Shown here piece by piece: positions 1 to 40,815 of a stretch of DNA of 40,815 bases. The notes under the pieces are model-generated. The model saw only the letters and a program-made list of their open reading frames with translations. It had not been told where the DNA came from and made no database searches. The position numbers and the translations under genes were made by a program. Location of the stretch: UHGV virus genome UHGV-0360510; one strand, given 5' to 3'. Each line of letters begins with the position of its first letter. The first letter of the stretch is position 1. Source of the DNA: a virus.

Positions 1-50
1 GTTCCATCTTTATGCAGCTTGGTGACTCTCTGGCCACTATGGCTGCACAT
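1..50 (-). CDS. Partial CDS (N-terminal part only; continues past the left edge), hypothetical
   Basis: ATG at 50..48 preceded by AGAGGG; open frame runs off the window. Begins just downstream of the DUF551 gene stop. Confidence 0.3.
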   Translation of the reverse strand, partial: MCSHSGQRVTKLHKDG

Positions 51-98
51 CAGGCCCTCTGTGCTCCCAAGGATACCAAGTAATTCCTTGGGAGAAAC

Positions 99-527
99 TC
101 ACTCCTCTGGCCGGTATGGCTCCGGCAGCGGCATCCAGGCATTAACATACAGATCCTCTGATAGACAGGTATCTCCCTCATCATTGTCACCCAGATAGAA
201 CGCTCCTCCACCATCATTATCAGCCTCATATCTTCCGATCAGTGGTAGAGAGAAATTGCTGAACGATAGTAGAATATAATTATCATCTTCCGGCAACCTC
301 TCCTCCACCGGGATCCAGCGGTGCTCCGATGTTTTTCTGTTCGCGTTTAACGCCTTGATTTCTTCCGGCGCCAGACCGGTATCCTCATACTCCATCAACT
401 TCCAGAGAGCTCCATACAGCCGCTCCCGTAAAGACTTGGTGATTACCTGTCCTTCATGCAGCTGTTCCCATGACACTCCCTTCAAGCACCAATTTCCCTG
501 CTCATCTTTCTGTGTTAATCTCTTCAT
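99..527 (-). CDS. DUF551-domain phage protein. The ORF track extends it to 593, but the likely true start is the ATG at 527.
   Basis: C-terminal motif WIPVEERLPE...YVNAWMPLPEPY is typical of DUF551. The internal ATG (MKRLTQ...) follows GGAGGAGG at good spacing. The upstream 22 codons are fully overlapped by a separate zinc-ribbon ORF. Confidence 0.6.
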   Translation of the reverse strand: MKRLTQKDEQGNWCLKGVSWEQLHEGQVITKSLRERLYGALWKLMEYEDTGLAPEEIKALNANRKTSEHRWIPVEERLPEDDNYILLSFSNFSLPLIGRYEADNDGGGAFYLGDNDEGDTCLSEDLYVNAWMPLPEPYRPEE

Positions 528-657
528 TCTCGCCTTCCTCCTCCCACTCAAGTGCCTCGCCGCATATCTGGCAGTAATTCTGCCCCAGCTCAATCATCTC
601 ATTCTCACATACTGGGCACATAAATCTTTCTTTTCCCTGCATCAAAATCTTAGCCAT
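502..657 (-). CDS. Small zinc-ribbon protein (51 aa; two CxxC pairs), absent from the ORF track
   Basis: MAKILMQGKERFMCPVCENEMIELGQNYCQICGEALEWEEEGENEEINTER. AAAGGAGA sits 7 nt upstream of the ATG. The stop overlaps the DUF551 start region (coupled). Confidence 0.4.
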   Translation of the reverse strand: MAKILMQGKERFMCPVCENEMIELGQNYCQICGEALEWEEEGENEEINTER

Positions 658-832
658 GGCTATTCTCCTTTCCTGATCGGCGTTCCTGCCCCTTCATCAT
701 CCGCCTTAACATTCGATTGGAAGCGACACTTTCTATTGTGCAGCCTTGTCCACTTCCAAATTGTTTACTATACGCTGTCAAACCTACCGCCATACCAGCC
801 GTTCGAGTTTTACTTATTCTACTTTTCCCCAT
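650..832 (-). CDS. Small basic hypothetical protein (60 aa)
   Basis: ATG 10 nt after the helicase-MTase stop, with GAGG at -9. No recognisable domain. Confidence 0.3.
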   Translation of the reverse strand: MGKSRISKTRTAGMAVGLTAYSKQFGSGQGCTIESVASNRMLRRMMKGQERRSGKENSHG

Positions 833-842
833 CTTTTTTACC

Positions 843-3395
843 TCACTTCATATAATCAAACAGCGTTGGGGCCTCAATCTCATCTTCTGCCGCCTGTAAA
901 TACCCTACTCCATCCCGGAAGTAATCTGGATTCAGTTCAATTCCATATCCCTTCCGATGCATCTTAACCGCAGACATAGGTACCGTCATAAGGCCGCCGA
1001 ACGGATCCAGCACCTCATCTCTCTCATTGGAATAACGGTTAATGATCCGTTCCACAATATCAAGCTGTAAGGGGCATACGTGCATCTGGGCCCGTCTCCG
1101 GGACTGGTTCGTGTTAAGCGTCCGCATCCGGTTTATATCGTCCCATACTTCCCAGGCCCAGCTCCCAGGTGCCACCACCATAAAGGTGGCAGGCAGCTTT
1201 CCGTCCGTGTCCAGCTTTCTGGCTAACGCTACATGATCTTCATAATTGTAGACAGTACCCCTGCTGTATTTGCGGTACACAGCCTGCAGATTATCAACGG
1301 ATATCTTTCCCAACTCTTCCTTGCTGATTAACCGATCGCCGGAGCTGCGCCAAAACCCATGCGCATCAATCTGCCACTGTGCCCTGATGTATTCCTCCTT
1401 GGTTTTTTTGACTGGTTCATCCGCATAGGCTGTGGACCGGTCTGTAGGCAGTTTGCGGAACAGCAGGATATACTCCGGACAGCCTACACCCATTTTGGAG
1501 CCATCCTTGCACTGTTCGCTCCATCCAAGCCGGTAGGTCTGGTTATTTTCCCGCACCACATCCGTCACCACGGTAATCATACCGAAATATTGGAACCCAT
1601 GTTTTATGTAATGGTTGATACAGAGTGCATGGAAGGGTTCCACCGTAGGCATCCCAGTGCCGGTGGCATTTCCGTACAGTACCCGATCTTTCACATGGAC
1701 CGCCGCCACCCGTCCAGGCTTCAACACCCGCAAAAGCTCCGGCGTCAAAAAGTCCATCTGTTCAAAAAATCGTGCCGTGTCCTGGTTATGGCCGAAATCA
1801 TTATAGTTTGCGCTGTACTCATAATGGTTGCCAAACGGGATGCTCGTATGGATCAGCCCAAAGCGGCTATCTTCCAGTCTCCGGACTGCCTCCACACAAT
1901 CGTCATGTACTGCTGTATAATTCTTTCCGTTTATCTCCACAGTTTTTACCCCCATCTTTCGCTTTAATGCCTGCTCTTTTCCTGTTCTGGAAAGTCCATA
2001 TTTCCGTACAATCTCAATCATCTTTTCCACCATGTGATCGTGGTTTTTCCATTTCTCCAGCAGTGCCTCTTTGATCTGGCGCTCCGATTCCATGTAGATG
2101 ATGTCAATCACCACCGGCTCAGTCTGTAAAAAACGGTAACACCGGTGGATTGCCTGAATAAAATCGTTAAATTCATAATCAATCCCCAGAAATATCTCCC
2201 GATGGCAATACCGTTGGAAATTGCATCCTGATCCGGAAAGAGATTTCTTGGTTGCAAACAGACGGATCCTCCCGTCTGAAAAGGCAATTACCCTTTCTTC
2301 TCTAACCTCATAATCCTGAGAACCGTAGATGTCCGCGGTTTCCGGCAGTGCTGCCCTGATTGCGTGCCGCTCCGCCTCCTGGTCATGCCACAACACAAAA
2401 TGATCCTCCGGTGATTCTTCTACCAGTTCTTTCATTTTCTGTACCCGGGCATCAATGCTTTCCCGTTTTACCTGTGCCGCCTCCTTAAGACCGACGGCCG
2501 CATCCTGAAACAGGCTCATCTGTCCATCCCGGTCAATGGCATCCCCATAGTGTACCGGGATCTCATGCCATCGTACCTCTAACGGTGGAAGGTCATAGCC
2601 TGCATCTGGATAATCCGGGCTGACATCAGAAGGCTTTGTGACAAACAGTGCCCAGCTTGATACCCACAACCAAAACTCATCTTCCATATTGGGGTACAGG
2701 GTCAGGTTGTTAGCCTTAGTGCTGTCCCTCTGAAAGAACCGGGTAAGAGCCTGGCCGGTATCCATCACTTCCAAGTAGCCGGCATAATGAATCAGCTCCT
2801 TGTATTTGTTCGGGCTCGGCGTTGCTGTGGCCACCAGCTTATAAGGCACGCCCTTGAACTTATCCAGGAACATCTGGTAGGTCTTGCTCCCGAAGCTGCG
2901 GAGCACCGATGCCTCGTCCAGGCTCGTTGCCGTAAAATATACCGGGTCAATATCGCCGTCCCGGACCCGCTCATAGTTGGTCAGTACAATGTCGGAATCG
3001 GCTGCCCTGACCTCCTCCATGGTGCGGACATACTGCGGTTTCCCGTATCCCAGAAGTTCCACGGCGTCCCGCTGAAACTCCTGTTTTACACCTAACGGGC
3101 AGACAATCATCGCCTTGCCGCCCTCATGACGCACTGCCTGGCGGCAAAATTCCAGTTCCTGCACCGTCTTTCCCAGGCCAAAAGATTCAAACAATGCCCT
3201 GCGGCCGCCACGCAGAGCCCACACTACTGCATCTGCCTGGTGTGGTTTTAACGCCGGATTGATCTCTGCCCGGTCTGCTAAAAAACCGCTGTCTGGCGCA
3301 ATCTCTATCTTACTTTTCAAAAACTCTAAATAATCCATATCTTTATAGAAGCCTGCATATGCATTACCCCGGCCGGAGGTTCCAGCTCCTTTCAT
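843..3395 (-). CDS. SNF2/DEAD-like helicase fused to a beta-class amino-DNA methyltransferase (N6A/N4C type)
   Basis: N-terminal Walker A (FGLGKT), DEAS box and helicase C motifs. The C-terminal region has the pfam01555-type pattern with motif IV-like GLIHTSIPF early and motif I VLDPFGGLMT ... GIELNPDY near the C-terminus. Confidence 0.8.
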   Translation of the reverse strand: MKGAGTSGRGNAYAGFYKDMDYLEFLKSKIEIAPDSGFLADRAEINPALKPHQADAVVWALRGGRRALFESFGLGKTVQELEFCRQAVRHEGGKAMIVCPLGVKQEFQRDAVELLGYGKPQYVRTMEEVRAADSDIVLTNYERVRDGDIDPVYFTATSLDEASVLRSFGSKTYQMFLDKFKGVPYKLVATATPSPNKYKELIHYAGYLEVMDTGQALTRFFQRDSTKANNLTLYPNMEDEFWLWVSSWALFVTKPSDVSPDYPDAGYDLPPLEVRWHEIPVHYGDAIDRDGQMSLFQDAAVGLKEAAQVKRESIDARVQKMKELVEESPEDHFVLWHDQEAERHAIRAALPETADIYGSQDYEVREERVIAFSDGRIRLFATKKSLSGSGCNFQRYCHREIFLGIDYEFNDFIQAIHRCYRFLQTEPVVIDIIYMESERQIKEALLEKWKNHDHMVEKMIEIVRKYGLSRTGKEQALKRKMGVKTVEINGKNYTAVHDDCVEAVRRLEDSRFGLIHTSIPFGNHYEYSANYNDFGHNQDTARFFEQMDFLTPELLRVLKPGRVAAVHVKDRVLYGNATGTGMPTVEPFHALCINHYIKHGFQYFGMITVVTDVVRENNQTYRLGWSEQCKDGSKMGVGCPEYILLFRKLPTDRSTAYADEPVKKTKEEYIRAQWQIDAHGFWRSSGDRLISKEELGKISVDNLQAVYRKYSRGTVYNYEDHVALARKLDTDGKLPATFMVVAPGSWAWEVWDDINRMRTLNTNQSRRRAQMHVCPLQLDIVERIINRYSNERDEVLDPFGGLMTVPMSAVKMHRKGYGIELNPDYFRDGVGYLQAAEDEIEAPTLFDYMK

Positions 3396-3398
3396 TTT

Positions 3399-4268
3399 TT
3401 ATCTTCTCATTTTCTGTATCCCTGAAATCAGGTTCTTCCGGTTTTCTGCCGCTATGACATCTCGGATTGATTCTTCAGGGAACGGGATTTGATAAGTGCG
3501 TTCCTTCATCCGGTTTACAATCCGCTCATCATACCTCAAATCCTCCAGGCTGGAATTGCTGGTAAAAATCGTAGGCAGCTTATCCTGATACCGCCCGTTG
3601 ATAATGGCATAAAAGCGCTCCCCTATCCAGTCTTTGGGGATCTCTGTCCCGAAGTCGTCGATCACCAGCACTTCCACCGTTGCCAGAGCGTCCAGAAGAT
3701 CACTTTCCTTCCGGTCCCGGTCATCCCAGGTCGCTTTGATCTCCTGGACGATCCGCATGGATCCGGAGAACCTGACCTGCATCCGGTACCTGCGTATCAG
3801 TTCGTTGGCTATGCTTGCTGCCATCCTCGTTTTCCCTGACCCTTTTGTATCAGAGTACAGGTACAGACCCATTCCGGCAGCTTTCATGTCCTCCAGGTTA
3901 TCCAGATAATATTTGACCGCTGCACACGCCTGCCTTATAGTTTTCCTGCTGTCCTCTTTCCGGTACACGTCCAGGCAGAATGTATTGAGCTCCATGTCTG
4001 CAAAAGCCTCTGGGATATTGGCGAAAGACAGCTTGCGCTCCATGATCTGGCGTTCTACCAGACCGCACTCACACCGACGCCCATACTCTATGCCTTCCGC
4101 ATCGCGCCAGTACACCCAGCCGGTCCCATGACATTCAGGGCATTCAGAACCCTGTGAAATCTTCCCCGGCATCTTCAAGATAGTTTCCTGCCGCTCTGCT
4201 CTTATCCGGCTTATCATCTTCTCCAAAGCATCCACCTTTTTCCCTCCTCTCCCGTTTTGCGGCGTCAA
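3399..4268 (-). CDS. DnaC/IstB-like AAA+ helicase loader (phage replication protein)
   Basis: Walker A GSGKTR, Walker B VLVIDDFG, N-terminal CxxC...CxC zinc motif. The annotated start is TTG overlapping the upstream gene; the true start may be the internal ATG at 4217. Confidence 0.8.
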   Translation of the reverse strand: MTPQNGRGGKKVDALEKMISRIRAERQETILKMPGKISQGSECPECHGTGWVYWRDAEGIEYGRRCECGLVERQIMERKLSFANIPEAFADMELNTFCLDVYRKEDSRKTIRQACAAVKYYLDNLEDMKAAGMGLYLYSDTKGSGKTRMAASIANELIRRYRMQVRFSGSMRIVQEIKATWDDRDRKESDLLDALATVEVLVIDDFGTEIPKDWIGERFYAIINGRYQDKLPTIFTSNSSLEDLRYDERIVNRMKERTYQIPFPEESIRDVIAAENRKNLISGIQKMRR

Positions 4269-4884
4269 TGACCCACTTCCTGATAGCCAGGTAACTGCTC
4301 TTGTGCTTGTACCCCTTCATTTCCACATACTCGTCCAGGTACCGGACAGCATCCGTGGTCAGGGAAGTTCCGTACTCGCCGGTCAGTTTTTCAAGCTCCT
4401 GGTCCGTCAACAGGACATGACCGTATTCACCGCGCTTATGTTTCACCTTTGACGGATCGGTGGGTTCTTTTGATACGTTAGTATCTTTCTTATTGTTTTG
4501 TTTTTGTTTATGTTTATGTTTATATAATGTGCTACTATTTTGCACACCATCTTGCATACTGTTTTGATTACTGTTTTGCACACCATCTTGCGTACCAACT
4601 TGCTTACTATTTGCTATAGTGATGCAGTACACAGTCGTTTTGGTTCCCCTTTCCCGGAAATCAATCAGCCCTCTTTGTTTTAATTCATTTCTCGCTTTCA
4701 GTATTCCTGACCTGCTCATTCCCGTCAGTACTGACAGCACTTGATTCGGCGCTTGAAACCACTCTGTCCAGTTGCTTCTGTTGCATACATGCAATAACGC
4801 AAAGTATAACGACACCTGCCCTGTAGACAACGGATTTGTCGTGGCCGAATCCCAGAAAGAATTGATCATGGCTATGTAATTCAT
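4144..4884 (-). CDS. Phage replisome organiser / DnaD-like replication initiator
   Basis: N-terminal winged-HTH replisome-organiser pattern (SNWTEWFQAPNQVLSVLTGMSRSGILKARNELKQRGLI). C-terminal TIGR02220-like domain (AVRYLDEYVEMKGYKHKSSYLAIRKWV). A low-complexity linker carries DNA direct repeats. Confidence 0.7.
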   Translation of the reverse strand: MNYIAMINSFWDSATTNPLSTGQVSLYFALLHVCNRSNWTEWFQAPNQVLSVLTGMSRSGILKARNELKQRGLIDFRERGTKTTVYCITIANSKQVGTQDGVQNSNQNSMQDGVQNSSTLYKHKHKQKQNNKKDTNVSKEPTDPSKVKHKRGEYGHVLLTDQELEKLTGEYGTSLTTDAVRYLDEYVEMKGYKHKSSYLAIRKWVIDAAKRERREKGGCFGEDDKPDKSRAAGNYLEDAGEDFTGF

Positions 4885-4888
4885 GTTT

Positions 4889-5230
4889 TCACCTGCTGTC
4901 CATCTCCCTGCCTGCTTCCCACTCCCTGTATATCCGGATCCAGTCTACAAGACGCATCGTCACCAGCCATTCGCACCGGTCTTTCCGATGGAATACCGCG
5001 GGAAGAAGTCCTTTAGCGGCGTCCCTTACTGCCTGCAATACGGCATCCAGAAGATTCAGTTTCTCTACCCGCTTGCACTCTATATGGATCCCCGGGAGGC
5101 CTATCACATCCGCATCACCGGAAGACCCGCAATACTGCTGGCCCCTGCGGCAGTCATAACCGTATTCCCGCAGGATCCCGGCCAGTTCCCGCTCTCCGCG
5201 CTTTCCTTTTTCTCTCTGTGATTTTCCCAT
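4889..5230 (-). CDS. Holliday-junction resolvase-like PD-(D/E)xK nuclease (Hjc-type). The track ORF extends to 5386, but the start at 5230 has a perfect RBS.
   Basis: GERELAGILREYGY...GSSGDADVIGLPGIHIECKRVEK matches the Hjc-type E...D...E.K pattern. AAGGAGG lies 4 nt upstream of the ATG at 5230. Confidence 0.65.
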   Translation of the reverse strand: MGKSQREKGKRGERELAGILREYGYDCRRGQQYCGSSGDADVIGLPGIHIECKRVEKLNLLDAVLQAVRDAAKGLLPAVFHRKDRCEWLVTMRLVDWIRIYREWEAGREMDSR

Positions 5231-5324
5231 GTACCTCCTTCCCGACCGGCAGACGGTCAGCCATGCCGGTCTTAGGACATTTATAACCAGATGGCATTTA
5301 ATATCGTGACATATTATCCCGCCA

Positions 5325-5612
5325 TCAGAGGTAACTCTTTCCAAATTCCCGCCGGAAATCTTCCCGGCTTCCATAATGCTCCTCATAATACTTTTGAGCC
5401 TTACGTTTCAAACTTTCATCAAATACCTGATCCATATGTACACTGTAAGAGGCCATATTGTGCCAGTCTGGGCGCAGCGGCACCAGAAAGCCATATTTCT
5501 CTGACAGGGACCGGTTCGGCCCGTTAAATACATGATGGATGGCAACATTGCAATCTCCTGTAATGATACAGTGGTGCAGATCATCTGTGAGCACGCTATG
5601 CAGTTTTTTCAT
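5325..5612 (-). CDS. Hypothetical protein with a degenerate HNH/His-Me-finger-like motif
   Basis: LHHCIITGDCNVAIHHVFNGPNRS...LVPLRPDWHN resembles HNH spacing with the Cys ligands lost. Assignment is weak. Confidence 0.45.
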   Translation of the reverse strand: MKKLHSVLTDDLHHCIITGDCNVAIHHVFNGPNRSLSEKYGFLVPLRPDWHNMASYSVHMDQVFDESLKRKAQKYYEEHYGSREDFRREFGKSYL

Positions 5613-6234
5613 GGCGTTTTCTCCAATTCTTCTCGTACATTTCCATCATACGTTCCAGTTCTTGAGGCGGGATTGTTTCAATTCCTTGTTCCTTACATTC
5701 TGACACCAGCCCATCAATCAACGCAGACATTTCTGCGGTATCATAGGTACTTGATCCACGCAGCATTACATAGGTGCGGTACAGTTTCCCGTCCTTCCCT
5801 ACATTGACTTCTGATGTAGGACAGATATGGTAGGTTTCGGATTCATCCGCTTTTCTGGTTCCTTCGTCATTATCTGGAAGAACTAAAAATATCATTTGAC
5901 CGTCAATAATCTCTCGACGACCATACCGCCTCAAAAGAATATTGTGTAAGTGTGGCTTGGAAATGTTGAGCTTGTCCGCCAGTTTTGTCACCATCTGCCA
6001 GTAATAAGCATTTGCATCCAAGCTGCGTTTCTTTTTCCATGGCTTTACAGTAAAGACCAGCTTCTCATGTTTTCTCAGATCATCCCACTCCGGGCCGATA
6101 TCGTCCCGATCACACTGTACAGTCAGTTCCATCCGGTGAGAATCTATATCAATACGCAGACCACCCACAAATCTTCCCATAAAGTCCATAAATAAGCTAC
6201 TGCCTTTCCGGATTGTTCCATGGCAGTCCATCAC
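5596..6234 (-). CDS. NinB/Orf-family recombination mediator
   Basis: VFTVKPWKKKRSLDANAYYWQMVTKLADKL aligns with lambda NinB PIVVTIQERNRSLDQNRKLWACLGDVS. The C-terminal SSTYDTAEMSALIDGLVSECKEQGIE resembles QSTSRMRVGEFAELLELIQAFGTERGV. The start may be the internal ATG at 6189. Confidence 0.7.
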   Translation of the reverse strand: MMDCHGTIRKGSSLFMDFMGRFVGGLRIDIDSHRMELTVQCDRDDIGPEWDDLRKHEKLVFTVKPWKKKRSLDANAYYWQMVTKLADKLNISKPHLHNILLRRYGRREIIDGQMIFLVLPDNDEGTRKADESETYHICPTSEVNVGKDGKLYRTYVMLRGSSTYDTAEMSALIDGLVSECKEQGIETIPPQELERMMEMYEKNWRKRHEKTA

Positions 6235-6988
6235 TCCCGTTTTCAGGAGGAATTGTGGCGGGATCTATTGGCTTATCTGGTTTGCCTTTCAAGACGTCCA
6301 TTGCGTCCCGAAATTGGTCTATATTCATCTCATGAACATCTTTAATATCATAATTCCGTAGAATTTGTTTCAATCCTACCCCTGTTCTGGATAATTCCAC
6401 GTACAGCGTGTTAATATGAGCCGTCTCTACCAGTATCGGCCCCTGTGATTCTGAGGCCTCTGTATTCTCATCTGGTTCAGGCTGCCCCATAGTAAAAACC
6501 ACCTTATTCTTACACTTAATTACCAATGCATTGATATTATTTTCAGTGTCGTAACCAATTTGGCCCACGGAAAACCGATCCCGGCAGGTGTATCTTGCTC
6601 TTCCACTGCCTTCTGCCTTCTCAATCTTACATTTCCCGGACGGGATCCAAATGAACGGCGCCGTATACAGTTCCCGTCCGATCCCCCAATTAAAGCAGGC
6701 CCGCTTAAAAGAATCAGAAGCCAGTCCCTTTTCCTTTTCTGTGTTGCTCTCTGTACCTGTATCCTCTTTCTCAATCCACTGATTCTTGTCGTCGTCCCAG
6801 ATAGATACCGTACAGTTTGCATTGTCCCTGGAATGGTGGCGCTGCCAGTTTTCCGGCCCCACAGCTTCATCCAGGATATTCATGTCGCACCGGGCATCCT
6901 TATACAGCAGAAGGGTGACGCCTTTCTCTGTTACTGTGGCTACCCTGCAATCAATCTCGTCTGCTCTCAATGTTCTAAATTTCTTCAT
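6197..6988 (-). CDS. Rad52/Sak-family single-strand annealing protein
   Basis: KGLASDSFKRACFNWGIGRELYTAP is the Rad52/Rad22 (Sak) signature. It sits between the NinB-like and small early genes. Confidence 0.75.
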   Translation of the reverse strand: MKKFRTLRADEIDCRVATVTEKGVTLLLYKDARCDMNILDEAVGPENWQRHHSRDNANCTVSIWDDDKNQWIEKEDTGTESNTEKEKGLASDSFKRACFNWGIGRELYTAPFIWIPSGKCKIEKAEGSGRARYTCRDRFSVGQIGYDTENNINALVIKCKNKVVFTMGQPEPDENTEASESQGPILVETAHINTLYVELSRTGVGLKQILRNYDIKDVHEMNIDQFRDAMDVLKGKPDKPIDPATIPPENGSDGLPWNNPERQ

Positions 6989-7182
6989 GATTCATTCACT
7001 TCCACCATTTCCTCTGGTTCCATAGCCAGGGTTGTATGTACGCCGCCTGCGTGGCAGTCCACATTGATATATCTTCCATCCGGTTTTACCGCATCTATCT
7101 GGAACTTAACCCAGTTCCCGTAATCACCATACTCCACCCGGATCGTCTGTCCTGAGATCAGTTCTTTTGCTTTCACTTTCAT
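6985..7182 (-). CDS. Hypothetical early protein (65 aa)
   Basis: ATGA overlap with the downstream gene; in the operon frame. Confidence 0.5.
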   Translation of the reverse strand: MKVKAKELISGQTIRVEYGDYGNWVKFQIDAVKPDGRYINVDCHAGGVHTTLAMEPEEMVEVNES

Positions 7183-7376
7183 TCTGCTTTTCCTCCCTGT
7201 TCGTTGTCTTTATTCTCAGCCAGTTCAAAGCCCAGCGCCGCCGCAACCACTTCACGGTCGACGGAATACTTGCTTGCCTGGATAATCCCTGCCAGCGCAT
7301 TGACCCGGCCCATAAGCATCAGGGCCTCCTCATACTGATTTTCAGCGCAAAATACATCATTTTTTCGATTTGCCAT
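7179..7376 (-). CDS. Hypothetical early protein (65 aa)
   Basis: 4-nt overlap coupling with neighbours. Confidence 0.5.
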   Translation of the reverse strand: MANRKNDVFCAENQYEEALMLMGRVNALAGIIQASKYSVDREVVAAALGFELAENKDNEQGGKAE

Positions 7377-7389
7377 CTTGTTTCCTCGC

Positions 7390-7746
7390 TCATTCTCCCT
7401 TATAATAAGGGTGTGTTATTTGTTTTTTGGACCCGCCACAGTTCCCGCTGTGCAGGTCCTTTTTCAGTTGCTTAAGATCCTTGAACAGCTTGTCCATCTG
7501 GCCTGGGCTGTCCAGATATGCATCAAGGTACTTACCTACATCCATACCAGGCTCCCAGCCAGTCGCATAAGTTTCCACCGTCACCCCTGCGACATGACCG
7601 TTAAAAAGAAAGAACGCTGTAGGGTGATCCCCTGTAAGCTCCCGCTTACTTTCCTGCAGCCCGTTGATCTGCAAGCACAGATCCAGGGCCTCGCAGATCT
7701 GCTGTCTCCTGCGTTTCTCCGCCTTACGCTTCAATCTCTGATTCAT
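7390..7746 (-). CDS. Hypothetical early protein (118 aa)
   Basis: Coding-like composition in the operon; no recognisable domain. Confidence 0.5.
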   Translation of the reverse strand: MNQRLKRKAEKRRRQQICEALDLCLQINGLQESKRELTGDHPTAFFLFNGHVAGVTVETYATGWEPGMDVGKYLDAYLDSPGQMDKLFKDLKQLKKDLHSGNCGGSKKQITHPYYKGE

Positions 7747-7762
7747 CCTTCCTCACCTCCCT

Positions 7763-7990
7763 TCACAGCGCGATCACGCCATATGCCACCAGAAACAGCA
7801 CCACTGATTCCGCTCCCAGCAGAAACGCCATCGCCGCGGCCAGGTTCCACGCCCAGCGGTTGTCCTGGCGGTATCTCTGAAGCTCATCCCCTACCAGGCT
7901 GCCCAGTGCCAGGATGTCGTCATATTCCTCCGGGGTGATGGTGACGGGGGCCTCTGGCTGGGGGTTATGTTTGATTACTTCTGCTTGCAT
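7763..7990 (-). CDS. Hypothetical small protein with a C-terminal transmembrane helix
   Basis: LAAAMAFLLGAESVVLFLVAYGVIAL is a hydrophobic tail. Confidence 0.45.
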   Translation of the reverse strand: MQAEVIKHNPQPEAPVTITPEEYDDILALGSLVGDELQRYRQDNRWAWNLAAAMAFLLGAESVVLFLVAYGVIAL

Positions 7991-7999
7991 TGTTACCTC

Positions 8000-8239
8000 C
8001 TATAAAAATGTATTTCGCTGTTCCTGTGGCACATCCAACACGTTGCAAATTGCCCAGAGATCATTCAGCCGGAACGTTCCGGGATTCCGCTTACGCTGGA
8101 CGAAGGTTCCTGGTTTGATGCCTGCCGCCTTGGCAATCATCGCATCGGTCATGCCCTTACGCTGTTTATGTTCTGCGATGATGGCCTTAATGTTCTCGCT
8201 TCTCTGCCTGCTGTAGGTCATGTACTCTCTTGCTGTCAT
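8000..8239 (-). CDS. Helix-turn-helix domain protein (small early regulator)
   Basis: MTDAMIAKAAGIKPGTFVQRKRNPGTFRLNDLWAICNVLDV is HTH-like. Confidence 0.5.
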   Translation of the reverse strand: MTAREYMTYSRQRSENIKAIIAEHKQRKGMTDAMIAKAAGIKPGTFVQRKRNPGTFRLNDLWAICNVLDVPQEQRNTFL

Positions 8240-8256
8240 GTGGTCTGCCTCCCTTC

Positions 8257-8778
8257 TTAAGCTTTGCCAGAGCCTTCCAAAAACTTCACTATGCTCATCT
8301 GCTCATATTTTGGAATCTTCACAAAATCAGCTGGAAGCTGGATTCCATACTGTTCGCAAACCATCTTTACCATTTCAGCGGATTTATATGGAGCAATACC
8401 CTGCTTATCCATACGGTTTGAAAGAACTTTGAGCAGATTCTCCACCTCTCCCGGATGCTCCGTTGGAGGAATCTGTTTTTTCGGATTCTCCATTTCGTGG
8501 AATCGGTTGATGTACCTTGCAGTAAATTCCGTTCCCTTCTGTCCAGTCATCTTGTGGGCGATGAACTCACAGCCTTTCTTTGTGACAAGAAAACAGGGGA
8601 GCGCCTTGTTTTGCTCTGTAACATATGTAGATTCCTTGAAAAAATCGGAGAATCCAATTTTGGCTTCTCCTAACTGAGATATGTAATTGCGAATATCCCG
8701 AAGTAACTTAGAATGTTCTTTTCCACACCACTCAGCTGCTTCCATTGATGTAATGGTGGTTCTTGTTAAATCATGCAT
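8257..8778 (-). CDS. Phage regulatory protein Rha family
   Basis: N-terminal TSMEAAEWCGKEHSKLLRDIRNYI is the Rha (Phage_pRha) signature. Confidence 0.7.
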   Translation of the reverse strand: MHDLTRTTITSMEAAEWCGKEHSKLLRDIRNYISQLGEAKIGFSDFFKESTYVTEQNKALPCFLVTKKGCEFIAHKMTGQKGTEFTARYINRFHEMENPKKQIPPTEHPGEVENLLKVLSNRMDKQGIAPYKSAEMVKMVCEQYGIQLPADFVKIPKYEQMSIVKFLEGSGKA

Positions 8779-8890
8779 TTTATGTGCCTCCTTCCTAAAC
8801 TATAAATTATCTTGCTTTCCCTTTCGCTCTCTGGTAGTCTCTAAATTTCTGTGTTACAATTCTTTTATCAAATGCAAAGGAGAAATAATC

Positions 8891-9418
8891 ATGTTACTTG
8901 CTACTGCTTCCGCTGCAAACACCATCAGCACTTTGCCTCCATTAGATCTATCTTGGGCCATAACAGCCACTATTGCTGTTGTTGCATTTTTGTCTCCGAT
9001 TGTTGTTGCTATCATAAACAATCACCACTCACGTATAATGCGTCAAATGGATTTAGCGCATCAAGAAACTATTAAAAAAATGGAGTCCGATGCTACATTA
9101 ATAGAAAAGCAATTCTCTATTTATTACGCTGATAAAAGGGCGGCATTTAGTGATTTTCTACAAGCAGCAGGACATTTTTCTTTAACAACGCAATCCTCAT
9201 CTGTGTATGAGGCATTGCACTCATCTGCCGATAGAGCGCTTCTATTCTGCAATGAATATAACCGAGACTTTATCATTGATTTTCTTAAACGTGTAGACGA
9301 AGAATTTTATGGTGTAAATGCTTCAAGAACACAGCGTAGAGAATATACATCTCTCATCACATCTATTGCCTCATCTCTAAATGACGAATTGTCAGCCACG
9401 AAGCCACCTATAAAATGA
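8891..9418 (+). CDS. Membrane-anchored hypothetical protein encoded on the opposite strand inside the early operon (moron-like). The track ORF starts at 8687, but the RBS-supported ATG is at 8891.
   Basis: AAGGAGAAATAATC-ATG. An N-terminal TM segment (WAITATIAVVAFLSPIVVAII) is followed by a ~130-aa soluble domain. The gene is followed by an intrinsic terminator. Confidence 0.55.
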   Translation: MLLATASAANTISTLPPLDLSWAITATIAVVAFLSPIVVAIINNHHSRIMRQMDLAHQETIKKMESDATLIEKQFSIYYADKRAAFSDFLQAAGHFSLTTQSSSVYEALHSSADRALLFCNEYNRDFIIDFLKRVDEEFYGVNASRTQRREYTSLITSIASSLNDELSATKPPIK

Positions 9419-9446
9419 ATACACTGTAAACATCAATGCTACAAAC

Positions 9447-9490
9447 AGAACCCAGACAGGATAGCTCTTGTTATTGGGTTCTATTTTTTT
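9447..9490 (+). terminator. Intrinsic terminator after the plus-strand moron
   Basis: AGAACCCA...(20-nt loop)...TGGGTTCT followed by TTTTTTT. Confidence 0.45.
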
Positions 9491-9596
9491 CATCAAACAC
9501 ACGCATACAGCACCAATAATCCAAACGGCTATTAAAAATGCCAAACCCATCTTTTTTCACCTCCCTTCCTCAGTCTCCCTCATTAGTTCCTCGTCC

Positions 9597-10325
9597 TTAT
9601 ACTATTCCCAAATCAATCTGCGAGTTTGCCTCGCCGATCAGCTCTTCCAAATAAGTAGGCACCTCATAGCAGTCAATCAGCTCATGGGCATCCGCTATGT
9701 ACTTCCGTTTCAGCGCCTTATAAGACTTCGGCCGTCCGCTATCATCATAAATACCGAACTCCCTCTTGATCTGATCGTAAATATCCCGGTACACCTTGGA
9801 ACGAATTTCTGTATCCTTATAAGCTTCTGACTGCTTTCCTCCTAATACAGACACGCCTTTGCGCTTAACATGACTGGACAGCTCGTCCGCTTCGGAACCA
9901 TACAGAGGAATGTCATATTCCAGCTTATCCATACGCTGCTCCATCTTAACCTGCTTCTGGTCGATCATCAGAATGGCTTTCATTTCGGTGGACATATTAG
10001 GATTCTCGTAATATCCGTTCTGCCGGATAGCCGGAAGAACCTCATCAAACACCCAGCTTTCAAAACGTTCTGCTGATTCTAACTTGCTGTGTGTAATAAG
10101 GCGGTACATATCACCCTCTCCAATAAAATTCACATCCTGCATTTTCCCGCTGATAGGGGTGCGGTGTTTTACCGTAGCCCTACAATGCTGCTGAATTGCA
10201 TCATTTGGTCTTGCATATCCCAATGCCTTTGCTACATCACTTGCCATAAAGTATGGCTTTCCATCAATCTCGACCGTTCTGATCTGACCGAACTCCTCAT
10301 TGTTAAAAATCTGTAACTCGTGCAT
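9597..10325 (-). CDS. Phage antirepressor (Bro-N N-terminal domain + ORF6C C-terminal domain)
   Basis: N-terminus IFNNEEFGQIRTVEIDGKPYFMASDVAKALGY is Bro-N. C-terminus KRKGVSVLGGKQSEAYKDTEIRSKVYRDIYDQIKREFG is ORF6C. Confidence 0.8.
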   Translation of the reverse strand: MHELQIFNNEEFGQIRTVEIDGKPYFMASDVAKALGYARPNDAIQQHCRATVKHRTPISGKMQDVNFIGEGDMYRLITHSKLESAERFESWVFDEVLPAIRQNGYYENPNMSTEMKAILMIDQKQVKMEQRMDKLEYDIPLYGSEADELSSHVKRKGVSVLGGKQSEAYKDTEIRSKVYRDIYDQIKREFGIYDDSGRPKSYKALKRKYIADAHELIDCYEVPTYLEELIGEANSQIDLGIV

Positions 10326-10436
10326 TTTATGTATCCTCCTTCCTAAATTTTAAACCAAGCTTGTCTTTCCTTCTCCTCTGTCCTATACTGTACTCACAGG
10401 CGTGCCAGCGCCGAGTACAAAAGAAAGGACATTATT

Positions 10437-11261
10437 ATGAACACTAATCACCAATCTTTCATAGCCGCAATATCTGCATTTCAAAGTTCTTTAGAAAAGA
10501 TGAATGCAGATTTGACCGCCGCCTACTCTCCCATTATTCAATCTACTTCACAAATACAAAGTATACTTGCTTCTGCCATGTATCCACAGGCAATCTTAAC
10601 CACTCAAATGCAAGATATGCTGGATACTTTGTTGGCACCTATTCATGAAATGCAGTGTTCTATGAGTACGTCAATTACAAAAGAAATTGCTAATTCTCTA
10701 GCCGCTAACAACTCTGTTATCCAAGATTTGGCAAAAGATATTCAAAACAACCTTGTTGATTTTAGTTCCCATATTTCAACTGTCTTTTCTTCGATATTGG
10801 AAAATATTTCGTTTCAGCAAGAATATGTGGAAGTACCTGAATACCTATACTCTTTTGTTGCCCATGAGAATGAAAATCCACAAGAAATTCCTCTTACCGT
10901 TGAGACCCCGCTTCCAAAGCGACGCATAACGCTGGAATTCTTTTTAAGTTGTATATTACCAAATATAATTGCTTTATTCGGCGTGTGGCTGACCATCTAC
11001 TATCACAACATAGATGCATCTTCTCAAAATACCGCCGCACAAGCTGAAGCCGCTATGTTCGAAAGTTACACTGAATCGTTGAATCGCCTTAATGACTCTG
11101 TGTCTGCACTCAACGATTATTTAGTATCTCAGTCAAAGTTGTCTCCAGATTCATGTTCAACTGTTGCAACAAGTTCAAATGCTGTTCCTGTAGCAGCTGA
11201 ATCTGATTCCGCAACTGCTGGTGAATCCGAAAATCTTGATATGCCCCAACAGCCTGATTAA
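10437..11261 (+). CDS. Hypothetical coiled-coil / single-pass membrane protein on the opposite strand (moron-like)
   Basis: Own RBS (AAAGGA). One TM (FFLSCILPNIIALFGVWLTIYY) and a Ser/Thr/Ala-rich C-terminus. Followed by a hairpin + T-run at 11269-11316. Confidence 0.5.
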   Translation: MNTNHQSFIAAISAFQSSLEKMNADLTAAYSPIIQSTSQIQSILASAMYPQAILTTQMQDMLDTLLAPIHEMQCSMSTSITKEIANSLAANNSVIQDLAKDIQNNLVDFSSHISTVFSSILENISFQQEYVEVPEYLYSFVAHENENPQEIPLTVETPLPKRRITLEFFLSCILPNIIALFGVWLTIYYHNIDASSQNTAAQAEAAMFESYTESLNRLNDSVSALNDYLVSQSKLSPDSCSTVATSSNAVPVAAESDSATAGESENLDMPQQPD

Positions 11262-11268
11262 TTGATAT

Positions 11269-11316
11269 AACCGCTATTGCTATCCAGACCATAGTGATAT
11301 GCGGTTTATTTTTTTC
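11269..11316 (+). terminator. Terminator-like hairpin + T-run after the 10437..11261 gene
   Basis: AACCGC...(long loop)...GCGGTT followed by TTTATTTTTTT. Confidence 0.35.
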
Positions 11317-11327
11317 TTCTACCTCTC

Positions 11328-11528
11328 TCACCTCCCTTCCCTAGCCTCCTTTAACAGTTCTTCGATTGAAACCTCTAAATACTCAGCAACTTTCTGGACT
11401 TTGCGAATACCAGGATCACTTTCATTCCATTTTCTAATGCCTCCGTTTGGAAACCCCAAATCTTTTTCCAGTCTCCACACCGTAATTCCACGCTTGTCGC
11501 AGAGAGCTTTTACGTTATCAAATAACAC
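11328..11528 (-). CDS. Cro-like XRE-family HTH regulator (first gene of the leftward early operon)
   Basis: LCDKRGITVWRLEKDLGFPNGGIRKWNE...VQKVAEYLEVSIEELL is an HTH_XRE fold. GTG start after AGGAGGTGAAGGA. Divergent from the repressor gene. Confidence 0.75.
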   Translation of the reverse strand: MLFDNVKALCDKRGITVWRLEKDLGFPNGGIRKWNESDPGIRKVQKVAEYLEVSIEELLKEAREGR

Positions 11529-11802
11529 TCCTTCACCTCCTGTTTTTGTGCTACAATAATGATATGTGCCGTGAATCGCCTCTTGAAAGGAGGTGATAGT
11601 ATAAAGAGAATCGTCTATTCCGCCCGCTTAGCGGATCAGTGGCGTAAACTCGGATATAAGACAGTCACAATGTCTTATATCGGGTGCTTCGGGGAAATGC
11701 CGATGGCTTACCACTTAGAAAAGAAGCTATAATACGCTTTTGCTACTATCAACCATGCTCCAACACGGCACATATAAAAGAGAAAATTTTCGACTATCAT
11801 AT

Positions 11803-11831
11803 TGACATTTAAGAGAAAATAATCTATTATA
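11803..11831 (+). promoter_or_regulatory. Sigma70-type promoter reading toward the repressor gene
   Basis: TTGACA, 16-17 nt spacer, then TATTAT/ATTATA, about 170 nt upstream of the repressor ATG. Confidence 0.45.
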
Positions 11832-11902
11832 AAAATAACCACTAGATAATATTCTCATACAGTCTTTTAAATTGGCGTTTATTAACTGTGTTAATATGTT
11901 TA

Positions 11903-11982
11903 CGAGATTTTTTTCTCTTTACATCCCTTACTATACGAGAATATTTTCTTTTTGTCAATACTTTTTCGAGATTTTTTTCTCG
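11903..11982. promoter_or_regulatory. Three operator-like sites CGAGA-N7-TCT(C/T)(G/T), about 32 bp apart, in the cro/repressor intergenic region
   Basis: Sites: tACGAGAtttttttCTCtt (11903), ACGAGAatattttCTTtt (11935), tCGAGAtttttttCTCGt (11967). The third is a perfect inverted repeat. Confidence 0.5.
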
Positions 11983-12002
11983 TGATTTGAAAGGGGAATA
12001 CT

Positions 12003-12413
12003 ATGTCTTTAAAAGATAGAATAAAATCGCTTGCAAATGAGCGAGGAATCAGTCTCCCAACCCTAGAGGCAGAGTTGGGTTTTGGAAATAGTACTATTGT
12101 AAAATGGGATAAATCTACTCCAAATGCAGATAAATTAAATGCTGTTGCAAAATACTTCGATGTTTCCATGGATTATCTAATGAATGGAATTGATGAGGAT
12201 GGACTTACAACAAAAGATAATAAAGACATTGCCAGGGATCTTGATAATATCATGGAAAAACTTTCTACCGGCGAATCTGGCCCGGCAAGTTATAATGGAG
12301 AAGAGCTTGATCCAGAAGCAGCCGAATTATTTAGAGATGAGTTAGAAATTGCACTTCGACGTCTTAAAATTATAAATAAGGAGAAATATACTCCCAAAAA
12401 ATATAAAAAGTAG
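12003..12413 (+). CDS. CI-like phage repressor, XRE-family HTH (ImmR-type, no peptidase domain)
   Basis: N-terminal HTH LANERGISLPTLEAELGFGNSTIVKWDKS; RBS AAAGGGGAATACT-ATG. Followed directly by an ImmA-type metallopeptidase. Confidence 0.8.
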   Translation: MSLKDRIKSLANERGISLPTLEAELGFGNSTIVKWDKSTPNADKLNAVAKYFDVSMDYLMNGIDEDGLTTKDNKDIARDLDNIMEKLSTGESGPASYNGEELDPEAAELFRDELEIALRRLKIINKEKYTPKKYKK

Positions 12414-12854
12414 GTGATACTCTTGGGGGAAATAGAACGCATAAAACGATTAGTTGCTTATTGTAAGCGATTATATAATACATCAGATCCTTTTGAAATC
12501 GCTGACCGTTTGGGAATACTATATCAAATCGGAAACTGCACGCATGAAGGATGTTATATGTTTCTCAAAAATCATAGATATATCTTCTTGAGTAATCGCC
12601 TAAATAACTTCGATCTAAAACTTGTAATGGCTCATGAATTAGGTCATGCATTATTAGATCGAAAAGCAAACTGCTATTTTATTCGTAACAAAACTCTGTT
12701 GCTTAATTCAAAGTTAGAGCGACGAGCAAATTTATTTGCAGCTTATCTTTTAATTGATGATGAAATGCTGGTAGAATATAAGGGTTATACCAAGGAACAA
12801 TTTTGTAATTGTACTGGATACCCAAAAGAATTAATTGAATTAAGATTAAAATAG
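12414..12854 (+). CDS. ImmA/IrrE-family zinc metallopeptidase (anti-repressor protease partner of the XRE repressor)
   Basis: HEXXH motif MAHELGHALL. DUF955/ImmA size and position. Start overlaps the repressor stop. Confidence 0.8.
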   Translation: MILLGEIERIKRLVAYCKRLYNTSDPFEIADRLGILYQIGNCTHEGCYMFLKNHRYIFLSNRLNNFDLKLVMAHELGHALLDRKANCYFIRNKTLLLNSKLERRANLFAAYLLIDDEMLVEYKGYTKEQFCNCTGYPKELIELRLK

Positions 12855-12880
12855 CATTCATAATGAAACGAGGGAGTCAA

Positions 12881-13417
12881 ATGAGTATTAAAGGTAAATC
12901 CCAAGAACTGTTTATAGGAAAGACAGAGATCAATATACAGGATTTTCAGTGGGGGTATAAATTAAAAAAAATGCCATATGAAACTATCTCCCATATAGAG
13001 TATTGTTTCCGTACTATGACGGAAGGCGGGTATATGGATTTTCACGATAGCTATGGACATTTTGAGCGCTTTTTCTTTCCTCAAAAATCCAATGCTGCCA
13101 TACAACGTGCTGTTGATTTTATATCAGAGCATTACCCTGACCTCCCCATTGAAAAACATGACTTATCAAGTGACCCTTTTTACTCTAAAAATATTTTTAT
13201 TGTAATAATATCGCTTTTCTTTTTGTGGCCCGTTGGGTTAATCCTGTATTGGTGCACTGGTAAAAGAACTCTGGCAGAAAGGATACTCTTTACTGTAGGA
13301 ATTTTAGGAATCCATATTGCTATTCTTTGTGTCGCTTATTGGAATGCATTTGTGATAACTCAGAGCGCATTTGACGAAATAAATACATATTTAAATCAAA
13401 TTAGATCTTTGTACTAA
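12881..13417 (+). CDS. Membrane protein of the lysogeny module (candidate superinfection-exclusion / lysogenic conversion function). The track ORF starts at 12863.
   Basis: GGGAG before the ATG at 12881. Soluble N-terminal domain, then two or more C-terminal TM helices (IFIVIISLFFLWPVGLILYW, ILFTVGILGIHIAILCVAYW). Located between ImmA and int. Confidence 0.5.
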   Translation: MSIKGKSQELFIGKTEINIQDFQWGYKLKKMPYETISHIEYCFRTMTEGGYMDFHDSYGHFERFFFPQKSNAAIQRAVDFISEHYPDLPIEKHDLSSDPFYSKNIFIVIISLFFLWPVGLILYWCTGKRTLAERILFTVGILGIHIAILCVAYWNAFVITQSAFDEINTYLNQIRSLY

Positions 13418-13573
13418 AAAACCGCCCGGTGTTACCAGCACCGAACGGCTTTAAATAAATTTCTGTACAGGCCCGGAGGCCGATACAATATAATCTCAAC
13501 ACCCATATTGTACCATACCTCCGTGCACCTGTACAGGTGTATTTTTTTACCCATTTTTAAGGAGGAATGATAT

Positions 13574-14833
13574 ATGGCAACCGCAAAGAAACTCCCATCC
13601 GGCTCATGGCGCTGTCTGGCCTACAGTCACACGGAACGAATATACGATGAAAAGACTAAAAAGTGGAAAAATAAACGGATCTATGAATCCTTTACCGATG
13701 ACGACCCCAGCCCAGCAGGCCGAAAACGGGCCGAGCTGGCTGCCGCACAGTTTCAGGCAACCAAGACACCTGACAGGATCCGGAAACGGCAGGATTATGG
13801 AAAACTCACCTTATCCCAGGCAATTGACAAATATATTGAATCCAGGGAGAACCTGAACCGGTCTCCCACTACACTCCAGGACTACCGCTGTATCCAGAAG
13901 AATGCATTTCCGGATCTGATGGATACCCCTATCAAAGACATAGATATAACGATCCTTCAGGAAGCTCTGAGTGCAGAAGCCCGCAGACCGACCAACAGCC
14001 CTGCCAAGAAGGGAAAACCCATATCTGCCAAGCGCGTACGTAATGAATGGGGGCTAATCCGCCCTGTGCTGCATAAATACGGTGTAAATAAGATTGACTT
14101 TGAACAAATAGAACTTCCTACTGTTACTCCCAGATTGGTGGAACTTCCACCGGCAAAAACCGTCCTAAACCTCATCAAGGGAACTGATATTGAATTACCG
14201 GTGTTATTAGCTACCTGGCTTTCATTCTCCATGTCTGAGGTCCGTGGCTTGACAAAATCCAAATCCATCTCAGGAAACTATATCACAATCCATGAGGTAA
14301 TCGTGGACATTAACAATAAACCGGTACGCAAAGAGTTAGCTAAGAACCCAACCCGCAACCGGCGCTTACAGATCCCGCCATACATACAGAATCTGATTGA
14401 TCAGGTAGATGGTGATGTGCTTGTACCGATGAGCGGCCGAGCACTGTATCATCGTTGGATTAAGCTGCAGCATGATAATGGGCTATCCCCTATTACCTTC
14501 CATGATCTCCGGCATCTCAACGCTTCTGTTATGGCCCTTCTTCGGATCCCAGACAAGTACGCCCAGGAACGTGGTGGATGGAAAACCGATCAGGTAATGA
14601 AAAAGGTCTATACGCAGACATTCCCCGATGAGCGTGTGCGTGTTGATAATACCATAGATAACTACTTTGAAAGCATTGTCAATCCAGAGAAATCCTCTCC
14701 AAGTGACAAAGAAAATCTATCGCCGGAAGAGCTCATAAAACTCCTTAAAGAACGCAATCCGGATGGCTGGTATAAGGTTTTGGAAAATGCTATGCAACAC
14801 GAAATGCAACACGACACGAAAAAAGCCCGGTAA
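13574..14833 (+). CDS. int: Tyrosine-type site-specific integrase
   Basis: Box I R (SEVRGLT), HDLRH, GGWKT...VYT catalytic Tyr. RBS AAGGAGG. The stop lies in the loop of a GC hairpin. Confidence 0.9.
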   Translation: MATAKKLPSGSWRCLAYSHTERIYDEKTKKWKNKRIYESFTDDDPSPAGRKRAELAAAQFQATKTPDRIRKRQDYGKLTLSQAIDKYIESRENLNRSPTTLQDYRCIQKNAFPDLMDTPIKDIDITILQEALSAEARRPTNSPAKKGKPISAKRVRNEWGLIRPVLHKYGVNKIDFEQIELPTVTPRLVELPPAKTVLNLIKGTDIELPVLLATWLSFSMSEVRGLTKSKSISGNYITIHEVIVDINNKPVRKELAKNPTRNRRLQIPPYIQNLIDQVDGDVLVPMSGRALYHRWIKLQHDNGLSPITFHDLRHLNASVMALLRIPDKYAQERGGWKTDQVMKKVYTQTFPDERVRVDNTIDNYFESIVNPEKSSPSDKENLSPEELIKLLKERNPDGWYKVLENAMQHEMQHDTKKAR

Positions 14834-14841
14834 AACCGGGC
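14825..14841. terminator. GC hairpin (GCCCGG-TAAAA-CCGGGC) overlapping the int stop, with a T-run on the minus strand
   Basis: Perfect 6-bp stem. On the minus strand it is followed by TTTTTT. A near-copy lies at 15949-15967. Confidence 0.4.
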
Positions 14842-14851
14842 AAATAAAAAA

Positions 14852-14872
14852 GCGCGAGACGGGATTCGAACC
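14852..14872 (-). other. tRNA 3'-end fragment (T-loop + acceptor 3' strand), likely the att core copied from a host tRNA gene
   Basis: Minus-strand reading GGTTCGAATCCCGTCTCGCGC is a canonical T-loop, then 3' T-stem and acceptor strand. No matching 5' half is present upstream. Confidence 0.5.
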
Positions 14873-15028
14873 TATGAGTTTATACAGTCACAAACTGCTT
14901 AAAACCAAGAATCCTTACAAATGCATTGTTTCCTTATTGTAATATATGCAATTTTTGTGGTTAATAATGCAATTTATGGCAGTATTTTAACTACTATGCA
15001 ACACGAAAATGCAACACGAAAAATTATT

Positions 15029-15052
15029 AGGGAGGCACAAAAACGCCTCTCT
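15029..15052 (-). terminator. Hairpin + T-rich tract just after the endolysin stop (candidate late-operon terminator)
   Basis: AGGGAGGC-acaaaaac-GCCTCTCT imperfect stem. Minus-strand downstream is AATAATTTTTCG. Confidence 0.3.
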
Positions 15053-15057
15053 AAATT

Positions 15058-15924
15058 TTACTCTTCCGCCAGCCCCCGCCACCGCAGCGCCCCGTCCTGA
15101 CCCGGAGTAAGGACAACCGGCTCCATAATCATCCGCCCCCGATCGTCCATGATGTACCACTTGCCGCCTATGGTCTGCTGACCTTTGACCATAGCCCCGT
15201 CAGCGCCCAGATAATACCAGTGATCCTGATACTTATACCAGGTATCATACACCATCATTCCTGCTCCGTCAAACCAGTACCACTTTCCATCATCCTGATA
15301 CCAGTCATTTTTTACTGGTTCCCCTGTATTACCCAGATAGTACCGCCAGCCGCCATCTTCCTGCTGCCAGCCGGCTTTCTTTTCCTTGGCCTGGACAATC
15401 GACCAGTCCGGCAGCCCGTAGCCAAGAATTTTCCCATAAGACCGGCTGTAAGCCTTCCGGCACACCCCGCCGCCGTTTTCAATCACGCCGGATGCACCGG
15501 ACGTATTACCCTCAATGGTCTTGATCCGCGTTGCCGTCACCTCTGTAACGATCCCTGTATGATAGGCTCTCTGGCCGTTGGTAAAGAAGATCACTGCCCC
15601 AGGCTCCGGCACCGCGGCCCACCGGCCTGCCTTTTTAAACTGTTTGACCCCTGTGGGGCAATAATGGTACAGGCTGCCGCCCAGAAGTTTCTTAGCAACC
15701 TCCAGACCAAATGCCTGCACAAATACCTCTGATACGAACATGGCACACCAGGGCTGGGCCTGCAGATTCTGACCGGTGTGTGTCTTATAGTCCCTGGCAA
15801 AGCAGGTGAAATTGCCGCTGCCGGCATTGGCCGTAAAATCATCCAGCTGGGCGTTGCTTTTCTTTTCCAGATAGCCGTCCCAATGGGCGGCCTGATCAAT
15901 GAGTTTCTTTACTGCGTTTTCCAT
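15058..15924 (-). CDS. Endolysin: CHAP-domain peptidase/amidase with C-terminal cell-wall-binding (choline-binding-like) repeats. The track ORF extends to 15969.
   Basis: CHAP Cys/His region (QPWCAMFVSEV...AVIFF...YHTGIV). Repeats GGWRYYLG, GKWYWFDG, DHWYYLGADG, GKWYIMDD. TTGGAGGCAAAGAC-ATG at 15924. Confidence 0.85.
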   Translation of the reverse strand: MENAVKKLIDQAAHWDGYLEKKSNAQLDDFTANAGSGNFTCFARDYKTHTGQNLQAQPWCAMFVSEVFVQAFGLEVAKKLLGGSLYHYCPTGVKQFKKAGRWAAVPEPGAVIFFTNGQRAYHTGIVTEVTATRIKTIEGNTSGASGVIENGGGVCRKAYSRSYGKILGYGLPDWSIVQAKEKKAGWQQEDGGWRYYLGNTGEPVKNDWYQDDGKWYWFDGAGMMVYDTWYKYQDHWYYLGADGAMVKGQQTIGGKWYIMDDRGRMIMEPVVLTPGQDGALRWRGLAEE

Positions 15925-15987
15925 ATGTCTTTGCCTCCAAATAAAAAAGCCCGGTACAAAACCGGACAAAAATCATTTTCAGGTATC

Positions 15988-16016
15988 TTGCATTTAAAAT
16001 CTGCATATGCTATAAT
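15988..16016 (+). promoter_or_regulatory. Near-consensus sigma70 promoter (TTGCAT-17-TATAAT) driving a short plus-strand RNA
   Basis: -35 TTGCAT at 15988-15993, 17-nt spacer, -10 TATAAT at 16011-16016. The transcript would end at the 16059-16100 terminator. Confidence 0.45.
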
Positions 16017-16022
16017 GCCAGT

Positions 16023-16100
16023 AGGCAAACGATAGGATGTTTCCAAATGAAACAAACGAACCCCCAGAAGCTCACACCTTCTGGGGGTTCTTCCGATTTT
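16023..16100 (+). ncRNA. Candidate ~75-nt antisense sRNA (type I antitoxin-like), ending at a shared bidirectional terminator
   Basis: Promoter as above. A 12-bp GC-rich stem (AACCCCCAGAAG / CTTCTGGGGGTT, loop CTCACAC) followed by a T-rich tract. No RBS-supported ORF. Confidence 0.35.
16059..16089. terminator. Strong bidirectional hairpin between the convergent small-peptide gene and the sRNA
   Basis: 12-bp stem, 7-nt loop. T-rich on both strands after the stem (CTTCCGATTTTAT on plus; TCGTTTGTTTCATTT on minus). Confidence 0.5.
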
Positions 16101-16132
16101 ATACAGTCAGGCATCTGTAGGCTGGTTACCGA

Positions 16133-16219
16133 TTACTTGTCGCCGTCCAACCATTTGATGATGTAGTGGCAGGCTACACCAGCCGCAACAGCGACGATAA
16201 ACGATAGAATGTGATCCAA
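16133..16219 (-). CDS. Candidate type I toxin-like hydrophobic peptide (28 aa, TTG start): MDHILSFIVAVAAGVACHYIIKWLDGDK
   Basis: GGGAGGTG lies 6 nt upstream of the TTG. Single predicted TM plus a charged C-terminal tail. Own promoter (extended -10 TGCTATAAT at 16268-16276, weak -35 TTGCGG). The leader CGCCUCC can pair with the SD GGAGGUG. The 3' end is convergent with the sRNA. Confidence 0.3.
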   Translation of the reverse strand: MDHILSFIVAVAAGVACHYIIKWLDGDK

Positions 16220-16358
16220 ATGAAACACCTCCCTTCTGTCACCAGATTCGGAGGCGGTAACGTTAGCATTATAGCACAGCAGCAATTATGCCGCAATCAA
16301 AATATAGACCTCAGGAATCCCCTGGGCCTGTCTGCGTTGCGACGTCGCACAGCTCTAC

Positions 16359-16823
16359 TTATTCTTTCTTTATTCCCTCTTCTGGGGTATCCACTACCGT
16401 TTCAATCTTTTTCTTTATAAAACGTAATACCGGACTTAATACAGGAATTGCCACTCCTGTCGCCTCACAATTCTCCGTAATACTGATCAACTCATTGATT
16501 ACCAGCCAGGACGCCACCATCGCGGAGAACAGCAGCGGAAACGCCATTTCAATATGTAAGTTGGCTGCTACGTAGGAAATCATACAGTCTATTCCGTATC
16601 CCACAAAAATCAGTATGTACATCATTACTTTTTTCACAATACCCGCAAATGACTTTTCGCTTGTAATCTTTTCCCCATTCACCTTTGATGCTGCCATTCC
16701 TGTAAAGTAGTCAATGATATTGCAGGGGATCAGCAAAGCTAACGGGATTGCCAGCACTCCAAAGAAACTGAAAAACGCTCCGATAGCTGCACTTATTGTG
16801 TATTCGATTGCTTTAGCTTTCAT
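16359..16823 (-). CDS. Holin (Phage_holin_4_1 / TcdE-like family)
   Basis: Three or four TM helices with the conserved NELISITEN-like segment; positioned just upstream of the lysin. Confidence 0.7.
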   Translation of the reverse strand: MKAKAIEYTISAAIGAFFSFFGVLAIPLALLIPCNIIDYFTGMAASKVNGEKITSEKSFAGIVKKVMMYILIFVGYGIDCMISYVAANLHIEMAFPLLFSAMVASWLVINELISITENCEATGVAIPVLSPVLRFIKKKIETVVDTPEEGIKKE

Positions 16824-16839
16824 CTTATACCTCTCATTC

Positions 16840-16953
16840 TTATTTTTCAGGATTTTCTTTCAGCCATTTTTCTGTTTTCTTACGCCAGAATTTAGGTACA
16901 TCTTCCAGCGTGATCTCTCCTGCCCGAATCTGTGTTCCATAAAAAGCCCCCAT
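16840..16953 (-). CDS. XkdX-like small phage protein (37 aa), absent from the ORF track
   Basis: MGAFYGTQIRAGEITLEDVPKFWRKKTEKWLKENPEK. GGGAGGTGAGGTATA-ATG. TAATG overlap with the upstream gene. XkdX-type position between tail-fibre-associated genes and holin. Confidence 0.45.
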   Translation of the reverse strand: MGAFYGTQIRAGEITLEDVPKFWRKKTEKWLKENPEK

Positions 16954-17333
16954 TATACCTCACCTCCCTCTGCAAGCGCCCCAACCGTTTCTCCCAGATC
17001 TCCGATAGCGCCGTCCTGAATCTTCTGACCAGTTTCAACGCTGTCCAGGCGTTTTTCTATCGCGCTTTTTTCCCGCAGATTGTAGGTGGTGGTTACGGCT
17101 CCATCCGCATCCACTGTGGACGTTTCAGATACCAGCATAAGATCTGTATACGTTCCGACCGTCAGCCCGCTTCCGTTCTTGATCTGTACCTCTGCCAGGT
17201 TCTCCTCGGTCAGTTTCTGCCAGATCTGCAGCATTGCTGTTCTGTCAGCTGCTGCTACTTGGATCGCTGCAAGAGATGCACCCACCTCCAATTCCACTGT
17301 GGTTCCATCCTTTAAAATCATTGTGTCTTTCAT
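16953..17333 (-). CDS. Hypothetical tail-fibre-associated protein (XkdW-like position)
   Basis: RBS AGAGAGGAAAAGAA-ATG. Located between the tail fibre genes and the XkdX-like ORF. Confidence 0.5.
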   Translation of the reverse strand: MKDTMILKDGTTVELEVGASLAAIQVAAADRTAMLQIWQKLTEENLAEVQIKNGSGLTVGTYTDLMLVSETSTVDADGAVTTTYNLREKSAIEKRLDSVETGQKIQDGAIGDLGETVGALAEGGEV

Positions 17334-17441
17334 TTCTTTTCCTCTCTTTCTTTACTTTTTGTTATGGATAAATATACAAAAAGGGCCTTAATAGACCCTA
17401 ATTTTCAACTTTTGACGCTGTAGACTAAATGATATAGCAAT

Positions 17442-17720
17442 ATGTCTGGGGCTATTTTTTATAAAAATCAACTTCCTCCTAACAATAACGCCGACGATGC
17501 TGATGTAAATGGGATTTATATCATTGATCATCAGACCAATATGGGAACAGCTGGAATAGAAAGCGGATACGGAATTTTGTTTTGCTTTGGCCAAGGAATG
17601 GGGCCAGGAGATAACTCATCCTGGCGTTGGCAACGTGTATTTCGGTCAGGTTCATTTTCTGGTGGAATACGAACAAAGGTCAACGAATCGCCCTGGACTG
17701 ACTGGACAGAAAAATCATAA
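17442..17720 (+). CDS. Orphan pyocin-knob-like (tail-fibre tip) domain ORF on the opposite strand, convergent with the tail fibre gene
   Basis: GILFCFGQGMGPGDNSSWRWQRVFRSGSFSGGIRTKVNESPWTDW parallels the knob region GFCITYSTGDQWLCQLAMAVGDPNLFTRYKRLGTWSGWT of the adjacent minus-strand fibre. No clear SD; a possible leaderless start. Confidence 0.35.
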   Translation: MSGAIFYKNQLPPNNNADDADVNGIYIIDHQTNMGTAGIESGYGILFCFGQGMGPGDNSSWRWQRVFRSGSFSGGIRTKVNESPWTDWTEKS

Positions 17721-17721
17721 A

Positions 17722-18405
17722 TTATACACTGGATGATGTGCCTATTGTGGTCCAGCCGGACCATGTCCCGAGGCGCTTGTATCGAGTGAACAGATTAGGA
17801 TCACCAACTGCCATTGCAAGCTGGCACAGCCATTGATCACCGGTGCTGTAGGTGATGCAGAAACCATTACCATATACAGTGTTTCCGGTTTTATATGGGG
17901 TACTGGCTGTATCTGGGTCCCAAACAACAAGGTTAATCCGGTTGAGAATGTTAGTGTCTGCATTGTCAATGTATGATGACTTAACCGGATCCACATTTGT
18001 TTTGACTGTATTAAGGTCACTGGACAGCGATTCTAGTCGGCTTCCTGTATCTCCTAAATTGCTATTTTGTTGAGTGATCTGATCCTGGAGATTCTTTCCA
18101 AAAGCAGCATCAAGTGGATACTTTCCCGGTTCGTTGCACAAGCCATTATTTACAAGCTGGCCAGCATGAAGGATAAATGACATTCCAGCTTTAAAGTTCT
18201 TGTAAAATGTAATAGGATTCATTTTACTGACTACCTTCTCAAGGAATGCTGGAAAGCTGGTAATCCCTTCTACCGTTCCACTATCGTCAAATTCCGGTTT
18301 ATACAGACCTTGAATTCCTTCTTCCATATTGTTCAAATGTTCCGCATCAATATCTGGTTCTGAATCATTCACCCAATGTGTAGGTATATATTCCTTCTCT
18401 GCCAT
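17722..18405 (-). CDS. Tail fibre / receptor-binding protein with a C-terminal pyocin-knob-like domain
   Basis: C-terminal knob pattern (see above); position distal in the tail module. Confidence 0.6.
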   Translation of the reverse strand: MAEKEYIPTHWVNDSEPDIDAEHLNNMEEGIQGLYKPEFDDSGTVEGITSFPAFLEKVVSKMNPITFYKNFKAGMSFILHAGQLVNNGLCNEPGKYPLDAAFGKNLQDQITQQNSNLGDTGSRLESLSSDLNTVKTNVDPVKSSYIDNADTNILNRINLVVWDPDTASTPYKTGNTVYGNGFCITYSTGDQWLCQLAMAVGDPNLFTRYKRLGTWSGWTTIGTSSSV

Positions 18406-18416
18406 GTTTTCTCTCC

Positions 18417-19349
18417 TTACTTTTTACACTTCAACTCTCGTAATGTCAGATTGGCAATCGCTATACTTGACGTAGTACGCATACTAAGCGATATGTATAG
18501 GTACCTGCTTCCTGTAACTGATGCCACATTAAGCGTACGGTTGCTGACATTGCCATTTGTGTCTGGTATTTCACGCTGCCAGTAAGTTCCAAGTCCTTCG
18601 TGATAAGTTTTTCCAGAGCCACTATCAGCCCTTCTATAAATATACTCCGTTTCATATCCTGTCGCTGCCAGAACCGAACATCCACCTGTTGCATTATCCA
18701 GAGAATACCGCAATTCAATCTCATTGATTTCGTCAAAATTCAATGGCCTGTTAAAAACGATCGCCGTTGTTACATAACGTGTATCCAGCGGATTTTCAAG
18801 ATGCAGATTATCGCGTCCGAACGTCACATCTCCCACATAATATTCTCCGGCTTTTCTTCCAAATGCAGGAAAAGAGTTTATCGATTGGCCAGGAGCAAAT
18901 ACGCCGTTATAATATGGCACCATAGGATCGTTGTTCTCATACCCTTCATAAACTCCGATAATTGTGTAGTCACCAAGTTTTATAACTGTCCCCTTTTTTA
19001 TATTAAAGGCATTTAGATTTGGTAGCCCTGCTATGACTACATCTTCTATCATATATTTATCCTTTGTCTCTACTGTCTGCTGCTCGCCACTAGGAATTAT
19101 ATATTGCTGTTCCATGGTCGGAATGTTTTGCACAATCCTGCTGCCTGCGGCATAGTAGCCTGCTGCCGACTGATACTCCCCGTTAATTGTCAAGACATGA
19201 TCAGCGGCATCAATGATCGGCATGGTACCTATCTGTTCTTCATCGCTGCCCTGTCCAATAAAAGTTTTGCCCTTTTTTACATACCCTGGCTTAGCCGTCA
19301 ATCCACGGATGTCTAAAGCCGCACCTGTATTCTTTACTATACACTCCAC
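18417..19349 (-). CDS. Putative receptor-binding / baseplate-peripheral protein
   Basis: N-terminal region paralogous to the next gene (..LTAKPGYVKKGKTFIGQGSDEEQIGTMPI.. vs ..LTAKREDVLPPYIFVGNESENAAVGSMV..). Position in the distal tail module. Confidence 0.55.
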   Translation of the reverse strand: MECIVKNTGAALDIRGLTAKPGYVKKGKTFIGQGSDEEQIGTMPIIDAADHVLTINGEYQSAAGYYAAGSRIVQNIPTMEQQYIIPSGEQQTVETKDKYMIEDVVIAGLPNLNAFNIKKGTVIKLGDYTIIGVYEGYENNDPMVPYYNGVFAPGQSINSFPAFGRKAGEYYVGDVTFGRDNLHLENPLDTRYVTTAIVFNRPLNFDEINEIELRYSLDNATGGCSVLAATGYETEYIYRRADSGSGKTYHEGLGTYWQREIPDTNGNVSNRTLNVASVTGSRYLYISLSMRTTSSIAIANLTLRELKCKK

Positions 19350-19362
19350 CAGTTTTCACCAC

Positions 19363-19767
19363 CTAATCTACGAAGCCTTCAAATTTTCCCGTATACGAAC
19401 CTATCTGCACACCTTTTTTTATTACATCTTCCGATATTCCCTGTATAGCAGCTATGACCACATTTCCAGTCATATATGCCCCTTTCACTCCTGCCTTTAG
19501 TCCATTGATTGTTGGAACTATATATTGTGGTCCAATTACCGGAATTTCCTGCGTCACTTTCACAGAGTTGGCGTGGCCTTCCGGGATCATATAGGTCCCA
19601 TTGATGGGAAGTTCTGCTTGAACTGTACCATTTTCTACCATACTGCCAACCGCTGCATTCTCACTTTCATTTCCTACAAAAATATACGGAGGCAGAACAT
19701 CTTCCCTTTTTGCAGTTAAGATTTCATTGTTAAAAGCACTTCCGTTATATACCCGGCACTCTGCCAT
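19363..19767 (-). CDS. Small tail protein, N-terminal paralogue of the 18417..19349 product
   Basis: Shared N-terminal motifs. Confidence 0.5.
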   Translation of the reverse strand: MAECRVYNGSAFNNEILTAKREDVLPPYIFVGNESENAAVGSMVENGTVQAELPINGTYMIPEGHANSVKVTQEIPVIGPQYIVPTINGLKAGVKGAYMTGNVVIAAIQGISEDVIKKGVQIGSYTGKFEGFVD

Positions 19768-19770
19768 AAT

Positions 19771-20271
19771 TTATACCCCCTTTATCATGATTGAAAAATC
19801 TACAGTGGGCCTTGAACCATAGCAATACAGCATTATAGTTCCTTCTCCACTCACAGCACGATCCACATACCCAAACGCCTTTTTTCTGTTTTTGGCCACA
19901 TCTACAGACGGAGAATCCCCAAGCCAGGGCCCCCCGACCGACGGGCTATCCTCTGCCGTAATCCCTGGAACAGATATTTTTTGCGAATATGGAACAGATT
20001 GACTCCAATTATTGGCAGGTACATTTACCACACTCTGCCCCTTTAGTTCTGCATCCAGATCTTCGATCTGTTTTTTTGTTGTTTTTATTTTCTCATTTGC
20101 ATCATTGATCGCTTTGTTTGTTACATTGATATCGTTAGAAGAAAATATATCCCCTTCCTCTGCATAGTCCGTTACATCGTCAAAGCTGATAGTACCATCT
20201 TCATTCTCGATCATCCGGTATTTGCGGCGTCCTGAAAATTTATCATCTCTGTAAGTAGTCTTTAAACTCAT
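19771..20271 (-). CDS. Hypothetical tail/baseplate protein
   Basis: In the tail module; coupled overlaps. Confidence 0.5.
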   Translation of the reverse strand: MSLKTTYRDDKFSGRRKYRMIENEDGTISFDDVTDYAEEGDIFSSNDINVTNKAINDANEKIKTTKKQIEDLDAELKGQSVVNVPANNWSQSVPYSQKISVPGITAEDSPSVGGPWLGDSPSVDVAKNRKKAFGYVDRAVSGEGTIMLYCYGSRPTVDFSIMIKGV

Positions 20272-20708
20272 ATGTTTATGCTCCTGTTTCCAAATGTACG
20301 TTTTCCCAAATGAAAGGATAATCTATATGGACCAGGAAATGATTTTTCAATCAAATCTCCTATATCAAATATAATCTTTTCAATAAAATTCGCCTGATAA
20401 ACAGACGCAAACGTGATTTTCTCTGGGGTCTGCGGGGTACTGGGAAGCGTATAGTAAGCCTCCCGAATTGTTATAAGATTAGTTCGCAGCCGATCCATTT
20501 CCCTATCTGTTCGTCGGTCTTCGGGTTTCCAGTTAAGTTTGTTATCTGTAACATTCCTGTATCCATATTTGTTTAACACATAAGAAACCCATTTGATCGC
20601 TGACTCAATACGATTTAAATCCCTGTAATCAATATACGCTTTGTCTGTCAGTTCCTGTACATCTGCCGCCACACGGTCAAAAATCAGCGCATCCAGATAT
20701 TTACTCAT
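20268..20708 (-). CDS. Hypothetical tail/baseplate protein
   Basis: In the tail module; 4-nt overlaps with neighbours. Confidence 0.5.
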   Translation of the reverse strand: MSKYLDALIFDRVAADVQELTDKAYIDYRDLNRIESAIKWVSYVLNKYGYRNVTDNKLNWKPEDRRTDREMDRLRTNLITIREAYYTLPSTPQTPEKITFASVYQANFIEKIIFDIGDLIEKSFPGPYRLSFHLGKRTFGNRSINI

Positions 20709-22494
20709 GTATTACCACCTCCGCCCGGATTTCTTTTATTCCAAACTGATATGATATGCTTTCGATCGTTCCTTCCCTCTGTCCATCATATGCAGTATCA
20801 ACACCTACTACTTGTCCCAGCATCTTACTTGACAAAAGTACGTCACCCCTTACGTTTTCAGCACGCTGGTAATATTCATACACACGGTTCAGAACTTCTT
20901 TTGCATTGCCTGTATGTACCAGAGTAGCACTTGACACCTCTTTTACATTTTTATTGAACACAATAGCAGGGTTCTCTTTTAAAAGCGATGTCGTCAAGTG
21001 CGTATATTTTTTGCCCCTAAGAATCACTGTCTCCCCTGTGCCTTTAATCACGGCATAGTTATCGCCATGCTTAACCAGTTCTCCGCCAGCAACCGACAAA
21101 TCATAATGCGGTTCTGAAAAAATAACTTCCGCTGTACCATTTAACACATCATTATAAAGTTCTTCTATCTCCTCTGATGGCTGGTATGTATGCACAGAAA
21201 TCCTTATACCTGTAACTACATCGCTGTGTTCCAGCGTCAAACCATCAAATGCATCTGCCTGGGTAAATGTCCCTGACAATTCCGTTTGCTGCGAATAAAT
21301 CATGACCCCATCATAATTACTCGTATCTACCACTGCCCCAATCGCAAAAGCAACCTGTACCAGAGCGTTTCGTTTCGTTGTATATGGGATGTGTCCGAAC
21401 AATGGAATATCTGACAACGTATCATCCAGAAGATAGCCAAAATCTTCCCCGTCAAATATCTGCCCGATCACCACTGCCGCTGTCTGTCCGGTGTAAATCC
21501 CTCCAGTAAATTCATTTCCATCCAGCACGCCAATAGCATCATGACTGTCCATCTGGTAGTCTGTCCGGTTTTTTCTGGCACCGTTTTTCAGATAAAAGTT
21601 TCCGATCCTCTGCCCGTTAAAATACACCGCAAGTTTCTGTTTCTTTTGAAAGTCAAACGGTATATTGGTTTCTGTCCGTACCGTAAAATTCAGTGTATTG
21701 ACACTGATATTTTCGCTGATTGCGTTGACTTCCTGTAAGCAGGAGGTTGTTAAAAGTTCATCGGAAAAGAAATCACGGTATATCCCATAATCAATCCTTG
21801 TAATAAATACCGGACGAAATGGTTGTGATGTTTCGTAAAACGTAATCACAATTTTATCGTACAGCTGCACATAATTACTGCAAAAGTACCGTACTGCATC
21901 CGGCATAAATTCCATGTCGGACAGCAGTTTGCCTTCCGAATACCATTTAACCCTCAGCTTTGTACAGTAATCGCCTGACATCATATTAAACGTCAACAGA
22001 AGGCCAACACTTGTAAATTTTTGGCTAAACATTACGGTAAGTTCTGGGGATTTGGTCACCTGTCGCAATGTACTGGATGGAAATACAAACAGGCCTGGTT
22101 TGAGCTTTTTGCTTGGGTGCACGCCTGCAGAATTTATTATCTTTGCCAGACGGCCGTTTTCATCTGACACCTCATCCGATATATACCCGTAATTTTCTGC
22201 ATCATCAGGAAAATTGACATACTTACCATTCATCAACGCAAATCTCGGAAGGCACAAGGAGTACCCTGGATAGATCAGGTCATCTCTTTTAAGTTCTGGA
22301 AATGCCTTCTGGACGACTGTCTTTTGCGGCACCAGCCCATTGCCTGGATACAGCACCTTCCGCGGGCGCAGGCCGGACTGGATCACCTGAGGGCTGCTGT
22401 GCTCTTTTGCGTATGGCGCCACATCGTCATATACAATCTTTAACCCTTCTGTATTTTCTGCCGCGTCTGAGCGGATTGACTCTTTCAGGAACAT
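20701..22494 (-). CDS. Tail-associated lysin / tail endopeptidase-like (Tal-like) baseplate hub protein
   Basis: 597 aa immediately after the Dit-like and tape-measure genes, the canonical siphovirus order. Confidence 0.55.
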   Translation of the reverse strand: MFLKESIRSDAAENTEGLKIVYDDVAPYAKEHSSPQVIQSGLRPRKVLYPGNGLVPQKTVVQKAFPELKRDDLIYPGYSLCLPRFALMNGKYVNFPDDAENYGYISDEVSDENGRLAKIINSAGVHPSKKLKPGLFVFPSSTLRQVTKSPELTVMFSQKFTSVGLLLTFNMMSGDYCTKLRVKWYSEGKLLSDMEFMPDAVRYFCSNYVQLYDKIVITFYETSQPFRPVFITRIDYGIYRDFFSDELLTTSCLQEVNAISENISVNTLNFTVRTETNIPFDFQKKQKLAVYFNGQRIGNFYLKNGARKNRTDYQMDSHDAIGVLDGNEFTGGIYTGQTAAVVIGQIFDGEDFGYLLDDTLSDIPLFGHIPYTTKRNALVQVAFAIGAVVDTSNYDGVMIYSQQTELSGTFTQADAFDGLTLEHSDVVTGIRISVHTYQPSEEIEELYNDVLNGTAEVIFSEPHYDLSVAGGELVKHGDNYAVIKGTGETVILRGKKYTHLTTSLLKENPAIVFNKNVKEVSSATLVHTGNAKEVLNRVYEYYQRAENVRGDVLLSSKMLGQVVGVDTAYDGQREGTIESISYQFGIKEIRAEVVIHE

Positions 22495-22497
22495 CTC

Positions 22498-22884
22498 TCA
22501 TGGCCTCCTCTGTGGTTCCATGGCTACAAAATATATGGACAACCCGCTCCACAGGTTTTTCCCTTTGATCCGTTTCATTTTATCTTTCCCCTGTGTCACA
22601 TAGGCTTCAAATGTTAGATTCCTCTGCGCGTAAGGAAATGTCATCTGATGGGATATGACAGGAGCGGATATGATTTCATAAAATGTATCATAGTCATCCC
22701 TATATCCCGGATAAGGTTCAATCTCCAGCGTGTAATTATAAAAAGTACCGGCCACTTCCCGATACATACCGTAGTTTTGAAGTCGTCCTGAGTTCTTCGT
22801 ATCCGTTACCGAGAATCCCCTTTCGAGACTCATTACATTCACCCTAAGTTCTACGCCATCTATAGAAAATATCGTTTCGGTCAT
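22498..22884 (-). CDS. Distal tail protein-like (Dit-like, short)
   Basis: Position directly downstream of the tape measure protein. Confidence 0.45.
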   Translation of the reverse strand: MTETIFSIDGVELRVNVMSLERGFSVTDTKNSGRLQNYGMYREVAGTFYNYTLEIEPYPGYRDDYDTFYEIISAPVISHQMTFPYAQRNLTFEAYVTQGKDKMKRIKGKNLWSGLSIYFVAMEPQRRP

Positions 22885-25676
22885 GCTTGCCCTTCCACCA
22901 CCATTCTCACACCAACGCGTTGTTTCTCCTGATTATTAAATTTATAAACCAACTGTCCAAACTTTGTCCCATCTATAATCAAGTCTGCCCGCAGTGTATT
23001 ATTTCCACCGACTCCACCCATTTCCTCGATTGCTTCTTTAAAAGCCTGTTTCATGGCAGGGATCGGACTGACAATCTCTGTATCACGGTTATTATCTCCC
23101 AATATAGCCGCAAATTCTCCCGCACGCGGAGGTACTACCGTGCCTGTAGCCAAACGGGGGATTCCGTGTAGTGACAGTTCATAAGCTGATACAGGATAGC
23201 CGTTTCTGCCTCTGGACCCACTATTGGAATATCCAGACGACGCGGCACGCTTACCTGCATTGATAGCTATTACAGCGGCAGCAACTCCAGCTGCGATAGA
23301 GGCTGCCATCACGGCTGCTCCAGCTGGGCCAGATAACGCTCCCAGAGCAACTGCCAGAATTCCCGCGGCGGATGCCAGCGCCAGTACACCGGTAATAACT
23401 TTCTCTGTTGGAGTCATAGAGTCCCAATTCAGAGCCAATACAGAAATTAAAGAAATAATACTGGATATAGCAAGTGTCAAAGGGCTTATACTTGATACAG
23501 TCCGAGATAACATAACGATCACCTGTTCGCCAATTGTTATGAAACCGCCCAGTCCACTTATGAGTTTAGCTATCCCTGTAACAAATTCCGTGATTTTCCA
23601 TGCCGCAAAAAACGCCAACACCGCCAACGTTATATTGGCTACCAAGGTCTGATTCTGTGAAATCCAATCAGAGAATCTTGTAAGCCATTCTACCAGTTTT
23701 TCAAGGGCTGCTATGATAAGCTGCCCCGTCCACTGTCCCAGCGGCTGCAGGAATTCATCCCATAACCATAATGCCAATGGTTTCAGCGCATTCAAAATTG
23801 AGGACAGTACCTTTAAAGCTGCCGATATCAAATCAAAAGCGGCGGGCACGGCATTCTCCAATCCCCACTTTGCCAGCGGGAGAAGCACGTCACTGAGAAA
23901 CCACAAAAGCAACTCACCTATTGCATTCACTATGGGGCGCATATTCACTAATACCCCATCAAAGGACACAAGGAGCGGAGAAAAATCAAGGGTCGCCGAC
24001 CATGTTCTAATTTCCCCTGTTGCATCACGAAAAAATCCAGTTACCTCCAGCAAAAGATCGCCCAGATGGCGCATGATAAGCAGGCCTGTATTCCCACTTG
24101 TCCATGCCTCATCAAATCCCTGTGCCAAGTTCCCAACTGTATATAAGAGATTGGAAATAGAAATCAGAACGTCATCCGTTACAGCCTTCCCGTAGCCCTC
24201 TTTTTCCCACACAGTCATAAATGTACTGCCTACATCGCTGCCCAACTTTTTTAGCTGGTTAAGGGCAAATTCTGCTGCGTCCATAACTGCAGATCCGTTT
24301 TCATCCCAGGACTGCTGCATAGGGTCAAAAAGCCCGGAAAGGATTTCCTTTACCCTATCCGCAAATTTTACGATATCCGTTTCAATCTCTACAGTTTCAA
24401 ACATCTGATCCGGTGTTGGAGGTTTGTATGTTTCTGCTGACTGAGCATCACTTCCCTGTGCCTGTATCAGATCATCAAATGCAAATGTCAGTTTTTTAGT
24501 TGCCTTTTCCTTCTCTTTTAATTCATCATTGGATTCTTTTAAAGAGGCTGCATAATCTTCCTCCACATCCACAGCCTTTACAAAGGTACTTTTTCCTGTC
24601 AGGGCAGCGATAAACTGCCCTGCATAGGTCGCCCCCATAGATAACAGATCAATAATCTGCTTTAATGCGGGGGCTGCCACCTGTAATGCCGGCGCAAATG
24701 CCGTTGCAAAGCTGTTTTTAAGCCTCGTATTAGCTGACATAAGCAGGGATGCGCTTTTATTGGTCTCGTCTGAGTACCGGGCCAGATTCTGGAAACCTTC
24801 TTTTATCTGATTCTCGATCATGCTTATAGAACGAAAAACCAGTGAAAAAATAATGGAACGCCCCAGGGTATTTAATCCTTTCCCAGTGCTTTTTGCGGAC
24901 TTCCCCGCTTTATTTAGGGAATTTCTCATTTGATTTGCGGATTTGTCGACCCGTTTCTGCCCCTGATCTGCGTTCAAAAGAGAACTTTTATATTTCTCTG
25001 CCGCTTTTTTAGCCAACATCAGTCCCCTGTATGCCTTATCATACTCTGCATCTCCCAGACCAAGCCCTTTTCGCTCTGCATAATACAGTTTTTCTTGATA
25101 GTGGTCTAACTCATCCTGCAGTGTACGGAACTTAAAATCTGTACTGCCAATAGATTCTCCAACGCGGTTAAAAAGCGCAGAAATATTTCCGGGAAAATGT
25201 TTGAAAGCATTAACCGCCAAAAACACAGTATCCTTAAAACTGGACACACTTTTTTCTTCCTTCTGTGTTTCGGCAGTGACCGCAGTTGATGCCTGCCGCG
25301 CTGCCTCTTCCAGTTCCTTATTTTTAGCAATCATAACATCTACATCATTTCCATAGATATCATACCGTTTTCCATTGTCTGGTGTTGCCAATACAGACGC
25401 ATTGTTGTTCGTGATGGTTCCTGAAAATACTGACGCTTTCTCTTTCCTGAGCCGCTCCATCTCGTCTGCTGCCTTTTTGGCAGCTTCTGCCATGCCGTCT
25501 ACTTTACGGGAGGTTGCAGACACTGCAGTCCCTGAATCTGAAAACGTTTTGTCCAATTTTGCAGATAAACTGTCTACCAACGTAGAAAGCCTATCTACCG
25601 CCTTTTCCAGACTGGAAGTTTCAAAACCAGAGGTATCAATCTTCGTGTCAAATATTAAGCTGCCATCTGATGCCAT
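22881..25676 (-). CDS. Tail tape measure protein
   Basis: 931 aa. Extended helical/coiled regions, a Gly/Ala-rich membrane-like segment (ILAVALGALSGPAGAAVMAASIAAGVAAAVIAI). Position after the tail chaperones. Confidence 0.85.
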   Translation of the reverse strand: MASDGSLIFDTKIDTSGFETSSLEKAVDRLSTLVDSLSAKLDKTFSDSGTAVSATSRKVDGMAEAAKKAADEMERLRKEKASVFSGTITNNNASVLATPDNGKRYDIYGNDVDVMIAKNKELEEAARQASTAVTAETQKEEKSVSSFKDTVFLAVNAFKHFPGNISALFNRVGESIGSTDFKFRTLQDELDHYQEKLYYAERKGLGLGDAEYDKAYRGLMLAKKAAEKYKSSLLNADQGQKRVDKSANQMRNSLNKAGKSAKSTGKGLNTLGRSIIFSLVFRSISMIENQIKEGFQNLARYSDETNKSASLLMSANTRLKNSFATAFAPALQVAAPALKQIIDLLSMGATYAGQFIAALTGKSTFVKAVDVEEDYAASLKESNDELKEKEKATKKLTFAFDDLIQAQGSDAQSAETYKPPTPDQMFETVEIETDIVKFADRVKEILSGLFDPMQQSWDENGSAVMDAAEFALNQLKKLGSDVGSTFMTVWEKEGYGKAVTDDVLISISNLLYTVGNLAQGFDEAWTSGNTGLLIMRHLGDLLLEVTGFFRDATGEIRTWSATLDFSPLLVSFDGVLVNMRPIVNAIGELLLWFLSDVLLPLAKWGLENAVPAAFDLISAALKVLSSILNALKPLALWLWDEFLQPLGQWTGQLIIAALEKLVEWLTRFSDWISQNQTLVANITLAVLAFFAAWKITEFVTGIAKLISGLGGFITIGEQVIVMLSRTVSSISPLTLAISSIISLISVLALNWDSMTPTEKVITGVLALASAAGILAVALGALSGPAGAAVMAASIAAGVAAAVIAINAGKRAASSGYSNSGSRGRNGYPVSAYELSLHGIPRLATGTVVPPRAGEFAAILGDNNRDTEIVSPIPAMKQAFKEAIEEMGGVGGNNTLRADLIIDGTKFGQLVYKFNNQEKQRVGVRMVVEGQA

Positions 25677-25722
25677 GCTCTCACCTCATTTCCGGGTATA
25701 AAAATAAGACGCCTTTCGACGC

Positions 25723-26283
25723 CTACCCCAATAGCCTATTCCAATAGTCAATTTCTGCCTGTTCTTCTTTTGTGTGTTTACGTTTCAAATCACACTGTCT
25801 TTTATTATTCCGGTAAAATTCCTGCTCCCATTTTTCCAGTTTCTTTCCCTTTGCTCTTTTCTGGCGAATGCCAAGAACCGTAGAAAACGTTCCTTCTTCT
25901 ATTTCCATAAAATATCCCATAAATGTCCACCAATGGACGTATTCTTTCCCCCTTACCTCACATCCGGCAACTTTGTTTACTGCCGGAAATATGATCGCCT
26001 CATCTTGCTCCCAATCCATTACTTTTACCGGACTTTTTTTATCCTCTTCCTGCTGTCCACAGTCCAGAAACCACAGCGCCTGCTTGATAGCTTCTGGAAA
26101 AGCGTCTGGGGGGATACAGTTTAAGTCCCCATACAGTATGGTCAGCATCACTTCATACTGTTCATCCAAATATAATTCTGGATCATTAAACGCCTGCATG
26201 ATAACGAGGATATCACGGAAATCGGTTCTGATATCAAGAACACTGCCTGACACAGTTAAGGACGTCGGCAGCCTGCCTATCAT
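25723..26283 (-). CDS. Tail assembly chaperone (T-like second ORF)
   Basis: Position between major tail and TMP; 4-nt overlap with the upstream chaperone ORF. Confidence 0.5.
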   Translation of the reverse strand: MIGRLPTSLTVSGSVLDIRTDFRDILVIMQAFNDPELYLDEQYEVMLTILYGDLNCIPPDAFPEAIKQALWFLDCGQQEEDKKSPVKVMDWEQDEAIIFPAVNKVAGCEVRGKEYVHWWTFMGYFMEIEEGTFSTVLGIRQKRAKGKKLEKWEQEFYRNNKRQCDLKRKHTKEEQAEIDYWNRLLG

Positions 26284-26726
26284 TTTGAATATCCTCCAGT
26301 ATATTTTTTCACACGCGCCTGACTGGCGGCATTAAATTCAGCAATCTCGTTTTTGATAATCGACATCATGGAGAGCATAAAGGCTTCAAAAAGGAACATC
26401 TTTTCCTTCCCCACAGTACATAAAGGGGACTGTCCAGCAAACACAGTGTCATAAACGTCTGCATTAAATATATAGTTCAGTTCCTTCCGCATCATGGAAT
26501 TAAATGATCGTAAAGCGTCTGACGATTCTTCTGATCCATCTACAGGCGTTCCGTCTGGATTTAATGGGATTCTTTTAATTTGCTCCTGATATTCTGCTAT
26601 ATGTTTCTGCGCCTCTTCTGATCGGATGAGCAAGTTCAGATCTCCTGGATTGATACGAATCACCCTTGCCTCGTCCCCATTGATAGAAAATGTTTTTATT
26701 CCCTCATCAAAATTGATACTTTGCAT
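26280..26726 (-). CDS. Tail assembly chaperone (G-like)
   Basis: Position immediately after the major tail protein gene. Confidence 0.5.
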   Translation of the reverse strand: MQSINFDEGIKTFSINGDEARVIRINPGDLNLLIRSEEAQKHIAEYQEQIKRIPLNPDGTPVDGSEESSDALRSFNSMMRKELNYIFNADVYDTVFAGQSPLCTVGKEKMFLFEAFMLSMMSIIKNEIAEFNAASQARVKKYTGGYSK

Positions 26727-26743
26727 CCTTTACCTTCTCCCCT

Positions 26744-27262
26744 TCATTCCTTTCCATCCTCTGTAAACGTCTTAGTTGCTAATGCAAACAGTCCCTTGAC
26801 CCGATTCCCGGTATGATGTACATTAAATGGAATCTGGTATCCGGTTGTATCACCTCCATAGCTGGAAACCTCAATAATAGCATCTTCCTTATACGCAACA
26901 TAAGAACCTGTCTTTGTCTCATGCTCTTCCCAAAGATGCACCTCTACTACAGAGGTTTTCAGATCATCCAGCGTCTGACGCTCGTCAATAATGGTCTGCA
27001 AACGCCCAAACAAAGGATCCCCAATCTCTGCATAATACGGCTCGGCGGATGCCTGGGGCTGATAGCTATCCAGATTTACGGATGTTTCCCCCCAGATATT
27101 ACTTTTGGTGTCTACATTGGCATTCATTTCCACGTTAAACTCTTCCAGGTCCTTGCCTAAGCGGACATATTTCGCTGTACCCCCGGAAGCTGCCGGCGCT
27201 GCCGCATCAATATAGTGTGCCATGAATTTACGCTTGATTTTCCCTGTTACTGTTCCTGGCAT
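26744..27262 (-). CDS. Major tail protein (phi13/TP901-1-like)
   Basis: 172 aa. Position between neck genes and chaperones; siphovirus MTP-like composition. Confidence 0.65.
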   Translation of the reverse strand: MPGTVTGKIKRKFMAHYIDAAAPAASGGTAKYVRLGKDLEEFNVEMNANVDTKSNIWGETSVNLDSYQPQASAEPYYAEIGDPLFGRLQTIIDERQTLDDLKTSVVEVHLWEEHETKTGSYVAYKEDAIIEVSSYGGDTTGYQIPFNVHHTGNRVKGLFALATKTFTEDGKE

Positions 27263-27718
27263 TTAAAATTCCTCGCTTTCTATTTTGTACTGGGCGTAGA
27301 TCTGTAACTGATACATTACGCCGCTGTCAATGGTGTCTCCCATCAGCCCCATGCTCATTGCATTGGCTGTAGTTGCCTTCAAAAAAGTTCCTTTTAACTC
27401 CTGATCTCCAGCCTGAAATGTCAACCCATCCCCGGAAGGCAACCGCTCCAGCCAGATCGACAGCTCCAGAAGGAAGTTGCTGTTCGCCAGCCGGTTATAA
27501 TCCGTAAAAGACTGACCGACCGCATACATAACAAAATTATGCTGCCGGATCTGGTTCCCCAGCACATCCTCTTTTACCAGGCTGTCCCCGTTGCTGGACA
27601 ACCCATAGTTAACCGGCTCCGGCTCCGTAAAATCAATATGGATCTCATCCCCGGCCAGAAACTCAGATATCTTTGGGTACTCCGTCAATGTCTGGCGCAT
27701 ATAATCTATGATTGTCAT
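27263..27718 (-). CDS. Tail completion / tail terminator-like protein
   Basis: Position in the neck module. Confidence 0.5.
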   Translation of the reverse strand: MTIIDYMRQTLTEYPKISEFLAGDEIHIDFTEPEPVNYGLSSNGDSLVKEDVLGNQIRQHNFVMYAVGQSFTDYNRLANSNFLLELSIWLERLPSGDGLTFQAGDQELKGTFLKATTANAMSMGLMGDTIDSGVMYQLQIYAQYKIESEEF

Positions 27719-28206
27719 TAGTTTCCCCTCCTGTCTGCCAGAGCCTGTGCCGCCCGGAGGATATCATCCTTGTGGTCTGCTTTCATCCGCTCAAACCACT
27801 TCTTCCCCCTCATAGGGGCCCCGGCGTAGGTCAGTTCTTTACCTGTAGGCACTTTAATCTCATTCTTTTTTGCCCAGGCGCTGCCTGTACTGGGAGACAC
27901 ATACAGAACGCCCTCATAGAGGTAATGGGCATATGGCCCAGGGATATCAATCTGCCCGGATCCGATCACTGTTGCCATAACCATCATGTGTTCCAGCTCT
28001 CCCGCCTGCCTGCGGGGCATATATGGGGCCATGTACCTCATGCACTCGCTGTCTACCAGCTTTTGCACTGGCCCTCCTTCCTGTAACCCACGGGCTCCCA
28101 GAAGATCCTTCGGAGGCTTCATTTCAAATTTAATTTCCATATCTGCCTCCTTACTTGCAGGACAGTTCATAATGCCATACGGATTCGCTGCCATACAGCC
28201 TTTCAT
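27718..28206 (-). CDS. HK97 gp10-like neck protein
   Basis: Position and size in the neck module. Confidence 0.5.
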   Translation of the reverse strand: MKGCMAANPYGIMNCPASKEADMEIKFEMKPPKDLLGARGLQEGGPVQKLVDSECMRYMAPYMPRRQAGELEHMMVMATVIGSGQIDIPGPYAHYLYEGVLYVSPSTGSAWAKKNEIKVPTGKELTYAGAPMRGKKWFERMKADHKDDILRAAQALADRRGN

Positions 28207-28567
28207 CCACAGTAGTAACCGTCACATAGTTATAAGCAGCCTTTAAGGCTGCCAATGATTTCGACAAGGTCTCTTGGCTGTCGCAGTCAATCTCATCCAA
28301 GACAACACCTTTAACAGCCAGATCCTTGCCTCTGGTAAATCGCAGAGAGCTGTCCAGATTCTCATAGGGGATTACCAACAGGACAGAGGCTGCATCCCTC
28401 TGCCCTGTCTTAAGAAATGTGGACTGCTGCACATCCTCCCAATACACTCCCTCAATGGGAACACGGGTATAATGCACATCCTTGCCCTCTTTGCTGTACA
28501 GATACAGCGTTACGTCTGCGTTGGTATACATATCACACCCCCTGATAACACAGGCCGGTATTTCCAA
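28151..28567 (-). CDS. Head-tail adaptor / head closure protein
   Basis: Position in the neck module. Confidence 0.5.
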   Translation of the reverse strand: MEIPACVIRGCDMYTNADVTLYLYSKEGKDVHYTRVPIEGVYWEDVQQSTFLKTGQRDAASVLLVIPYENLDSSLRFTRGKDLAVKGVVLDEIDCDSQETLSKSLAALKAAYNYVTVTTVDERLYGSESVWHYELSCK

Positions 28568-28910
28568 GCCATTTCATCACGATGGCCCTCTGTTCTCTGG
28601 TAAACGCAGAATTGCTTTCTCCAGTAGTTCCGAAGCTGACAGAATAAGTTCCTATCTTCTCTGACGTTTTCCCTCCAGCATCTTTCCTCTGCTTTTCCCT
28701 GGCATACTCTGTTTCTGCCAGTTCGCAGCAGCACAGACGCGCTGCCTCTGGAATCTTGGCCGCATTCTCCAGACGGCCGAACGTATAGTGGTCAATGATC
28801 TGGCTGGCCTGACGGGCATAAAAGTCAAAACCGGCGCTGATGGCCGGCTTACGCCCCAGCAGGTATCGGTCCGTATAAAATCCTTCATCTGCATAACTCA
28901 TCAGCACCAT
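28533..28910 (-). CDS. Head-tail connector (gp6-like)
   Basis: Directly downstream of the major capsid gene, ~125 aa. Confidence 0.55.
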   Translation of the reverse strand: MVLMSYADEGFYTDRYLLGRKPAISAGFDFYARQASQIIDHYTFGRLENAAKIPEAARLCCCELAETEYAREKQRKDAGGKTSEKIGTYSVSFGTTGESNSAFTREQRAIVMKWLGNTGLCYQGV

Positions 28911-28919
28911 GGCTCCTTT

Positions 28920-30113
28920 CTACGCATTGGGGATCAGAGTGATCGCCTTAGGTACCGCAGCCTTGTCTACAGTTACGGTCTCCGTGATCGTACCATACCC
29001 ATTCTTTTTGATCTTTGCCGGATAAGTACCTGGACGCAAATAGAACTCTACCACGCCGGCGGCGTTGGTTTTCAGTCGGGAACCATTCACATCCACAATA
29101 GCGCCTTCAACGGCCTTAGGCTCGCTGTTGTTATCCTTGACTGTAAAAGTAACCTTCTGGGTGGTTACTGCAGTTGCAGGCTCCAGATATGCAAACGGGC
29201 AGCCCACGCGGTCCTCATCCATACGGGTTGCAGGGTTCGGCAGCGCCCAGCCCATACGGAACACGATTCGCAGCGCTACCATGTCCTGCTGGGCCAGGTT
29301 GTAGACGATCTCCTTTGTAGCAGGATCCTGAATAATACCCTGATCCAGAATCTTTACAGTGATATCCTGACGGATTGCATATACAGCCTGCTTAAAGTCG
29401 CCAATGATCAGCTGCGCAATCGTATTGTCAAATGCCCCGTTCTGAGGGAAGTACATCGGCGCACCATCCAGTGCATAGTTTGTAGAGCCCTGCATATCGG
29501 ATTTAAAGATAGGGGTTCCGTCAGTAGATTTAACCCCTCTCAGTTTTGCCCTCATTCCCATAGAAGCCAGAGCACCTGTGGACATATAACCATCTTCCTC
29601 TACCTTGGAAATCACGCCGCCTTCTCCAAGAATCAGGTCATAATAATCAGGACTTCCTCCAGGTGCTACGTTATTGCCCGCCTGACGGGCCAGTGTAACG
29701 ATATCGTTCTGCCATTCTGCCGGACGGTTCACACCGAAGATAGCGGCACTGTCTACTCTCTGGCCGATTGCCTCATTCACTCTTGGAGTGATTTCTCCAA
29801 AAATGTCAAACTCTGCGTCGTCCAGGACTGCCTCCGGAATCGGAACGATGACTGCCAGTTCTGCCGCATTGATATACACGTTATCCCATGCCTGCTTGCT
29901 GGTCTGCTTCATACCAGTGTCACCGTTTACCCAGTAAGCAGTCGGCAGGAAATCCAGTACACGGATACGGGTCTGATTGCTTGTCATGTTCGGCAGCTTG
30001 CGTGCCAAAGACATGAATACAGACTGTTTGGGCGCATCCTGAAAAATAGTGGATACCACCTGTTCACGGATAATGGCCTCTGCATCGGCCCTGCTTGTAA
30101 TATGTACTGCCAT
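28920..30113 (-). CDS. HK97-fold major capsid protein with a C-terminal Ig-like / carboxypeptidase-regulatory-like domain
   Basis: HK97 MCP-like N-terminal ~300 aa. The C-terminal ~90 aa (VTFTVKDNNSEPKAVEGAIVDVNGSRLKTNAAGVVEFYLRPGTYPAKIKKNGYG) is a beta-sandwich decoration domain. Follows the scaffold gene. Confidence 0.8.
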   Translation of the reverse strand: MAVHITSRADAEAIIREQVVSTIFQDAPKQSVFMSLARKLPNMTSNQTRIRVLDFLPTAYWVNGDTGMKQTSKQAWDNVYINAAELAVIVPIPEAVLDDAEFDIFGEITPRVNEAIGQRVDSAAIFGVNRPAEWQNDIVTLARQAGNNVAPGGSPDYYDLILGEGGVISKVEEDGYMSTGALASMGMRAKLRGVKSTDGTPIFKSDMQGSTNYALDGAPMYFPQNGAFDNTIAQLIIGDFKQAVYAIRQDITVKILDQGIIQDPATKEIVYNLAQQDMVALRIVFRMGWALPNPATRMDEDRVGCPFAYLEPATAVTTQKVTFTVKDNNSEPKAVEGAIVDVNGSRLKTNAAGVVEFYLRPGTYPAKIKKNGYGTITETVTVDKAAVPKAITLIPNA

Positions 30114-30125
30114 ATTGTTTCCTCC

Positions 30126-30659
30126 TTATTCTCTTCCTAAAATGTTTCTTAATGCTGCATTCGCTCTGGCTTTTGTGTCCTCTGCTGCCGCACCGCCCGG
30201 ACCAGGCGTAGTGGAAACCACCCTGGGGATATTGATATCCTGAAACAGATAAGCATTATCCTTCTTTACAACATCCAGAGCTGCCTTAATATCTGCCTCC
30301 TGGTTCTTGCTGGCCTTCAGCTTTTCGACATCCAGGAACGGCATGACAGCCTTCAGATCACGCGGCTTAAAGCCCTCTGCTGTTGTCTTCAGAAGGTCAT
30401 TGAAATCCCTGTCTGCAATCTGTTTCTGGTACTCAGTTTCTTTTACCGCCAGATCAGAAGTCAGCTGGGTAATCTTTCCCTGAAGTTCCTGCACATTTAC
30501 GCCCTCAAAACTTTTAAGTGTAGCCTGAGCTGCTGCAAGCTGCGCCTTATAATTGTCGCGGTCCTGCTTAACTCCATTCAGCTCTCTGCCATACTCGGCC
30601 ATAACATAATCGATCTGCTCCTGTGTCAGACCTTTTGCCTGTAAATCTTCTGTTTTCAT
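30126..30659 (-). CDS. Scaffolding protein
   Basis: Helical/charged 177-aa protein immediately upstream of the MCP (GP20-like). Confidence 0.65.
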   Translation of the reverse strand: MKTEDLQAKGLTQEQIDYVMAEYGRELNGVKQDRDNYKAQLAAAQATLKSFEGVNVQELQGKITQLTSDLAVKETEYQKQIADRDFNDLLKTTAEGFKPRDLKAVMPFLDVEKLKASKNQEADIKAALDVVKKDNAYLFQDINIPRVVSTTPGPGGAAAEDTKARANAALRNILGRE

Positions 30660-30959
30660 TTCATATTTCCTTTCTTTCCATGATTCGCCGTTAGGTTATT
30701 TATAGGTGTGTAACCATCCACCAAACGAATGACTGTTTTAGGTCTCATCATCTGACCGGAAAAAGGCATAAAAATAACACCCAGGCCCCGCCTGCGTGCT
30801 TATGACTAATTCTATAACTTGCTATGACTTATTCGATTTTCCCACACCTCACGCACCGCCGCACATACCCGCCAGCCTCCCGGCTCCAATGCTTACGGTA
30901 CCTGTGCCTGCATCTGCGCTGTCTCCACCATGTAATCAGTCCCATGAGCTCACCTCCCA

Positions 30960-31403
30960 TCACTCAACCAGTTTCCAGCCTGCCGGGTACGCATCCGGCC
31001 CCCATACGCAGCCGTCCATCTGGCAGATATACCGCTTGCCGTCCGTGTAAGTCATCTTATCGCCGGTGTTATAAGCGTCATGTGCCCCGGTGGGCTGTAC
31101 CCATGCGGGGTACTCCTCCGTCTCTGGCGGGGTGACGCTGCCGCCTTCCAGCTTGGCGATCCGGCCCGTCAGGCTGAGGATTGTCTTTCCCATCTCAGTC
31201 ATGTTCGTGTACAGGGTGTCGATCTGTTTCTGCAATGGGGCATAACTGTTTTCCGGGTCGGCGCGGGTACGGGCCAGATCAACCAGCTCCGTGCGCTCCT
31301 CATCCGTGAGGGCGCCTTGGAGCCAGATGGTATCGATCTTTTTCAGAATATCCGTCAGTTCATAGCTGCCCGACTGGATTACGTTTCTTATAATCTCATG
31401 CAT
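30960..31403 (-). CDS. Hypothetical head-module protein (147 aa)
   Basis: Operon context only. Confidence 0.45.
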   Translation of the reverse strand: MHEIIRNVIQSGSYELTDILKKIDTIWLQGALTDEERTELVDLARTRADPENSYAPLQKQIDTLYTNMTEMGKTILSLTGRIAKLEGGSVTPPETEEYPAWVQPTGAHDAYNTGDKMTYTDGKRYICQMDGCVWGPDAYPAGWKLVE

Positions 31404-33718
31404 TATGTACCTCCTACTGCATCTAAGATGGTCTTATTAAGGGCTGCAAATTTGTTGTCGATATAGGTCTTGGTATCAGCGGTATAGGTTGTCTCCATAT
31501 GGCACCCCGCGTCATTGCTCACAACCGTAGTCGGGCTGTACGTCCGAAGGGCCTTGTAGGCGGCGATCTCTTCCGGGGCGAGGCCGCGTTCGATGGGGGT
31601 ATCCAAATAGGTCATTACTTTCATTGGATTTTCTGCGAGGAACGCTTTCCAGTTGGCAAGGCCTTTATCTTCAAGACTTTCATCATAAAAACGATTACTG
31701 ACGGTATATAATATTGAATTACCAACCCCCAGCCATATGGATTCGATAATCTCGGTATTTTCCGAAACAGTAAACATATTGCAAAATCCAGCTCGTCTAC
31801 TGTCAGAGAATGGCAGGATACCATCAATCATATATCCTTTAAATCTGGACGATGAATAGATACGCCAATCCTCACTCCCATCAAATACCTTCTGCCATCT
31901 TCTCTCGATATATTTCTCTCTTTCCAGATCGATCTCGTCGCATACCCACTGCTGGCCGTTGGCATCTGTATAGTTACCACCAGATGTTACCGGGATGCCT
32001 GGGAGACCATTCGGAGTTTGTAAAGTAATTGATTGTAATGTTTTTGGATGTTCGTAAGCGGTGACATTACTCCCTAACTCAAGCTGCAACAACTCTGAAA
32101 CTGTACATTCGTGCAGCGATGTATTGCCATCAGTCCATTTAGCTGCCAAAACACACAACAGTACACCTTGAGACTTAGATGTATAAGACGTTTCAGGTAG
32201 TGCTACAGTACGATAGCCAATTGCATTTTGGTGGTTTTTTGCATCCTCAAAAGTTTTATACTCGGAAATACCAACAGCGGCATTCTTGTTGGGATTGGAA
32301 ACGCTAAATGTGTACCGTTTCCCTGGTTCACAAGGGACTATATAGCCAATACCGTCATTTTCTTTAGATGGCGCATATGGTAATACCATTTCATCATCGT
32401 TATATATAAAGCCAATCCCGCTTGAATATTTAGCGTGGTACAATCTTCCTCTCAAAAGATTCTTACCTTGAATTGCCACCTCGATATTTCCAGTACCTCC
32501 TACAATCTCAATTTCCTGGGGGTTATCTGGGCTTGGGTTCTCGCCTTGCTCTGCTCTGCCAAACACCCGCAGCCCCCGAAGTTCCCGGCCCTCTGCGGCG
32601 TCCTTAATGCTGATGTCTGTACCAGCGGCAGTAATCTTGATCCCCGGTGCAAGGTCTGCCATATCCTCTGCCAGACCAGCTATGTCGGCCTTATTCTGGT
32701 TGATCTGCTCCCGATCGGCCTCAACACCTGCCGCCGCTTCCTGCACTCGCTGTACTTGCTTATCGCCTTCCGCAGTGACCGCCTGTACTGCTGTTGTTTT
32801 GGCTGTCTCTACCGCATTTGACGCACCCTGCCCGGCTGTCTTAATAGCATCTACCTGGGCCTTGCCCGCAGCATTGACATCTGATACTGCCTGCCGGGCT
32901 GTATCAACAAAACCTGCTGCTGTCTGCTCAACTTCTGATTTGTCCGCTGCCACGTCCTCACGCATCTGCTGTACTGCCTGCCGGGCGCTTGCAACCTCCT
33001 GCCGGTCTGCCTCCGTGTCTGCGGCATACTGTCTGGCCCCATCCTCTGCCGCCTCTGCGCCTTCCTGTGCCTTTCCTGCGGCTGTCTCTGATAACTTGGC
33101 CGCCTCTGCCGACAGGGCCGCTTCTGAGGCCGCCTGCTGCACCTGAGAGAGCATACCGGCTACTGCCTGTTTGTCCTGCGCCACGGTATCAGCGTTAATC
33201 TCCGCCTGATCTGCCAGCCCCTGGACGGTTTCCAGATGTTTTCCCGCCTGTGTGGCCGCCTCCCTGGCCTCACCCGCGGAGGATACTGCCTCCTTTCCCG
33301 CGTCCTCTGCCCTCTTGGCGGCCTCATTGACCGCCTCGATGGCCTGACGGAAGATCTCCCCATCTTCTGGAGCCTCAAAAGCCTCTGGCATGGGTCTTGC
33401 CCTGACCTGTATCTTGATCCGCTTGATCGTTTCACCAGATACCTGATCTGCCAGGTACACCCACGCATAGATCTGATAGTCCTTAGAACTTCCGGCTCCT
33501 TCTAACATACTGTCCGGGATCGGGACAGTTGTTATCCCATCCTGCGTTACACCTACACGGGTCACAGCTTCGCCGCCGGTTTCCTGTAGTGCAAAGTGAA
33601 TCTCAACCGCCGCCGGAAGATTTAGGCCCTGGATCCGCAGCTCCTGCCCGTAATCCCACTGCCACACGCCGTAAACCTGGGCGTAATCGTTATTCTCTGT
33701 AAATACTGCTGTAATCAT
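31403..33718 (-). CDS. Large coiled-coil structural protein, putative head fibre/decoration protein. The track start at 33748 is probably wrong; an RBS-supported ATG is at 33718.
   Basis: AGGGAGGTGAAACCG-ATG at 33718. Globular N-terminal domain, a ~250-aa Ala/Glu/Gln-rich coiled coil, then a ~370-aa C-terminal beta-rich domain. Located between the MuF-like gene and the scaffold. Confidence 0.55.
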   Translation of the reverse strand: MITAVFTENNDYAQVYGVWQWDYGQELRIQGLNLPAAVEIHFALQETGGEAVTRVGVTQDGITTVPIPDSMLEGAGSSKDYQIYAWVYLADQVSGETIKRIKIQVRARPMPEAFEAPEDGEIFRQAIEAVNEAAKRAEDAGKEAVSSAGEAREAATQAGKHLETVQGLADQAEINADTVAQDKQAVAGMLSQVQQAASEAALSAEAAKLSETAAGKAQEGAEAAEDGARQYAADTEADRQEVASARQAVQQMREDVAADKSEVEQTAAGFVDTARQAVSDVNAAGKAQVDAIKTAGQGASNAVETAKTTAVQAVTAEGDKQVQRVQEAAAGVEADREQINQNKADIAGLAEDMADLAPGIKITAAGTDISIKDAAEGRELRGLRVFGRAEQGENPSPDNPQEIEIVGGTGNIEVAIQGKNLLRGRLYHAKYSSGIGFIYNDDEMVLPYAPSKENDGIGYIVPCEPGKRYTFSVSNPNKNAAVGISEYKTFEDAKNHQNAIGYRTVALPETSYTSKSQGVLLCVLAAKWTDGNTSLHECTVSELLQLELGSNVTAYEHPKTLQSITLQTPNGLPGIPVTSGGNYTDANGQQWVCDEIDLEREKYIERRWQKVFDGSEDWRIYSSSRFKGYMIDGILPFSDSRRAGFCNMFTVSENTEIIESIWLGVGNSILYTVSNRFYDESLEDKGLANWKAFLAENPMKVMTYLDTPIERGLAPEEIAAYKALRTYSPTTVVSNDAGCHMETTYTADTKTYIDNKFAALNKTILDAVGGT

Positions 33719-33798
33719 CGGTTTCACCTCCCTGTTGCGACGTCGCACAACCTAAAAATGCGTACAAAAAACCACCGGCCATTACTGACTGGTGGTAT

Positions 33799-33927
33799 CT
33801 ACTCTTCTTCCCATTCGGTTAAAGCTTCGCTTTCTTTTTTTAATCGTTCTAATTCTGCATTTCTTTCCTCTTCCGTCATTTCCTCATGGACTATGACATC
33901 CTTACCTCTTATTTCAATTCCCTCCAT
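33799..33927 (-). CDS. Tiny acidic ORF (42 aa) directly downstream of the MuF-JAB gene, not in the ORF track
   Basis: MEGIEIRGKDVIVHEEMTEEERNAELERLKKESEALTEWEEE. AAGGAG lies 12 nt upstream. Its start overlaps the MuF gene end. It is followed by a hairpin + T7 on the minus strand. Confidence 0.25.
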   Translation of the reverse strand: MEGIEIRGKDVIVHEEMTEEERNAELERLKKESEALTEWEEE

Positions 33928-35702
33928 TCGATTCCAAACTCCTTCTCAAATTCTTTCAATGCTGTCAACTGCGCCTCTTCTATGTCATAAGTGTATGGCC
34001 TCGAAACATATTTGTCAACAGTCTTATTAAAATATTCACTGCGGAATGGTTTGTCTCCAGCTTTATACTGAAACACTCTTCCATCATGGGTAACTATCAC
34101 TCCAAAATCATATCCTCTTGCTCCAGCGGAAACAAAATCCCCTCCTGTAGGATATACATTTGTTGGATGGTTATGCATCCCTATAACTCCCTCTGTTCTA
34201 GCATAATTCTGGATTTCCTCAATTTCTTCTTTGGATAATTCTACTCCCAAATTATTCGATCCATTTGTTTTTGAAAAAAGTCTTTTTCCGCTTTTGGCAC
34301 TAATAATATACAGATCTTCTCCATCGCTTCCGTTTCTATGCACAAGCATGGCTCTTGCATATTTCCGCAAAGCGTCATTTACTGCTGAATTTCCAGTAAG
34401 TTGCGTAAATTTACTTCTGAACAAATCGGATTCAATCTTTTTCAGATCAACAATATTGCTACCCTTACGAAGATTTTCAATATTCGCACTTTCTGTTTCA
34501 ATCTGAATAGAAGATTTTTCCCTCTCAGATACATCTTTTCCAATTTTCAGCCGTTCCCGCTGCTGCCTAAGCCCCATTTCCTTTGAAAACTCCACATAGG
34601 TCTTATCCGTCAGCCTCAGCCTGCCCTTAGCCGCTGTAATATCATCCGGGTCAGCCTTAGCCGCCACTAAAAGCTTAATATCCTGTTTCTGCTTTCGGAT
34701 TGTACGCTCCAAGCGTCTCTGATACTGCAAGGCACCATATGTATCATATTCACGCCCTTTAAATAGCCTTTTTTCGTTTTCTTTCCGATTCTGCTCTTCC
34801 AGCCATTCATCTGTATATTTTCTCTGGCTGATTCCTGGAAGAAATGGAAAGCGGATATGGTAGCAGTTAATCCCGGCAAATCCCAGCATTTCACCCAGTC
34901 CACAGACGGTTCTCATCTCCTCAGAAGAATAAACCCTTCCCTGCCAGCTCTGATGATTCAGATACCCGGTTCCTGTGTTTCTGGCCCCCATGTGCCAGTC
35001 CACTTCCCAGTAATCTGTCCCCAGTTCTTTTGCGTTCTTTTCGTTTACTTTGTCCGTCATCTGGGCGATTCCTGTCATAACTGCACGGCGGGCGGCTACT
35101 TCGATCCGATCCGATTTGCCGGATGCATAATCAACCGTTCGTATGCCGCTGGCTGTCATCTCGTCAATAACCTCTCCTACCGCCTGACTGTATGTCCTTG
35201 TGCCTGTGGTAATTCCCAGCATAGCCTTGTCCAAACTGCGCTCCAGATACTCAGAAAGCGGGGTAAACACTTTCCTGCCTCCCATATACACATTAAAACC
35301 TGTGGTTTTTGTAATATTTTCCATAGGCCTTAGGGTGTCCTTGGTCTGTTCCCTGACAGCCTCCGCTACCTGCTGGAGCCACTGATTATCCCCATAAGGC
35401 ACATAGTCCTGTCCGGCAGCCTCGTATATCTCCTTGTTGCGGATGTAATCGGACTGGATTGCCTGATCATAGATCTGGTCGATCTCAAGCCCCGCCGATC
35501 CAACGCCATCCCGGAGCAGGCGCTTAATTTCTTTCCTGCTTTTACCAATAGCATCCATACGGATCAACAGCCAATCAATGACTGGGGTGATCTGAGCCGC
35601 TTCCCGGATCCGCTGTATGATCTCAGACATAACCGATAATTCCAATGCCGTCATGGTACGCTCTAATGGCTTTGGCAACTTCTCCAGTTCCTCAGGTGTC
35701 AT
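33909..35702 (-). CDS. Minor head protein, Mu F / SPP1 gp7 family, with a C-terminal RadC/JAB-like (JAMM) domain
   Basis: MuF-like N-terminal ~400 aa. The C-terminal motif HNHPTNVYPTGGD ... GVIVTHDGRV parallels RadC HNHPSG...PS..D ... LLDH.IIG. Confidence 0.7.
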   Translation of the reverse strand: MTPEELEKLPKPLERTMTALELSVMSEIIQRIREAAQITPVIDWLLIRMDAIGKSRKEIKRLLRDGVGSAGLEIDQIYDQAIQSDYIRNKEIYEAAGQDYVPYGDNQWLQQVAEAVREQTKDTLRPMENITKTTGFNVYMGGRKVFTPLSEYLERSLDKAMLGITTGTRTYSQAVGEVIDEMTASGIRTVDYASGKSDRIEVAARRAVMTGIAQMTDKVNEKNAKELGTDYWEVDWHMGARNTGTGYLNHQSWQGRVYSSEEMRTVCGLGEMLGFAGINCYHIRFPFLPGISQRKYTDEWLEEQNRKENEKRLFKGREYDTYGALQYQRRLERTIRKQKQDIKLLVAAKADPDDITAAKGRLRLTDKTYVEFSKEMGLRQQRERLKIGKDVSEREKSSIQIETESANIENLRKGSNIVDLKKIESDLFRSKFTQLTGNSAVNDALRKYARAMLVHRNGSDGEDLYIISAKSGKRLFSKTNGSNNLGVELSKEEIEEIQNYARTEGVIGMHNHPTNVYPTGGDFVSAGARGYDFGVIVTHDGRVFQYKAGDKPFRSEYFNKTVDKYVSRPYTYDIEEAQLTALKEFEKEFGIEWRELK

Positions 35703-35777
35703 ACGACCATCCTATACGTGCCGTCCGACACGGTAAACTCAAAATGACACTCACTGTAATTGATTTTTTTCATATCC

Positions 35778-37166
35778 TCACTCCTCTGTCAATGCTGGTT
35801 CCGGCAGATTTTTTGCCGCCTCTTCCAGCGTCTCCCCGTACCACTTACTGCGGTACTCAGCCAATGACATTACGCCCATAGCCACATCCTGCCGGTCTGT
35901 CTGCCGCTCCGTTTCCGCATCCACGATGATACTGTCATCCCAAACAAAGGATACCTGATAATCATTTCCCGGAGGGATCAGGCCATACAGCACCGCCCAG
36001 AAGTTCATTGCGTACACCAGATCTTCCAGAGCTCGCTGTAAAGCCATCTGCGTGTCAGATACGAATGTATAGGACCGCTGTTTGCTGACCTTGATCTCTG
36101 TGGCCGTCTTATCCACATTCTGGGGATCTGACAGGGTGCCATATGCCAGATTGCAGGCAAACTCAATCAGCCGCAGCTGGGCATTGAATCCGTTAAACAG
36201 GGCGGTATCTCGAATTCCGGGAGAAAATGTATCAATAAGCGGCTTGTCTGTGGCTCCTGCCTCGTAGTTCAACTCCCGATATAATCGTTTTTTTCCTCCC
36301 GGATATTCAAACTTATCCCTGTCTTTGTTGTATTTCAGCATACTCTCAGCAATATGAACCGCAAGCTGCGTGCCCTCATACTCCCAGCAGATATTTGAGT
36401 ACCTCCGGTCCGCTTCCGCTACCAGCTCGTCTGCTCTGGAATATACCGATACCCCCAACGGGCTGTCTGTGTCCTCCGCATTTGCCATAGGTACCTTGAA
36501 ATACCCAAACAGGAGCCTGTCCGATCCCGCAAGCGATATCTCCGGTACCAATTCAGACCAGCGGTCCACGCTGCTGACCTCGAGCTCTGTTCCCAGGCTG
36601 TAATCGTTGGTAGCCACGAAAGCCCTGTTTGTGATGTGGATTACATCATTCTGCAGCGTATGTACTTCCAGCCGGGTATATATCTTCTTTCCTTTTCGGA
36701 ACTGTTCCGTAAACACGCATTGCATGATCCGGCCCGAATCATCGAACGACAGCGGGAAAAAGCTGTCTGCCTGCACATACTGGATTGCAAGCCCTGTTTT
36801 AGTCATATACGGTTTAAGAATCAGGCCACCCTTTGCGCACCCGTATTCCACATAGCGCCGCAGATCAGCCAGCACCTTTTTCTGGTACTCCTGATTCAGA
36901 TATTCAGCCGCCGCGCCGCCGGTTATCTCCGACTGCATCTCCAATGTCACCAATCTTGCAATCTCTGAGGCGATAGCTGCCGGTATCTGTGCGCTCTTGA
37001 CTGTTTCCCGGTCTACCCAGGGAGCATGATTCTCGTACATGGCTGTCCATAACTCAATCGCAGAGGCCATCTGAGAAGTCAGGCATACATCTATCTGCGT
37101 GTCGGAATTCTGATTCAATATCTCTGTGATCGCTGTCAGCATTTTTGAAAATTTCATCCTCATCAC
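35778..37166 (-). CDS. Portal protein (SPP1 gp6-like)
   Basis: 462 aa directly downstream of terL; portal-like composition and position. Confidence 0.8.
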   Translation of the reverse strand: MMRMKFSKMLTAITEILNQNSDTQIDVCLTSQMASAIELWTAMYENHAPWVDRETVKSAQIPAAIASEIARLVTLEMQSEITGGAAAEYLNQEYQKKVLADLRRYVEYGCAKGGLILKPYMTKTGLAIQYVQADSFFPLSFDDSGRIMQCVFTEQFRKGKKIYTRLEVHTLQNDVIHITNRAFVATNDYSLGTELEVSSVDRWSELVPEISLAGSDRLLFGYFKVPMANAEDTDSPLGVSVYSRADELVAEADRRYSNICWEYEGTQLAVHIAESMLKYNKDRDKFEYPGGKKRLYRELNYEAGATDKPLIDTFSPGIRDTALFNGFNAQLRLIEFACNLAYGTLSDPQNVDKTATEIKVSKQRSYTFVSDTQMALQRALEDLVYAMNFWAVLYGLIPPGNDYQVSFVWDDSIIVDAETERQTDRQDVAMGVMSLAEYRSKWYGETLEEAAKNLPEPALTEE

Positions 37167-37168
37167 CT

Positions 37169-38449
37169 CTATTCATACCGGATAAACCGGCTGATATCCC
37201 GCTCAAATGTGTACTCAAACGCGTCCAGTGTATCTATATCACTGGTACCATCATCCAGCCTCACATCTTCCACAAGACTCTTTTTCTCATCCCACAGTGC
37301 AGTAGTAAGGGCATCCTCCAGCGTCTGGCACTGATCTTTCATGTAAGAAAAGCGGTGCTGGCTGAGCATCCGCTGCGTAAAACGTATCCGGTCATTGATT
37401 GTTGTCTTAAGTGCGTTCTCAATCCGGATCCATCCAAAACCCGACTTCCTGACAGCCGTCCTCAGTCCTGCAATCAGCGTCTGCTCTGCGCTGTCGCAGT
37501 AAACAGCAGTAATGAAGCCGTATAGGTTGATGATCTTCAGACAGAAGTCTACGAACAGATTCCCCAGCTTATCCGGGTCAATGCCTCCGTTTTTGCTCAT
37601 ATGGCGCTCACTGGCAAGGGCGGTAATACTGTGGTAAGCCCTGGAATATGCTGTAGCCACAAATGCGTGGCCGGAGCCGGAACCGCCAAAGTCGACGCCG
37701 ATATTGATCTGCATGATACTCTTAGGCTTTTCATAGATTGCAAAGGGATTAACCCCTCCACTGGATACTGCGTCGCACATCAGCTTATACACAGATCCTT
37801 CTGCCGCAACCCACAGCCCACGGATGTACCGGTCATATAGGACCGTCCCTTTGTACTCCTTACAAAGCTCATCCACAAATACAGGACTTACAAATGGATT
37901 GTCAAAAAGTTCATACTTCTGGCAGTAAATATCAGCGTCTGAATCCAGAAACTGCTTAAACCAGTGCTGCGGGGCATCCGGGTTGCACGCCCCATCAAAA
38001 CAGGAATATGGCTTATCAAGACGGGATTTAAGCATATTAAATACGTCCTGGTTCCAATCCACCACCTCATCACCATAGCAGTATTTCAGTGAAGATCCCC
38101 GGATCTTAGATACCTGACTGACCTTTTCGGCCCCGAGGCAGTAAACATCCTCGCCAAACATCGGGCAAATGTTCTGGGAATTGATATCTCCCACAAGATT
38201 TGTACCCCAGATTCGTTGTAATGGTTCGATGATGTTACGCTGGATCGTGCCCTTAGACACGCCCAGAATTGCCACCAGGCCCTCTTTTCCGGCTCTGGCA
38301 CGGATTCTCTTGGGAATTACATAATAGTCCATATAAGTCTTTCCAGAACGTGTAGCGCCTACCTTGATATTCCAGCGGTGGTTCGCGTTCTGGAAAAACT
38401 CCTGCTGCTTATCGGAAAATGGCATATCACACAACCCCTTTGATCTCAC
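37169..38449 (-). CDS. terL: Terminase large subunit (PBSX family)
   Basis: Walker A GATRSGKT; C-terminal nuclease region; position. Confidence 0.9.
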   Translation of the reverse strand: MRSKGLCDMPFSDKQQEFFQNANHRWNIKVGATRSGKTYMDYYVIPKRIRARAGKEGLVAILGVSKGTIQRNIIEPLQRIWGTNLVGDINSQNICPMFGEDVYCLGAEKVSQVSKIRGSSLKYCYGDEVVDWNQDVFNMLKSRLDKPYSCFDGACNPDAPQHWFKQFLDSDADIYCQKYELFDNPFVSPVFVDELCKEYKGTVLYDRYIRGLWVAAEGSVYKLMCDAVSSGGVNPFAIYEKPKSIMQINIGVDFGGSGSGHAFVATAYSRAYHSITALASERHMSKNGGIDPDKLGNLFVDFCLKIINLYGFITAVYCDSAEQTLIAGLRTAVRKSGFGWIRIENALKTTINDRIRFTQRMLSQHRFSYMKDQCQTLEDALTTALWDEKKSLVEDVRLDDGTSDIDTLDAFEYTFERDISRFIRYE

Positions 38450-38948
38450 TCAGAACCTCATCCAGGCGGCTCAGCTCTGCACCGTTGTCAGTGCCTTTCA
38501 GCTTATCCGTCTGGGCTTTGATCTGAGCGATGCGGGCTCTCTGCTCTTCCTCATCAAGATCAGATGGAGGCTTCTCACCCCATCCAGAGAAGTTATTGCT
38601 CAGACTGAACTTTGCCCCGTTGGATCCGTCGCGGTCAAACAGCCGTTCTTCTGCGTATTGCTCAATACGAGACTTCGCACGCGTTATCGTGTCATTAAAT
38701 TCTTTTTTGCCCTGATAGTTAAGCAGTGCCTGCCTACTTGCGAACCCCAGAGCAAGTGCCAACCCTGTGATGGTTGGAGGCCTCTGATTGACGATAACTG
38801 GGTTCCCCCATTTATTCAAAATCGGATTCCCTTCTGCATCTTTCAATATTTCTCCCTCACAATCCATAAAATACTGCTCAATTAAGCCTTCAATCTGTTC
38901 TTTGCTTTCGTATTTAGGCGGCCTTCCGACCGTCTTTTTTGCTGCCAT
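38427..38948 (-). CDS. terS: Terminase small subunit. The track ORF extends to 39047; the RBS-supported ATG is at 38948.
   Basis: MAAKKTVGRPPKYESKEQIEGLIEQYF is the Terminase_2 N-terminal HTH signature. GCGAGGTGAGCCTG-ATG. Confidence 0.8.
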   Translation of the reverse strand: MAAKKTVGRPPKYESKEQIEGLIEQYFMDCEGEILKDAEGNPILNKWGNPVIVNQRPPTITGLALALGFASRQALLNYQGKKEFNDTITRAKSRIEQYAEERLFDRDGSNGAKFSLSNNFSGWGEKPPSDLDEEEQRARIAQIKAQTDKLKGTDNGAELSRLDEVLSEIKGVV

Positions 38949-39162
38949 CAGGCTCACCTCGCTTTCTTCAATCAAAAAGAGGCAGCCAGAGCCGTCTCGA
39001 TTCGTCGTTTTTGGTAAAAGAAAAGAGATAGCCGGGGCTACCTCCAATCAATATCTTGTATTTATCCACACATTATCCACAATATGTTGACAAAAAAGAG
39101 AGCCCCCGCCAAAGCAGGGACCCATACAAAGGAGAAATTACAAAATGTTGTATCCATCCAAA

Positions 39163-39235
39163 CGGATCCTACAGGAATCGAACCTGTGACATGGTGGTTA
39201 ACAACCACCTGCTCTGCCAGCTGAGCTAAGGATCC
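39163..39235 (-). tRNA. tRNA-Asn (anticodon GUU), phage-encoded; CCA not encoded
   Basis: GGATCCT-TA-GCTCAGCTGGCAGAGC-A-GGTGG-TTGTTAA-CCACC-ATGTC-ACAGG-TTCGATT-CCTGT-AGGATCC-G. Cloverleaf with 7-bp acceptor, anticodon loop TTGTTAA. Confidence 0.85.
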
Positions 39236-39372
39236 AATAAAATGGGGGGCGGCCCAGCTGTTACGCCGGGCCATGTACTCAATGAAGAGGTATTGGTCGA
39301 AAGCCGTCGGCTGTATGCCTTTGGCTTCGGATTTTATTATAAAACGAATTTAACGAATAAAACGAATTATTT

Positions 39373-39789
39373 TTACTTCATTCCAACTTTTTTCAAATAT
39401 GTATCCCGAATCATTATCCTCGGATAGTCTGGGTTATCCCGATACCCCAGTCTTTTTGCAACCTCTTTCCATGGCAGCCCATCCAGATAGAAATATTCAA
39501 ATACTTTCCTGGTAGCCGTATCCTCGATTGCCTCAACCCACTTTCTAATTTCTTCTGCTTCTGCCTCTTTCTGATCCAGAAGCCGGCGCTTTCTTCTATA
39601 TCGTTCACCATCAAAGCCCACCACTGCCTGCGGACGTTCAAAGCCCTTACTATAGTCTTTTATGACGCTGCTCCCCAGCCCTGCATCTGTTGTATTCATT
39701 TCATTCAGTTCCCACCTCAGGATCGCAATTTCCTGCATCAGTCTCTTGTAGCTTTCCAAGCGCTTTATTGTCATTTCCAACGGTATCAC
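39373..39789 (-). CDS. Late-gene transcriptional activator, sigma70 region-4-like (ArpU/RinA/DUF1492-type)
   Basis: C-terminal HTH RKVFEYFYLDGLPWKEVAKRLGY...IRDTYLKKVG. Position immediately upstream of the terminase genes. The start may be TTG/ATG a few codons inside. Confidence 0.6.
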   Translation of the reverse strand: MIPLEMTIKRLESYKRLMQEIAILRWELNEMNTTDAGLGSSVIKDYSKGFERPQAVVGFDGERYRRKRRLLDQKEAEAEEIRKWVEAIEDTATRKVFEYFYLDGLPWKEVAKRLGYRDNPDYPRIMIRDTYLKKVGMK

Positions 39790-39885
39790 CTCCTGTATCT
39801 CTCATCCGGGCATAATGACGTATACGCATAGGCCGGCATCCGGGCTGACCACTCATCCAGCTTAGGCCCCCGGATCGCCTCTGCG

Positions 39886-40032
39886 TCACTGGCCGCTACT
39901 GCCCGCTCTCTCCGCAGCCGGTTCGCCTTCCTCTGGGCCTCCGTTTTTACAATCCCCATTATGTATCCCTTCTTTCTGGCCCCGCAGCAGGGCTATGGCG
40001 TATTCCAGGTATGGATTTTTCTTCTGCCACAT
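39886..40032 (-). CDS. Small hypothetical ORF (48 aa) in the gap between the Lar-like gene and the late activator
   Basis: MWQKKNPYLEYAIALLRGQKEG...; GGATGGGA before the ATG. Weak. Confidence 0.25.
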   Translation of the reverse strand: MWQKKNPYLEYAIALLRGQKEGIHNGDCKNGGPEEGEPAAERAGSSGQ

Positions 40033-40034
40033 GA

Positions 40035-40256
40035 CTATCCCATCCTTTTATTCCACTTTTTAATTGCCTCTTCCGGTGTATTAAAACTGCTCGTCCTCAG
40101 GGCACCCGCCAGAGAGCAATTCCCGTGAAATATGTGATACCCTATGTATTTTGTATCTTTACAATACGTTTTTATTAAGACAGCGTGGCCTCCACAGAAT
40201 GGACATGGCAATATTTTGTTTTCATCTATCTCTGAATATCTTATAAAATCATGCAT
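40035..40256 (-). CDS. Lar-family restriction-alleviation-like zinc-ribbon protein. The track ORF starts at 40325 (GTG); the RBS-supported ATG is at 40256.
   Basis: ILPCPFCGGHAVL...GNCSLAGA...EEAIKKWNKRMG matches the Lar family pattern (CPFCGG ... AWNRR). Confidence 0.5.
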   Translation of the reverse strand: MHDFIRYSEIDENKILPCPFCGGHAVLIKTYCKDTKYIGYHIFHGNCSLAGALRTSSFNTPEEAIKKWNKRMG

Positions 40257-40482
40257 TATTTCTCGCCTCTCAAATGTCAGATTAGTTACTCTGCCATTCA
40301 TACTCTCCAAAATACAACATAGCACATATGACTCGTATCAAAGGTTATTGAGATGATATTTTCACTTGTTATACCTTCCCAATTACTGGCCTTCTCCAGA
40401 ATCGCTGTATTGATATCATTAAGGTTGTTTGTGTACTGCCACATGATCATGATTTCTGCTCCTCCTCTATCTCTTTCAAATG

Positions 40483-40659
40483 TCAGTTTTCTTCATTAAG
40501 CCATTCTCGTATAAAATCCCGGCCAGCATCATGCGTACACGTTCCAAGGCAGCCATTCCCAAAATCAGGACATCTTTCCGCACAATCGAATGGAATTTCA
40601 TGAAATAATTCCGTCAGCTCTTCTTCGCTCATGCTTTTTATGCGATCTATGTTTTTCAT
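40483..40659 (-). CDS. Small Cys-rich hypothetical protein
   Basis: MKNIDRIKSMSEEELTELFHEIPFDCAERCPDFGNGCLGTCTHDAG...; TTGGAGGAGAAG-ATG. Confidence 0.45.
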   Translation of the reverse strand: MKNIDRIKSMSEEELTELFHEIPFDCAERCPDFGNGCLGTCTHDAGRDFIREWLNEEN

Positions 40660-40690
40660 CTTCTCCTCCAAAGGCTAATTTTGTTCTATC

Positions 40691-40730
40691 CATGATATCA
40701 ACACATATACTGTCCTGAGGTGATATCATG
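40691..40730. promoter_or_regulatory. Operator-like pair of palindromes CATGATATCA ... TGATATCATG (21-bp spacer) overlapping the start of a plus-strand gene
   Basis: Two copies of the 8-bp palindrome TGATATCA, 30 bp centre to centre; the right copy contains the ATG at 40728. Confidence 0.35.
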
Positions 40731-40815
40731 GATTCTTGTGAACTTACAGTAACGATTTCTGCTCTGGCCTGTTGTATTGCCGATGGCAAGTCTCCAGAAG
40801 AGATCGCCCTGATCA
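40728..40815 (+). CDS. Partial CDS (N-terminal part only; continues past the right edge), hypothetical
   Basis: GAGGTG lies 6 nt upstream of the ATG; MDSCELTVTISALACCIADGKSPEEIALI... Confidence 0.35.
   Translation, partial: MDSCELTVTISALACCIADGKSPEEIALI

What the first reader, a model, noticed from the sequence alone, without database searches (positions are those of the whole stretch)
15988..16296. Type I toxin-antitoxin-like locus between holin and endolysin
Between the holin stop (16359) and the endolysin RBS there is a ~390-bp island that is not part of the late operon. On the minus strand an extended -10 promoter (TGCTATAAT, 16268-16276) with a weak -35 (TTGCGG) drives a 28-aa peptide, MDHILSFIVAVAAGVACHYIIKWLDGDK (16133-16219). 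It has a TTG start, GGGAGGTG as SD, one TM helix and a charged tail, like Fst/TxpA/Ldr-class toxins. Its 5' leader contains CGCCUCC, which can pair with the SD GGAGGUG and sequester it, as in many type I toxin mRNAs. On the plus strand a near-consensus promoter (TTGCAT-17-TATAAT, 15988-16016) starts a ~75-nt transcript with no credible ORF. Both transcripts end at the same strong bidirectional hairpin (12-bp stem, 16059-16089), so their 3' ends overlap convergently. This matches the fst/RNAII and bsrG/SR4 architecture known from Gram-positive plasmids and prophages. A further hairpin + T-run (15951-15965, minus strand) separates the island from the endolysin gene. This would be an undescribed peptide/sRNA pair lodged inside a phage lysis cassette.
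Basis: partly seen in the sequence, partly recalled or inferred. Interest (0 to 1): 0.8.

Follow-up and report, generated by a model that had tools for sequence, protein, structure and literature searches.

The report
Fst-like toxin/antisense-RNA cassette in phage lysis module
The gap between this phage's holin and endolysin genes holds a complete small-toxin/antisense-RNA "addiction" cassette of the known Fst/par type; it had not been annotated, yet relatives occur in at least 120 gut phage contigs and 223 plasmids.

Summary
Window 15988-16296 holds two convergent genes. A ~215-nt minus-strand mRNA encodes a 28-aa membrane peptide. A ~75-80-nt plus-strand sRNA is the second gene. They share a 13-bp bidirectional terminator.

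The sRNA 5' part is a direct-repeat copy of the toxin's translation start region, so it is antisense to the start codon and codons 1-7. This is the DRa/DRb layout of the Enterococcus par (Fst/RNA II) system.

The toxin mRNA matches Rfam RF02442 (SpF66) over its full length (40.9 bits, E 6e-8, gathering score 42). SpF66 is the mRNA of the validated pneumococcal Fst-A/B toxins.

Relatives occur in at least 120 viral contigs, 223 plasmids, inoviruses and at least 120 bacterial species. Among 64 non-redundant loci the repeat sequence differs, but both copies change together. A long-range 5' helix shows compensatory changes in 6 of 7 pairs.

In related phages the same holin-lysin junction carries other accessory cargo instead, so the cassette is a moron and not a lysis gene.

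It is a new, divergent member of a known kind. Expression and toxicity are untested.

The parts
16291..16296 (-). Toxin promoter -35-like hexamer TTGCGG (3 of 6 matches to TTGACA), 17 nt upstream of the -10.
   Evidence: Read from the sequence. Not flagged by the consensus scan.
16268..16276 (-). Toxin promoter extended -10, TGCTATAAT.
   Evidence: inverted repeat I2. An equivalent TGnTAnAAT lies at the same distance from the leader in 62 of 64 non-redundant homologues.
16047..16262 (-). Toxin mRNA (the RNA I equivalent), about 215 nt, from the predicted start to the end of the terminator U-run.
   Evidence: Full-length match (model positions 1-239) to Rfam RF02442 SpF66 at 16047-16261, 40.9 bits, E 6e-8. 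Minimum free energy -78.2 kcal/mol, z -3.69.
16255..16261 (-). 5' strand (GUUACCG) of the long-range upstream helix. It can alternatively pair locally with GGUGAC at 16238-16243.
   Evidence: Present in the minimum-free-energy fold. Across 61 loci it is 89% paired, with compensatory changes in 6 of 7 pairs; shuffles give 76.5 +/- 1.1%.
16125..16131 (-). 3' strand (CGGUAAC) of the upstream helix, starting 2 nt after the stop codon.
16250..16256 (-). Anti-SD sequence CGCCUCC in the 5' leader.
   Evidence: Pairs with the SD in the minimum-free-energy and centroid folds. It is 82% paired over 61 loci, against 45-63% when the partner is shifted; one pair covaries, with 25 C-G and 16 U-A.
16226..16233 (-). 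Shine-Dalgarno sequence GGGAGGUG.
   Evidence: GGAGG or GGGGG conserved in all homologues.
16133..16219 (-). Toxin ORF of 28 aa, MDHILSFIVAVAAGVACHYIIKWLDGDK, with a UUG start.
   Evidence: Identical or near-identical peptides occur in many viral contigs. W-L-D is invariant in the 15-member alignment. Variation by codon position is coding-like: entropy 0.94, 0.53 and 1.13 for positions 1, 2 and 3.
16199..16227 (-). Target of the antisense RNA on the toxin mRNA. It spans the SD-to-start spacer, the start codon and codons 1-7. These are the toxin-side copies of the two direct repeats.
16058..16090 (.). Shared bidirectional terminator hairpin, with a 13-bp stem (8 G-C pairs) and a 7-nt loop.
   Evidence: In 61 of 63 homologues the segment between the stop codon and the repeat folds at -10 kcal/mol or lower.
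16023..16102 (+). Antitoxin sRNA (the RNA II equivalent), about 75-80 nt. Both ends are predicted, not mapped.
   Evidence: Fold -29.3 kcal/mol, z -4.84. It overlaps the toxin mRNA only at the terminator and does not overlap the ORF.
16027..16054 (+). sRNA-side copies of the direct repeats (16027-16040 and 16042-16054). As RNA they are complementary to the toxin start region.
   Evidence: Predicted duplex -38.7 kcal/mol, against shuffles at -16.8 +/- 2.7 with a minimum of -27.8. The cognate repeat is the best match in 60 of 64 loci.
15988..16016 (+). sRNA promoter: TTGCAT, a 17-nt spacer, then TGCTATAAT.
   Evidence: In 61 of 63 homologues a -10 element lies mostly 10-11 nt beyond the repeat on the opposite strand; 52 are perfect TATAAT and 55 have the TGn extension.
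15949..15967 (-). Terminator-like hairpin with T-run directly upstream of the endolysin SD. It is phage backbone, not part of the cassette.
   Evidence: Equivalent hairpins lie in front of the lysin in L139 and L141, which have no toxin-antitoxin cassette at this site.

Best explanation
This is a self-contained type I toxin-antitoxin cassette of the par (Fst/RNA II) type. A temperate phage of gut Firmicutes carries it as accessory cargo in the variable slot between its holin and endolysin genes.

How it most likely works:
1. The minus-strand promoter makes a stable ~215-nt mRNA for a 28-aa membrane peptide.
2. Within that mRNA the 5' end pairs with a sequence just past the stop codon (the upstream helix).
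3. An anti-SD sequence pairs with the ribosome-binding site, which keeps free mRNA poorly translated.
4. The convergent plus-strand promoter makes a ~75-80-nt RNA. Its 5' part is complementary to the spacer, the UUG start codon and the first seven codons. Its terminator hairpin is complementary to the toxin terminator.
5. Binding of this RNA blocks translation.
6. If the phage DNA is lost, or antitoxin synthesis stops, the mRNA would be translated and the peptide would damage the membrane.

The most likely benefit to the phage is stabilisation of the prophage (post-segregational killing). Exclusion of competing elements is the second possibility.

Shown here: the anatomy, the homology, the co-variation of the pairing partners, the conservation of the promoters, and the cargo nature of the site.

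Inferred from the par and pneumococcal Fst literature: transcription, toxicity, relative RNA stabilities and biological role.
For: Homology
- The toxin mRNA matches Rfam RF02442 SpF66 over its full length.
- Streptococcal, enterococcal and other relatives of the window locus score from 31 to 116 bits on the same model, so the scores form a continuum.
- SpF66 is F66, which was detected by Northern blot and lies between SP2168 and SP2169. This is the pneumococcal Fst-A/B locus, where a 65-75-nt antisense RNA and toxicity in E. coli were demonstrated.
- The model consensus itself encodes M..ADVIAG..CKWLDGKE. That fits the DXXXG pneumococcal clade of the Fst/Ldr family described in the review.

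par architecture (as defined)
- The two promoters are convergent, the terminator is bidirectional, and the antisense RNA does not overlap the ORF.
- There are two direct repeats across the start region.
- Among 64 loci with unique start regions, the cognate repeat scores 19.2 on average against 9.0 for non-cognate pairs, and it is the best match in 60 of 64.
- The predicted duplex is -38.7 kcal/mol, against -16.8 for shuffles.
- The upstream helix has compensatory changes in 6 of 7 pairs.
- The SD-sequestering helix and the upstream helix both appear in the minimum-free-energy fold.
- The sRNA -10 element is conserved in 61 of 63 loci.

Peptide
- W-L-D is invariant between the helix and the charged tail. 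This matches the Fst/Ldr signature.

Autonomy and cargo status
- The same module occurs on small plasmids, Enterococcus conjugative plasmids, inoviruses and a streptococcal satellite.
- Phages with a 71-99% identical holin carry other genes at the same junction: nothing, a Tad2-like gene, or DUF4406 with a HicB-like gene.
Against: - No protein model recognises the window peptide. Pfam Fst_toxin gives no hit to it or to 14 relatives.
- NCBIfam type_I_tox_Fst reaches only 12.3 bits, against a cutoff of 26, and only on a streptococcal relative.
- The P/D/S/T-XXX-G motif, which is common in Fst toxins and essential in Fst of pAD1, reads A-V-A-A-G in the window peptide.
- The Rfam score of 40.9 bits is just under the gathering score of 42.
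- The consensus scan flags neither promoter, and the plus-strand terminator tail is weak.
- There are no expression, toxicity or stability data for this locus or for any member of its clostridial clade.
Confidence: 0.85

Rival explanations
1. The peptide is a lysis accessory, such as a membrane depolariser or a holin modulator, whose synthesis the antisense RNA times. On this reading the cassette is a functional part of the lysis programme and not an addiction or defence module.
For: - The toxin gene is co-oriented with the holin and the lysin. No strong terminator lies between the holin stop and the toxin gene, so late transcripts should read into it.
- The family is repeatedly found beside lysis genes of unrelated families. 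Among 95 distinct upstream neighbours are Amidase_2 (7), Hol44 holin (6), VanY/M15 (6), Amidase_3 (4), holin_4_1 (3), r1t holin (2), glucosaminidase (2) and GH25. Among 78 downstream neighbours are choline-binding or CHAP lysins and phage lysozyme.
- Type I toxins have been likened to holins in the literature.
Against: - The same module, with its own promoters and terminator, sits on plasmids, on non-lytic inoviruses, next to the integrase of a satellite, and in the pneumococcal chromosome. None of these places has lysis genes.
- Close relatives of this phage lyse without it, or carry anti-defence or other toxin-antitoxin cargo at the same junction.
- The ends of lysis modules are general cargo slots in temperate phages. 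This rests on established knowledge and was not tested here.
Confidence: 0.08
2. The locus is a small membrane protein gene with a cis-antisense regulator, but the peptide is not toxic. It would then be a regulated small protein and not a toxin-antitoxin pair.
For: - No toxicity data exist for this clade.
- The PXXXG motif needed for toxicity of Fst from pAD1 is absent.
- Protein models for known toxins do not recognise the peptide.
Against: - The whole regulatory apparatus of par is conserved with co-variation: SD sequestration, the stabilising 5' helix, and an antisense RNA across the start codon. Tight multi-layer repression of translation is typical of toxic products.
- The homologous pneumococcal Fst-B is toxic when expressed in E. 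coli.
- The module is enriched on mobile elements.
Confidence: 0.05
3. The features are a chance ORF plus ordinary intergenic signals, namely the holin terminator and the lysin promoter region.
For: - The ORF is only 28 codons long and starts with TTG.
- The consensus scan does not call the promoters.
Against: - The Rfam full-length match has E 6e-8.
- More than 100 loci in viral contigs encode the same peptide family with the same RNA architecture.
- Substitutions follow a coding-like pattern.
- The repeats and the helix show locus-specific co-variation.
Confidence: 0.02

Closest known systems
par of Enterococcus faecalis plasmid pAD1 (Fst toxin mRNA RNA I and antitoxin RNA II)
   Same: - Convergent promoters and a shared bidirectional terminator.
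- The antisense RNA does not overlap the ORF. It pairs with the start region through two direct repeats transcribed in opposite directions.
- A 5' stem-loop sequesters the SD, and a 5' upstream helix is present.
- RNA sizes are about 210 nt and about 65-80 nt.
- The peptide is about 30 aa, with one helix and a charged tail.
   Different: - The peptide sequences are not detectably similar by HMM.
- Fst of pAD1 has PXXXG and a Val where the window peptide has the family Trp.
- The YUNR-type loop motif lies in the sRNA terminator loop here (CUCA in CUCACAC, read from the sequence), whereas in par it is in RNA I.
- The host element is a phage lysis module, not a conjugative plasmid.
Streptococcus pneumoniae Fst-A/Fst-B locus (Rfam RF02442 SpF66; also called F66, srn502 and Spd_sr109)
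   Same: - It is the closest family with curated and experimental support. The mRNA aligns end to end, from the leader through the ORF to the terminator.
- The peptide C-terminal core CKWLDG resembles IKWLDG in the window.
- A 65-75-nt antisense RNA was detected at the pneumococcal locus, and the toxin was toxic in E. coli.
   Different: - The window scores 40.9 bits, just under the gathering score of 42.
- The pneumococcal peptides carry a DXXXG segment, and alignment A1 shows a 4-residue insertion in the streptococcal relative that the window clade lacks.
- The pneumococcal locus is chromosomal, lies in tandem, and sits between fcsR and adcA rather than in a phage.
Type I toxin-antitoxin systems of Clostridioides difficile prophages (for example CD0977.1-RCd11 in phiCD630-1; NCBIfam NF047374)
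   Same: - These are type I modules carried by prophages of Clostridia, and they have been shown to help maintain the element (abstract listed).
- Three plasmid relatives of the window peptide show weak N-terminal similarity to this model, with best E-value 2.7e-4 (four members in the alignment scan).
   Different: - The scores are far below the curated cutoff (21 bits against 60) and cover only the hydrophobic helix. The window peptide itself does not hit.
- The C. difficile toxins are about 50 aa with lysine-rich tails and show no homology to previously studied toxin-antitoxin systems of other bacteria.
bsrG/SR4 and txpA/ratA of Bacillus subtilis prophage-like elements
   Same: - They are type I modules on prophage-derived DNA.
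- The toxin mRNA and the antisense RNA are convergent.
   Different: - In those families the antisense RNA overlaps the 3' part of the mRNA including the ORF, and it acts through that overlap.
- Here the overlap is only the terminator, and the pairing lies at the 5' start region.

Membership tests
Fst/Ldr superfamily of type I toxins (peptide level) | A short peptide with one hydrophobic helix followed by a highly charged C-terminus. | tested here: met
   The 28-aa peptide is MDHILSFIVAVAAGVACHYII-KWLDGDK. All 15 aligned relatives share this layout.
Fst/Ldr superfamily of type I toxins (peptide level) | A conserved tryptophan between the helix and the charged tail. | tested here: met
   W23 is invariant in alignment A1. 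It is present in all peptides extracted from the viral contigs, but there it was part of the search pattern. The signature is described.
Fst/Ldr superfamily of type I toxins (peptide level) | A P/D/S/T-XXX-G(C) motif inside the helix. It is present in the majority of members and is essential in Fst of pAD1. | tested here: not met
   The window reads A10-V-A-A-G14. Relatives have S or T at the same position (L001 T, L002 S, L003 S, L010 T), while others lack the Gly. The review says "majority", not all.
Fst/Ldr superfamily of type I toxins (peptide level) | Recognition by curated protein models (Pfam PF13955 Fst_toxin; NCBIfam NF033608 type_I_tox_Fst). | tested here: not met
   Pfam gives no hit for any of the 15 peptides. 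NF033608 reaches only 12.3 bits, against a cutoff of 26, on the Javan542 peptide, and does not hit the window peptide. Power is low for peptides of 28-37 aa.
par-type (Fst/RNA II) locus architecture | Convergent promoters and a shared bidirectional intrinsic terminator, with an antisense RNA on the 3' side that does not overlap the ORF. | tested here: met
   The layout is conserved in 61 of 63 non-redundant homologues.
par-type (Fst/RNA II) locus architecture | Two direct repeats (DRa and DRb), transcribed in opposite directions, that make the antitoxin complementary to the toxin start region. | tested here: met
   The repeats are 16027-16040/16199-16212 and 16042-16054/16215-16227. They are cognate-specific in 60 of 64 loci. 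The predicted duplex is -38.7 kcal/mol.
par-type (Fst/RNA II) locus architecture | A 5' stem-loop that sequesters the Shine-Dalgarno sequence. | tested here: met
   CGCCUCC pairs with GGAGGUG in the minimum-free-energy and centroid folds. Pairing is 82% over 61 loci, against 45-63% for shifted partners. Co-variation is limited to one pair, and the value is only slightly above shuffles (80.0 +/- 0.6). This is a prediction only.
par-type (Fst/RNA II) locus architecture | A 5' upstream helix formed between the 5' end and a distal part of the mRNA. | tested here: met
   GUUACCG pairs with CGGUAAC. Pairing is 89%, with compensatory changes in 6 of 7 pairs, above all 300 shuffles, and the helix is in the minimum-free-energy fold. 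The distal strand lies after the stop codon or in the last codons. Its exact position in par of pAD1 was not compared.
par-type (Fst/RNA II) locus architecture | Both RNAs are expressed, the toxin is toxic, and the antitoxin RNA protects. | not testable with these tools
   No transcriptome or experiment is available for this phage. Such evidence exists only for the pneumococcal homologue.
Rfam RF02442 SpF66_sRNA | A score at or above the curated gathering threshold of 42 bits. | tested here: not met
   The window scores 40.9 bits, E 6e-8, over the full model. Relatives found with the window peptide score 116, 115, 103, 94, 60 and 47 bits (above threshold) and 31-40 bits (below). The window is therefore a divergent homologue just outside the curated boundary.

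The most novel reading that the evidence does not exclude
The cassette may be wired into the lysis programme. It lies on the same strand as the holin and the lysin, and it places a strong terminator between them. Any late transcript that reaches the lysin must therefore read through the toxin ORF, and it would be fully complementary to the sRNA across 16023-16102.

The sRNA could then gate lysin expression, for example through duplex-dependent cleavage or termination. Late read-through could also flood the cell with toxin mRNA that lacks the native 5' end, and therefore lacks the upstream helix. That would make the peptide a phage-timed membrane depolariser.

The recurrent placement of this one toxin-antitoxin family inside or next to lysis cassettes with at least six unrelated lysin or holin families would then be adaptive, and not just use of a convenient cargo slot.

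The 5' end can also form two mutually exclusive helices, a local hairpin and the long-range helix, and both covary. This hints at a co-transcriptional folding switch, which I do not recall being described for par (my own recollection, not checked here).
Probability: 0.1. Interest if true: 0.75.

Novelty: new member of a known kind. Interest (0 to 1): 0.4.

Why it matters
- It adds a large, unannotated clade to the Fst/par family. The clade is centred on Lachnospiraceae and other gut Firmicutes and on their phages, inoviruses and small plasmids. Earlier searches reported only isolated Fst-like sequences in Clostridiales.
- The clade supplies dozens of natural variants in which the antisense pairing and an mRNA helix co-vary. 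This is useful for understanding how specificity between cognate pairs evolves.
- It shows that an RNA listed in Rfam as a pneumococcal "sRNA" is a toxin mRNA family with a much wider range.
- For phage genomics, the holin-lysin junction in this phage group is a cargo slot for toxin-antitoxin and anti-defence genes.
- For gene callers and phage annotation pipelines, it is a concrete example of a functional module that is invisible to protein-based annotation.

Tried and rejected
- Pfam and NCBIfam scans of the peptide and 14 relatives gave no usable family assignment.
- The weak CD_typeI_toxin hits cover only the hydrophobic helix and are far below the cutoff, so I rejected them as evidence of membership.
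- A literature search for "SpF66" returned only papers on a malaria vaccine. The supplements of Fozo et al. are not held.
- RNAalifold on a global MAFFT alignment of 61 toxin mRNAs did not recover the 5' helices, because variable ORF length misaligns them. I counted pairs on named columns instead.
- One tblastn hit (L013) lies inside a large membrane protein and was discarded.
- I rejected the idea that the 15949-15967 hairpin bounds the cassette, because relatives without the cassette have it too.
- I found no lysin-specific promoter between the shared terminator and the lysin, either by eye or with the scan.
- I did not run structure prediction. A 28-aa single helix would give no discriminating fold match.
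Full report
**Setting.** The window is a temperate phage genome written in circular order.
- Structural genes run on the minus strand from about 39.8 kb down to a holin at 16359-16823 (Pfam Phage_holin_4_1, E 7e-24).
- An endolysin follows at 15058-15924, with a CHAP domain and choline-binding repeats.
- An integrase on the plus strand at 13574-14833 converges on the lysin.
- The finding lies in the 434-bp gap between the holin stop and the lysin start.

**Check of the observation.**
- The ORF at 16133-16219(-) encodes MDHILSFIVAVAAGVACHYIIKWLDGDK. It has a TTG start 8 nt after GGGAGGTG.
- TGCTATAAT occurs on both strands, at 16268-16276(-) and 16008-16016(+). Each has a TTGC-type hexamer 17 nt upstream.
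- A perfect 13-bp hairpin at 16058-16090 lies between the two genes.
- The consensus scan calls neither promoter, because each -35 matches only 3 of 6 positions. It calls the hairpin a terminator on the minus strand only.
- The two genes are transcribed in opposite directions, so these repeats make the sRNA 5' part antisense to the toxin's SD-to-start spacer, start codon and first seven codons.

**Folding of the two RNAs.**
- The predicted sRNA-to-start-region duplex is -38.7 kcal/mol, against -16.8 +/- 2.7 for shuffled sRNA.
- The 216-nt toxin RNA folds at -78.2 kcal/mol (z -3.69).
- Its minimum-free-energy structure contains CGCCUCC paired to GGAGGUG. It also contains the 5' end paired to GGUAAC just after the stop codon.
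- The sRNA folds with z -4.84.

**Identity.** An Rfam scan aligned 16047-16261(-) end to end with RF02442 SpF66 (40.9 bits, gathering score 42, E 6e-8).
- The model consensus itself carries an SD and an ORF ending in CKWLDGKE.
- SpF66 is F66 of Mann et al. It is 239 nt long, was detected by Northern blot, and lies between SP2168 and SP2169 in TIGR4.
- Its neighbour F67/srn503 is annotated in PneumoBrowse2 as an Fst-family addiction toxin.
- Fozo et al. placed the tandem Fst-A/Fst-B homologues between fcsR and adcA. They detected a 65-75-nt antisense RNA and showed toxicity in E. coli.
- The Fst/Ldr signature is a conserved Trp between the helix and a charged tail. One pneumococcal clade has DXXXG. 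The SpF66 consensus peptide fits this clade.

**Relatives.** tblastn with the 28-aa peptide found modules in several kinds of element:
- three rodent-gut inoviruses;
- human-gut phage scaffolds;
- a Streptococcus satellite;
- small plasmids of Waltera, Mediterraneibacter, Mogibacterium and uncultured gut bacteria;
- a C. perfringens plasmid;
- 197 Enterococcus plasmid records.

All of these loci were unannotated except the Javan542 satellite and bajarodino virus 29, where a CDS called "hypothetical protein" lies under the match; in bajarodino virus 68 an annotated "DNA binding protein" CDS reaches into the match.

The genomes are mostly Lachnospiraceae, Oscillospiraceae, Veillonella, Selenomonas and Anaerococcus. 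By my own arithmetic the pattern carries about 37 bits, so few of these matches should be chance. Several viral contigs encode exactly the window peptide. On the same Rfam model, relatives score from 31 to 116 bits.

**Comparative tests of the mechanism.**
- Among 64 loci with different start regions, the local alignment score between a locus's start region and its own downstream segment averages 19.2. For non-cognate pairs it averages 9.0 (99th percentile 16). The cognate pair is best in 60 of 64. The repeat sequence therefore drifts, but both copies move together.
- In 61 of 63 loci a -10 element lies on the opposite strand, mostly 10-11 nt beyond the repeat. Of these, 52 are TATAAT and 55 have the TGn extension. 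In 61 of 63 a stable hairpin lies between the stop codon and the repeat.
- The 5' helix is 89% paired over 61 sequences, with compensatory changes in 6 of 7 pairs. Examples are A-U 27 against G-C 25, and C-G 29 against U-A 22. Shuffles give 76.5 +/- 1.1%.
- The SD-sequestering helix is 82% paired. It shows little co-variation, as expected for two conserved strands.
- A local hairpin, GUUACC with GGUGAC, also covaries. It competes with the long-range helix for the same 5' strand.
- Variation by codon position is coding-like.

**Membership.** All architectural features of par listed in the review and in T1TAdb are met. At the peptide level, the helix, the Trp and the charged tail are met. The P/D/S/T-XXX-G motif is not met in this peptide, and no protein HMM recognises it. 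I therefore file the locus as a divergent homologue of the Fst/par family, closest to the pneumococcal SpF66 clade. The protein-model criteria and the Rfam threshold are narrowly or clearly missed.

**Why it sits here.** Phages whose holin is 71-99% identical differ at this junction:
- L137 has the same cassette as the window.
- L139 has the holin followed directly by the lysin. A KWLD-coding motif lies just downstream of its lysin, but I did not examine that locus further.
- L141 has a Tad2-like anti-Thoeris gene.
- L143 has DUF4406 and a HicB-like gene.

The junction is therefore a cargo slot. A hairpin with T-run in front of the lysin SD is present whatever the cargo, so it is backbone. A palindrome, TGCGACGTCGCA, is also present whatever the cargo, but only in the relatives with a similar lysin (L137, L139, L141, L143); L138 has a variant and L140 and L142 lack it.

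Across viral contigs, holins or lysins of many unrelated families are frequent immediate neighbours of the cassette, and those matched by homology to the window's lysis genes are always co-oriented with it. This fits cargo insertion at the ends of lysis modules. It leaves open a functional link to lysis, which I rate at about 0.1.

**Verdict.** It is a new member of a known kind. Transcription, toxicity and biological role remain inferences from the par and pneumococcal work.

Noticed in passing
window 16338-16349: A perfect 12-nt palindrome, TGCGACGTCGCA, lies just after the holin stop. The same motif (TTGCGACGTCGCAAC) is conserved at the holin-lysin junction in related phages L137, L139, L141 and L143. 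It sits either before or after the cargo gene. It may be a protein-binding or recombination site that marks the cargo slot.
   Followed up: partly
window 15949-15967 (-); L139 and L141 upstream of the lysin: A terminator-like hairpin with a T-run lies immediately before the endolysin Shine-Dalgarno sequence. It is conserved as a feature in relatives with and without cargo. The lysin would then depend on terminator read-through or on an unrecognised promoter. No promoter was found between 16047 and 15970.
   Followed up: partly
L141:2404-2916; L143:3552-3872 and L143:3943-4425: In phages with an approximately 83-84% identical holin, the same junction carries other cargo. L141 has a Tad2-like (Thoeris anti-defence) protein, E 1.7e-23. 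L143 has a DUF4406 protein and an opposite-strand HicB-like antitoxin.
   Followed up: yes
L001 (PQ006100.1), L010 (PQ006183.1), L011 (PQ006166.1): Three 7-8.5-kb inoviruses from Peromyscus faeces carry a complete homologous toxin/sRNA module. In PQ006100.1 the end of an annotated "DNA binding protein" CDS reaches into the module (the match lies at L001 1501-1593 and the CDS ends at 1506), on the strand opposite the toxin gene.
   Followed up: partly
L050 (10502-10952), L119 (1049-1511, toxin-strand coordinates), L095 (5691-6397), L146: Some viral contigs and one Lachnospiraceae genome carry two copies of the cassette in tandem, about 360-500 nt apart. The two copies encode different peptides and start regions. 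This resembles the tandem Fst-A/Fst-B arrangement in S. pneumoniae.
   Followed up: no
window 16238-16261 (-): The 5' strand GUUACC can pair locally with GGUGAC (16238-16243) or distally with GGUAAC after the stop codon. Both alternatives show compensatory changes across homologues. This suggests a folding switch during or after transcription.
   Followed up: partly
Rfam RF02442: The family is typed in Rfam as "Gene; sRNA". However, its consensus contains an SD and a 32-codon ORF for an Fst-type peptide. It is therefore a toxin mRNA and not a non-coding RNA.
   Followed up: yes
plasmid hits (for example L008 NZ_CP042291.1 and L009 NZ_KP342511.1): 197 Enterococcus plasmid records, mostly conjugative, carry an unannotated relative (M..FDFVFAI.AEVAAHYICKWLDC.IAKKDSKPTR) with the same RNA architecture. 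L009 scores 59.7 bits on SpF66.
   Followed up: partly
upstream neighbours: Three distinct upstream neighbours of the cassette in viral contigs are IS605 OrfB / Cas12f-like TnpB proteins.
   Followed up: no
window 39162-39236 (-): A tRNA-Asn (GTT) gene lies near the start of the structural gene block.
   Followed up: no
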